Part shown: piece by piece, positions 1-64,000 of the stretch
Position numbering within the stretch: the first letter of the stretch is position 1
Layout: each line of letters begins with the position of its first letter
Position numbers and translations under genes: made by a program
Notes under the pieces: generated by a model
Database searches by the model: none
What the model saw: only the letters and a program-made list of their open reading frames with translations
What the model was told of the DNA's origin: nothing
Origin: Paraphysomonas bandaiensis
Taxonomy: Eukaryota > Protista > Chrysophyceae
NCBI GenBank assembly: GCA_965644295.1
Contig: CBFFRP010000120.1
Span: 1-64,000 of the forward strand
DNA: 64,000 nucleotides
Direction of reading: 5' to 3'

Positions 1-1
1 T

Positions 2-882
2 GAAACTAGTGCCATTAGTCGAGGGGTAGTTGGGGGGAGGTTCATGGATGCTTATCTCTTAAAAATGCTGGGTCGCCATATGCAGCAACACTATTCACTT
101 CCACAACCAAAGCCTCTATTCCGTCTCAAGAAAGTTGTTGATCCCGTCACAGGAGCATTATCTTGCCAGCCCAATAATGCCCTTGAGAATGTTCATCCTA
201 GCTATGACGCGTATATGCATCTGGAAATGGCTCGTGACATGAAAGAATCGGTATGCCGCACCGCTGAGGCGTCATCGACCCTCACAGATGGAGATCCACG
301 GTATGCGAATATTCCCCTGCTCCCGCATGTTCTTCCGGACGGCACAGTAGTGGACGTCGGGGCAGAGCGGTTTCTCCCTCCAGAATTACTCTTTGATCCT
401 TCACAGCTTGATTTGGAGGCACCAGAACTGGTGGCTCTTGGGTTGGCGCCCTCTTGTTCTGGTGGTCTTCCAGGGAGTACTGATCCAGTGGAAAAGTTAG
501 TGGTGGACTCCATTTTGCGCTGTGATGCTGATAGTCAGGTATGCAGAATGTGTCTATATTCATCTGTTTGTTAGATCGTATGTATTTCAATCACGAGACT
601 GCTATACAGGCCACCTTCGCCAACAATTTAATTGTGACGGGCGGAAACTCTGCCTATGATGGCATGCCCGAACGCATCCGACAAGAGGTCGATCGAGCCG
701 CCCATAAAAATGCTCCAAATTGGAGGACTAACGTACTTTCCTCAGGAGCTAAGGAACGCCCGATATGTACCTGGATAGGGGGTTCTATTATAGCATCTCT
801 TGGGTCTTTACGCGAAATGTGGATGGCGCGCAGTGAATATGATGAACATGGAAGTGCCTTAATCGATAGGAAGTGCCCGTAG
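2..882 (+). CDS. ARP4: Actin-related protein, ARP4/BAF53-like (3' portion; 5' end outside window). Exons <2-538 and 610-882
   Basis: Actin-fold motifs LPDG...GAERFLPPELLFDP, LIVTGGNS and WIGGSIIASL. The C-terminal RKCP is typical of ARP4. GT-AG intron at 539-609. Confidence 0.8.
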
Positions 883-3096
883 TTTCACATGAGGATACGA
901 CATGCATGTGTATGTAATAAATAGTTAGAGTTTGTGTACACTCTTTTTTGTGGGGTAGCTTCCTTCAATAGGAAGAATCCATGCTACGTCTCAGACCGGA
1001 AACACCTAAAAAGCAAGAATAATATTATCAAGAAATTCTGAGTTCTGAGTGCTTGTTATGTGAATTATGATTTATACGTTCATGTACTCCAAAAATATGA
1101 ATTAAATTCGGTTGAGTATGTAGTAACTTCAACTATAATTTATCACAGTTGTCCTTGCAATAATTAGATCTTTCGTCCAACATTTCCAAGGCATGTGAAG
1201 CCTGTCGACTGTCGAGCGCAGCTATTCTTATTACCTCAGTGTAGTGCAAAAATATGCATTCTACTATACTTAATTTGATGTTGCTTCTGAAAGCATATCT
1301 CAATTAATTTTTAAAGAGGGTGAAAAACGTATCTATTATCTGGCTTGCGTGGCAATTAATGGAATTACCAATTAAAGTAATTGGTTAAAATTTAAAATAT
1401 GATATATGAAATGTGCCGATTAATTAGCTGGCTTAATTAAGTATATAGCATCAGAAGCTGTTTTCTCATATTGAAGACAGCTCTAAGACTTGAACACTCT
1501 AGAATAGTAACACTCCAGCTAAATCCCGGCTTGATGAATCTACTAGTCGAAAATGCTCTATTTTACCATATGCTCCTGATCTCCTCTTCATATAATACCT
1601 TCTGAGAACCTGATCGCTTGCTTCGATCCTATAGAGTATGAGCATTCTATAGTGTGTTCCAGTCTTAGATCTGTTTTCAATATGAGAATATTCAAGACAA
1701 CGAGAGAGGAGAGGTGGCAGTATACAGCGGTGCTGCAACTTTTGATTAGTTCTTTATTGAAAGCAAGAAAGATGAAAATGGTAGTGTAACGCCAAAATTA
1801 AACTACCACTCCAATTGTTGTTCAGCTATCATTGTTTGGCGAGATCTCAAGTGTTAGGAGTGCGTGTGAGCTATGGAGAATTTATAGTCTCTATATGTGC
1901 ACGATACGCTAATTGTTACTGATTCTTTTGCAGCACATAGAAGTAATTAGACATCAATGTATCACATTCATTTATATTCATACCTTGCACTTCCTCTATA
2001 TGTATGCATATTTCCCTCTATTCCTTTTATTACACTCCTATTACCATGCATGCTATAGCATAATGTACACGTGCTTGTGTGAGATCCATGTCTTGTCATA
2101 AGCACGATCTGCATGTGTATGCGACATAAATATGATGTATACATAGTATAGATACATATTTTATCACCTGATGGTCCATTTATATTGTTCTGAGACTGTG
2201 TGTGGTCGTCATATCTATGTGGAGTGCAGTGGACTCTAACTTCTGTTTTGCATGGTGTTTGGAGTCTTTACTTGTCAAGAATATCTGTCATCATGGACTT
2301 GACTAGTGTACCAAGTATCTACATCCATCTCTTACTAGTTATGGCGCTCTGGCATGCATCTCTGATGTGCGTTAAGAGCATCACCAACAGAGTCTCCAGC
2401 ACACCAAAATGAGAATACCGTCCAATCATATGCTTGTACTTGACGTAATACCATAGCTGTGGGTGAGAAATCCAAGTTTTTAGCTGTATACTGTTTTTTG
2501 ATGATCAAAAAGGGCGCGTTTTTTGCATGGTCGACTTTTTCTCACCCACAGATTGAAAAGTCATGAGAAAAAGTGACTTTTTAATATAAAAACAATGACT
2601 TTTCAATAATAAAATCAATATGTACAACCATCCCCACTTGAAGAGACTGTGTATCTGTAGTCAGCATCTTATTTTTTCGGAAATATATTGAATCAAAAAT
2701 ACTCTACATTACTGCAATACAACTACGGCTGGAATACACATAATTATTGTCTCAATAATAGAGGCATATATGAACGAAAATATCCCAAAGATGCCAATAC
2801 GACTGATTAGAGAGTTCGACATTCAGTAAGTGTTCTAGAAGACTGTTATCTCAACATAATCAATCAAACTATTGTTTCTAGATGTTATTCTATGCTTCTA
2901 AATGTGTGTGCTGCATGTCATCACTTCTTGTTTATATCTAGCTTTGCTAGTACACACATATAGGAGGGTGTCCTTCTATAGAACTGCTTGAGAATGTAAT
3001 CCATACACACTCATATAGAAGCAAGTGGTGCGTATGAATTTATTGATCTTCTCATTCTCATACACATACATGCTTATTCTTAGATGGTTGCATGTT

Positions 3097-3246
3097 ATAC
3101 ATAGTAGCTGCATACAGCTTGAGTAATAGTAAATTTACTGTGACCTAAGCCGGTGTTTTAGTATTAACGTAAATGTTATAATAAAACACCAGCTTAGGCT
3201 ATAGTAAATTTACTATTTCTTAATCCAGATGCAGCTACTATATATA
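3097..3246. mobile_element. Fold-back / MITE-like long imperfect palindrome
   Basis: The arm TAGTAGCTGCAT...CCTAAGCCGGTGTTTTA (3102-3160) is the imperfect reverse complement of TAAAACACCAGCTTAGG...ATGCAGCTACTA (3182-3240). Flanks are TA-rich. Confidence 0.6.
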
Positions 3247-3305
3247 AGAGTCAGAACTCATTTTGCATTACAATTTAACTAAATAGTGTTTAACTCTGAT
3301 ATGCT

Positions 3306-3592
3306 TCTATTTAAAGCTACGAAAGCTACTTGTGCAACCACTTTCGCAATATCATTCAAAGCAAACGACGTGAGCAAGCAGAATGTTTATATACCTGGCA
3401 CCTGCTGATTCAGGATTTTTGAGTCCTCATTAAAGTGAATAGCTCGGATTCTTGACTTTAGCTCAATACCTTGAGGTGGGCCCATTCCCGGATGCCTGTT
3501 TATTCGTCAAGACACAAGTGACACTTACTAGTGGCCCCACTGGCATTTGGCTAGAAGACATATCTCGGAGTACTTTTCCCCCAGAACACCAC
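3306..3592 (+). mobile_element. Degenerate copy of dispersed repeat family (partial terminal segment + internal part A)
   Basis: CTATTTAAAGCTACGAAAGCTACTTGTGC and CCTTGAGGTGGGCCCATT...CCCCAGAACACCAC match 38067-38405. Confidence 0.6.
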
Positions 3593-3660
3593 CCTACTGA
3601 GGGCTGATTGATGATAACATCAGGCTGATGCGAGCACGTTTATAGGCTCGCAACTACTTG

Positions 3661-3953
3661 TATTAGAATATGGACTGTATCCTAGTATATTCAATGTGGT
3701 ACTTGAAGACAATGTACGAGAATACAGTGAAGTATGGTGATGTGTAGATGCTGTTATGATATTGAGAAAACTGAAATAGTTTGCTCTTTCAAGATATGTT
3801 TAGTAGCGAAAGGTCTACAGAAGTAGTGATTTATGCATGGCACAAAACGAGCTTGTGTTGTTTAACACAATTTGTGTAAACGATATTAATAAATCTATCT
3901 AGTCTAACAACTTAATCTCTCTTTGATCTAAGTAAAATGAGCATTTCCCAACA
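3661..3953 (+). repeat. 5' LTR (TATT...AACA)
   Basis: Identical by eye to 8823-9115. Confidence 0.95.
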
Positions 3954-6900
3954 TGGTAGCGAGCGAGGAGGAGAGAAGGAGGATAGAGGAGTAGTTCCTC
4001 AGTTCAACGAGACTAACGTTGAACAATGGATTGAGGACTTCGAGACATTCCTTATGAGGAAGGAACAAAGCGAGGTAGCGGTGGAACTGCCACCTAAGGA
4101 GAGCGACTTCGGGGAGCAGCCACTTACGTTGATGGAGGAGAAGGCGTACAGACAGGCTGTGAAGAGGTATTGGAAGGCGAACGCCATAGCTTATTCTTAC
4201 TGCAGGGATGCGGTGCAGCATTCCCCGAAAGCGCTGCGTAAATTCCATCTTACCCACAAAGCGTTCAAGGCAGAAGGGAGTGGTGTAAACAGGTTCAAAA
4301 CACATGTAATGATTGATGAGTTGAAGAAGTGTTTTGCTGGAGGGAAGCAAAATAGGATCAGTGACCTCTTAACTCAATATGGTTCTTTCCGTATGCGTCC
4401 GGAGGAGACGGCGAAGGACTACGTACTACGGTTCGAACTACTGCTGAAGGAACTACAGGAGCAGCAGCAGGATATCTCGGAGGTATCAAAAACAAGTCGA
4501 CTACGAGAAGGCTTGCTCAATGAAGAGTATGCTCAACTGAGAGTTGGATTATACTTGATGGATGATGATGTTAATTATGTAACTGTATCACGTAAGATAG
4601 AAGGCTATGATGATACTATGGCTGGGAAGGAAGCGTTGGAGAAGAAGCGTAAAAGAGTGGAGGAGCTGAACCTGATAGACAGTAAGAAACGATATCGCAG
4701 AGAGAGGGATCATCGTAAGAAGAACAACGGTAAGAAGAAGCCGATGAAGAAGGATACAGAGATTACAGGGCAGCGACCTGGAAGTGCCGAATATACTGGG
4801 TGCAGAAATTGTAAGTCAAAGGAACATCTTGCCATCGATTGTCCAGCATCGAAAAAGAAGTACTCGCAAAGCAAGAGCAAGGCTGTGAGGTTTCAAGATG
4901 GAAGGAAACCAGACAAAAGACTACTTACAGTTGAAAACATCAGGCGTGGAGAGCCAGCGGATTTGTCTGACGAAGACGAAGCAAATATGATCGAGCAACA
5001 GGAAGAGTATCACTTGTCATGTAATGTGTATGAGACGAATATATGCAGTAGTGTGCATGAGGATATTCACTATACATACATTGATACCTGTTGTTCGTCA
5101 TCAATGTTTTTGATAAATGATGTGAATATACTTGATAGTCATATGCACACATCAAAGGTTATTAATGGTTCGAAAAAAGGGTCAGAGATATGCGTCACGA
5201 GTGTAGGTTCCCGTGGAGCATGGAAGAACATTGAGGTATCAAGTCAGATAAATCGGTGTCTTTGTTCTGGACGGAAGTTGAACGATATGGGATATCGATT
5301 TACTGTATGGTATGGTATACAGATATATGACAGAAATACGGATGAGCTGGTGTTGGAGGGACCTATGAAGAATGGAATGACTGCTGTGCCAACACAGCAG
5401 TTATTGGAGCTTCCAGACGTATCGACATCCAGTGATTCAGAAGTAAATCTCAGTGACCGTACGGGTGAGGATGAACTGGAGCTGTTACATAGGAGAGCGG
5501 GTCATTTTAACAAGCATGCGTTGGTAGAAGCCCACAAAAGAATGCTAATTATTGGGACTGGACTGAAACGAAAACATCTCTCGAAACGTGTTTCCAAAGA
5601 ACAGTGTCTATGTGATGTATGCGCCAGGGCGAAGATCACCAGAGTAAGTTTTCGGACAAAGGATGAGGACTCCGTTCGTCCAAATTTCTCGGCCGATATA
5701 GCAGTATACTTAAATTGTCCAGCTCGAGGAGGGGAAATATATGTGCTCAAACTAACACACCATGCCAGTCGGATGTTCTGGTCGGAAGGGCTTGTTCATA
5801 GGACTGGGTCATCGGTACTGCAGGTTTTCAAGAAGATTTTTGAAGGAGATGTGAAAAGGTACAAATTAGAAATGCATCATTACCATGCAGATGGAGCAGG
5901 GGAGCTAATATGTGATGAGCTGCGACAATATCTTAGGTCACAGGGTTGCTATCAACATACGTGGAGCTCTACGGACTCTCCTGAGATGAACGCGATTGAG
6001 GAGCGGAAATTCAGGACCTGTGGTGAGATGACATTAGCGATGCTGATTCAGTCAGGATTGCCTTCACAGTTTTGGCTAGATGCCTACATGGCAGCCAGGT
6101 ACATATTAATTCGATTGCCTACAAAGACAGCGAAGGGGTATATGTCCCCTCTTGAATTTTTGACTGGTGAGGCTCCCAACCTGAAATATCTCAGAGTATG
6201 GGGGTGTCGTGCGTATGTCCTCACTACAAAGGCGGATCGACGGAAAGACTGGGACGACAAGGCCCTTATCGGATATCTGATAGGATATTCAGATGAAAAG
6301 GTAGGATATGATGTATATCTACCTGCGACTGATAGGGTCGTCACGTCGGTACATGTATTAACTGATGAGTCCATACCGTCACGCTCGGAGAGCTATTTCG
6401 CTGAGATAGATGCTCTTCGAGTGAAGGAGGCCGAGAGACCGAAAATTGTGTCTGACTATGCGGGCTTAGAAGGTACATATCATATTGATGATGAGGATGG
6501 TCTTCTCTACAAGACCACGAGAGTAGTAGAACGAAAGGGGGTAATAGTAGCCTATCGATCTCTGGTAACTGCAGGTCGGAAGCATATCGAGCACCGGGTG
6601 CCGATTCACGTCGAGGACGTAGTGCGAATGACTGCAGAAACTCCCGGGAATACCGGATATATAGGAAAGGGGGACGCCCTGAGTACTATGCCAGCCAGGG
6701 TGCTGGACCAGGGAAGACCTGGAGGGTTACAGGAGAGTCCTGACCCAACCTGTCAGGAGACAGCTGTGAGGTTGCAGACCTCTGAAGACTATGAGTCTGG
6801 GGTTGTGAGCGGGGCTCCTCCCACAACGCACGATGTGCGTGCTCAGGATGAGCAAGGTACGGGTTCTTATATACCTCGTCGACCGATTGAACTAGATGGT

Positions 6901-8649
6901 GATGGTCGGGTCCGACGCAAACGGCTGCAGCGGAGACTGGCAAACGCGTCAGTTTTAGGAGAGATTAATATGGTTGAAGTACCGGATGCGCATAATATTG
7001 ATCTTAACCATGCAGAGACAGAAGATATCAAGATACCAAATTCATATGCCGAGGCAGAGAGATCTCCACAGTATCAACAATGGAGAAAAGCTCGAATGGT
7101 GGAGAAGACATCATTGCTGAAAAGACGTGTCTTGAAGATCGTGAAAATTCCAAGCGGAGTGAAATTAGTTAGAGCGAAATATGTGCATACGGTGAAGCGA
7201 GACATACTAGGGAATATAGTAAAGTACAAGGCTCGGCTAGTGGCATTAGGAAATCTCCAAGAGAAGAAGGAGGAGGAGCCGTCCACTTTCGCTCCAGTGG
7301 TTAAGGGTATAACCATTAGACTAGTGTTAGCGATTGCGTTTATGTTACAGATGCATGTGCATCAATTAGATGTATCATCCGCATTTTGCTATGCAGATCT
7401 GGAGGATGACGTGTATATGGCACCTCCACCAGATGAGGAATTACTAGCTGGATGGTGTTTTCAACTAATCAAGGCATTGTATGGACTGCGATCTTCACCG
7501 CGACAGTGGAATAAACATATTGACAAGTTTATTAAATCATTGCATTTTACTCCGTGTATTTTGGATACGTGTTTGTATATGCGATGGAGTAACGGAAAAC
7601 TGCATTTATTATTGATATATGTTGATGATATCATAATTGCATCCGCTGATCTGACTTACTTGGAAAGCGTAAAGCGTAGGTTCTGTGAAACATTCGAGAT
7701 GCATGATCTGGGAGTGTGTAAGCGATTTCTGAACATCAGGATAACCAGAGGAGAAAATTGGTATATGTTAGATCAATCTGAGTATGCTAAGAATATTATC
7801 AAGAAATTCAGCTCAGTTATGGGAAAGAGTAGTAAGAATAAGGAGGCCCCACTACCTACTAATGTTCAGGATCTGTTGGCAGAGGAACGTGAACTTACGG
7901 AGGAGCAGAAGCAGTGGGTTGACTCATTTCCGTATCGGCAAATTATTGGAGCAGTGTTGTATCTAGCAATGCATACTAGACCTGATCTGGCTTATGCAGT
8001 GGGGTTATTGTCTCGATTTAGTAGTTGTCCGACATATGCATCGTGCAAACTGGCGATTCACTTATTGAAATATTTGCGTGGAACAATTGATGAGGGCATC
8101 AGATTCAGTGGGAGTGAGTTCGACTTACATGTGTTCAGTGATTCAGATTGGGCTGGTGATAGACTGACTCGGCGATCGACAACAGGATACATTGTGTTCT
8201 TATGTGCAGGCGCATTGGCCTGGCAGTCTAAACTACAGACCACAGTTGCAACTTCGAGCATGGAATCTGAATATATGGCGGAGTATGCGGCTATGCAAGA
8301 ACTGGTGTGGCTTCGGGGGGTGTTCAAGGAGCTCGGGCTCTTAGTTGCGAAGCCGACTCCATTCTTTATGGATAGCAAGAGTGCGAAAGATCTCTCCGAG
8401 AATCCTGTGTATCATAAGAGGTCGAAGCATATAGACATCAAGTATCACTGGGTGAGAGAGCATGTAAATGGAAAATTTCCTACGGCAAAGTTGATTCATG
8501 TGTCGACGGATGATATGGCGGCTGATATTTTCACGAAGGCATTGTCAACGAAACTTTTCAGTCGTCATGAGAAAACTATTACCGGGGTTAAGAGAAGTGT
8601 GTCAACCAGAGTTGAGGAGCAGCAGAAGAAGCGACCCCGAAGAGGTTAA
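3937..8649 (+). CDS. Copia Gag-Pol polyprotein (1570 aa)
   Basis: Zn knuckle CRNCKSKEHLAIDC; protease YIDTCCS; integrase HHCC (HRRAGH...CDVC) and DDE (ADI, DGAGE, IEERK); RT LDVSSAF and YVDD; RNase H SDSDWAG and MAADIFTKAL. Confidence 0.97.
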   Translation: MSISQHGSERGGEKEDRGVVPQFNETNVEQWIEDFETFLMRKEQSEVAVELPPKESDFGEQPLTLMEEKAYRQAVKRYWKANAIAYSYCRDAVQHSPKALRKFHLTHKAFKAEGSGVNRFKTHVMIDELKKCFAGGKQNRISDLLTQYGSFRMRPEETAKDYVLRFELLLKELQEQQQDISEVSKTSRLREGLLNEEYAQLRVGLYLMDDDVNYVTVSRKIEGYDDTMAGKEALEKKRKRVEELNLIDSKKRYRRERDHRKKNNGKKKPMKKDTEITGQRPGSAEYTGCRNCKSKEHLAIDCPASKKKYSQSKSKAVRFQDGRKPDKRLLTVENIRRGEPADLSDEDEANMIEQQEEYHLSCNVYETNICSSVHEDIHYTYIDTCCSSSMFLINDVNILDSHMHTSKVINGSKKGSEICVTSVGSRGAWKNIEVSSQINRCLCSGRKLNDMGYRFTVWYGIQIYDRNTDELVLEGPMKNGMTAVPTQQLLELPDVSTSSDSEVNLSDRTGEDELELLHRRAGHFNKHALVEAHKRMLIIGTGLKRKHLSKRVSKEQCLCDVCARAKITRVSFRTKDEDSVRPNFSADIAVYLNCPARGGEIYVLKLTHHASRMFWSEGLVHRTGSSVLQVFKKIFEGDVKRYKLEMHHYHADGAGELICDELRQYLRSQGCYQHTWSSTDSPEMNAIEERKFRTCGEMTLAMLIQSGLPSQFWLDAYMAARYILIRLPTKTAKGYMSPLEFLTGEAPNLKYLRVWGCRAYVLTTKADRRKDWDDKALIGYLIGYSDEKVGYDVYLPATDRVVTSVHVLTDESIPSRSESYFAEIDALRVKEAERPKIVSDYAGLEGTYHIDDEDGLLYKTTRVVERKGVIVAYRSLVTAGRKHIEHRVPIHVEDVVRMTAETPGNTGYIGKGDALSTMPARVLDQGRPGGLQESPDPTCQETAVRLQTSEDYESGVVSGAPPTTHDVRAQDEQGTGSYIPRRPIELDGDGRVRRKRLQRRLANASVLGEINMVEVPDAHNIDLNHAETEDIKIPNSYAEAERSPQYQQWRKARMVEKTSLLKRRVLKIVKIPSGVKLVRAKYVHTVKRDILGNIVKYKARLVALGNLQEKKEEEPSTFAPVVKGITIRLVLAIAFMLQMHVHQLDVSSAFCYADLEDDVYMAPPPDEELLAGWCFQLIKALYGLRSSPRQWNKHIDKFIKSLHFTPCILDTCLYMRWSNGKLHLLLIYVDDIIIASADLTYLESVKRRFCETFEMHDLGVCKRFLNIRITRGENWYMLDQSEYAKNIIKKFSSVMGKSSKNKEAPLPTNVQDLLAEERELTEEQKQWVDSFPYRQIIGAVLYLAMHTRPDLAYAVGLLSRFSSCPTYASCKLAIHLLKYLRGTIDEGIRFSGSEFDLHVFSDSDWAGDRLTRRSTTGYIVFLCAGALAWQSKLQTTVATSSMESEYMAEYAAMQELVWLRGVFKELGLLVAKPTPFFMDSKSAKDLSENPVYHKRSKHIDIKYHWVREHVNGKFPTAKLIHVSTDDMAADIFTKALSTKLFSRHEKTITGVKRSVSTRVEEQQKKRPRRG
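3954..3964 (+). promoter_or_regulatory. Primer-binding site TGGTAGCGAGC, probably for initiator tRNA-Met
   Basis: Lies immediately after the LTR. Complementary to ...GCUCGCUACCA, which fits the A1:U72/A73 acceptor end of a eukaryotic initiator tRNA. Confidence 0.75.
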
Positions 8650-8813
8650 AGGTGTGTTTTAGTGGGTGAGAATCCCACATAACTATATATCTAGTTGACT
8701 GCTAGTTATATATGTATCTTGATAAGATTTCACATCTATTTTACCTATGAGACTAGTTTATAGCATGAAGATCACTGTACTCATTGTTGTTTCGTATCAC
8801 TGCATTCTACATT

Positions 8814-8822
8814 GAGTGGGAG
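8814..8822 (+). promoter_or_regulatory. Polypurine tract
   Basis: GAGTGGGAG directly before the 3' LTR. Confidence 0.75.
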
Positions 8823-9115
8823 TATTAGAATATGGACTGTATCCTAGTATATTCAATGTGGTACTTGAAGACAATGTACGAGAATACAGTGAAGTATGGT
8901 GATGTGTAGATGCTGTTATGATATTGAGAAAACTGAAATAGTTTGCTCTTTCAAGATATGTTTAGTAGCGAAAGGTCTACAGAAGTAGTGATTTATGCAT
9001 GGCACAAAACGAGCTTGTGTTGTTTAACACAATTTGTGTAAACGATATTAATAAATCTATCTAGTCTAACAACTTAATCTCTCTTTGATCTAAGTAAAAT
9101 GAGCATTTCCCAACA
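8823..9115 (+). repeat. 3' LTR
   Basis: Direct repeat of 3661-3953, followed by TSD ACTTG. Confidence 0.95.
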
Positions 9116-9264
9116 ACTTGCATACCGCAACCAATTAGTTTGAAAGCTTATTCAGTAGAAATAAGATTGAACAAGAATACATTTAGAGTCACATATACTT
9201 TAGAATTATGAATTGACAGTTGAGCAAGCTATGTTGGCAACTAGCAGCTAATGTATACCACACC

Positions 9265-9626
9265 ACCCACCTCTCAGCACACACATCTAGCACTCGGTAC
9301 ACTCAGGACCTTAATACAGAACCCTGTACCTCAGAGCCTGGTGGAATCTAATCCTAAGGGGAGACCCCTGACAACACGCGCCAGTGAGTCCTAGGACACA
9401 CGATCAGGGCAAAACTCACAATCAACATTAAGAACGGAAGTGGTCGCACCTTGGTGCTTGCGGCGACGCACAAGCAGCTTCTGTAGCGCTAAATAGTAAG
9501 ATAATAGAATTTGTGCTGATTAGTTATGGGTAGAGGTCTAAATAGTATGTCTAGCATTCAACTGGCCACTACATTGGTGCAGGTTTTTAACGCCTATTGC
9601 TAAATGATAAGGCTTTCAATATAGCT
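9265..9626 (-). mobile_element. Dispersed repeat family copy (terminal segment + internal part B)
   Basis: Reverse complement aligns with 57313-57672. The terminal ~200 bp also aligns with 31557-31714 and 37935-38135. Confidence 0.75.
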
Positions 9627-10189
9627 ACTTGAGGATTGATAAGTTGATAAGTACTGCTAAGAGCCCCTAATTTTTAAAAGTACAATATACAATATATCCA
9701 TATATCCTTCCCTAGTCCTACGAAATATCTGGATACTTACTTCTAAGAAATAAAAGATGATATTATTCAAAAATTTGCACCTTCTGATGATATTATATAT
9801 TATTAATATTATATATACTATTAACTATTAACAGTCAATATAGCTTTCAGTGAAAACTCTTCACGTATTAAATCTAGCACACATTTTTGTGGACTAGCTA
9901 ACTCAATGCATGCGAGAAGGTTAAGACAGCCACAACGATTTGGTTACAAAAATATTCCTAGTTGTAGCTCACTTTTGGGAACAATAAAGGACTGTAATGC
10001 AAACTATATTGATCATATTAATGATGCTATCAAAACTTCTGACAAGAAGAAATGATGAATACAAACTAATTACCCGAGTAGGCTAAAAACCACGAACACA
10101 ATGCTGGACATAGAGTGAACATCTAAATCTAACTGGAATGACTGCAAAATAACGCAACAGAAGGTAAGACTACTCTGACCCAGAGAATG

Positions 10190-13100
10190 CTATATTGGAG
10201 ACCTTTCTCTGATCACCTCATTGCTATTTGTACTAACCAACTGAAGTAGAAATTGTTAGACACCTCTTCTAGAGTTAAGAAACAGACTTACGTTATCTCT
10301 GTCGACATGACTCTGGTGATGCTTCGCCATATGATCTCTACGTATTTGCTGTCTTTTTTCTGAGAATACTGCCATTCTTTCCTGTATACAAAAAATAATC
10401 ATTCGACACAAACAAAACAACGATATCGCAAACCTTGAATTTCTCTTCCATAACATGTAATTGCTTATCCAAATCACTCTTCCTGTTAATAAGGCGGTCG
10501 TATTCACGTTTGTAACTCTCTTCCGCCTTCTCCCGTTGTGCTGCTAAGTTGGACATCAAGTGTGCATAATCCTTGTCAATCCTACCCCACCGGTTATAAT
10601 TATATACAGCAATATGTAGATGAACTCACTTCCCCATCACTTCACTGTATTTAGTCTGTAGGGCCAAGTACTCATCATCATCATCGCAGATAGTATCATC
10701 ATCCTCCGAAGAGCCAGTACCATCAATTAATGCTAGATCAGGCCAAAACCCTATATATCCAACAAATATTAGAAGGGACGCACGCGACATTGCATCAACA
10801 CTATACCTTTCGATTTGATATGCAATCCAATACTATCTGAACTCCCAACGTGTCCGTCAGATGCCGACCGCGTCGTTTTTCTAAGAGGAGTCTCAGTTTG
10901 TCGACTGGAATCCGATCTGGATGACAGCTGGGCTGCTGAATGAACTTCACCGAGATCTGGTGCCGATGATATACTTTGGATGCCTAACGAAGCAGTGGAT
11001 ATAGGAGGAATATGCTTCATTGCCCGCACTCTTGGCTCTTCGATGTCAAGTGATGAATGGGGCTGTACTGTGCTACTATTGCTAATAACGATATTCTGAA
11101 CTAATCTGTCATCAGGAGACCCAGCTTCTAGCTCAGATCGCGACCTGTCCTTCGACCTTTCTACTGCTGCACAACTGAGAGCCGCCAGTGCTCGGTCGTC
11201 ATATACGCCAGGCGTCTCCAGGAATTTCTCAATTACCATCTCCGACAGCTGTGGTTGATCTTGCCCACTGTCTGCTCCTCGCGCAGCCTTCTCTCCTGCT
11301 ACTCGACGAGCTACATCCACGACAGGTGTAATAGAAGCAACAATCTGGTCCCCATACTCGGCGAGGAAGGCCAGCTCCTCCACCTCATGCATTTCTTCTA
11401 CAATCGTCTGTGGGTCATCTTCTGTTAGATCAAACTCAAACTCTACTTCTTTGAATGTGTTCTCAAAAGGCACACGGAGACGGAATATGAGACATTTGTC
11501 TTTGTTGCCTCCTGCCTTGTCCTCAAGGTCAACTACACCGATGAAGCTCTCGGCAGGAGAACCAGAAACTGGTGTGTTGATTATATGTTCGTGTGGTTTC
11601 ACATGCTGGGAATTCGGAATAGGAACTGGAGAGGAAGGGTGAGCCCCATTGGCGAATTGTGGCTGTCTGATACTACTTTCATAGAAATCTGTCGTCGACG
11701 AAGATCGACTTCGGTGGACATCTTCGGGTCGACAGACTCTCAGAACTCGACTTGCACCTTTTCTCATATCTGCCCCACTAGAGCTATTATTGCTGCTACT
11801 GGTGTTGCCATTCGATGTGCATTGTATTTTGAGTGGGGGCATGTCGTTCGCAGGAGTGGTGTTACATGGAGAACTGCGAACAGCAGATACGTTAGTTTCT
11901 TCGATCCCCATATTCGGACTGCTCTGGCTTCTACTGGACGAATGTTCTTGCGAGTCGACTACATCCTCTGGATCTCTTTGAACTAGGGCATGGCCAATTT
12001 TCTCCGTCTCCACATCTGCCACTGGTCCTGCCACAGCACCTAACTCCGTGTCGTCAGCAGTGTCATCCATTGTTATTGGAACTGACAGTGAACGAGATAA
12101 AGGATAGCCCTCCCTTGGCATTTCCCCTAGACTATTCACCAATATATCAGAGGTGCTCTTGCTCTCCTTGTGACGAAGCTGAGGTTTCTCCTGCCATCCA
12201 CTCCCAAGCTCTTCTCCATCATCATCATCATCGTTATCTTTGGACCCCTCCAACACAGTATCCAATCTCACCCGCACCTCCAGAAAGTCGTCCTCCTCAT
12301 TCGGTACTAAAAACTCATCTCCTAAGAGCTCTGCTGCGGAGGGTCGAGAGGCTTCAGGTTGTAGACAGGCTTCGATGAACCGCCTTGCACTGGGGAACTG
12401 AACTCGAACCAGCTCTGGCGGAAGTTCACCCTAACATATAAAGTGAGTTACATATCGATTAGTGTGAGTGGCGTAATACATCGCTGGCAGCAATACGAGC
12501 AAGGACGAGTAGGTTGAGTACGAGCAAGCATGACTTGCATACACAAACGTACATTGAGAACTTTCTTGTATATTTGGGCGGCAGAAGTGCACTCGTGGTA
12601 GGGGGTGAGTGCAGTAACCATCTCTAGGCATGCCATCCCGAAGGCATATATGTCAACTTTCTCGTTGTAGTTCTCATCATAGAGCTCCGGGGCCATGAAC
12701 TCGGGAGTACCAAGACAGGTCATTGCTGCGGCAGTAATCTGACGGGAGTGATCATCACTTGGAGGTCTATCATTGGATGTGCTTGAGGCAGACCCATTGG
12801 GTATCCGTCCTTCAGATATACGGGTGGAAAGTCCGAGGTCCCCTGCAATAACAGCTCTGGTTACACAAAAAAAATAACAGAGGCGATTCGTATATAAATT
12901 CGCCACACGATACAGTGTATAAAGTCATAACATAGAAAAAATCACCTATTCTAAGATCTCCAGTGGACCCATTGATGAAAATATTATCACACTTAATATC
13001 TCTGTGAATTATCTGACGGCCATGCAAGAACTCAAGACCCTTCAGAATCTGGCGACACCATCTTTTCACAGCATTCCATCGAATCATAGGATTCTTCTTG

Positions 13101-13661
13101 ATATATCTAATACATAGAAATAAAGAATATAACTTTGAATGTTAAATAAACATACTCCTTCAGTGACCCCGATGACATGATTTCTGTGATGAACACTATC
13201 TCCTCCCGCTCTCGATTCACCCAGGAGTTATGATACTTGATCACATTGGGGTGTTCCAGATCCTTAAGTAGCTTCACTTCAGTTTTTATTCGCCTACGCT
13301 CGCTGGGTGGGACTCGACTAAGCTTGATAACATTCCAAGCTACTTCAATTCCCTCATTAGTGTCATAAGCTCGCCAACTAAATAAATATAAGTTATAATA
13401 ACAAATAAATTAACAAAAGAACAAAAACATACACATCTTTATATGCTCCCGCTCCTAATCTTCCTTCTAACTATAAAATCCAAATAAAAATTATTATGAT
13501 TATGATTATATGCATGTATATATATGTATATATATGTATATAGAGATATATCATCCACCTACCCGCACATATCGTCCTTGTGGTGATGATATAACATGAA
13601 CATCATCACGTTCATCTTTCTTTTCAGTCTTATCAATAATTTTTTCAGTTATTGACATCAT
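10190..13661 (-). CDS. WNK: WNK-family Ser/Thr protein kinase (multi-exon)
   Basis: Spliced reading gives SSPQGRYVR / LGAGAYKDV (lysine in subdomain I) / EVAWN / [18 protein letters not shown] / IGDLGL / [11 protein letters not shown], then an [10 protein letters not shown] autoinhibitory-like segment and a C-terminal coiled coil. The terminal exons are inferred from splice signals. Confidence 0.9.
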
Positions 13662-13954
13662 AAAAAACGATAATAATACAAAATCTATCACCAATTTGAT
13701 TGGTAATGACCTTCTCAGGCCAATCAAAGCTAGTAACTCTTAATGAATACAACACATGAATATATAGTGATATGATCCTCTACTACACTGTTTAAGATAT
13801 GAAACACACAGTGTTATATGTGGAATGTAATAAGATTATGTTTCTATTAAAAGATTATTGAAGGAGAGGGTGGTTTATACTCTGCATGTGATTAGAATAT
13901 TAAGAGAGCATGCCATGGAAGCTACGTGACCATGTACGTCTACTCCGACTATAC

Positions 13955-14164
13955 GTATGTATGTATGTATGTATGTATGTATGTATGTATGTATGTATGT
14001 ATGTATGTATGTATGTATGTATGTATGTATGTATGTATGTATGTATGTATGTATGTATGTATGTATGTATGTATGTATGTATGTATGTATGTATGTATGT
14101 ATGTATGTATGTATGTATGTATGTATGTATGTATGTATGTATGTATGTATGTATGTATGTATGT
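13955..14164. repeat. (GTAT)n microsatellite, ~52 units
   Basis: Perfect tetranucleotide run. Confidence 0.97.
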
Positions 14165-16713
14165 CGGTAGGTAGGTACTTCTGTAGATGTGATGTGCGCC
14201 ATGTACGCAGAATGTCCACTCACACCTTCGATAGAAGATAGAGGCTTATACAGCTACAGCAGCATGAGCAGCATGAGCAGCAGTATGTATCCCACAGCCA
14301 GGTATCTTATAGCTACAAGTGTAGTGGATGGGAAGTCGTGATCGTCTCTATGGCTTCATATATATATATGTATGTATAAGCCCATCCCAGCCTTGAACTG
14401 ACCTTAATATCAGATATATCTGGACAATGAGTGATCAGCATTGTATAGATTGATAAGAGATAATAACAATGCCACATTGTGTTGTATTATAGAACGTGGA
14501 GTTAACTATATGTTCGTATGTAACTCATAGTCAAGACTATTAATAGTGTTGAATATATTGATATCTCTGTATATATATATTGCCCCATTCTGAGCGCGTA
14601 CTTAGGTAGAGCCGGGTGGGGGCCGGGTGGGTACCTAACTAATACTTGATTTAAGTCCCATACGTTATTTGCTAGCTACCTACTGGACCCAACTAGCTGC
14701 ATCATTATCACACGGTATTCAGCGCTGAATATGCAGTGAGACCCCGAGTGGGGAACCGCTGAACTAAGCAATGTGTACATAGGTAGAAGTGCGCGGTCAC
14801 AACACTCAGCAGCACCCACTGAGGGGGCCGCACGCAGTGATTAGTTACGCTATCAATATGGGGCATATATGTATGCAGTCGACACATAAGAGACTTCTTA
14901 TTCTTGCAAAAGAGATTTTGTATTGTAGTTTTGAGAATACATATACATACAGCGAGTGTGTAAGAGATTAATAGAATGAACTTCTTCATAGTGACACTAT
15001 TAAGAATGAATTACTCTTGACACAGTTAGTTATGTGATTTATAGGATAACAGCCGTTGTGGAGCTAATGACGAATGACGTAGCCGAGGCTATTTGACTCA
15101 TGACTACTATCCTGATAAATCACTTGTCGCTCATGTCTCACTTTAATAAAAGCAGTAACTCTGTTTCGGAAAGACTACAAGGATTGTTCGACAAAGCTTG
15201 CGATATTATTAGTTATTGAATTATTTACTTATTACAACTAATAATAGCTCTACCTACACACTCATACAGTGTATACGTGTACACTATACACTATACTATA
15301 TCGTAAGGTCATCAGGAATAGGTGTGTAGAGGGGCAGTATCTAATAATTCCCTACCCACTCTCAGCTAAATAATGCTTGTGTAATACAAATATATGCTTT
15401 TCATGTATATTAACAATCAGAAGCAGTAAATAAACACCCAAAAGGACTGTATGCGGTATCGGAGTGGTGGAAGTAACTAGTAAAAAGCTATTATAAAGTT
15501 GGTCGATCCTCGTTACTAAGCATAAAATTTGTAACACCACGTAATAGAGTGACTTTTCTTACTTATCTAAATAACTTTATGTAATATGGCATAATTCTGT
15601 ATGTAGAAATAATATCTACTTCTAACGACTTTCTTCATCGATCTAAGTCTCAATATATAAACATAATACAGTGATATCACAGAAATCAGCAACTCAACAC
15701 ATTACAAAAAAGATACGCATATAGCCATCATATGAGTGCAATACGCAACGAACATACTGTATTTAATAGCTAATGAAATACATACTGACAAACATTGAAA
15801 ATATATATTAATTTCACCGCGGACAACACGATACGCAACACATACTGTTGCATATCTGCAAGTGTCTACCTTGCAGTCACCACCCAGAAATGCATGACGA
15901 TAGATCTCAACCTACCATTTGCCGTATACAAAACGTTCATATGAGTATTGGCTTGTATCTCCCTCTCTATACACACCACATATCATAAGACAAAGCCCGG
16001 ACTACAATATATAGATGACTGTTCTTCATCTCCCCCATTCAAAAGAGTATACCCATATCCACTGATGGCCTTCCATCATATCCCGCTGTGTATTTCCCGT
16101 ATCTATTGTATGTATATTAATAGATGTAGCTATATCGACAGTGACTGTATCTGTAGGTGATTTATACGTATATTCTCCATACTGGAGGATATGCAGTGCT
16201 TGTGTAGTAGGGGTAATATATAGGGGGTACCTTCAAACCTATTTATGATGATATGGTTAAGAGTTTGTGATATAAGTGTATAGATATATGGATATATATA
16301 TATATACATAGCTACAGTAAACACACAGAGATTTGACGTCAACTCCATAAGTAAAAAACACACATATTACATTGAAAAACCCATATTTATAGCGGATATT
16401 CACTATTTCTAGACTACTAAGTTCAAAAAAGATAAATATCCCATAATTTAGGAATTTACAACACTAAAAACCCTGGAAATACTGTAAAGTACACAATTAG
16501 GCCAATATATCAATCATCTCATCAGATCTTACTAATGAAAAAACTTTCTATGACTATTCAAGATACTCTTTAATAAAAACGAAACCGTCAAAACAAAAAC
16601 GGCAAAAATAGAGGAGTGTATATAGCAGTTGAGATGACTGTGTATGTATATATATGCCAACACAACTATAATATCATCTATTTGCATAGATTACAGCTGA
16701 TAGTACAGCTAAC

Positions 16714-17873
16714 ATGTCAAATCCTGCAGTGAGAACTTTACCTACCCCTTTAACGTTAGATGATTTTGATGTGGGGGTAACATTGGGAACAGGATCGTTC
16801 GGTCGAGTCCGTTTCGCTACTCATAAGGTAAACTCTATCAAACTACACTATTTGTATATACTTATATATATTTATGCAGACAACTGGTTCATTTTGGGCT
16901 GTTAAGATGTTGAAGAAAGCAGAAGTCATTAGACTTCAACAGGTCATGCATATGATATGCATATATATGTATATATATGTAACAGTACTGTACTGTATAT
17001 AACAGGTTGAACATATGATATCCGAGAAAAACATCCTCACTAATCTAGATCATCCATTCATCGTCCGTCTATCGGGAACCTTCCAAGGTAAGAGAATATG
17101 ACCGCACTCTTTATGATTTTATCGTAACGCTCTCGTTTATTACTCTAGATGTAAAGTTTTTGTATATGGTGTTGGAGTACATTGTCGGTGGCGAATTCTT
17201 TACCCACTTAAGAAAAGCAGGCCGTTTTGATCACCAAGCATCAAAGTTTTATGCTACGCAGATCATTCTTGTCTTCGAATATATGCATACCTCTGATTTC
17301 ATATACAGAGATTTGAAACCTGAGAACTTGCTTCTAGACAAACTTGGATTCTTGAAGATAACTGATTTCGGTTTTGCAAAGAGGGTGGCTTTCAAAACGT
17401 ACACACTTTGTGGTACTCCAGAGTACATTGCTCCTGAAGTTCTTCTCAATAAAGGTCATGGCAAAGGTGTTGACTGGTGGACACTTGGTATATTGTTGTA
17501 TGAGATGATGGCTGGCCAGCCCCCTTTCGTGGACGACGACCCCATGGGAATCTACCAGCAGATTCTTGCTGGTAAAGTCACGTTTCCAAGACACTTTGAT
17601 AGAAACGCAAAGTCTCTCATCAAGAAGCTCTTGGTTGCCGACCTCACGAAGAGATACGGATGCTTGAAGGGCGGGGCTGATGACATCAAAAAGCATAAGT
17701 GGTTCCAGGGATTTGACTGGGATGCGCTTCTTGCCCGTCAGCTAACTGCACCGATTGTTCCTGCTGTATCGGGGGATGCAGACACATCTAACTTTGACCC
17801 TTACCCCGATTCTCTTGAAGAGGCACCGTTGCCTGTGCTGGGACAGAATAAGGATCCATTTGTGGACTTTTAG
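16714..17873 (+). CDS. PKAC: cAMP-dependent protein kinase catalytic subunit (4 exons)
   Basis: LGTGSFGRV, VIRLQQVEH, YRDLKPEN, TDFGFAKRV, TYTLCGTPEYIAPE, DTSNFDPY and C-terminal FVDF. Confidence 0.95.
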
Positions 17874-20534
17874 AAAACTTACCGCACGGAAAACGACAGA
17901 TGTAAAAATGAAAGTTTATCGAGGTGCATAGTCAAGAGTGCTGCGTATCATGTATTTTGAATTTGTAGACATGCAATTGGCTTATTTATTGCCGTTTGGT
18001 TTGGATTCGGTTGTTCGCCCTGTCACTTTCCGAAAGTAACCCATCCTGGTATGATTCGTTTATACCAAGACAACACTAGGTATAGATATATTTCTTGGAG
18101 AAAATCGAATGTGACAACTATGCATAATCTTAATAATTAGAAATTAATTAACTATTGAGCAAAGTATGCAGTTTAGTGTTTAGTGCGTGGTACATTCCGA
18201 CTAACCATGTGACCTCACTGTACGCTATAAGCAGCTAATAACACTACCATATTGCGCCAATCCTACGCGCAGTCAGTCCACCAATCAATATATTGTTACT
18301 GAACCCTGGTGAAAAAGTGTCAGAATATGACTTTACACTGAAGTTAATCTTAAACTTGGTTTGTTGCCAGCGCACTTTCGAACATACAATATACCAGTGG
18401 CTTGAATATTGAAGAGTACCAATTCAAACATTCAAACAAAACAATCAATTCATATATCTACTTAACATTGTGTATGTATATACAGCATTTTTAATGAGCG
18501 AATTCGTCAAGACAAGTGGCCAATAAAGTTGTCGATATTTCACCATCAATATTTAAGACATATCCGAGTACTATGGGTCTATGAGTCTATGAGTGATAGC
18601 GCTTATCTTTGTTGACTTCTCAACATATACGACTTCGATGTCAAGAATAGCTGCCGATATGTAAGTGCCTTGATTAGTACTTATAGACAACTACAAATAA
18701 ATTCTTAACTCAACCTATAGTCATTGGTAAACTGAAAGTTTTAATTATTTAATGACTTGGTTTTTACATCACGTTTGGATTAACAAGATAGGTCTATTAG
18801 ATCATTTTATCCCTTAACTCTGGTAAAAACGAACACCTTGGGAGAGTTTTAAAAAATAACCACTCATGGGTATTGAGAGTGAGAGTGCGACTTAATTCTC
18901 TCTCCATCTTTATCAGCTACAAGTAGGCTTTGTACCGCATATTTTATACTTTATAAGTATTTATTGGTATTAAAAATATTTCAATTGATTTAATATATTT
19001 TGATCAACTATAGTTATAGCATTTATTTTTTGCTGTCCATTTCAATTATTGCACTTTCAATTAATTGCAATTCGCAACCCTAGTAATTATCACTAATAGT
19101 AGTATTGCTACGTTTGTATTTTTCTTTACAAACGGTATATTTGGACATTAAAACTGTAGTTAACAGTACTCTACAGGTAACTCTTTTGCATAACAAGAAA
19201 AAATTATAAATTTTAATTCAACACTTCACAATATATATTTCCCCGTATATATTCGTGCAACATCTGGTGAACATTTTTTCTCAGAAACACCTGTTAATCA
19301 TATGTTCACCAGTCATTCCTATATCTTATATAGTCACATATCAGTAACTGAATTTACTTCCTTTGTAACTATCATCACCCGGTACACCCATGACTTGATT
19401 TCATCTATTGCACACTATATATGGCATCATACTACAGAACTCAAGCAGAAACAGACAGGATATTTCCGTTATAGAAAGACGGCGCCATGAGAACGAGAAT
19501 AGTTTGCTGTATGAGATCTTAATGAAAGACGATCTCACAATTGCAGTTAACTTATGTTTCAGGGTTCAGGGCATGGTAACCATTAATGGGAATGCCATTG
19601 TCCATGTTGGGACATTGCAGGACACTCTCATTCAATGATATTCCCCTAGACCTTGCTTTTCCTGGGATACGAAATGAATACTTGGTACCAGTTCATAGTT
19701 CATATTGCTCATCAATTAAATGAATAGTTGTGAGATAAATCCAGTACCAATTTTATTACATTCCACTAATTTTCGGGTTTTGTCGTAGAAATTGGATTTT
19801 CTCAACACGAAATGCTGTTCTATTACAATTTGCTAGTGTCGAATTGGTGGTATTGCGTTACACAACTACCACGATTTTCTCTCCCAATTTCATTTTCAAT
19901 TATATTGATACGCCCTGTGGTGATGTTATCGTCAACTATTATATAGATTTCAGAAAGTTTCAATGAGGTGATAATGAAAAACTGCTTGATTATTATTACA
20001 CCAGTACATTGCATTGTTGGTCAAGATTTCAGTTGGAGCACGAAAGTAATATCACACTGAGAGACTGATGAAGACATTTTCATATAAAAAACAACAACCT
20101 CAAAAAATTAGTGTACTAACGTTTCCAAACCCAAATTGACCTTCTAGAATATTTGTATCTTAGCATCTATCATATTGTGAAAAAAGTTATGTTGATACCA
20201 CAAGCTATGACCCTGCGGTAAACTTACCCAACACAGCCCAATTCAAAGAACAAGTAATTTGTAACAGTCTTCAAATGGAAGGACCAGTAAACGATAAACT
20301 ATCATAATGTACCTGTCATGGAGTATACACCACTGCTGCACAGCACGAAAACGTCAATATCTAATTCATTGGTACGTAAAAGAAATAATAAACACAAATC
20401 ATATGTGTGCTGATAGCAAGCAGAGTGGTAAGTAAAGTCTTTGACGGAATGATAGTAACTACCAGCAAACATCCTTGCTTGCTGTTTTTATTGCAATCAA
20501 TAATGGAAAGGGTCTGGTTCTTAGATAACTCTGA

Positions 20535-22809
20535 CTATCGGTCAGAGCTCACTGGGGAACGCCCACGAGAGCGTGGAGGGTGGTTCTTCTGGGCCGCAGT
20601 AAACGTCTGAGGAGACCTCCGTGAGCGGATAGCAAACCCCATTAGAAAGTAATAAATCATTTCTGCCATGAGTAGCCCAGACTGTATTTCTTCAACGTCT
20701 GGGTTCAAGCCACTAATGCTGAAGGCAGCCACCTATATATATTTATTACACAAGAGTGTGACCGTAAGTACTTCTAACATCCGAACTTACATTAGGATCA
20801 CAGCCTAATGCCAGGCACATATCAAGAGTCTCGTCCGCTGACAGACCAGACGAGGTTAGACAGGAGCGGCCAGGACAGGCGGCACTCGACATTGCATGCA
20901 TAGAGAAGGATACGTAGACAGGTCGGTTGGAGCTTGGTCCGGTCAACGAGCGGATTAACTCAGGGAATGGTGACACAGGGGTACTACCCATACACCGGCT
21001 ACTGGGTCCGGAATATACGCTCGGAACTCCACTATACCGTGAAGTAGGAGAAATGTCTTTCATTGTAGTAGGTCGAGAGAAACCAGGAGGAAGGTCACCA
21101 TCGTCTTCTGAATTGGCATTTAGACACATATGCACAAGATCCTGGTTAAGCTGGTGTTGACTGTAAACATGACCAGAAATAGAGCCCTCCTCAGAGCAGT
21201 CAGAGTGGGTAGTAATGGAGTCACTCCTCGCTAGGCCACGCAGAGAATCTCTTCCACGTATATCCTTCGTCAGCCATAGCACCGATCCCCCTCTCCTATG
21301 AACAAAATCCACATGTTCCTGAGAGCAGTACGCACCCTGAGCAGCATAGGCGATGAATTTTCCATCACACCATGGCTCCGAACGCAGCCCGTCCTTAGGA
21401 GGACAGAAGCGTGTGTCACTCAAGAGTAGGCGCGTCGCACAAGCAGCCTCAATCTTGCCTTCTGAAGCCTGTCAAAAATGAATTTAAAACATTATACAGA
21501 AACGGAAGCATGGCGATGACTGTAATACGCTAGCAGCCTGAAAACATAGAAAATATAGACATGCGTGAGTAAATAGTATTACCATGTAATCTACGTTCAG
21601 TTGCGAGTTAACGCTGATGACTCCGATGGAACCTCCAGCAACACCCATAAGCCCTGCAGCAGTAGCATAGGACTGATCCTCTGAACCCCCCAGTACTAAA
21701 GGCACTCCTCCACGCCTAACAATTTCTCCCACAACTTCATCTAGGCGTGAGAGCGCTTCCTCTAAAGCCAAGCCAATTGGAATATCTCCAATATCTAGTA
21801 TACATAGGGCGGAGAGATCCAGACCAAATTCCGGGTTACGGGTAGAGGACACGAGGCGGCAGAGATGTTGTCGAGCCACTCTCGAACCCCCTGCTGCACC
21901 CGGCATATGACCAGATCGCTTAGCTCCATCGTCATAGGGAAATCCGACTATTGCCACACACCCGGTATACACATCTGTGATACTACAACGTGGTATAAAC
22001 GAAGAAAGTGTACGGTCCTTAGTATCAGGAATCTCGACATTGTTCGGAAATGGCGCCTTAGAGACATTAAATCGGATTGGAATGCGCGGTACATTCACCA
22101 TAAGTTCAGGCTTGTACTCATTAGCCCGTTGAATTTTCAGTACACTGGAGCGGTACATGATGCCGTCCAGTTCCAGACAAGCTTGTGTTAGTTCAATGGA
22201 CTTCAGCTCGATAAACGCGAAGCACTTTTTATGGTTCATATATACGGAAAGTATGTATGAGTTGTTGTTCTCTTCTTCCAGGCACTTGCTGATGACCTCA
22301 TTGAGAAAATTCTTTAACTGATCTTCATTGGTCTGGCCAGGTGGGATGCCACCGACATAAAGTCGACGTGCATGCCTGGAGTAGTGTGAGGCGCTACTTG
22401 CTGCCTCAGTTGCATATGTTTTCTCTGCAGACCCACCCTCATACATATATGTATCAGGTATATTCGACGAAGGGGCAATACGATTAGATGATGAAAATGG
22501 TGGTGATGATACAGATGATGGTGGTCCCATCCATCGATCAATACGATCACCAGTCTCTGATTGAGCTCTTGATAGACGTATATTATAATCATCAGTATCA
22601 ACAGGTGATGTATATGTATACTGTTCAACTGAACCAGTTGATGATAATGAACGTGAATTCATGTCAGAATATCCTCTATAATCTGTATCTAATGTACTCC
22701 ATCCATATTTATTTGGAAGATCAGGGACTCCTTTAATATGATGATCTTCATGTCGTTTCTTATAATATTGATCAAAATCAGACCATGGATCTGATCCGCC
22801 AGAGTGCAT
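20535..22809 (-). CDS. RRM (U2AF65-like) fused to an arginase/formiminoglutamase-fold domain with degenerate metal ligands (3 exons)
   Basis: RHARRLYVGGIP...FAFIELKS...LDGI...LKIQRANEY, then VGFPYDDGAKR..PGAAGG, DIGDI, PLVLGGSED, VYVSFSMH, CPG and LNPDVE. Confidence 0.8.
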
Positions 22810-23628
22810 GGCAAATTATGATATAGATCTCTTCGCCAGATATGAATAGAAGGCGAGAAGAGATCGCATTAAACACTGAGATATGTATGTATAAGTATGT
22901 ATGTATGTATGTATGTGTGCGTGTGTGTATGTACGTTATTATAGTATGCAAATACACTACTGGATTATACACACACTCACTGCTGTATATACCATACACT
23001 AAAGGTATGGAAGATTCTAAATATTTCATATCTTGAGCAGTTATTTTCTTCTTCTTTTCAGTTTTTTGATTGGTTCACGGTACACGATTGTATCCTGTTC
23101 CGACACAACTACAATACATACATAAGAATTCCAATGTACATACGTACTTAATTACATACTAGGAATTCCTACAAAAAAACACTTTTTGTGTCGTTTTTTT
23201 TTGCTGCCGCACGCACTTTGTGACACAAAAAAAAATACGACGGTTGTAGTAGTTTCCCTACAAAGTGGTAGTTTCCTCATAGAAATGACAGTTTTCTACA
23301 TAAATTCACAATTATATCGATATTCACCATGATATTCTCTCTACAAGGAATTCCTACAGAGAAGTTTTTTTTTACACTACGAAAATACCCTGGAGTTTCA
23401 CATATGTAGCAGTCCATACATAGAGTACATGTACATACATTGTACATATACACTGTACATCTGTACATATACATGTAGGTCCTGAATTGCCCAATATATG
23501 GTACTAGAGATCAAGCAAAGGTATATAAACTGTCCTTGATGCATGATATATATCATGACATACATGCTATATATATCAACATGTACACGTATTCTTGAGG
23601 CTATTCTCTGAATATCCCATAGAACCAC

Positions 23629-24465
23629 ATGGCACCTCTATCATGCATTCACTGTCGCAGATCATTCCAATCTGAACATGCACTGGAGCAACATGTCAAT
23701 GCAAGGCATGCCTATATATGCAATCCATGTAACCGATCATTCCGATCTCAACATGCATTGGAGCAGCATACAAATGCAGTGCATGCAAATAACTTTGAAT
23801 GTACTTACTGTGATCGAATATTCCGATCTGAACATGCATTAGAGCGGCATACTGCAAGTAACCATCCACTGGAACCAGATGTATATACTGGGGTACCCTT
23901 TGAAGGTGCGATTGGATGTTGGGTATATCGTCATGAATTCGATGAAGATAAAGGATTTGGAGTGTTTAGATGTTCATCTTGTTTACGTATTTGGATGTCT
24001 GCCCACGCCTATAGAAAAAAGTATAATCAAGATTGTCAAAGATGCAATATATCTGTAGCCCCATATATTATGTGGATATTTGAAGAAGAACCTGAAGAAC
24101 ATGAATCTAATGATAAACCACATGATGCTTCGAGATGTGATGCATGCAAGGCAGGAGACTATTGCACCAAAAGTCGTCCCTCAGATGATTATAGTAGGAA
24201 TACAGCATCACAACCAGCTGTTCCTTCTACCCTAAGAACAAGTACACGACCATCTGTTACACGACCATCTGTTCCTTCCACCCTAAGAACAAGTACACGA
24301 CCATCTGTTCCTTCTACCCTAACTACGAGTACACGACCAGCTGTTCCTTCTACCTTAACTACGAGTACACGACCAGCTGTTCCTTCTACCTTAACTACGA
24401 GTACACGAACTCCTGCTCATGTTGCCGCGCCCAGAGATTCACCTACAATGTGTATCATTATATAA
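23629..24465 (+). CDS. Intronless zinc-finger protein: 3 C2H2 fingers + 3CxxC (ZAR1/RTP-type) domain + P/S/T repeats + CaaX
   Basis: Three CxxC-x12-H-x4-H fingers; FGVFRCSSCLRIWMSAH...QDCQRC...KPHDASRCDAC; ends CIII*. Confidence 0.8.
   Translation: MAPLSCIHCRRSFQSEHALEQHVNARHAYICNPCNRSFRSQHALEQHTNAVHANNFECTYCDRIFRSEHALERHTASNHPLEPDVYTGVPFEGAIGCWVYRHEFDEDKGFGVFRCSSCLRIWMSAHAYRKKYNQDCQRCNISVAPYIMWIFEEEPEEHESNDKPHDASRCDACKAGDYCTKSRPSDDYSRNTASQPAVPSTLRTSTRPSVTRPSVPSTLRTSTRPSVPSTLTTSTRPAVPSTLTTSTRPAVPSTLTTSTRTPAHVAAPRDSPTMCIII
24214..24408 (+). repeat. Coding 36-bp tandem repeat (PAVPSTLTTSTR), ~5 copies
   Basis: Visible in both DNA and translation. Confidence 0.9.
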
Positions 24466-25593
24466 TGTATATAATAATAAAGAATTGATAAGCTAGTAAG
24501 CTGTAATTTGTCTCTTAACCTCAACGCTGTGATTTATTCATAGAAAAAAAACAAGGGGAGGGGAACAAAGACAAGCCTTTTAACCCCCAAACCCCCAAGG
24601 GGGCTTCTTCTCTTCGAAAGTTTCCAATTACAACCGAGCTTCTCCTTCCCCATTTTTTTTCATTGGTACTGCCCCATTCCGAGGCCGTGCCCAAGTGAAG
24701 TTTTAGTGTTCATTAAACTAAGCAATGTAAAGATTTTTATTGAATATCTGCGTATTCTTTGTGTGTTTGCACTAAGTTTGCTCCAGATAGAACTACACTA
24801 TACTTGCATAATCCATACATGACGACTATGAGATACCCCATGCATTCAGCCGATGCCACGCTAGGCCTATGGTCTATAATGAGACATGCACGGTTACGAG
24901 AAGCTCCGCGTAATCTTTGTTAGGACAAAGTAATCCTGCGTAATAGGATAGGCGGATAGGGAAGTAGAGTGGTTCGCACAGAATCTGTGTACGATCTATG
25001 TGGTCAGCCAAGATGGTGAACACGTAGGTGACTGCGTAGAATAAGCGCAAATCTAGGGTGTAATAAATGGTACATCAGCGAGCCTACACTATGGCCACAC
25101 AGTGGGAATAGAGCAATACTTGTTTATCCATATTGACGCTGAAGTCGTAACTGACCAATAATATTAACGTAGCTAGTAGTCTGGTGGGCATAAGACATAC
25201 TAGTATTAGAGCCGAGTGTATACTACTCTCTTGTGTAATAAATATATTGTACCTTGTTATATATTATATATTATATACTAATGAGTTGACAGAGTGGTAA
25301 ATTGATAATCTTTAGCGCATCATTACGACTATATGATCTGTCAAGGTATATATAGTGTGCGGTTAACAAAGAACTATTTTGCTGGCTATAGCAGTAATAT
25401 CCAGGCTAGCTTACATATACAATGTTAATGGATATAATTAATGGATGTAATCAGCAGTCAAAAATTGATTGCATTCATTATTATATTGAAAAGAATAAGG
25501 TCAATTACGACTCAAACAACATGCAATAGATTGATCAACCCGTAATCTCATCATCTGTAATTGAGGAACATATGAATGACATTCTTATTAAGT

Positions 25594-25827
25594 TTATTTC
25601 TTCTTCTTTGCCTGATTAATGACCTTTTGAGCTTTCGAATCATAAGTATTAGACAGGTCTCGAAACTGGTTGGGTGTTTCAGAGTATTTTCCAGATTTAT
25701 CACCAGAATGGACGATCTCATTCAACTGTCTACGCATTTGAGGGCTGTACTCCGAACCATCGTTACGCATTTCTGCAGCTTGACCTTTTTGTTTTGCATT
25801 TGCTCCTCCTGTTTGAATATAAGACAT
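25594..25827 (-). CDS. Small hydrophilic hypothetical protein (77 aa, possibly with an upstream exon)
   Basis: Protein-like composition with a basic C-terminus, and GTAAGT...CACAG splice signals just upstream. No family recognised. Confidence 0.35.
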   Translation of the reverse strand: MSYIQTGGANAKQKGQAAEMRNDGSEYSPQMRRQLNEIVHSGDKSGKYSETPNQFRDLSNTYDSKAQKVINQAKKKK

Positions 25828-27778
25828 TATTATGCTTTGGTTTGTAATAGAACTATAGTGTTCTGCTGTATGTGCTGTGGATATTATGATACATCAATAT
25901 ACACTTACACTGCATCATCAACATGCATTAGGACAAGATTAGGACATTATCATCACCAGCAGCAGAGCGGAAATTGGATCCTAGATTTGGTTGTGATTTT
26001 TATATACAGTGATCCTAAAAAACTACGATTTTCATTTTTTTAAGAAATCCTCCTCTCCAAACTCCGTATCTCTCAAACTTTGATGAACAAAAACTGGACA
26101 AACCGGTTAACAAAAAACACCCTGTTTCTATGAAAATCCTCTCACTCGTTTATGTATTCTGCTGCCTGCTATACACTGACTTTTACAGTTTACGAATATA
26201 TATCCTTGGTTTTTATATGTTGATGCCAATTTTCTCACAATTTTTTGTTCCATGATACGAGAATCTTTAACTAACTATTACGTACAAATTATGCATTCCT
26301 GCTTTGGGGATACTTGCATCAGTTTGCAGCATGTTCTCTGTTCTGCTTATGCTACGTCAGTAGGGGCTAGCAGTGTTGATAGCTTGCAATAGTTCTATTG
26401 CATGTGCTTAACCATGGCATGACAGTTCTTGTGCATCATTAAATATGCCCCGTGTCAGAATGAATTGCAGGTAATTGGCAAGTGGTGGAGCTTCTATCCA
26501 CTATAGTATGAAATACAAGGTATTCATAGTATGACGAAGTGTTTTGGTAGCTTGCTAAAATGACGATATATTTGACGCACTGCACGTGCCACTTGAAATT
26601 TATGAATGGCTTTATGCTATTCACGTGAGTATCAAAGTCAAGAACTCCAGTGACACTTGGTACAGTAAGTTGTGCGTTGCTGCTATCAATATTGATAAGG
26701 CTTCCATCACTTATTGAGTTGAACTACATGAAATATAGCACTGCCGGTTCTAATAATAGAGATATTACTGTATGAAAAGAAGCATATGATTTCACTATAA
26801 ATATCAGAGTTAAATGGTTAGTGTGGACTACTTCAGTAGATGAACAAAAATAAGAAACGTCATGCGCAGTTCGATACTTGAGATAAATTAGACAACTAGC
26901 TAGCTACTAGCTATGATATTCACGAGTTCACCATAAAATTGCGCAGTTTATATTGCATTATATCACCTGTTATATATATAAATCCTCTTTTTTTATACTA
27001 TATTGAATTTTTTTTATGTATAGGCCTAAACATACCTAACACATGTTTTATATATTTCGTTGATCGGATAGACGATCGGTTTATGCTTGATTATAGAGTT
27101 ATAGAGCACTTTGTTGGAATACGTATGGTTCTCTAAGATAGTACTGTAGAATACGTTAAATACAATGTGAAAAACAGTAATACGTAGTCAATAGTCAAAG
27201 GTGCTATATAGCTATAACTGTGAAACTGAAGTATTATATCATGACGATTCAAGATACGGAAGTTGAGCAGTGGTTGACATGAACGAAATAATTTATCATG
27301 TTATTGACATGTGTTACATGACAACACACACAATTGTGTATACAATCATAATAAAGTAATCTATCTAGTTTGACTAACTTAAACTTCTCTTACAACGATC
27401 TTAATCATCTGAAAATGGTCTTTAGTCAATACACTTTCATACACGATATCTGAGAACGTATCATATTGTTTGTACGTTGTAAATATAAAGGTAGTATACA
27501 TATACAAGTGGTGTGTGTACGCGGAAATGCTATAATAATTTGACTGAAGTTATATAGATCGTTAGGATAGTGATGAATGATGAAGCGCTGGCGACCAGGA
27601 ATAAGCCGAATAATACGAAGGAAATTAAGTATAAACATTAAGAAACAAATTATCTTTGAAATTGAGCTTTGCCATTGCAATATTTACGCACAAAGTAATC
27701 ATATCTACAGATACTTTTTCATATACACGATACTACATGAGCGGAAATATGGTTACACATTAGCACGCACATCTGCTG

Positions 27779-28654
27779 TTACTTCACTAACATTTTACTA
27801 TTTCGATTTATTTTTAGCCTAGATCTCCGTGTTTTTTGCTTCATTTCACTACTAAAGCCCCACACTTCGACATTGACTACCTTGGTTGGACTTCGACTTA
27901 TTTTCGGCTCAGGACTGTTCACATCCAAAACAGGATTGTCGAAAGTAGCAGAGTGGTAGCTTTCCACACTGTTAAGATCGTTGTATAGTAGAAAGGCAAA
28001 TCCGTCTCCGCCCCCTGCATATATAGCTTTATAATGAATACAATAAATGCTTCTTACACTACCTCCCATTCCGATTTGATCGTCAGTGGCCCACATAAAG
28101 TAGTCATTGCTATTGGTTGAAGAATACTTATCAATCATACCACTCTTCGTATCTGGATATACATTAAACGAAGTACGAAGACTGTGAGTATATGACATAC
28201 CTACTCTAAAAACAAATGAATTTCCCGTTCCAAAAAATTCAGTCGCCATTTTCCATTCTGAAGTTGCAAACCCACCAAATATAGTACCCTCACTAGTTTC
28301 TACCATTGTGATAGTATGAGTGCTTCCCGAAGTCATAGCATAAAATGATGATATATCAGAACCATTTTCATACAAGCTATATATAAGCTCCCAATTATCG
28401 GCCTGTAAAAATATCGGCAGTTTGCTATGTAGTGACTGAACTGAGCTTCGTTGCATCATACATTTCTTTCCAACAGGTAGAGGGAAACTATAAACATCAA
28501 TTAAAACATATAATCAATGAATTAAATTATACCTTTCATTAAAACTCCCATCTAATAATGGGGATGCTAAATTAGAATCATTTAAATGCAAACTTGATGA
28601 TCGTAACGATGAGTCCTTTCTGTTGATGCAACAAAACATTTTGTGTAACATCAT
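27779..28654 (-). CDS. TLDc domain protein (OXR1/NCOA7-like)
   Basis: WELIYSLYENGSDISSFY, IFGGF, FFGTGNSFVF, IGMGGG, SATFDNPVL and VEVWGF. Introns near 28490-28532, 28153-28200 and 28015-28062. Confidence 0.9.
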
Positions 28655-29120
28655 ATAGAGTTTGCAAGATATATATAACGTAATGCAAATCAAATTATAT
28701 ATATATGATTATCATTGCATAGATATGCATATAGTTCACTTGATCATCTATATACAATTCAATATAATTATGTATCTATTGTTGAGTTGCAGATTGTCTT
28801 GTTGCATGACTTTACCTTAATATACACTGGCTGCCTATAGCATCTTGAAGGATTTGGTGTAGCTAATTTTGGTTTCTAAAAGTGCCGAATTTTGGAATTC
28901 TGATATGATAATTTGCTGGGTTTATATGTACACACGAATGGATACATGTACTGCTGTAGGAATTCCTCCTGTAGGTACAAACATATTCTTAAAATATATC
29001 AATTTTAACAAGCTTAATTTATAAAAATCGGATTTTTATCCAATGACACCTCTATGAAGCTGTACTACAAATGTACAGCAAATGGGTATAAGGACACACT
29101 GTACGTCATATCGTATACAT

Positions 29121-29373
29121 TAGGCCATAATTAATATCCTAAATCCCTAAAAAAATCCCAAATGTGGGTTATTTAGGCCAACAGGGTTTTAGGGGTTAGC
29201 AAAACGCCATTATTAAACCCCTATATCCCACTCCTAAATCCCAAAAACGGATTTAGGACCTCCGAGGAGTTTGGACTCCTAAATGCTCTCTATATGTAGG
29301 GATTTTTTTAAAATCGCGAAAGCCCTAAATCCAGGGATTTAGGAAGGAAAATTTGGATATTAAAAATGGCCTA
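29121..29373. mobile_element. MITE with ~23-bp TIRs, TA-flanked
   Basis: TAGGCCATAATTAATATCCTAAAT versus the reverse complement of ATTTGGATATTAAAAATGGCCTA. Many internal CCTAAAT/ATTTAGG motifs. Confidence 0.7.
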
Positions 29374-29557
29374 ACCATATATATATGCACTTACGATACA
29401 CAGCACACAAGTAGCATGCAATACCATCGCCACAACTGCATAGAGATATACATATATCTATATGTTAACACAGTCATCGTCATAGCAATGCAAGTACAAT
29501 AACCTCCACTTATATATATCATTATAGCATTATATATAGCAACGTCCTCTATTAATT

Positions 29558-30453
29558 ATGGGCAATACTGGCAATAGACGTGCATTGTGTTATGGTGATT
29601 CTCTAACTGCCGGATACAGTCGATACGGCTTCAGTTACACTCCATATGCAAACACCTTATCAGCTCTCAGTGGATTTCAAGTTGATCATATTGGAATGTG
29701 TGGATGGACGACAACTGATATGATTCAATCCATCAATCGAAAAGGTAACGGTTTATTTATGCACTGATTGTTATATATGTATACTGGTAGTATCTATGTG
29801 CTGGTTGTTATGTTATACTGATTATTTTATATAGATATACGGATTATTATTTATATTTAGTGAGTGTTATAGAATTACAGAGTGTTATGTATATACGGAA
29901 TGTTATATATGTATACTGATTGCTGTATAGGGTGTATTGATGTGTGTCAAAGAACAGGAGCTGGTTTAAAGTATGCACTTCAACAGAAGAAGTATGAAAT
30001 TGTATGTATATTGGCAGGTGTGTGATTACTATTCATGTGTACATGTGTACTCATTTATGTACATGTATTGTAGGTACTAATGATATTGGCCAAGGTGAAG
30101 AAACAGCTGATATATTATGTAATTTACAACGATTAGTATCCGTTTGTATAGATGAGTGTGAAGTACCATATGTAGTGCTTATGACAGTGCCTGCATGTGG
30201 CGTAGATATGAAAAGTCTGTCACTTCGTCATTCTCGAAAAGCTCTGAACGACGGAATCGCAAGCATGACACAACACTTTGGTAATCGCGTAGTCATAGTC
30301 GACGCTTTTTCTGCCTTACCCAATCCCGGCTTTAATACGGATTCAGAGGGAAGAGAACTGTGGGATAGCGATATGCTTCACCTCTCAGCCCGAGGTAGTG
30401 AGATTTTAGGCGAAGTCGTCTATGCACATATCAATAGTATTTTTATTTCATGA
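29558..30453 (+). CDS. SGNH/GDSL hydrolase (3 exons)
   Basis: LCYGDSLTAGY (block I), GMCGWTT (II), LAGTND across an intron (III) and DMLHLS (V). Confidence 0.9.
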
Positions 30454-30575
30454 ATGATCCCCCAACTGGAAGTGGCAGCCACATTCGTGATCTATGTGGC
30501 AATTTCATATCCTATATACTATTGGAAATTTCATTTTGCTTACTTCTCTTATTTACGAGTAACCATGTAGTTCTA

Positions 30576-30660
30576 AGTAGACTGCAATATATTTAAAATA
30601 TCGGCGATAGTGTAGAAGTAGACTGCAATATATTTATAATATCGACGATAGTGTAGAAGT
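30576..30660. repeat. 41-bp tandem duplication
   Basis: AAGTAGACTGCAATATATTTA.AATATCG.CGATAGTGTAG x2. Confidence 0.85.
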
Positions 30661-31556
30661 CAGGTGGCGTGCTTCTTAAATTGAGTAATTACCTTTTGAT
30701 TTAGTATTTTTCTTGAATCCCGAATGGTTTGACTCAGTGTTGTCACGGAACCTTCAGTGCTATTGAATATAGTAAATCTAAAGTAATGGTCCTAGTCTAC
30801 TAGGATCCTCTTTGACCTGTTAATAATCTCTATTTCTTGCAAACATTCGATTATTACGATTTTATTACGAAGCAATAATCTTGTGAATTGCCGTTTCATA
30901 TCTCAGTAAGTGTTGAATGGTTATTTACTGTAATTAATATCTGAGAGGTTAAAGATAAAGAAACTGTCGCAATAGTATTTGTTATTAGAATTTTTTATTG
31001 CGTTACAAGCTGCCCCTGCTTCCTCGACTTATAGTATCAGTGCCTTGTTATTATCTCAATAATAAGACTCAGGCGAGGAAAAGCCTAGGCAGTAGATGTA
31101 AGGTGAGACACGTATCAATGACGAAAGTTGGTTGCATACATACGCTAAAATATACTGGGAGCTCATATTTGGAATCTGTTACCCAAAGCAGACGCAGTGA
31201 GCGAGCAGACATCTGCTTACCTCAGGAGTTATGTGAACTCACTTCCGATATTTCACTTACAACCTGGGTATTTTCATGTGGGCTCACTCTAGAATGTTTA
31301 TTTGTCAAGGCTCAAAAAGTATATTCAGATATATATTCAGATATTATATATACAATGATAAGTAGACTTATTATAATTGTTAAAACTGACTACATATGAT
31401 TTCTGACCGTACAAGATATTCTCGTATATGATTGATTTAGTGTTCTAGCAATTGTGTGCAGTATTACGCTGTTAAGTTTTGCGCATTTGTAAGAAATTAA
31501 CAGAAAATTACTATAACAGAGTATTACAGAATTCAGAGACAGAATTATTTGAAATG

Positions 31557-31714
31557 TATATTGAAAGTCTTATTATTTAGCAATAGGCGTTAAAAACTCG
31601 TGCCAATATATATAGTGGCTAGTTGAATGCTAGACATACTAGTTAGACCTCTACCCATAACTAATCAACACAAATTCTATTGTCCTACTATTTAGCGCTA
31701 CAGAAGCTGCTTGT
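31557..31714 (+). mobile_element. Dispersed repeat family, terminal segment only
   Basis: TATATTGAAAGTCTTATTA...GCTACAGAAGCTGCTTGT is shared with 37935, 57313 and (reverse complement) 9626. Confidence 0.75.
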
Positions 31715-31919
31715 ATGAAACATATTTGTATGAGATAGTTTAGACAAACTGAAGGATATACATAATAGTATTTTGATTAGGGTTAGTTAACCCTAATCCT
31801 AATCGAATAGTTCCTATATCTAAGACCTGACAATATGCTCGGAAACGACGCGGCAACAGCCGCTGGGGGTACATTGCTAGTAGTAGGTGGAGGATCATAA
31901 GCAGGTGAAGGATCATAAG

Positions 31920-32537
31920 CAGTTAGTACAGTGTATAGTAACAACGCACAACAATAATCAGAACAATACCGCATATATACGACATACGACCCCGTCACCA
32001 TCTTTATTAACAGTATTACTTACCCTGCTCGTGTGCTTTCGTGGTATCTCTTCCTCCGCCTCCGAGTCGTCGTTGGATATGTCGCCACGAATGTTGACAA
32101 CATTCTTCTTCCCGTTGCACTTCTCCTACACCATCATATATACACAGTTAGTGCAGTGTATAGTAACAACGCACAACAATAATCAGAACAATACCGCATA
32201 TATACGACATACGACCCCGTCACCATCTTTATGAACAGTATTACTTACCCTGCTCGTGCTCTTTCGTGGTATCTCTTCCTCCGCCTCCGAGTCGTCGTTG
32301 GATATGTCGCCACGAATGTTGACAACATTCTTCTTCCCGTTGCACTTCTCCTACACCATCATATATACACAGTTAGTGCAGTGTATAGTAACAACGCACA
32401 ACAATAATCAGAACAATACCGCATATATACGACATACGACCCCGTCACCATCTTTATGAACAGTATTACTTACCCTGCTCGTGCTCTTTCGTGGTATCTC
32501 TTCCTCCGCCTCCGGGTCGTCGTTGGATATGTCGCCA
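31920..32537 (-). repeat. 225-bp tandem repeat (~2.7 copies) made of an intron plus a 102-nt exon-like unit
   Basis: Period 225 (31920, 32145, 32370). On the minus strand GTAAGT...CTAAC...TAG flanks the frame EKCNGKKNVVNIRGDISNDDSEAEEEIPRKSTSR. Confidence 0.8.
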
Positions 32538-33843
32538 TGTCGTCTGAGAGTGGTATCAGCTCTGCAGCAATCTGATGTATGTGTATGTATGTGTATGTAT
32601 GTGTGTGTCTGTCTGTGTGCTCAGGAGGTGTGATCCACACAACAATGAACACCTCATCCGATAAACCACACCTCCTGAGCACTCCTCACTGTCATCAACA
32701 ATGTCACCATATTAACACCAGAAGATACTAACTCAGAAGATACATGCATCACTCTATATGTATGTATGTGTATGGTGTGTTAAGTTATGCATATGTATTA
32801 TGGTCATGATGTGCGTGTTGTAAGCACTGCTCGTGCAGTGTGGTTGCTGCGGTGTAGTGTGATGGGTTAAAGGTTCAGGTGGGCTCAAAGCAGGGGGAAT
32901 AGGAAGTGTTCTAACGTGCACAATCAAACGATGTTATAATGTTAATATAGTGGGATGGTATAGTGATGCATAGTAATATGGTATGGGTGTATAGTGAGAT
33001 GGTATATGGGTGTGAGATGGTATGTGGGTGTATTTTGAGATGGTATAGTGGTGTTTAGTGAGATAAAGTGGTGTATAGTGAGATGGTTATAGTTCATACT
33101 TGTGAACTGTATGTAATATATATGTGTAGTCGGTGACTTTTATTGCTGTAAAACTGAAGTAATATGGAAGAAATTAGTAAAAAATATTATAAATAATACT
33201 TTTCATACTGTTATTATCTTCATAGTTACTTATTGTGCATAGTTATACCCTTTTCCAACCATCATCAAAAATTTCACCAGGTTTTACATCAAAAGCCAGG
33301 TTTTGGTATTACCTCGACTTAATATTAGTTGGTAGTAGTGAGAGAATATATAACTTTAAGTGAATGACAATGAATGATGATAGATGTTGATAACAACTGG
33401 TAAGTATAAAATTTAGTTGTTAATTTTACACCACATCCATCATTACTTGTCCTACCTATTTTAGGCACATAGCTTATAATTTATAATTCTTAGCATTGAG
33501 TATAAGTGTACCTTCAGGTATTAAGTTAACACAACTCATGAAATGTCAAACTTTGATACACGTTGGCGACATTGTGAAAGACACTGCTAAAGATTCTTAT
33601 CCTATTGTAGATTGTAGACATGCAGGTGACTGCCCAATCAGTGTGCAAAAATACACTTCAAAACACTATTCGACCAGGATTTGCATTAGAATACTTAGAA
33701 TTAGAATGTGCAGAGAAACTTGAGAAAAAAAGTTTCATGATCACAATTAGGAAACGATAATTATCTCAACGATATAAGTGCTTTACGCAGCATTGAAAAT
33801 AAGAATCACAACATCAATAAAACAACAAGCCATTAAACATAAT

Positions 33844-36490
33844 TTAGACCATATCCTGAAGTCGGCTCTCAATTTCTTCACTCGTATTATCCGCGGACAA
33901 CGATCTCAATGCCTGCTCAGTCAAATACGTCATACTCGACTTTAGCATCAATTGGTACGCTTCTGCATACAAAACATTAATTTAATATAGTGTACAATAC
34001 AGGATATTAATCTTAGACTTACCAACGAGAGCGCGCTCCACGTCATTTGCATTCAGTGGGCGCATGAACACATGTTGCCCCCCACGGAACTTGAATTTTT
34101 CGTTTGTGTCAGGAAAATTTTCGTCCGTCACTAACACAGCGATACCAACATAACCATTTTTCCGAAATCTAGATACCATGTCTAAAACGTTTACACCAGC
34201 CATGGCACTATCAAAGAAGACTATATTAAATGGTCGCATATCACGTATAGATATGTTCATTTCATGCATTGCGGAAGGATAGTTGTCCATAGTGACTACT
34301 TCTGTAGTATGCGCTTCCAGTATATTACAGATTTGATTTACCGTATTAGAACTGCCACTAATTACCAAAGCACGTTTCAGAATCACGTCTTTGATACATA
34401 TCCCATGTTCGCCATGACTATATTCCAAAAACGTAGTGGAAAGTGAGCTCCCACTTTCTAACATAGGCTCTTCCTCAATCTTTGCATGTGTGTGAGCATC
34501 TCCAGGTCCAGTTGGATATGTAGTTAGTGGACGATTAGAAACTGAGGACACGGGTATTTCTACAGAGAAAATACAACCACGGTCTTCTTCAGAGAATACC
34601 CCAATTTTTCCTCCATGCAAGTGGATAATGTTTTGTGCCACTGAGAGAACAAATTAACCATTGTGATATCTTATGAGCATGGCAACGCTACGTAGTACAA
34701 AACATGTGACAATATATATTGCTAACCCTAAATCAAGCCGGATAACCACATTACGTACCGTACAAACCTAAGTCAGTGGCTACTGTTATTGTTTTTGATT
34801 TGTGGCTGTCCGTCAAATTGCCTTCAAATAGATCGCACCATTTCTCCTGTACATACACATAAGCTATCTTATAAGAAATATAGCACACAAAAACATATAT
34901 CACCTCAGGCACCCCAGGTCCTCTGTCATGTATCTCAATGCATATAGCGTCATATGCTTCGAGTTGACTTTCATGTTCATGGCCTGGCTCCATTTCGTCC
35001 ACCACAGCGTACACTTTCGAGCCAGCACGTGCTGGATGTGATCGAGCACGCCCTCGGCGCGCGAAAGCAAATATCTCTACTTTTTCGGATGATGGTGTAA
35101 CTTTGATAGCATGAAAAACCAGGTTACGAAGCGCCTGTATGAGTTGTAATTTATCTATATATGCCATAACACCACGTAAGCTGGGATCGACATGGCCTGA
35201 TGCCTTGTATTGAAGATCTACCTTTGCATGTTTAGCCTAAGAAAATATTATCACATATTGGAATAAACTGCGGAATCAAGTATCAGGACGTACCACTTGT
35301 TCTAGCGGCAGCACTGCCTCGTTAATTAAGCTAAACACGGGTTGCTCCACGCAGGATAATGTAAGTGCGTTGTCTTTTAGTTCGTCCACAAGAACAACAT
35401 TATCCAACAAACCACAAGCCATATCACATGAGTATCGTATATTCGCAAGCAGACGAAGTACACCCAGCAGATAAGGGTCACAATACGACTGAACCGTGGA
35501 CTTCGCAAGGTCAACACCAGTGATAATTGTATTAAGTGAGTGACGGTACTCATTCGCTAAAAAGCGTATAAACTGTTTCTTCGTAGTGAGTAAGTACTAC
35601 ATATCATCCATTACCACAACAACGGCAACATTATAGATACAACACAACAGTTACTCATATTCATTCAACATTGCATAAAGTACCAGTGAAAGATCCCTCT
35701 CTTGTCTGGCCACGCGGGAGGGTATTGTTGCCGCTACCATGCTGATCACAGCATCCAAGGCAGTTACTTCTGCTGCGAAGAAGTTATCAGCAAAATTATC
35801 GGCGCCGTATACGGTCACTTTAACAGCTCCTTTAATAAAAGTCGAAATAACGACCAAACTGCTGTATATCATGGCATTATTGTCGTTCGTTCTTCCCGGA
35901 TTCTTGTACATTTGGCGAACGATAACAGCGATAGTGATAAGAGCGCATATCATCATCAGAGTAAATAACTCCGCATTATAGCCGACACAGTTATTGCCAC
36001 ATATATAACCCCAAAGCCTACCATGTGAATGAAAACAAAACACTAACATAATAAAACAGTATGTCCATCTTTGTTTCGAAGTAAATCTATCCTTTTCATT
36101 AAACATATGACTCATTAAAGACCCTCTGAATAACATATCACGTGTAAATGATATACATAAACGTAATGTTTGATCACGTGATAAGAATAATACCACATTA
36201 GGGATTGTCAATGCAATTATATGAGCCCATCTTGGAAATGTAACTGTATGTGGGAGTTTCCTATCAATTAAGGCTTCAACAAGTATGGGAAAGCCGACAC
36301 CAATAGAAAAAGCTTGTGCATATCGACTGACTTCATATCCAGGGGAGTTAATCCCCGGCATAGCATCACCTGCAGCATATCCTAATATCCATGGTAATAA
36401 GAGACTTAATCCACTTAGAATAGTAAGACAAAGAAAGATTTCAATGCTTGGTTGATAAGAAATGAGTTGATGAAGATATTTGTGTTTCAT
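33844..36490 (-). CDS. Multi-TM hybrid histidine-kinase-like protein (HisKA-HATPase-receiver), catalytically degenerate
   Basis: Hydrophobic N-terminal exon, then KQFIRFLANEYRHSLN, DKLQLIQALRNLVFHAIKVTP, HDRGPG, IIHLHGGKIGVFS, and a receiver with FNIVFFDSAM...RPL. Confidence 0.8.
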
Positions 36491-36757
36491 TGTTAGTATG
36501 ATAGGGATATATGAGATGTCATGGATATAGAGGACATGATAGAGTGATAAGGCTAGATAGTGAGAGGGCTGGATGGATGGATTAGATGCATTATAGTGTA
36601 TGGAGTGAAGCTACTGGTAGATGGACGTGGAGGAACTAGAGAGAGATGGAAGAGAAGAACGACCAGAGGGGAAGTACCACACTCCTTCATCCCCTACATG
36701 TTGCTTCGTAGTATATGTATGATGTCGGTATCTCCACATACAAATACAAGTACATAT

Positions 36758-37134
36758 ATACATACATACATACATACATACATACATACATACATACATA
36801 CATACATACATACATACATACATACATACATACATACATACATACATACATACATACATACATACATACATACATACATACATACATACATACATACATA
36901 CATACATACATACATACATACATACATACATACATACATACATACATACATACATACATACATACATACATACATACATACATACATACATACATACATA
37001 CATACATACATACATACATACATACATACATACATACATACATACATACATACATACATACATACATACATACATACATACATACATACATACATACATA
37101 CATACATACATACATACATACATACATACATACA
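36758..37134. repeat. (ATAC)n microsatellite, ~94 units
   Basis: Perfect tetranucleotide run. Confidence 0.97.
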
Positions 37135-37934
37135 CCTGAAGACGAGAGCATGTCTAGAGCTACAGAGAGACCAGCGGCCAGGACTGACAATAGAGATCAA
37201 GAAGTGGCAATTGAGTATTGGATATCACTTCAATACAAGGCATAAGAGATATGCACAGTATCAGACACCTCCCGATACGCTGCTCTCTCAGATACCATAA
37301 ATAAGACTTCAGAAGCTTTGCAACACAATAGAAGAGAATCAACGAACCTTAACTGCCATAATACATTAATCGGATAGTGTATGTCGTATTGCAGACATGG
37401 TTCGTCGAATCTCCTCCATGTTGTGTTGCAAAGCTTCAATATCGCTTTGAACTTCCTCCATGTTACGATAACAGTTCGGGGATGAGCCGACAATGGTGCT
37501 GAATTCTAAGCCATTAGCATGTCAGTTATCCGCATATGACAGCATCAATTGCAAGTCACTTGTTTGGTATATTACATACATTACATACATTTGTTGTGAA
37601 AGATTTGCTGGGGACAAAGTAGGATTTCGTAGATTATGAATAATTTTTGACATGCTCTTTTTTGTATCTGTAGGATGAGAGGTGAAATTACTTCGTAAAA
37701 ATTACAACTTTTGAAAATTGTCGCATTGTGCTGTATAATATGTGTCCTTAATATATACAACGACTCATACGTAGAATGGATCTATATACTATATAGTATA
37801 TATGAGCTGTTGATGAACGTGCTATTCCGCTCTGAAAACGATAGTGCTATACATCTATACATCATGAATCATGACAATGTTGATTCTTTAATCGGCACAA
37901 GATCTTTAATAACTATCACAGTGGTGTTTACAGC

Positions 37935-38405
37935 AGCTATATTGAAAGTCTTATTATTAGCAAAATAGGTGTTAAAAATCTGCATCAACTTAGTAGCTAG
38001 ATGAATGCTAGACAAACTAGTTAGACCTCTACCTGTAACTAATCAGTACACACTTTTTTTACCCTACTATTTAACGCTACGGAAGCTGCTTGTGCGTCGC
38101 CGCAAGCACCAAGGTGCAACCACCAACCACTTCCGCTCTGAGTTCTTAAGGTGAACATCCCGGATGCTTGACTTCAGCAGGCAGCCCAATACCCCGGTTA
38201 CCCTTGAGGTGGGCCCATTTCCAGATGCCTGCTTATTCGCCACGGCCCAAAGACGTCTACACAAGTGACACTACTTATTGGTGTCCCTTGTACCACACAA
38301 GCATTCGGCTATGCGTGGGCAGAAGAATATCTGCTGACTATGTTTGCGGCTCACGTTAGTTTCCCAGAGAGAATCTCTCCGGTACTTATCCCCCAGAACA
38401 CCACG
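37935..38405 (+). mobile_element. Dispersed repeat family copy (terminal segment + internal part A)
   Basis: Terminal segment as at 31557 and 57313. The continuation matches 3469-3592. Confidence 0.75.
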
Positions 38406-38503
38406 AAAAGGTGCGAGTCCGACTTTGTTGAGGGGTTTACAGCAGCTGGTAGTAGAGTAACTCTAGCACCGGGTTATTCACGATCTCATATATTATTATT
38501 TTA

Positions 38504-39228
38504 GGGAAGTATTATTCAACCTAGTCAAATGAGTAGAATTACCTAGTCACACTATATTTGGTGGAATAATCTAGTCAAAGTAATAAATGACTCAACCTAG
38601 TCAAATTTGGTATTCAACCTAGCCGTTCTTATATCCACTGATTATACACTGTGACTATATCTTAGATACCATCTCACACCACACAATATATTAGTGGCTT
38701 ACAGTGCATCAAAACAAACATTCAAACATAACAATAAGCTCATATATACATATCTACTTAACACGACGAATCCATTGATGTCAGGTCTGGGAACTGGAAG
38801 AATACGTACGTTCGCCACCCCCAGTACGTGAATGGTATGTGCGTGGATTATCGCGTAGTGACGTCAGTGTCGCTTCTTTATTACCCCTGATGACATCCTT
38901 CTCCGCCCTATGATAGTTGGGTTCGATGCCCATGAAATGAAGGAGGCTGTCGAACATAACCGGACTTGGTCACTAGAAACTGCCCAATTCTCGTTTGATT
39001 GCGATGTATTGCATGTATACAATGGTTGCATTTTTATTAATTGATGGCTAGAGTATGCTCCCATATTTATGTAAAAAGTTTTATTTTCGACTAGGTGAAT
39101 ACCCTAAAACACAAGTCAATTTAGTCATTATAAACTGAAAATACGAATTTTTAAATGAGTAGGTTTCTCAACTACTTGACTAGGTTTTTACACCAATTTT
39201 GGTGTGACTAGGTTGAATAATAAATCCC
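38504..39228. mobile_element. Non-autonomous Mutator-like (MULE) DNA transposon
   Basis: TIRs GGGAAGTATTATTCAACCTAGTCA / TGACTAGGTTGAATAATAAATCCC, subterminal ACCTAGTCA repeats, and a perfect 9-bp TSD ATTATTTTA (38495-38503 and 39229-39237). Confidence 0.85.
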
Positions 39229-39729
39229 ATTATTTTAACGCATGGAGCAGTAAAACTCCGGTACGTATTCAAACATTCAAACAAACTCCAATAAATATGA
39301 TAATCTTTCCTCCCTTGTACACACTCATCAAGTATATTTATCTACCTTGCGCTCTTCGTTAAAGACGTTAGTAGGAGAAAGCGTATGTTCTCACACACAA
39401 GCACACTAATGACTAATGACGAAACAGGTCATGCATACATGCGAAAAGTGATACCACCATTGGCGATAGGTGCTGAAAAATGTGAATTCATATTCGGCAT
39501 CTATCACTCAGAGCAGAGCAGAATAGTAATACATCTAACATATGTCACGATGTTTGTGTCTCGTGTGATATATCAAGGGAGTGCACGCGACTAGTATTAC
39601 GGTATTTTCATCATAAAACAACAACAATATCTCGTACTTTTATTTTATGCATTAAAAATAATGTCAGTATTCTGTGCAACAATAGTATGATGCTTTTGTA
39701 AGCCATTACTATATATACCACAGTATTTA

Positions 39730-42700
39730 CTACTTATGTCCTTTCCTTCTTCTCGACCCCCCAAAAGATCTTTTGCCAGACGCGTGCATTCCTTTACTAC
39801 TATAAGACTTGGACTGCGGTCGACTTGGAGGCCTGCTAATCGGTTTACTGGTCGGTCTAGATGATATATTAGGTTTCTTTTTGCTGGTTTTGTTCGTGCG
39901 TAGCGCCTTAGATGACTTCACCTGAGAGGCAGATGATGCTCTATTATCCACGCCATCGCTATCACTATCATCCTCATCACTGGAATACCTACTACGGCTT
40001 GGCTGTCCAAGCGCTACAACCTGTAGAAATAAAAAATGAACTTCTTCACCTTGCACAGACGAAATGTCTTTAAAATACAGGCTTCAAGAATTTGCACAGA
40101 CTATCGTAATACATAAGAATAAAACGAAAACAATCACCTGATCAATCTCTAATACATCGTCACCAGTGAGAGCATCATCATACACCTCCTTTGATATCTT
40201 GCCCTTTTTGAACTTTTTATACATTGTACTCTCCGCCGCCAGCTCTTCCCACTCTGTCATAATTCTTTTGTGAAGACCTTCTTTTTTCTTGCGTTTCCGC
40301 TTCTCGTCATCCTTACCAATAACTGTAGCTTCTACATGAAATCAACATTAGATTACAGCTCTGAAAAAGGGGTGTAACTAGAATGACAACTTACTAAGTC
40401 GTTACTAAAGAGACAGTTTAATATCGGAGATAAATACCTTTTTTAGCTCTATTATCTTCCCTTGGTCTTTTTTCCCCAGTATATTTCACTTCCGCAATAT
40501 CAACTTTCGAATCAGTTTCCTTGGCGGACAATAGTTCCTCCTGCCGTTTACGCCGAGCCTTCTCTTTCTCTTTGTGCTTATAAGGAATAGTAGACGTGTT
40601 AACACCGCTCTCCTGGAAATCAATTTTCGATTTGAATTTTATCGTTTCGGCAATTTTTGGAAGTTTTAGAAGAGAGTAACTCCTTGCAACGGCACCTGTA
40701 TAACACATTTATATCCAACCAAATACAAACACATTTATATCCAAACACCTGTATAACCAAATACAAATCACTACTACGGTGCATTTAAAAACATAAAACT
40801 GACTGGGTGTAGTGAGAGGCATTTACCTATGTCTAATTGATCAATACGAAATATATAGGAACATAAGTGCTCTTTATATGCCCGTAGGAAACTAATAAAT
40901 GCAGTTGTCCCAGCTTCCAGCAATTCCCTATGCGATGACAATAAAATGCTATACGAATATACAAGTAGCTGCATGTCTCACCTGTCGTGAGCAGCTAAGT
41001 ATTTGATGTCGTTTAAAATGCTATATTTTGCACTCTCTCCCTCATCAATATCACTACCACCAGTAGCATCGGGTTCATTCAATGACTTATCAAGAGTTAA
41101 GGCCTGCAAATCTTCGAGGTCGAGTTCATCCATTGGCACACCACGACCACGCAAGAGCTCGGCGTACGGCCGCTCCTCTTCAGATATAAATATTAATGCA
41201 GCACCTTGTCTGCCTGCCCTAGCTGTTCGCCCAACCCTATTAAATATATCTAAAACAAAGAAGAAGACATAAACAAACACATTCCAATACACTAAGAGAC
41301 ACTTATAGTCCACAACCAACATGTATCCATGTACACATAAATACACACACACTACAAGCAATGTATTGTACTGTATATACCATACCATAGCATAGCATAA
41401 AGGAAATAGATCATTGACATGACTCAGACAGCCAAGGAATGTATCAACAAGAGAATTCAGAAACTCTAGTCCGAAACCTTTGCATCATCACCGCCATGTA
41501 TACATGTACACATAAATATACACACACACTACAAGCAATGTATTGTACTGTATATACCATAACATAGCATAGCATAGCATAGCATAAAGGAAGTAGATCA
41601 TTGACATGACTCAGACAGCCAAGGAATGTATCAACAAGAGAATTCAGAAACTCTAGTCCGAAACCTTTGCATCATCACCGCCATGTATACATGTACACAT
41701 AAATATACACACACACTACAAGCAATGTGTACTGTATATAGCATAACATAACATAGCATAGCATAACATAGCATAAAGGAAATAGATCATTGACATGACT
41801 CAGACAGCCAAGGAATGTATCAACAAGAGAATTCAGAAACTCTAGTCCGAAACCTTTGCATCATCACCGCCATGTGTACATGTACACATAAATATACACA
41901 CACACTACAAGCAATGTATTGTACTGTGTATACCATAACATAGCATAGCATAGCATAAAGGAAATAGATCATTGACATGACTCAGACAGCCAAGGAATGT
42001 ATCAACAAGAGAATTCAGAAACTCTAGTCCGAAACCTTTGCATCATCACCGCCATGTATACATGTACACATAAATATACACACACACTACAAGCAATGTG
42101 TACTGTATATAGCATAACATAACATAGCATAGCATAACATAGCATAAAGGAAATAGATCATTGACATGACTCAGACAGCCAAGGAATGTATCAACAAGAG
42201 AATTCAGAAACTCTAGTCCGAAACCTTTGCATCATCACCGCCATGTATACATGTACACATAAATATACACACACACTACAAGCAATGTATTGTACTGTAT
42301 ATACCATAACATAGCATAGCATAGCATAAAGGAAGTAGATCATTGACATGACTCAGACAGCCAAGGAATGTATCAACAAGAGAATTCAGAAACTCTAGTC
42401 CGAAACCTTTGCATCATCACCGCCATGTGTACATGTACACATAAATACATAAATATACACACACACTACAAGCAATGTATTGTACTGTATATAGCATAGC
42501 ATAACATAGCATAAAGGAAATAGATCATTGACATGACTCAGACAGCCAAGGAATGTATCAACAAGAGAATTCAGAAACTCTAGTCCGAAACCTTTGCATC
42601 ATCACCGCCATGTATACATGTACACATAAATATACACACACACTACAAGCAATGTATTGTACTGTATATAGTATAGCATAGCATAGCATAGCATAAAGAA

Positions 42701-45700
42701 AATAGATCATTGACATGACTCAGACAGCCAAGGAATGTATCAACAAGAGAATTCAGAAACTCTAGTCCGAAACCTTTGCATCATCACCGCCATGTATACA
42801 TGTACACATAAATATACACACACACTACAAGCAATGTATTGTACTGTATATAGCATAACATAGCATAGCATAGCATAAAGAAAATAGATCATTGACATGA
42901 CTCAGACAGCCAAGGAATGTATCAACAAGAGAATTCAGAAACTCTAGTCCGAAACCTTTGCATCATCACCGCCATGTATACATGTACACATAAATATACA
43001 CACACACTACAAGCAATGTATTGTACTGTATATACCATAACAAAGCATAGCATAGCATAAAGGAAGTAGATCATTGACATGACTCAGACAGCCAAGGAAT
43101 GTATCAACAAGAGAATTCAGAAACTCTAGTCCGAAACCTTTGCATCATCACCGCCATGTATACATGTACATATAAATATACACACACACTACAAGCAATG
43201 TATTGTACTGTATATAGCATAACATAGCATAGCATAGCATAGCATAAAGGAAGTAGATCATTGACATGACTCAGACAGCCAAGGAATGTATCAACAAGAG
43301 AATTCAGAAACTCTAGTCCGAAACCTTTGCATCATCACCGCCATGTATACATGTACACATAAATATACACACACACTACAAGCAATGTATTGTACTGTAT
43401 ATACCATAACATAGCATAGCATAGCATAAAGGAAATAGATCATTGACATGACTCAGACAGCCAAGGAATGTATCAACAAGAGAATTCAGAAACTCTAGTC
43501 CGAAACCTTTGCATCATCACCGCCATGTATACATGTACATATAAATATACACACACACTACAAGCAATGTATTGTACTGTATATAGCATAACATAGCATA
43601 GCATAGCATAAAGGAAGTAGATCATTGACATGACTCAGACAGCCAAGGAATGTATCAACAAGAGAATTCAGAAACTCTAGTCCGAAACCTTTGCATCATC
43701 ACCGCCATGTATACATGTACACATAAATATACACACACACTACAAGCAATGTATTGTACTGTATATACCATAACATAGCATAGCATAGCATAAAGGAAAT
43801 AGATCATTGACATGACTCAGACAGCCAAGGAATGTATCAACAAGAGAATTCAGAAACTCTAGTCCGAAACCTTTGCATCATCACCGCCATGTATACATGT
43901 ACATATAAATATACACACACACTACAAGCAATGTATTGTACTGTATATAGCATAACATAGCATAGCATAGCATAAAGGAAGTAGATCATTGACATGACTC
44001 AGACAGCCAAGGAATGTATCAACAAGAGAATTCAGAAACTCTAGTCCGAAACCTTTGCATCATCACCGCCATGTATACATGTACACATAAATATACACAC
44101 ACACTACAAGCAATGTATTGTACTGTATATACCATAACATAGCATAGCATAGCATAAAGGAAATAGATCATTGACATGACTCAGACAGCCAAGGAATGTA
44201 TCAACAAGAGAATTCAGAAACTCTAGTCCGAAACCTTTGCATCATCACCGCCATGTATACATGTACACATAAATATACACACACACTACAAGCAATGTAT
44301 TGTACTGTATATACCATAACATAGCATAGCATAGCATAAAGGAAGTAGATCATTGACATGACTCAGACAGCCAAGGAATGTATCAACAAGAGAATTCAGA
44401 AACTCTAGTCCGAAACCTTTGCATCATCACCGCCATGTATACATGTACACATAAATATACACACACACTACAAGCAATGTATTGTACTGTATATAGCATA
44501 ACATAGCATAGCATAGCATAGCATAAAGGAAGTAGATCATTGACATGACTCAGACAGCCAAGGAATGTATCAACAAGAGAATTCAGAAACTCTAGTCCGA
44601 AACCTTTGCATCATCACCGCCATGTATACATGTACACATAAATATACACACACACTACAAGCAATGTGTACTGTATATAGCATAACATAACATAGCATAG
44701 CATAACATAGCATAAAGGAAATAGATCATTGACATGACTCAGACAGCCAAGGAATGTATCAACAAGAGAATTCAGAAACTCTAGTCCGAAACCTTTGCAT
44801 CATCACCGCCATGTATACATGTACACATAAATATACACACACACTACAAGCAATGTATTGTACTGTATATAGCATAACATAGCATAGCATAGCATAAAGG
44901 AAGTAGATCATTGACATGACTCAGACAGCCAAGGAATGTATCAACAAGAGAATTCAGAAACTCTAGTCCGAAACCTTTGCATCATCACCGCCATGTATAC
45001 ATGTACACATAAATATACACACACACTACAAGCAATGTATTGTACTGTATATAGCATAACATAGCATAGCATAGCATAAAGGAAGTAGATCATTGACATG
45101 ACTCAGACAGCCAAGGAATGTATCAACAAGAGAATTCAGAAACTCTAGTCCGAAACCTTCGCATCATCACCGCCATGTATACATGTACACATAAATATAC
45201 ACACACACTACAAGCAATGTATTGTACTGTATATACCATAACATAGCATAGCATAGCATAGCATAAAGAAAATAGATCATTGACATGACTCAGACAGCCA
45301 AGGAATGTATCAACAAGAGAATTCAGAAACTCTAGTCCGAAACCTTTGCATCATCACCGCCATGTATACATGTACACATAAATATACACACACACTACAA
45401 GCAATGTATTGTACTGTATATACCATAACATAGCATAGCATAGCATAAAGGAAATAGATCATTGACATGACTCAGACAGCCAAGGAATGTATCAACAAGA
45501 GAATTCAGAAACTCTAGTCCGAAACCTTTGCATCATCACCGCCATGTATACATGTACATATAAATATACACACACACTACAAGCAATGTATTGTACTGTA
45601 TATACCATAACATAGCATAGCATAGCATAAAGAAAATAGATCATTGACATGACTCAGACAGCCAAGGAATGTATCAACAAGAGAATTCAGAAACTCTAGT

Positions 45701-48700
45701 CCGAAACCTTTGCATCATCACCGCCATGTATACATGTACACATAAATATACACACACACTACAAGCAATGTATTGTACTGTATATACCATAACATAGCAT
45801 AGCATAGCATAAAGGAAATAGATCATTGACATGACTCAGACAGCCAAGGAATGTATCAACAAGAGAATTCAGAAACTCTAGTCCGAAACCTTTGCATCAT
45901 CACCGCCATGTATACATGTACACATAAATATACACACACACTACAATCAATGTATTGTACTGTATATACCATAACGTAGCATAGCATAGCATAAAGGAAA
46001 TAGATCATTGACATGACTCAGACAGCCAAGGAATGTATCAACAAGAGAATTCAGAAACTCTAGTCCGAAACCTTTGCATCATCACCGCCATGTATACATG
46101 TACATATAAATATACACACACACTACAAGCAATGTATTGTACTGTATATACCATACCATAGCATAGCATAAAGGAAATAGATCATTGACATGACTCAGAC
46201 AGCCAAGGAATGTATCAACAAGAGAATTCAGAAACTCTAGTCCGAAACCTTCGCATCATCACCGCCATGTATACATGTACACATAAATATACACACACAC
46301 TACAAGCAATGTATTGTACTGTATATAGCATAACATAGCATAGCATAGCATAAAGGAAGTAGATCATTGACATGACTCAGACAGCCAAGGAATGTATCAA
46401 CAAGAGAATTCAGAAACTCTAGTCCGAAACCTTCGCATCATCACCGCCATGTATACATGTACACATAAATATACACACACACTACAAGCAATGTATTGTA
46501 CTGTATATAGCATAACATAGCATAGCATAGCATAAAGGAAGTAGATCATTGACATGACTCAGACAGCCAAGGAATGTATCAACAAGAGAATTCAGAAACT
46601 CTAGTCCGAAAATCACCGCCATGTATACATGTACACATAAATATACACACACACTACAAGCAATGTATTGTACTGTATATAGCATAACATAACATAGCAT
46701 AACATAGCATAGCATAAAGGAAATAGATCATTGACATGACTCAGACAGCCAAGGAATGTATCAACAAGAGAATTCAGAAACTCTAGTCCGAAACCTTTGC
46801 ATCATCACCGCCATGTATACATGTACACATAAATATACACACACACTACAAGCAATGTATTGTACTGTATATACCATAACATAGCATAGCATAGCATAAA
46901 GGAAGTAGATCATTGACATGACTCAGACAGCCAAGGAATGTATCAACAAGAGAATTCAGAAACTCTAGTCCGAAACCTTTGCATCATCACCGCCATGTAT
47001 ACATGTACACATAAATATACACACACACTACAAGCAATGTATTGTACTGTATATACCATAACATAGCATAGCATAGCATAAAGGAAATAGATCATTGACA
47101 TGACTCAGACAGCCAAGGAATGTATCAACAAGAGAATTCAGAAACTCTAGTCCGAAACCTTTGCATCATCACCGCCATGGACGTATGTACACATAAGCAT
47201 ACGCACTATATGGCGAATTACACACTGTATTATTCAATTTTCGGACAAATACAAACATTCATTGTTAACTAAATAGACAATCACACCATATCGCGTTTAT
47301 ACTAATGCAATAGTTTAATGTATCGCCAAAATATGCTAGAAACTTCGTGTTTATATCATTTGACACATATATTGGTATCAAATACTAGACACAGAGGTAC
47401 TTGGTTTACTGTATTGTGAGGTGCGTTGTGCTATTTGTGTACCTGTGAACGAAAAATGACGGGTCTTTAGGTGCGGTAAGTTGTACTATCCAATCGACAT
47501 CTGGAATGTCAATTCCTCTGGCAGCAACATCAGTGCAAAACATGACTCCCCCAGATGATGTATGCGCTACAAATTTAGAGTAGAGTGCTTGTCGTTTCTT
47601 TGGAACCATTTTGCCGTGAAGCCCAACTACAAGCATGTCATCCGGAATAAACATTTTCCTTGAAAATGTCAGATTTGGTGCGCCATCTACGACAACATCT
47701 TCAGCATCCTCGTTTTTCTCTTTCATAAGTCGATTAAGAGCTAATGTGAAAAAGTCAACGCAGGCACATGTAGATACAAAAACGATGATTTTGTCGCCTC
47801 GATTTTTCTGTAGGAAAGTGGCCAACGAGTCTAGCCGCTGGTCGTACGGGCTAACAGTAAAATAGCTTTTCAAAGTGGTAGGTATACTTCGACTTGACGA
47901 TATTTGCGAGTCTACAGGTAAAACACATTAGAGCGTTCAGGTAATAATCACACAGTGCGGCGATATATATGTGCCAACCCATACTTCGCCGTTAGATACG
48001 CAAAATACAACACGCACCTTGGTTAGAGTGCTTCACACTTACGGACACCGTGACGGGATTACGCATGCCAGCAACCGCCAGCTCCCTTAATTCTTGCGTC
48101 TGGGTAGCAGAGAACAGGCCAGTACGCCTCTGCTTTGGAAGCATGGATAGGATCTGCAAAATAGTTCATTGTCAGCTGCTGTCGATTGGATGCGAAAAGT
48201 ATACACAACGATTCGAGAACAACAGGTACACCTGATTTATGGTCTGTCTGAACCCCATATCCAACAGCGTGTCAGCTTCATCCAGTACTAATACCTCCAA
48301 TTCCTTTAGTATCAGACTTTTTGAACGATTCATTGTATCCAACACACGCCCTGGTGTTCCTACAACTACCTAAACGTAATATATTTATATACATACAAGG
48401 TGACGAGATATATACAACAATAGGAGCTAAATAGTATTTTATAACGCAAAGATATCAGAAATAGAGCTTACCTGAGCGCCTTTTCGTTCAAAGGAACTCG
48501 ACGAATCCTCCACATCTGTACCACCAATAAACAAAACACACTGTAGATTACTGTAGTGGTCCGATACTTGTGCAAGAACTCTGTAGATTTGAGTCGCCAG
48601 TTCCCTACGCCAACAACAACAAAATTATATCATAGACGTAAAGAAGTGCACTGTCAGAGCAATTTCCAACAACATGTTATGAATATATAACAATATTGGT

Positions 48701-49132
48701 GTCCGCAATGTGAACAATACCAATAGGCAAATCAGGTTCTACCTTGTTGGTGCAATAACTAGAGCGCCAATTTCATATTTTCGAAATGGGTCAACCCTTC
48801 TCTGAAGAATTTCAAACAATGGAACTCCAAATGCAAGTGTTTTCCCACTACCAGTTGTGGCTTGTACACATACATCCTATATATATATAATTATCATCTA
48901 ATAGACACGTATAATATAATAATACAGTAGTAATAACAACTTAATAAATATTCTGTATTAAAAAGCATGTAAATATTGATAATAAAGTATGAAAGATCAC
49001 CTTATGGGCCATAAATAGAGGTATAACTGCGGCTTGGACAGGTGTGGCCTGTTCAAAACCAAATGACTGTATAGCATTTAAAGCAGATAGCGATAAAGCT
49101 GGTGTAAGTTCAGAGAATTTTGGGGCACTCAT
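39730..49132 (-). CDS. DDX55: DEAD-box RNA helicase DDX55/Spb4 (60S biogenesis), multi-exon
   Basis: Q motif [70 protein letters not shown]|VGRTAR, and the C-terminal [19 protein letters not shown] typical of DDX55. Confidence 0.92.
41417..41499 (-). ncRNA. Box C/D snoRNA, snR78/U52 + U53 (snoR37-like) dual guide; representative 3'-most copy of 32
   Basis: Minus strand reads ACATGGC-G-GTGATGA(C)-tgcaaaggtt-TCGGACTAGAGTTT-CTGA(D')-attctcttgttgataca-TTCCTTGGCTGT-CTGA(D)-GTCATGT. It has a 7-bp terminal stem, and the guides are complementary to the conserved LSU rRNA segments GACUCUAGUCCGA and ACAGCCAAGGGA (rRNA sequences recalled, not in window). Confidence 0.9.
46552..46624 (-). pseudogene. 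snoRNA copy with a 10-nt deletion that destroys box C
   Basis: CCGAAA-ATCACC instead of CCGAAACCTTTGCATCATCACC, so box C changes from TGATGA to TGATTT. Confidence 0.8.
47098..47179 (-). ncRNA. 5'-most copy of the same C/D snoRNA
   Basis: Same core as 41417-41499, bordered by unique intron sequence. Confidence 0.88.
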
Positions 49133-50619
49133 ATATTCTCAGAAATTGATATTTAGTTGTGATAGAAGTGTATTGATGTGTGTGTAATGTGCCTATATAT
49201 ATATATATATGTGTGTGTGTATAGTGAGGTGACTATGTATATATATATATATGGACTCATATATATATATAGATTGGTTGGGTGGGAACCTGTTTCAGTT
49301 TATTGAAGAGATGACTGTTAAAGATATGATAATATGGCCACCTTGAGCTAATGATAAAATCAGATATAAAAAGTGCGATAATTATTCAAAAATACCAATT
49401 TTAATAAGTAAAATGTGAAATATCAGTTATTTACAACAGTATTTGACAAAAAAATATAGAAAAGCATTTTTTATATTAATTTTTTACACCATCAAAATCA
49501 GGGTTTTTTGTCCAACACTCTGGAAACCAAGAGACTACTACAATGTACATGATGCGACATGAGCGGCACTTAATTCTAAGAAATTTCAGCAATCAGGAAG
49601 GACTTTACAACTCTACTAAACAACCCTTAGAGAGTGGAACTCAGTGAGAAAGAAGATCATCTGGTGATAGGATGTGTTCCCTCTTCTCCTCAGGTTCAGT
49701 TATCAACAATATACTGTAATATCCCGTGTATATGTTCATACTATATATACACACATCTATCTATACGTGTACTTACATATATACATATATATACATATAG
49801 ACATCATAGAATCTTATAGTTCCTAATAACAAAAAAGATAATACACACTATTCAATGAAACTCATTCATTCGCATAAATACTGTGAACTCATATACAACT
49901 TAGCTTCTGGAGCAGTGCATAAAAGGATAAGAGGATTTGTGCTAGTTAGTTACAGGTAGAAGTCGATCAAGCTTGCTTACTCTTCTCTAACTACTTATAG
50001 GGTGTTGGTTCTTTACGCGTACAGCTAATAATAATAAGACTTACAATATGTAAATTATACGTATGTTATCATATTCGTGTTATGGTGTAATTAGTAATTA
50101 CTGTTTCGGATACTATATGTTAAAATGACCGATTTTTTTACGAGTACTTTAATGCTTTATATTTTCCGACTCAGGGCTTTTGTGCATATACTTGATCATT
50201 GTTGGAAGTGAGCACCTTGAGGAGGATGAGACTCGTTCTTAGTTCTTATTGATTTATATGTGCGGGGTGTATTTTGTTCATGTATTAATCAATTCGATAT
50301 CTATAGGGCTCTATTTTCTTAATTATAAGGAATCATAACATTCGCATCTAAAATATAAATGCATGTCACAAGATAATAATTTCACAGTGAAGCACTTCTA
50401 CACTGTAAGCTAAAATGCATTCAGTTTTGTATCCACTACTCCTACATGGGTCCTAAACACCCACATGACCTTCCTAATATTCAATATACGTGAATAGTTA
50501 AACTATATGCTCCTGCGTCAGAGCATACCAAGGGTAACTTATGAGTTAGTCAATACCGAGATAGAGAAGTCGAAGCCAAGCGTATACATATATTAAAAGA
50601 CAAAAACATACAATAGATT

Positions 50620-52409
50620 TCAATGGTCCCAAAAAGACGGTAGACAGTGCTTGCGCTGAAACATTGTAAACTTTTGCGAAATGTTGTACTGTCGTTGAAA
50701 TTCAAGAAGCGCTAAACTAGTATTCGTTTTCTCTGCTATGACAGCATTGTATGCACGCGTCTCTGCATACTTCTTCTTTCCTAACGTTAGTTCCTGTCGA
50801 ACAAGGACGTCTACTGACATTGTTGCACGAACAGTAACATCCAATTTCAAATAACGGAACAGCTCTTGATGAGACACCAAGCCCCCCATATTCTTTACCT
50901 AATGCAGGCGCATAAATTAGAATCATCCATAAAAAATACTGGACATCATATATATGTTGTGAGAGAGAAAACATACGTTATGATAAATCATACTGTCTCT
51001 AATTCTTCTTGTGACGGCGCCAGATTGAGGCCCTTCAAGGACACTTGTACTGATCTTTTCTCCATAATAAGTTTTTCCTTGAGGCAGCACCAGGACTGAT
51101 ATGTTATACAACCATAATACATATCCAAGCAGAACCTACAAAATACATCCATAAATTCGAGAAACATGTAGCATACAGCAGCCAAGTAAAGTTCATACAT
51201 CGTGAGTTCCTTTCCACTCAAGCTGCGCGCTCGTAATCCCATTGGCAACTACCGCTGGCCAAATAGTTTCAATTGCTTTTCTACATAAATCATGGTCACA
51301 GTCTACTACTGCAATAGAAAACAAATGCACAGTACACAGAGCACCATTGCGAAAACATCACACACAATCTAGCGATGCACATGACTACAAAAGGGCAACA
51401 ACAGCAATTTACTCTCAGACTACCTTGATAAAATCGCTGGCATGGCCATTCTAAACTTCTTGTGACACTCCGGAAACTCTCGCATTCTACGGAATTCGCC
51501 TGCCTACAGCACAGTAAAACACATATGACGGCGTATTTGTGTGTTCATGGTACAGGGGCGAATATTGGATCAATATAAAGGAACCATATTTATGCAACAT
51601 CCTGAAATCGTACGAACGTAAAAGCATGCTTCCCACCTTCTCGCTCGACACATAGGCTATGGCATTGGTCGCCGGATTAGTAAATGACAAAAATGACATC
51701 AGCGCATGCGGTCGTATGAGTACATCATCGTCAATAAACACAAACCAGTCAGTGGCATGCAGTGAGATCGCGGTATAGTAGTATCGGATAGCTTCTTGGC
51801 ACCGGCAAGTTGGTCCTAAAAACAGTATTGTGAGCAACTGGTGGTAGAATATTGCAAGTATATACAAAGTAGCACCTACGATAAAACTATACAGTGGAAA
51901 TATACACTAAGATTCTACCAATACACCACGAATAGTGTGCATACACCAGAGAAGTTATATATACATAAGCATGTGTCCATATTGCACTGACTCAATTAGA
52001 CAACGATCACAAAAAGAACATTATGCACACAAAGATATCAACTATAAAACATAAAATAAAGCAATTCATACATACCGATACCATAATATTCTCCAGTACA
52101 GTTAGCAGAAAACAATACTTTAAACTTGGAGCCACTATTAGTGTGACACTGATAGGGAATCATTGCATCCATTGAAGGTGTTTGAGGTCGTTTAGCTATT
52201 AATTTCCGTGTATTCCATTTATTCTTAATTATAAAACAATTCATATCAAGATACTGTTTATCTTCTACATTACGTCCCATAATAAAATATAAGTGAGGGA
52301 ATAGAGCCCCCCATGAGTCAGCTAATGGGATTATACGGTTATGTAATGCTTGTTTATTAGGGGTAGTAGTGGCTAGAATAAAGATTGCAATAGATGTGAT
52401 TGTTAACAT
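50620..52409 (-). CDS. Fringe/GT31-like glycosyltransferase (multi-exon)
   Basis: RIIPLADSWG, C..EYYG|GPTCRC, DWFVFIDDDVLIR (DDD motif). Exon boundaries approximate. Confidence 0.65.
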
Positions 52410-53611
52410 TTGTATCTTCTATGAGATGTGAACTTTAATGACAATCCACTGTATGGTAATTGTTACATACATATATACCTACATGATGTGTGTATATATA
52501 CAGTATGTTTATATATATTGGCACACTGTGGGACATAAAAATCTATAATAGGAGAGTTGTGACCAAAATAACGCCTATTTTTAGCTAAGAAAATTGTAGA
52601 AATGTGAAAAAATTAGGCTTGTGTCCACAGCATACAAGAGAGTATCTAAATCTCCGAATATCCTACAATATGTGATAAAAATATGCCATATCCTAATCTA
52701 GTTATCATAAAAATCCCAATATTTATCTTCACAAGAGTAACTGTGAACTGCATGAGATATCACACTTGAACGCTTCAATACACAAGGGACACTATCTTGA
52801 CATTGTGGAGGACCTGATGAATAAAATCAACAGATGCATTCACATCTTGATAAAAACGATCGATATCACCCAGCAGTGTTGGTGAAGAGGACACAGCAAA
52901 CCTGAAGAATCACCTGGAGGGAATTTTAAAAGGTGTAGAGCTATGCTAGCTTTAGCTTGATATGTTCACTGTAATCAACATTGCACGAAGGTAATATAAA
53001 ATATAGGCCCAAATGGTATTCACGAAGAGAAGTATTCACAGCCTCGGTGTTGAGTGTATAAGTATTCTGGCCTTCTTGTTATATATGGAATTTAGCATTT
53101 AGCCTATATCCTATATAGTATATAACTACTGAGTCCATCCACCAAAGGTGTTGGTAGATAGAATGAAAGGTCTCATAGAGATCCTACCGTGTAAAAATGT
53201 AGTCAAAGTAGAATCTACAACTATACTGTTAATACAGGCCGACTCGTACTAGTAAGTAGTAAGTAGTATGACTTCGAACAAAATACTAAGCAAATTGATA
53301 TCTCACTGTTACTGATTAATTTCCTGCTACAAGAATTAAGAGAATACTACTACGACCGATACTGTTACAATCATTACCAGTATGTAGAAATTGAGTTATG
53401 GAGTACAGGTAAATTCGGCATTCAATGCCAAACTTACCTCTATACTTCCGTCTACTCATAAACATAAGTATTCTAACTGCTAAAAAAAATCATGTCGAAC
53501 TAATGTGTTAAAACTAATACAAAAGATTTTCTCAAATCACTGAGCTTCGAGCATGCTGCAAGTGTCAATCAAGCAGTCTGCTGTTCTATGAACATTGTCC
53601 ACACCAAAATA

Positions 53612-55490
53612 TCACATTTCAGTTTTTGTCTCGTCCATAAATTTCACATCGTCCATAACGATGTCTTTACCTGCTGCAGGAAGATCATGTTCACCCACAG
53701 ACTTTCTACCCCGCTCGGCGTCGTCATGACACGGCTCTGGGGTACATGTGGCAACGCCGCGTACAGAAACTGAGCATTCCGCGGAACCACGCCCAGAATG
53801 GCAGATTCCAACATTCCGTTCAGAGTGATACATATCAGAAGTGCCAATACTCCGTATACCCCGGCATGCTCCATCGAATCTCAATTGTTGCGGTGGCACC
53901 GCAACAATACTTGTGCTACAGTGCATATGGGCCGGCTTGTTGTACTTTCTCAGCACACTCATGAAGCCCGAGGTGTGAAGAGAATAGTGATGCGCAGCAA
54001 TTCTTTCCACGACTGGGTATAACTCTTTTTCGGAGTAGTGGGAATAATACTGCATTGTGGCACTCCACACTGGCTCTCCAACCGTTCTTGTGTACTATAG
54101 AGTGCATACATGACATGACGTATGAATGAAATATAAATATTGCATACTATGTTATCTTGATAAAAACAAATCTTTCATACACTAGGTATAAAATTACTAC
54201 CTGGTGAGTCAGGTGCATGATTGCAGCCGCTACCAAAGACATCCTGAACTGGTTGAAGGAATAGTTCTACCAATTAATATGTCAATATGCCGTTATATAC
54301 ATTGTATCATATCAATATATAAGGAAAAAGTAGACACAAATATAATCAGTCAACTGCGACTGTCAGTGTTTTTACCTGCAGCGTCACATCCAGTAGCATG
54401 CGCGCCAGAGATTCTTCTCTGCGGAACTTTCCTCGTGGCTCGTCATGTGGTTTCTTGTCTCCACCATCAATGCGAGACACCAGGAGTAGACGATTTAAAA
54501 AAAACACTCGGGTGGGACGAACAGTCTCAAAATTGATGCAATCAAGTACCAGCTGCTCCATAGAAATCATATTTTCTCGATTGAAACAGCGATCAGCAAT
54601 GCTAACAAAATCAGCAATAGAGGGGACCTGCAAACGAATAAACTAACATTTCTTGCATCATATCTCATGCGCATAATACCTTAATTTGCTCCAATTTTGC
54701 TGCAAGAAGAATACACGCGCATCCGAGTAGCTGAAACTTACTTCTCGGCACACTTGCACGATTCAAGCAGTCGTCCATAATATGCACTCCCAGACACAAT
54801 GCAGAATGCTCGATCGTAGATGATGTCGCATCAAGTAGCCAGTCCACCAGGGTAGAGTGCATATGAGGGGTGATTTCATTCTGTGTACGCTGAAACACTG
54901 CACGAGTGGCTACCGCAGACAGCACGTATTTGGTCTAAAAGTAATATATATTAATCGATATACAACAATTGTAGTAACAACAATAATATAAAAGCACATT
55001 CAACTACGATATTCCATATCGCTGCGTCATACATATACTAACCTCCATCGAAAAATTGTGTTGGAGTATAGAATGGGAATAGGTTGGATCATACGCGTCT
55101 AAAGAATCAGCATCTACGCATGCGTCGACATCCTTTACTCCTGAAGGAATATGCATCAAATCTCCCGATTTTTGCTTACTTAAAAGTCGTTTTTGAGCCA
55201 TTTTAGTTGGAGGTGGACTGTATATCTTGAATATATCTGAAGCCCATCATAACCACATCGCTTATATGTATACATATGTATATATTCACTACACTCTCAC
55301 CTGATATGATTAACTTCTCTGTCTCCTCTGAATGTATGGCGTTATTGATTTCACACAATCCTCTTTTCTTCCGAATGGAATCGACAGATTGTAATGGCTC
55401 CTATTAACACATGTGATCATATGATATGTATGTCTATGTATGTGTATGTATGTATGTGTATGTATGTATGTATGAACACACCTGTAGCAT
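53612..55490 (-). CDS. Cyclin (A/B-like, divergent), multi-exon
   Basis: QNEITPHMHSTLVDWL, FQLLGCACILLAAKLEQ, ISMEQLVL, WSATMQYYSHYSEKEL, and an N-terminal D-box-like KRGLCEINN. The start is inferred from splicing. Confidence 0.85.
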
Positions 55491-57312
55491 TAAGCTCACT
55501 GTAAGAGTCAATAGATTACTATTCCCATTAAATCATTTCATTTTTAATGAAATCTATAGAAACTATTATGTGATATAAGTCTCTATATATTACCAAGAGC
55601 TCTGTACATTACTTCCATATATATATATATGCATACATACATACATACATGTAGTGTACATACATATATGTATGTACAGAGCAGCAGTGTATGTACAGCA
55701 GTATGTGTATGTATGGTATGTACTCTATAAGTATGTACGTAGATGCAAGTGGGAACATCTCCCTACCAAAGATTCTATAGTAAGGGTTCCTCCTCCCACC
55801 ACACACTCCTATTAGCCAATAGTTAAGTATTATGATAATATCATTCGTCATAAAGATACAGGAGTATGAGTATGTGAAAAAAACACTTGCTGACAATCGG
55901 TTTAACCCAATAACAGACACACATATACTTTGTAGCAGTATCGTATACTGCTGTACATACGGTGGAAAAATAAGGCTTTTTATATTTTGCTGAATTCGAA
56001 AAATCGGCTTTTTCTAGAGTTTGCTATATTTTTTGTGTGTGCAAAGCAAAGTCGTCTAAATTGGGACAACATTGTGGGTAGTCCTATATTTGCTATATGA
56101 GTCGGAGGGTAGCATTGTGACCAAGAAGCTAATCGAAGACGAACTGGCAGTTGTACTGCATGAATCACTGTGATACACACTATTCTTATACCTGTCATGG
56201 TTAGGAGATGCCTTCAGAAACTCCACTCCCTCTTTGCCGGCCATATGGCATCACACTGCAGCCTCCACAAGACTGCTCTGTGTCTAATTGAGGGCACCTC
56301 AGTGCCTCCTGTTCACAAATGTCTATATGCCTAAGGTCTTGGTATCGCTTCCTAGGAGCAGAACCGTGAGAATTTGTAGCTCATTCATTGCAAATTGTAA
56401 ATGTAGAAAGTGATTATTGAATTTTTGTGTGGATGTAGATGTCAGTTGATATTTTCAAGTACAATATTTGTTATTAAGATATACATTTATGTAACGCAAT
56501 TCTCTCTATTTATTGTGTTTTATTTAGTCCTACTTTTCATCATCTATTACTGTAGTCTATATTCACAATATACAGTGTTTCTGGCAGTATGTATTCACAG
56601 ACACCACTGGGCATTGATGCAGCCCTTTAATGAGTTTTATAGTGTTGTACGACAGAGATAATACTTTCTTACAATTTCATTCTGATTGCGGTTCGTATAA
56701 GCGTGTACACACAAAAGGTATACAATGGCTTGAAATCCCTGCACATACTTGAGTCAGGTTCCTACTCTAGTGGTCTTAAAATTGGCTCTGTGTCCTTCTT
56801 CTTTTGTCAACAGTTCTTTTGAATGTATCCCTTCTTGTTGCATTTAGGATAAAAATGTACAATGTTTTGGTCAATAGATCCTTCAATTGACCCTTAGCTT
56901 GTTCGCACCTATGACATATAGCTACCATCTTATCGAAAGATAAAGCTGTTCCAAGTCAGATTATTCAGGTTCTAATGTTGCTTACAGTTTAGTGTTTTTT
57001 AATGCATCTGTAGGGGATTCACCCAACTCAGCCGCGTTTGCATAATTCAGTTGAGTCGATACTGCTGTATACTATCTCTCCAGGTGAAATTTCACTAATA
57101 TAGTTATATTTTACCACGGGCAAAACGAAGTTTCAAAACTTAGACAAGGGATGATGCCCTTTATTCCTAGTAGATGAAATTGTAGTCTATCCTTGTAATG
57201 TAGCTAGAGTGTATAGCTATTGTAGCTTGCTTGCTGTAAAAAGAAATAGGTGTTCCCTGATTAACATTATGAAAACAAAAGAAACACCAAAATCCTGCTT
57301 TAAAACAATGAC

Positions 57313-57672
57313 ATATTGAAAGTCTTATTATTTACCTATAGGCGTTAAAAATCTGCACCAATGTAGTGGCTAGCTGAATGCTAGACAGACTATTTAGACC
57401 TTTATCCATAACTAATCAGCACTCTATTATACTACTATTTTGCGCTACATTAGCTGCTTTTGCGTCGCAAGCACCACGGTGCGACCACTTCCGTCCTTAT
57501 TGTTGATTGTGAGTTTCACCATGATCGTATGTCCCAGGACTCACTGGCGCGTGTTATCAGGGGGTCTCCCCTCTTGGGATGAGATTCCACTGGGCTTTTT
57601 GTGGTGGTACCGGGTTCTGTAGGAAGGTCCTGAGTGTACCGAGTGCTAGGTGTGTGGGCTGAGAGTTGGGTG
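57313..57672 (+). mobile_element. Dispersed repeat family copy (terminal segment + internal part B)
   Basis: Reverse complement of 9265-9626. Confidence 0.75.
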
Positions 57673-57680
57673 GGGAGTTG

Positions 57681-57720
57681 GAATGTGAATGTGAAATGTG
57701 AATGTGGAATGTGAATGTGG
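57681..57720. repeat. Imperfect (GAATGT)n microsatellite
   Basis: GAATGTGAATGTGAAATGTGAATGTGGAATGTGAATGTGG. Confidence 0.8.
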
Positions 57721-58653
57721 CGCTGTCTCAGTGCACTGTTTGGGCCTCGGGCATAGGTAGAGTTGCCGGAGACGGCGTAAAACAATGGCAGTTACGTAAG
57801 GAAGTGATATTTGGACTAGACTAATTTCTGTAATACACCTACAACAAATATACCCCTACCACAAAAGGATACTGAGGGAATAGCAACTGCGAGGTATTGA
57901 AATTCGTACATAAGTGTGTTGATGAATATGAAAAATAGTAGACGCACGAAGCTGCTTGAAGTACAACCCTGAAAGGGCTGGGTGCCATTGCTCCTAATCA
58001 CCTATACCCTATACAGCAACAGAAGTATTGTTTCGAAGTTCAGGTTACGAAGACAGGTCGCTTGCACTTTCAGCATTATGATCTCCTACAGCAGATGAGG
58101 GATGGAAGATGACTTGGAATGTGATGGTGAATGTCTATATTATGAGCATTCTGTTGAATGTTGTGCCCAATTCAGGTCAAAACTTTTTTCGAGATCAATT
58201 AAAATGTATTAATTATTCCGTAGTGAAGGGCTAAAGTGCTGAAACGCCAGTATAAAGTCTAGCAAGAACTGAAAGGAAACAAAGCTTAAATTAATATATA
58301 ATGCTCAATGTCACCACGAATTGAACTAATTGAAAACACCAATATTTATTTATCACTTTATATTAAAAAGTTAACAATGAGTGATATTGATTAAAAAATA
58401 TGTTTATAGCAAAAATGGTAAACCCTCACTAAAGTTGTACAATTCGATCGCAATATGCCATATGTTGCTGAGTGGAAAAATCACTCTAATGAATCAATGA
58501 TAAATGTATCACTGTAGCGCTACGACAGGCTTTTTTAATTCAATGAATAGGAAAATGATACATCTGTGATATGAATACTCATATAACGTCAACATTGCAA
58601 CAAGGGACTTAGTATATATTGCAGCTCGCGTGATCATGATGACATACTCCGAC

Positions 58654-61600
58654 TTAGAGATAACAATGTTCAACAGCCCTAACTTCTGAAGACAGCTCAT
58701 CCATGGACTTATAACCCTCATCTTGTTCTCCACCAGCCCCACGAGTATTCTGGGAATTCATTCTGGCAATGGGCGGGGCTGTTGTTTCTCTCTGTCTTGT
58801 GGCTACACTAATCGCCCTTGGCGAGTAAGAGTCGAACGACAGCATACCCCATATCGAGTGCATTCCTGTACGTTTCCCACGGAGTCGCTGCTGTCCTGTT
58901 TCAAATTCCATATCTGAACTTTCAAAATTATGTTTTTCTACAGCGTCATCAGACGTATTAAAGCATTCCGCGCTCTCGACTTCACGGTTCTTCGGCGAAA
59001 ATAGATTCTTCGGAGAAAAGGATTCGAGCATCAACGTACTCCACGTTGGACGACGAACAGCCGCAGAAGTATTCGACTGGTGTTGCTCTCCTGATGTACC
59101 AAGAATTGTGTCTGCAGGGCACATGCCCTCATCAACATTCAACTCTTCTTCATTGCCACCTATACGTTCTTCGAAAAATCTTCGACCAGTTTGAGCAATT
59201 CTGGTTTCATTCTCTTGCTTACCCTCTCCTTTCTCTAGACGACTGTTAATATCACGTGGAGAGTGTGTCATGACACGGGGCGATTCTGTGTGGAAGAATC
59301 GTCTAGGGGAAAGACTCTCCAACATCATATCGTTCCATGACGGATCTTTTTTTCCTAAACTACCTAGACAAGACGACCCTTCACAGTCATCACCTGAATC
59401 ATTATCAAAGTCATCCTTGTCAACATCGATATCGTCTTCCTCAATTGTTGGGGGAGGTTGTACAATACAACTACTCCTTCGCTTATCCCAATGGCCGTCA
59501 TATAATTTCCCAATGTCTTGTGTTGCAGAATCCATATCGGCATTCAATACTCTGGGAGAAGCAGATTCTGAGGTTTGCACTAGTGCGGCTTTACGTAAGG
59601 ACTGCATACGCTTTTTATGTTTCCAGAAAATATAAATCGCAATCTGATAAACTAACACAACCATGACAATTGCAGATATCCATGGCTTCCTTATTGCCAC
59701 AGAAATAGTATAGAACAGCGCGGTAATGAAAGCCGGCTGTATTGTATGTACTGTAACAGTGGTTAGGAGAAGTTCATTGGTAATATGTTGAATACATACC
59801 AATCAGGCGCTGAATAGATAGTGGTAGTGTACCAATGCTTTTCATTATTCCAACAACAGTTAGCGCTGATGCCCACCGGTTCAGAAGATTAAACATTCGA
59901 TGGTATATAGGTAAGGACTGTACTTTCAAAGTGTTTCGAATTTCATCGGCTAACCGACCACCCATATACGTTCGATAAGATAGAATGACCGAACTCTCAA
60001 AGAGATGTGGGAACTCGTTAGCCACTTGGTTGGAAACGAACATATACTGTGGGACATTCAGTAAAAGATTCCTGGGAGGGGCTTCGCAAAAAGATGTATC
60101 TACAGCACGGTACAGAGCTTGTACGGCCTTCTCGACATCATCGCGAGCCTGTTTCAAAGTTATAGTTATACGTTTACTAGCACCATATATACTACCAATG
60201 AAGGCACCGAATAATTGATCCACACACATTCCATCGTCTACAAAACACTGTTAACAAAATAATGCAGAAAAATAGGTTAACCGATACCTCGTACAGGCAC
60301 ACCTCAATGACCATCTCTACAGCCCAATTAGAACAGTAACAACAATGTGAATACTAAAAAACTTACGGATTGCACAGGCTGTGATATAGCTATACTGCCA
60401 GAACTTATCACGATGACTTGCGCGCAATAAAGTAAAGAGTATGAAAAACATGTTAATCAGAAACACGATAAACCAAGTTGCACCCTTCGCAAATTTCGTA
60501 ACAACAAAGCTATGCTTGAACCTGGATAAAAATATTTTAACATGAGTTGTGAGATAATACGCCTTCTCACTCTTCTTCTGTCTTGTATTCATATATTTTA
60601 GCCTCAGGAGTAGTCCTGAATATGAATTACTACGATAGGGTGGTTCAGTAGTATCAAGGTGTTACCGTCCAAGGAAGTCGGAAACAAACAAGTGACAAAG
60701 CTCCAGTCCGACTGATAAAGTTACACACACTTTAGAAAGTATGATATCCTTACATACCATGTATGTCTGATGCGTACTTAAGTTTCTCAATTTTTGCTTT
60801 AGCTATTCTATCCACACTAATAATCTCTTTCTGTATGAAGGCCGTGATGGAAATGTGTCGTTCGCCACACAAACTTCTTGGTCGAGTAAATACCCTTACT
60901 TCACCGGTTTCTCTGTCCACGCTGCGATGAATTCAGGTTACTACGTCACCAAGAAAGTACAGCACACTTACAGCCAGGAGCTGCAAAACCGCCGCCTAGA
61001 TTCCCCATTCAGTACATGGCATTGTCGGGACAGTAATGACATGAACTCAGAATAAGTGTCACTTGATTTCTTTGTTACACCACATGGCAGCTTGTTTGAG
61101 ACAGTCGATATCCGTGTTTCGACATCAGAATCCAAATTGGAGCTCACACTTAAACGATGTTGTGACTGCTCTCGGGATTTCCTCAAAACCATTGAGGTCA
61201 TTGCATGCGAATGAACCAGAGCAACCGACACTTTTCTTGTTTCATCTACTACAAGCTTTTCTTTCATATTGAAGAGTGTGAAGCTGCTCACCATACGAGG
61301 AACACCAGATATGGAAGAGAAAGTCTTGGTTATCACCCTACGTATTCTTTCGTTTGCATGATTAGAAGTATCAGACATAGCTTTCAGAGCTTTCTCATCG
61401 TCAGCAGTCGGCGCGGAAAGAATTTGATCAAACAAAAAGTCTTGTACAATTGTGTCACAGTTCAGCTTATACACATGTGCGTATACATACCAATAACAAA
61501 ATTCACTGGTGCAGTGAAGATCGCCATGAGGGTTCCAACAATAACTGCAGTCTAAGAGTATTTGAGTTGACGCTTTCACTCGATATACAATGATGCATAC

Positions 61601-64000
61601 CTCTGTTGTCAGCCGAACAGTCTTGTACTCACACGTATATCCAGAGCTCGATTCATTCCATTCACATATAGTCTCGTCTCTATTGAATATTGACCTTTCA
61701 TGCAGACATGATGATCTAGATTTATAAGTGGCGCATGTTCCATCATCATTAGGATACTGAAATTAAACGGTTGAAATTATACGAATACAAAAACAAATAG
61801 TATCAAATCACCTGTATGTCGTAAAATATAGCCATAATAAACATAAGCCTAAGTATTTAAGTAAGAAACTCAGAAAAAGAACATTATAATCTTACATGCT
61901 CTGAACAGTTAGCATTTGAATGGCCACTCGTATGCGCACACTGTCAGAGTCTGGTCCACGAGCAGCAAACATCTGCATTCAGAATAATCAAACCATCGCA
62001 TCCACATAATATTATTACCAATATGTAACGATGATGCTTTCTAATTTCATCAAAAAAAGATTTCCACGTGTTTCCTTCAGGTCGAAAGATCAGGGGAAAC
62101 ACGCCGTCAAAATGGTGAAGGAGGTACTTGCGGAGGGAGGCTGGGCTTTCAGAATCACCAGTCGACTTTTTCTTCATTCTCGAAGCTCTGTGCGGGACGG
62201 GAGCTGTTGTTGTCGTCACCGCGTCTTGTGGGTTTATACTGTGGTTATCAACCGCCGACACGGCAATAACAGCAAACTGAACCAGTAACCACTACAAATA
62301 AGTATTAGTAAAACTAAAAATGGAAAGTGAGAACTCACCATCGCAGCAAACATCAAAATAACAGCAATTGAGTCTTTAAGATCTTTCACTGTTAAATCGT
62401 CTGCATAGACTATCGTTTCGTAAAAATCTTTCCCGAGATACTCAGAAATGGCAACCACTTCCACAGACGTATCGGCAGTGAAGAGATCTGAGACGAGTCG
62501 TCGGCCAGAGGTCAAAAAACACTCACAAACGGCGTACGAGGGTGCAAAAGAGTGCAACTCACAGAAGGAATTCCCATTGATTTTCCCATTGATCACGACT
62601 GCACAAGTAGGCAAGGTTGTAACTAGTGGACACCTGATTGTTATATTATACTTTCTACCAGTGCATTGGTGCATGATGTTGGCACTATCTGGACACGTGT
62701 AGTTAAACACTACACCCTTCTGTCCAATGTCACATTGCCAGGTATGAGAAAAATTATGGTTACGATCCACACCAAAATTTACGTCTGAGAAGGTCGACAA
62801 GTTGAAATACACAACATCAGCGATGGAAGCTTGATCAGAAATGTACAGAGAAATGGGGTTTGAAGCCATAGTCGTGCCATTTTCATAGAGAGAAGAACTG
62901 TACTCTGAAACAGTAATATGCAAATCTTCATCAAGGCTGATACTTTTATTGACAGTCACAGTAGACGGATTCAAATCAACGAAACGCTCAATGTTTGACG
63001 CAGCTGACGAAGTCATGATATCGCCAATTTTTGTCGCAGACACTACACCGATTCTCTGGCGATAAGAACTTTCAATAACTTCCACAAACTCTTGGCCAAA
63101 CACGAGATCGCTCGATATAAGCAAACCCCACTGGCGAATAAGAGCAGTGGTATTGGTAATCTGATTTTCATTATCTGCTGTGGAATTGGATTCATACACA
63201 ACTAGACAGTTACTTAACACTGCTGGGATGTTAAGAAGAATATCAAAAGATATGTCAATGTCACCAATATTGAGTAGAAGTATATCGATAACGCGTCGTA
63301 AAATATCGCATCCAAGTTCAGTAAGCTCGTTGCTATTCCCACCAAGCAAATATAGAACATCAAGAAAATAAGGTGTGGTTCTATCTGATACACCTTCTTG
63401 GTCGGCAACATATTCAAGAGCACTAATCAAAGTAGTTCTCGTCTTCATTTTCTCAAAAATGTCGTCGTCAGGGAGCGCACAACTTAACCCACCATACCCG
63501 CTGTCACAAATACACATCACTTTACACAGCGGATCGCCTACTAGGCATGAGCTGACTGCAGCTCTTCGGTGAATATGTGACTTAAAACAAGTACCATGCC
63601 CTGAACAGTCCGACGGACAGCTTTTCTCCGGCCGAACACAACTTTCACTTATGCAGTCATAAAAGAGTTCACATTCCACGGAAGATATACACTCGCCAGA
63701 CACAGACATAACCGGTGCAGAAAACTCCACATTCACTACGCCGCTGTTGTCATTTTCCGGATAACACAGTGTGTTGCCAGGTCCCACTTCGCCCGCGAAA
63801 CTGTCTTTGCAAGTACCACATATATCATTGGCATGTACACAAGTGTTTCGATTCCACGACGAGCAGTCAATTGTACAATTGTGAGAGTTAATAGTCGAGA
63901 CGCCCCATGAGACAGTCTGTCTCATGTGGTCCGTGCTAGTCTCCGCGGTACCATACATGACGCTACTTTCAATGATGGAACCAAGTTCAGCTATATCCAG
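58654..64000 (-). CDS. Large polycystin/REJ-GPS-like membrane protein with EGF-like Cys-rich modules (3' part; 5' end outside window)
   Basis: EGF-like CPSDCSGHGTC...CICDSGYGGLSC, a GPS-like CELHSFAPSYAVCEC before several TM exons, and a disordered acidic tail. Confidence 0.65.

Follow-up and report, generated by a model that had tools for sequence, protein, structure and literature searches.

A tandem array of double-guide box C/D snoRNAs within one intron of a DDX55/Spb4-like gene in Paraphysomonas bandaiensis

Host gene and array layout

Paraphysomonas is a colourless chrysophyte, a marine flagellate belonging to the stramenopiles. The window analysed here comprises the first 64,000 nucleotides of contig CBFFRP010000120.1 from Paraphysomonas bandaiensis and carries, on its minus strand, a gene that is, judging from its domains and closest matches, a DDX55/Spb4-type DEAD-box helicase. 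The best PDB matches of exons 2 and 5 are Spb4 chains, and the nearest database proteins carry the JGI names DDX55/SPB4. Exon 6 (47443..47911, minus strand), for which an RNA contig provides the intron-5 joint (47911>48018), encodes a Helicase_C domain (PF00271) and ends in FVHR. The exon region at 40777..40974 (minus strand) encodes the Spb4-type C-terminal extension (PF13959, CTE_SPB4; 45.7 bits, cut-off 27). Taken by itself, the RecA2 exon scores slightly better to DDX18/Has1. The combined structural, homologue and domain matches agree with the sequence-only reading of this DNA, which had named the host DDX55/Spb4.

Intron 6 (41237..47442, minus strand; 6,206 nt with GT..AG ends, placed by sequence reading and an RNA contig) interrupts DEAD-box motif VI, with FVHR encoded in exon 6 and the remainder opening exon 7 (40981..41236, minus strand; placed from its translation and the loose end of the RNA contig, the downstream end being approximate). 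The neighbouring intron 5 measures 106 nt. Evidence of expression was drawn from Logan contigs. One of these, from a different sample (X9 record 22, depth 233), joins exon 6 exactly to exon 7: its match stops at 47442, and its loose end consists of the first 30 nt of exon 7. Intron 6 is therefore spliced out, and precise removal of the whole 6.2-kb intron gives a normal mRNA. The earlier proposal that the array occupies one spliced intron of ~6.2 kb is thus backed by RNA, for its boundaries as well as its splicing.

In orthologues (~60% identity) an intron is kept at the same codon and phase, with a length of 88 to ~205 nt and without the present snoRNA; Rfam searches of three orthologous loci found no snoRNA. 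The intron is therefore old and normally short.

Tandem Repeats Finder describes the array (41320..47196, minus strand) as 32.1 copies of a 182-bp period with 95% matches. Each unit consists of an 83-nt snoRNA module and a ~99-nt spacer that, in every unit, contains a (TATGC)n microsatellite. A scripted search located the D' guide and its box in 32 of 32 units, 177-189 nt apart, and all copies lie in sense orientation relative to the host gene. Elsewhere in the window, a 225-bp repeat (2.7 copies at 31920-32537) was considered as another snoRNA array and ruled out.

The snoRNA and its predicted LSU rRNA targets

An Rfam search, expected to return SNORD52/snR78, SNORD53_SNORD92 or snoR37, gave 31 minus-strand matches to SNORD53_SNORD92 (RF00325) at the gathering threshold (46-47 bits, cut-off 46), one in each of 31 units, and no other family at that threshold in the 64-kb window. 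This supports the claimed box C/D identity. The snoZ157 model of the same clan (CL00063) scores higher in raw terms (51.9) but falls short of its own cut-off of 55. Box C (GUGAUGA) and box D (CUGA) are present in 31 of the 32 units, unit 4 being without an intact box C. A D' box (CUGA) follows the first guide, with a C'-like UGUUGA, which departs from UGAUGA at one position, 7 nt further downstream. The 7-bp terminal stem (ACAUGGC/GUCAUGU) appears in minimum-energy and centroid folds alike, so that the 83-nt module is found as originally described in 31 units. In energy the module folds no better than shuffled sequences do (z = -0.61), which is normal for C/D RNAs.

Ribosomal DNA of the same genome was located by short-pattern searches. 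Contig C545 is a genuine LSU rRNA fragment (1,500 bits to RF02543) and holds sites complementary to both guides, so the proposed pairings are found on the organism's own LSU rRNA. The D' guide forms 13 pairs (12 Watson-Crick and one G-U) and the D guide 12 (11 Watson-Crick and one G-U). The nucleotides paired with the fifth position upstream of D' and D are U523 and C579 of locus L020, which are 56 nt apart; the predicted methylation targets are the U of GACU*CUAG and the C of ACAGC*C. Contig C528 was left out as an LSU reference, being a rearranged fragment that scores only 228 bits and does not contain the D' target.

Human U3904/C3848 and Arabidopsis U2411/C2355 have been assigned to SNORD52, SNORD53 and SNOR37 (PMC6461891), and snR78, snoR37 and U52 are equivalent (PMC2780460). 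The 56-nt spacing of the targets on the Paraphysomonas LSU rRNA equals that of the human SNORD53/SNORD52 and the Arabidopsis snoR37 sites. The guides and the two LSU targets are those of the snoR37, SNORD52 + SNORD53 and snR78 group (clan CL00063), and the presence of both guides within one RNA resembles Arabidopsis SNOR37-1/-2. The equivalence to SNORD52/snR78 and SNORD53, combined as in plant snoR37, accordingly stands on shared motifs and shared spacing (PMC6461891, PMC2780460). By its sequence, the snoRNA is a canonical double guide of the snoR37 type, with D' predicted to address the SNORD52/snR78 site and D the SNORD53 site.

Copies, copy number and transcripts

Copy 1, first in the direction of transcription, lies at 47098..47180 (minus strand; Rfam match 47101-47177, together with the unit listing), and the first base of its stem is C instead of A. 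The last, copy 32, lies at 41417..41499 (minus strand; Rfam match 41420-41496, with alignment), ~180 nt upstream of the 3' splice site of intron 6. Copy 4 (~46551..46625, minus strand) is defective: a 10-nt deletion has removed the last part of box C together with the beginning of the D' guide spacer, no Rfam match reaches the gathering threshold, and the snoZ157 score drops from 51.9 to 38.7 bits. What had been counted as 32 snoRNA genes is therefore 31 intact genes and one broken.

Among the 31 intact modules 28 are identical and three carry a single A>G outside the guides; both guides and all boxes are free of variation. Segregating columns number 2 of 83 in the module versus 24 of 99 in the spacer (Fisher p = 1e-5), and nucleotide diversity is approximately tenfold lower in the module (0.003 versus 0.034). 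Judged from these alignments, the snoRNA modules are more strongly constrained than the spacers, with a contrast that the microsatellite-like spacer may exaggerate. Such sequence may mutate faster, which would inflate the difference. Variant haplotypes alternate across units 17-22, and indel haplotypes are common to units 14, 28 and 30, patterns that we take as a signature of amplification.

The multi-copy state is also evident in DNA reads. In run X1, array words reach depths of 750-4,160 and flank words 22-31; in run X8, from a separate study, the values are 60-67 and 3.5 (~17-fold). Word depths in Logan contigs are not copy numbers and give no exact count, only 'many', but array words lie far above flank words in both runs, as the claim of many copies predicts. 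Many variant contigs map to the array units. Array-to-flank ratios vary widely from sample to sample, and strains seem to have different copy numbers. These varying ratios, like the toleration of a broken copy, are consistent with relaxed selection on copy number. Searches of the 62.6-Mb assembly found no further RF00325 match or guide complement outside the array, which is the sole locus for this ancient, conserved guide in the assembly.

RNA contigs on the array units have depths of 4-10, compared with 233 for the mRNA. These low-depth contigs may stem from carried-over DNA, from the pre-mRNA or from the intron after its excision. To judge from what is visible, transcription of the array is confined to the host pre-mRNA. 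A marine poly(A) metatranscriptome contig (X15 record 9, depth 5.7) contains a joint 47443>47205 that skips 237 nt with GT..AG ends, and so places a cryptic 3' splice site (tatag|TGCG; 47205..47207, minus strand) ~25 nt upstream of copy 1. The spacer folds no better than shuffled sequence (z = +0.40) and no cleavage signal was identified in it; an RNase III-type hairpin in the spacer was rejected on account of this fold result.

Origin, processing and known snoRNA clusters

We consider it probable that the locus is a sense array of 31 intact and one broken double-guide snoRNAs in one DDX55/Spb4-like intron, recent in its origin by unequal crossover, homogenised and with constrained modules, and that it is an instance of lineage-wide arrays, not a Spb4-specific device. 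A single snoRNA resident in the old, normally short intron would have undergone recent amplification by unequal crossover, and the array would have been kept homogeneous, with its modules under stronger constraint than the spacers. The excised intron or the pre-mRNA would be cut within the spacers, and exonucleases may then trim back to the snoRNP-protected terminal stems, by analogy with plant and green-algal clusters. Up to 31 identical snoRNAs could be released per transcript in this way, and would guide 2'-O-methylation of LSU rRNA at the two predicted sites.

The repeats could instead be a neutral satellite, in which a minisatellite expansion caught one intronic snoRNA with its flanks, the cell draws on one or a few copies, and the others are carried along as passengers without a dosage effect. 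In favour of this, the 95-100% similarity of the units marks the expansion as recent, one unit is defective already, array-to-flank depth ratios differ strongly between samples, the window also contains non-snoRNA tandem repeats, and the orthologous introns elsewhere are short. However, the tenfold lower diversity of the module weakens a neutral amplification, and the independent amplification of a U14-like snoRNA to ~57 copies in the same genome is hard to obtain by chance capture alone. With the array also being the only locus of an ancient, conserved guide, we regard a neutral satellite as unlikely. An assembly artefact with only one or two real copies is scarcely credible: array words exceed the flank ~17-fold in X8 and by far more in X1, the two runs coming from separate studies, which excludes such an origin for the array; many contigs with variants align to the units, and the variants are distributed over the 32 units in a structured way, unlike what a collapsed or stuttered assembly gives.

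Two further alternatives concern expression. Each repeat might be spliced as its own small intron/exon module, as in SNORD116/115, with many internal splicing events and not one 6.2-kb lariat. The poly(A) contig that joins the exon-6 donor to the cryptic AG at 47206, immediately upstream of copy 1, is consistent with this, as are a homologous ...CTTGTAG at the same relative place in every internal unit, many GT sites, and the GTATGT...CAG-like flanks seen by eye in the U14-like units. Nevertheless, that junction comes from one contig of depth 5.7, and this contig continues unspliced into the snoRNA beyond the next possible donor. The splice-like sites are weak and open to more than one reading, and in the abundant mRNA contig exon 7 follows exon 6 directly, with no exon derived from the array; splicing unit by unit is improbable. 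It is less probable still, to the point of being very doubtful, that the units are independent genes, each with its own promoter and transcription, and that their intronic position is incidental. A TATA-like TATATTTA does occur ~14-21 nt upstream of every snoRNA 5' end, but this is a short spacing for a TATA box, and TATA-like strings are to be expected in a genome rich in AT and TA repeats. The U14-like units have no similar element at the corresponding place, and all copies are sense to the host gene.

In animals and yeast one snoRNA per intron is the rule, and plants and green algae have a few different snoRNAs per precursor. Several snoRNAs per intron or precursor, often in ribosome-biogenesis hosts and with polycistronic processing, have been described for rice, Arabidopsis, Chlamydomonas and Ostreococcus (PMC7671301). 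Those clusters contain few, mostly different snoRNAs or isoforms, whereas in Paraphysomonas 32 near-identical copies fill a 6.2-kb intron head to tail. The mammalian SNORD116/SNORD115 arrays resemble the present one in that a unit carrying one box C/D snoRNA is repeated in tandem tens of times. Their snoRNAs, however, are orphans that lack rRNA targets, and every copy has its own intron within a long non-coding host. Here, by contrast, a canonical rRNA guide has all its copies in one protein-gene intron that the mRNA skips, and in place of an intron and exon for each unit we found one cryptic junction, at the edge of the array. For SNORD116/SNORD115, and for SNORD113/114, tens of tandem box C/D copies and evolution by birth-and-death and unequal crossover have been described (PMC4063771). 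Clustered snoRNA genes, repeated genome-wide and transcribed polycistronically, are described for Euglena and trypanosomatids (PMC6562600; PMC7671301). Trypanosomatid clusters are not intronic, and their snoRNAs are processed out of trans-spliced precursors (PMC6562600). Those organisms are Euglenozoa, whereas the present intronic array belongs to a stramenopile.

The same genome contains ~57 U14-like copies at 255-bp spacing on contig C434. The suggestion that the intron-6 array is a special device tied to Spb4 is not supported in view of this observation: tandem amplification looks like a general property of the snoRNA genes in this lineage, on the basis of one further array. Searches of the genome with the SNORD61 and SNORD59 models gave no matches among ~60 scored of many thousand candidates, with no control genome match. 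It is possible, though slightly less likely than not, that Paraphysomonas, perhaps chrysophytes, keeps much of its snoRNA repertoire in homogeneous high-copy arrays, several within single protein-gene introns, so that tens of snoRNPs would result from each splicing event, an independent stramenopile version of a Euglena-like organisation. No paper among those searched links Paraphysomonas to snoRNAs, and a literature search for tandem snoRNAs in diatoms returned nothing relevant.

The snoRNA itself is ordinary; the novelty lies in 31 intact copies sharing one intron of a correctly spliced protein-coding gene. If most copies are productive, an efficient pathway, splicing-independent or post-splicing, must dice the 6-kb intron into snoRNPs, and a weakly transcribed host could still supply a very abundant guide. 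Because strains seem to vary in how many copies they carry, the locus would then allow selection for dosage to be told apart cleanly from the neutral growth of a satellite. Considered alongside the U14-like array, it points to a way of organising snoRNA genes across a stramenopile genome that has so far gone undescribed and, should the chrysophyte-wide reading prove true, to a natural system in which one intron must yield dozens of snoRNAs.

The double-guide design appears in metagenomes as well, where the exact pattern gave 135 matches in 120 contigs; on this sequence evidence the design is old and widespread. These homologues occur as 1-3 copies per contig, as opposed to 32 in one intron here, and outside the boxes and guides the Paraphysomonas sequence is unrelated to all 135 (best local score 41 of 87). 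No DDX55 gene adjoins the double guide in the 120 contigs; one of them (L120) carries another DEAD-box helicase.

Sequence and integrity of the snoRNA array

Tandem Repeats Finder reported a single array at 41320-47196, with a period of 182, 32.1 copies and 95% matches. When the whole window was scanned against Rfam at gathering thresholds, RF00325 (SNORD53_SNORD92; cut-off 46) gave 31 matches, all on the minus strand and scoring 46-47 bits, and no other family was matched anywhere in the window. A script search using the D' guide as anchor located 32 units spaced by 177-189 nt. In 31 of the 32, an 83-nt module is present with the terminal stem ACAUGGC/GUCAUGU and box C GUGAUGA, followed by the first guide, D' CUGA, a C'-like UGUUGA, the second guide and D CUGA. 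The 7-bp stem is paired in both the minimum-energy and centroid structures computed with RNAfold. A total of 28 modules are identical, while three differ by a single A>G located past box C, outside the guides. Script and Rfam thus confirm the stem-and-box module described in the sequence-only reading, including its anticipated Rfam family, and the signals for snoRNP assembly are shown to be all intact in 31 copies. The count of 32 snoRNA copies holds for units, not for complete modules: unit 4 has lost 10 nt, including the end of box C, and alone gives no Rfam match at gathering thresholds (best sub-threshold score, with the snoZ157 model, 38.7 bits, down from 51.9).

The array lies in sense orientation within an intron of its host. 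By analogy with the polycistronic and intronic clusters of plants, yeast and green algae (PMC7671301), snoRNP proteins would assemble on every module in the pre-mRNA or the excised intron, endonucleases would cut the spacers, and exonucleases would trim back to the terminal stems. Examination of the spacer fold did not reveal a hairpin marking a cleavage site.

Predicted rRNA targets of the double guide

Contig C545 of the Paraphysomonas assembly holds a genuine LSU rRNA fragment (1,500 bits to RF02543) reading ...CCUACAGCCAAGGGAGCGGGCUUGG... and, 48 nt downstream, ...GAGCUUGACUCUAGUCCGACG. Both guides pair with this fragment. The D' guide UCGGACUAGAGUU pairs with ACUCUAGUCCGA and the preceding G through 12 Watson-Crick pairs and one G-U, placing the fifth nucleotide upstream of D' opposite the first U of GACUCUAG (position 523 of the assembly locus L020). 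For the D guide UUCCUUGGCUGU, pairing with ACAGCCAAGGGA comprises 11 Watson-Crick pairs and one G-U, and here the nucleotide five positions upstream of D lies opposite the C following ACAG in ACAGCC (L020 position 579). The predicted methylation sites are therefore the U within GACUCUAG and the first C past ACAG within ACAGCCAAGG, separated by 56 nt. The same 56-nt spacing separates human 28S U3904 (SNORD52) and C3848 (SNORD53), as well as Arabidopsis U2411 and C2355, both of which are assigned to SNOR37-1/-2 (PMC6461891). As snR78, snoR37 and U52 are equivalent (PMC2780460), the site assignments proposed earlier for snR78/U52, U53 and snoR37 hold, on the basis of pairing with the organism's own LSU as well as the published tables.

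Two further rRNA-like segments were encountered in the assembly. The locus L019 (C528:2826-5659) has an LSU rRNA fragment that is either rearranged or degenerate and scores 228 bits over 1.6 kb. The ACAGCCAAGGGAG site is retained, but the sequence then continues with a different part of the LSU, and the D' target is missing; an rDNA pseudogene or a misassembly is the probable explanation. A 20-mer at C296:95169-95188, outside the rDNA contigs, has one mismatch to the LSU segment with the D' target and may be an rRNA-derived fragment.

The exact pattern of two guides plus boxes yielded at least 135 matches in at least 120 metagenome contigs; this double-guide layout is widespread as well as ancient. 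Among the matches listed there are at most three per contig, a soft contrast with the array given that short-read metagenome assemblies collapse repeats, and none resembles the Paraphysomonas snoRNA outside boxes and guides. One metagenome contig (L120:8700-9100) has a homologue of this double-guide snoRNA, in single copy, within a ~220-nt intron. This intron lies inside motif VI (HRSGRTA/gt...ag/RG) of a different DEAD-box helicase, which looks DDX24/Mak5-like from its motifs, three codons from the DDX55 intron position.

The host intron, its splicing and its orthologues

Exon 6 of the host ends at ...FVHR with CACAG/GTACAC at 47443/47442, and exon 7 begins past AATAG at 41236 (both minus strand); the intron therefore spans 41237-47442 (6,206 nt), interrupting DEAD-box motif VI. 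The Helicase_C domain corresponds to exon 6, with PF13959 CTE_SPB4 in an exon further downstream. Among solved structures, exons 2 and 5 best match yeast Spb4 and a Chaetomium helicase chain, and the closest database proteins repeatedly carry the JGI name DDX55/SPB4. The RecA2 exon by itself scores slightly higher with DDX18/Has1. Taking these sequence and structure matches together, we accept the earlier identification of the host as DDX55/Spb4-like.

Contigs of four sequencing runs matching the window were compared with 46450-48160. A 2,775-nt contig from the RNA run X9 (depth 233) has intron 5 removed (47911>48018, GT..AG). Its match ends at 47442, and the unmatched sequence beyond that point equals the opening 30 nt of exon 7 in reverse complement. 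The 6.2-kb intron is therefore excised exactly as read from the sequence, and the array lies within one spliced intron as proposed. The X9 sample bears an organism label different from that of the DNA run in which the stretch is best represented. Further X9 contigs fall on the units at low depth (4-10), and no such contig covers the unique 5' portion of the intron. Pre-mRNA containing an intron sequence repeated 32-fold would account for these contigs, and so would DNA carry-over; they are uninformative for mature snoRNA.

In a poly(A) marine metatranscriptome (X15), one contig has the exon-6 donor spliced to a cryptic acceptor AG at 47206 (site 47205-47207, minus strand), ~25 nt upstream of copy 1, and continues unspliced into that copy; the canonical exon 6-exon 7 junction was not found among the assembled contigs of this sample. 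Because of this joint, and because the homologous ...CTTGTAG is present in every unit, internal splice sites may have some role in processing. Against this, the X15 contig runs unspliced into the snoRNA, and the main mRNA is without any array-derived exon.

The closest orthologues obtained (L025, L150 and L151), with ~60% identity in exon 6, have an intron at the identical codon and phase (FVHR/IGRTAR), of 88, ~140 and ~205 nt, respectively. The intron is therefore old and normally short. Neither guide occurs in these three introns, and orthologues at 47-49% identity are without the intron. As far as sampled, with the closest sequences at ~60% exon-6 identity, the presence of the snoRNA in this intron and its amplification appear specific to the Paraphysomonas lineage. 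The ~205-nt intron (L151:1203-1412, from a relative at 59% identity) contains a C/D-like ATGATGCAATGG, near the GATGATGCAAAGG of the Paraphysomonas snoRNA, plus two CUGA and neither guide; these strings could represent a different snoRNA, a decayed snoRNA or chance.

Copy number, variation and a second array

In the DNA run X1, word depth is 22-31 for the flank and 750-4,160 for the unit, and in X8, from a different study and under a different label, 3.5 for the flank and 60-67 for the units. Such word depths of contigs do not equate to copy numbers, but in both runs they rule out one or two copies, and the multi-copy state survives this check. No RF00325 match and no 14-nt D' guide complement was found elsewhere in the assembly (62.6 Mb, 669 contigs). 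The array would be the sole visible guide source for both predicted methylations, if these exist in the organism.

When the 32 units are aligned with MAFFT, 2/83 snoRNA columns are polymorphic versus 24/99 spacer columns (Fisher p = 1e-5), with about ten of the 24 due to diverged edge units and the contrast clear by eye even without these. Nucleotide diversity is 0.003 and 0.034, respectively. This is consistent with purifying selection on many copies, while the (TATGC)n microsatellite and GT-rich tracts of the spacer may simply mutate faster. Spacer variants alternate as haplotypes in units 17-22, forming a 364-bp higher-order repeat, and an indel haplotype is common to units 14, 28 and 30; judged from the alignment, such patterns are marks of unequal crossover. 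The spacers share a TA/CA-rich simple-repeat flavour with two long, pure tetranucleotide microsatellites of the window, (GTAT)52 at 13955-14164 and (TACA)96 at 36751-37134. A 225-bp x 2.7 tandem repeat at 31920-32537 (98% identity) has no Rfam match and looks like a duplicated exon-plus-intron unit (..GAGCAGG/gtaagt...tgtag/GAGAAG..) of a coding gene.

The array had been proposed as a possible means of coupling very high guide dosage to Spb4 transcription. A profile search of the assembly speaks against this, as contig C434 holds a second array at 87990-102345, with 57 full-length SNORD14 model matches at 255-bp spacing; one further match lies on C413. These score 49 bits (E about 5e-8), under the 64-bit cut-off, hence the label U14-like; box C, box D and the usual 18S guide of U14 can be recognised in the unit by eye. 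Given this second array in the same genome, the DDX55 array is better read as an instance of a lineage-wide tendency than as a device coupling the guide to Spb4. By eye, the C434 units (part of which lie in locus L148) have GTATGT on the upstream side of the snoRNA and ...TTGCAG on the downstream side, which would fit each copy occupying a small intron of its own.

The snoRNA itself is ordinary, and snoRNA genes are known to have been amplified elsewhere. Previously described arrangements include intronic snoRNAs hosted by ribosome-biogenesis genes and polycistronic clusters (PMC7671301), tandemly arrayed orphan snoRNAs of mammals (PMC4063771) and the clustered, repeated snoRNA genes of Euglenozoa (PMC6562600, PMC7671301). 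In the literature searched, we found no canonical rRNA guide at tens of near-identical copies in one intron of a protein-coding gene, and nothing on how snoRNA genes are organised in Paraphysomonas or in chrysophytes.

The runs that contain the stretch comprise cultures under several coded organism labels, marine metagenomes and metatranscriptomes, which fits a marine heterotrophic nanoflagellate. Elsewhere in the window, a 441-aa ORF at 21487-22809 (minus strand) has an arginase-family domain, with an RRM also present in many homologues, and is 100% identical to a Paraphysomonas transcript of MMETSP1103 (taxon 36769; Chrysophyceae, Stramenopiles).
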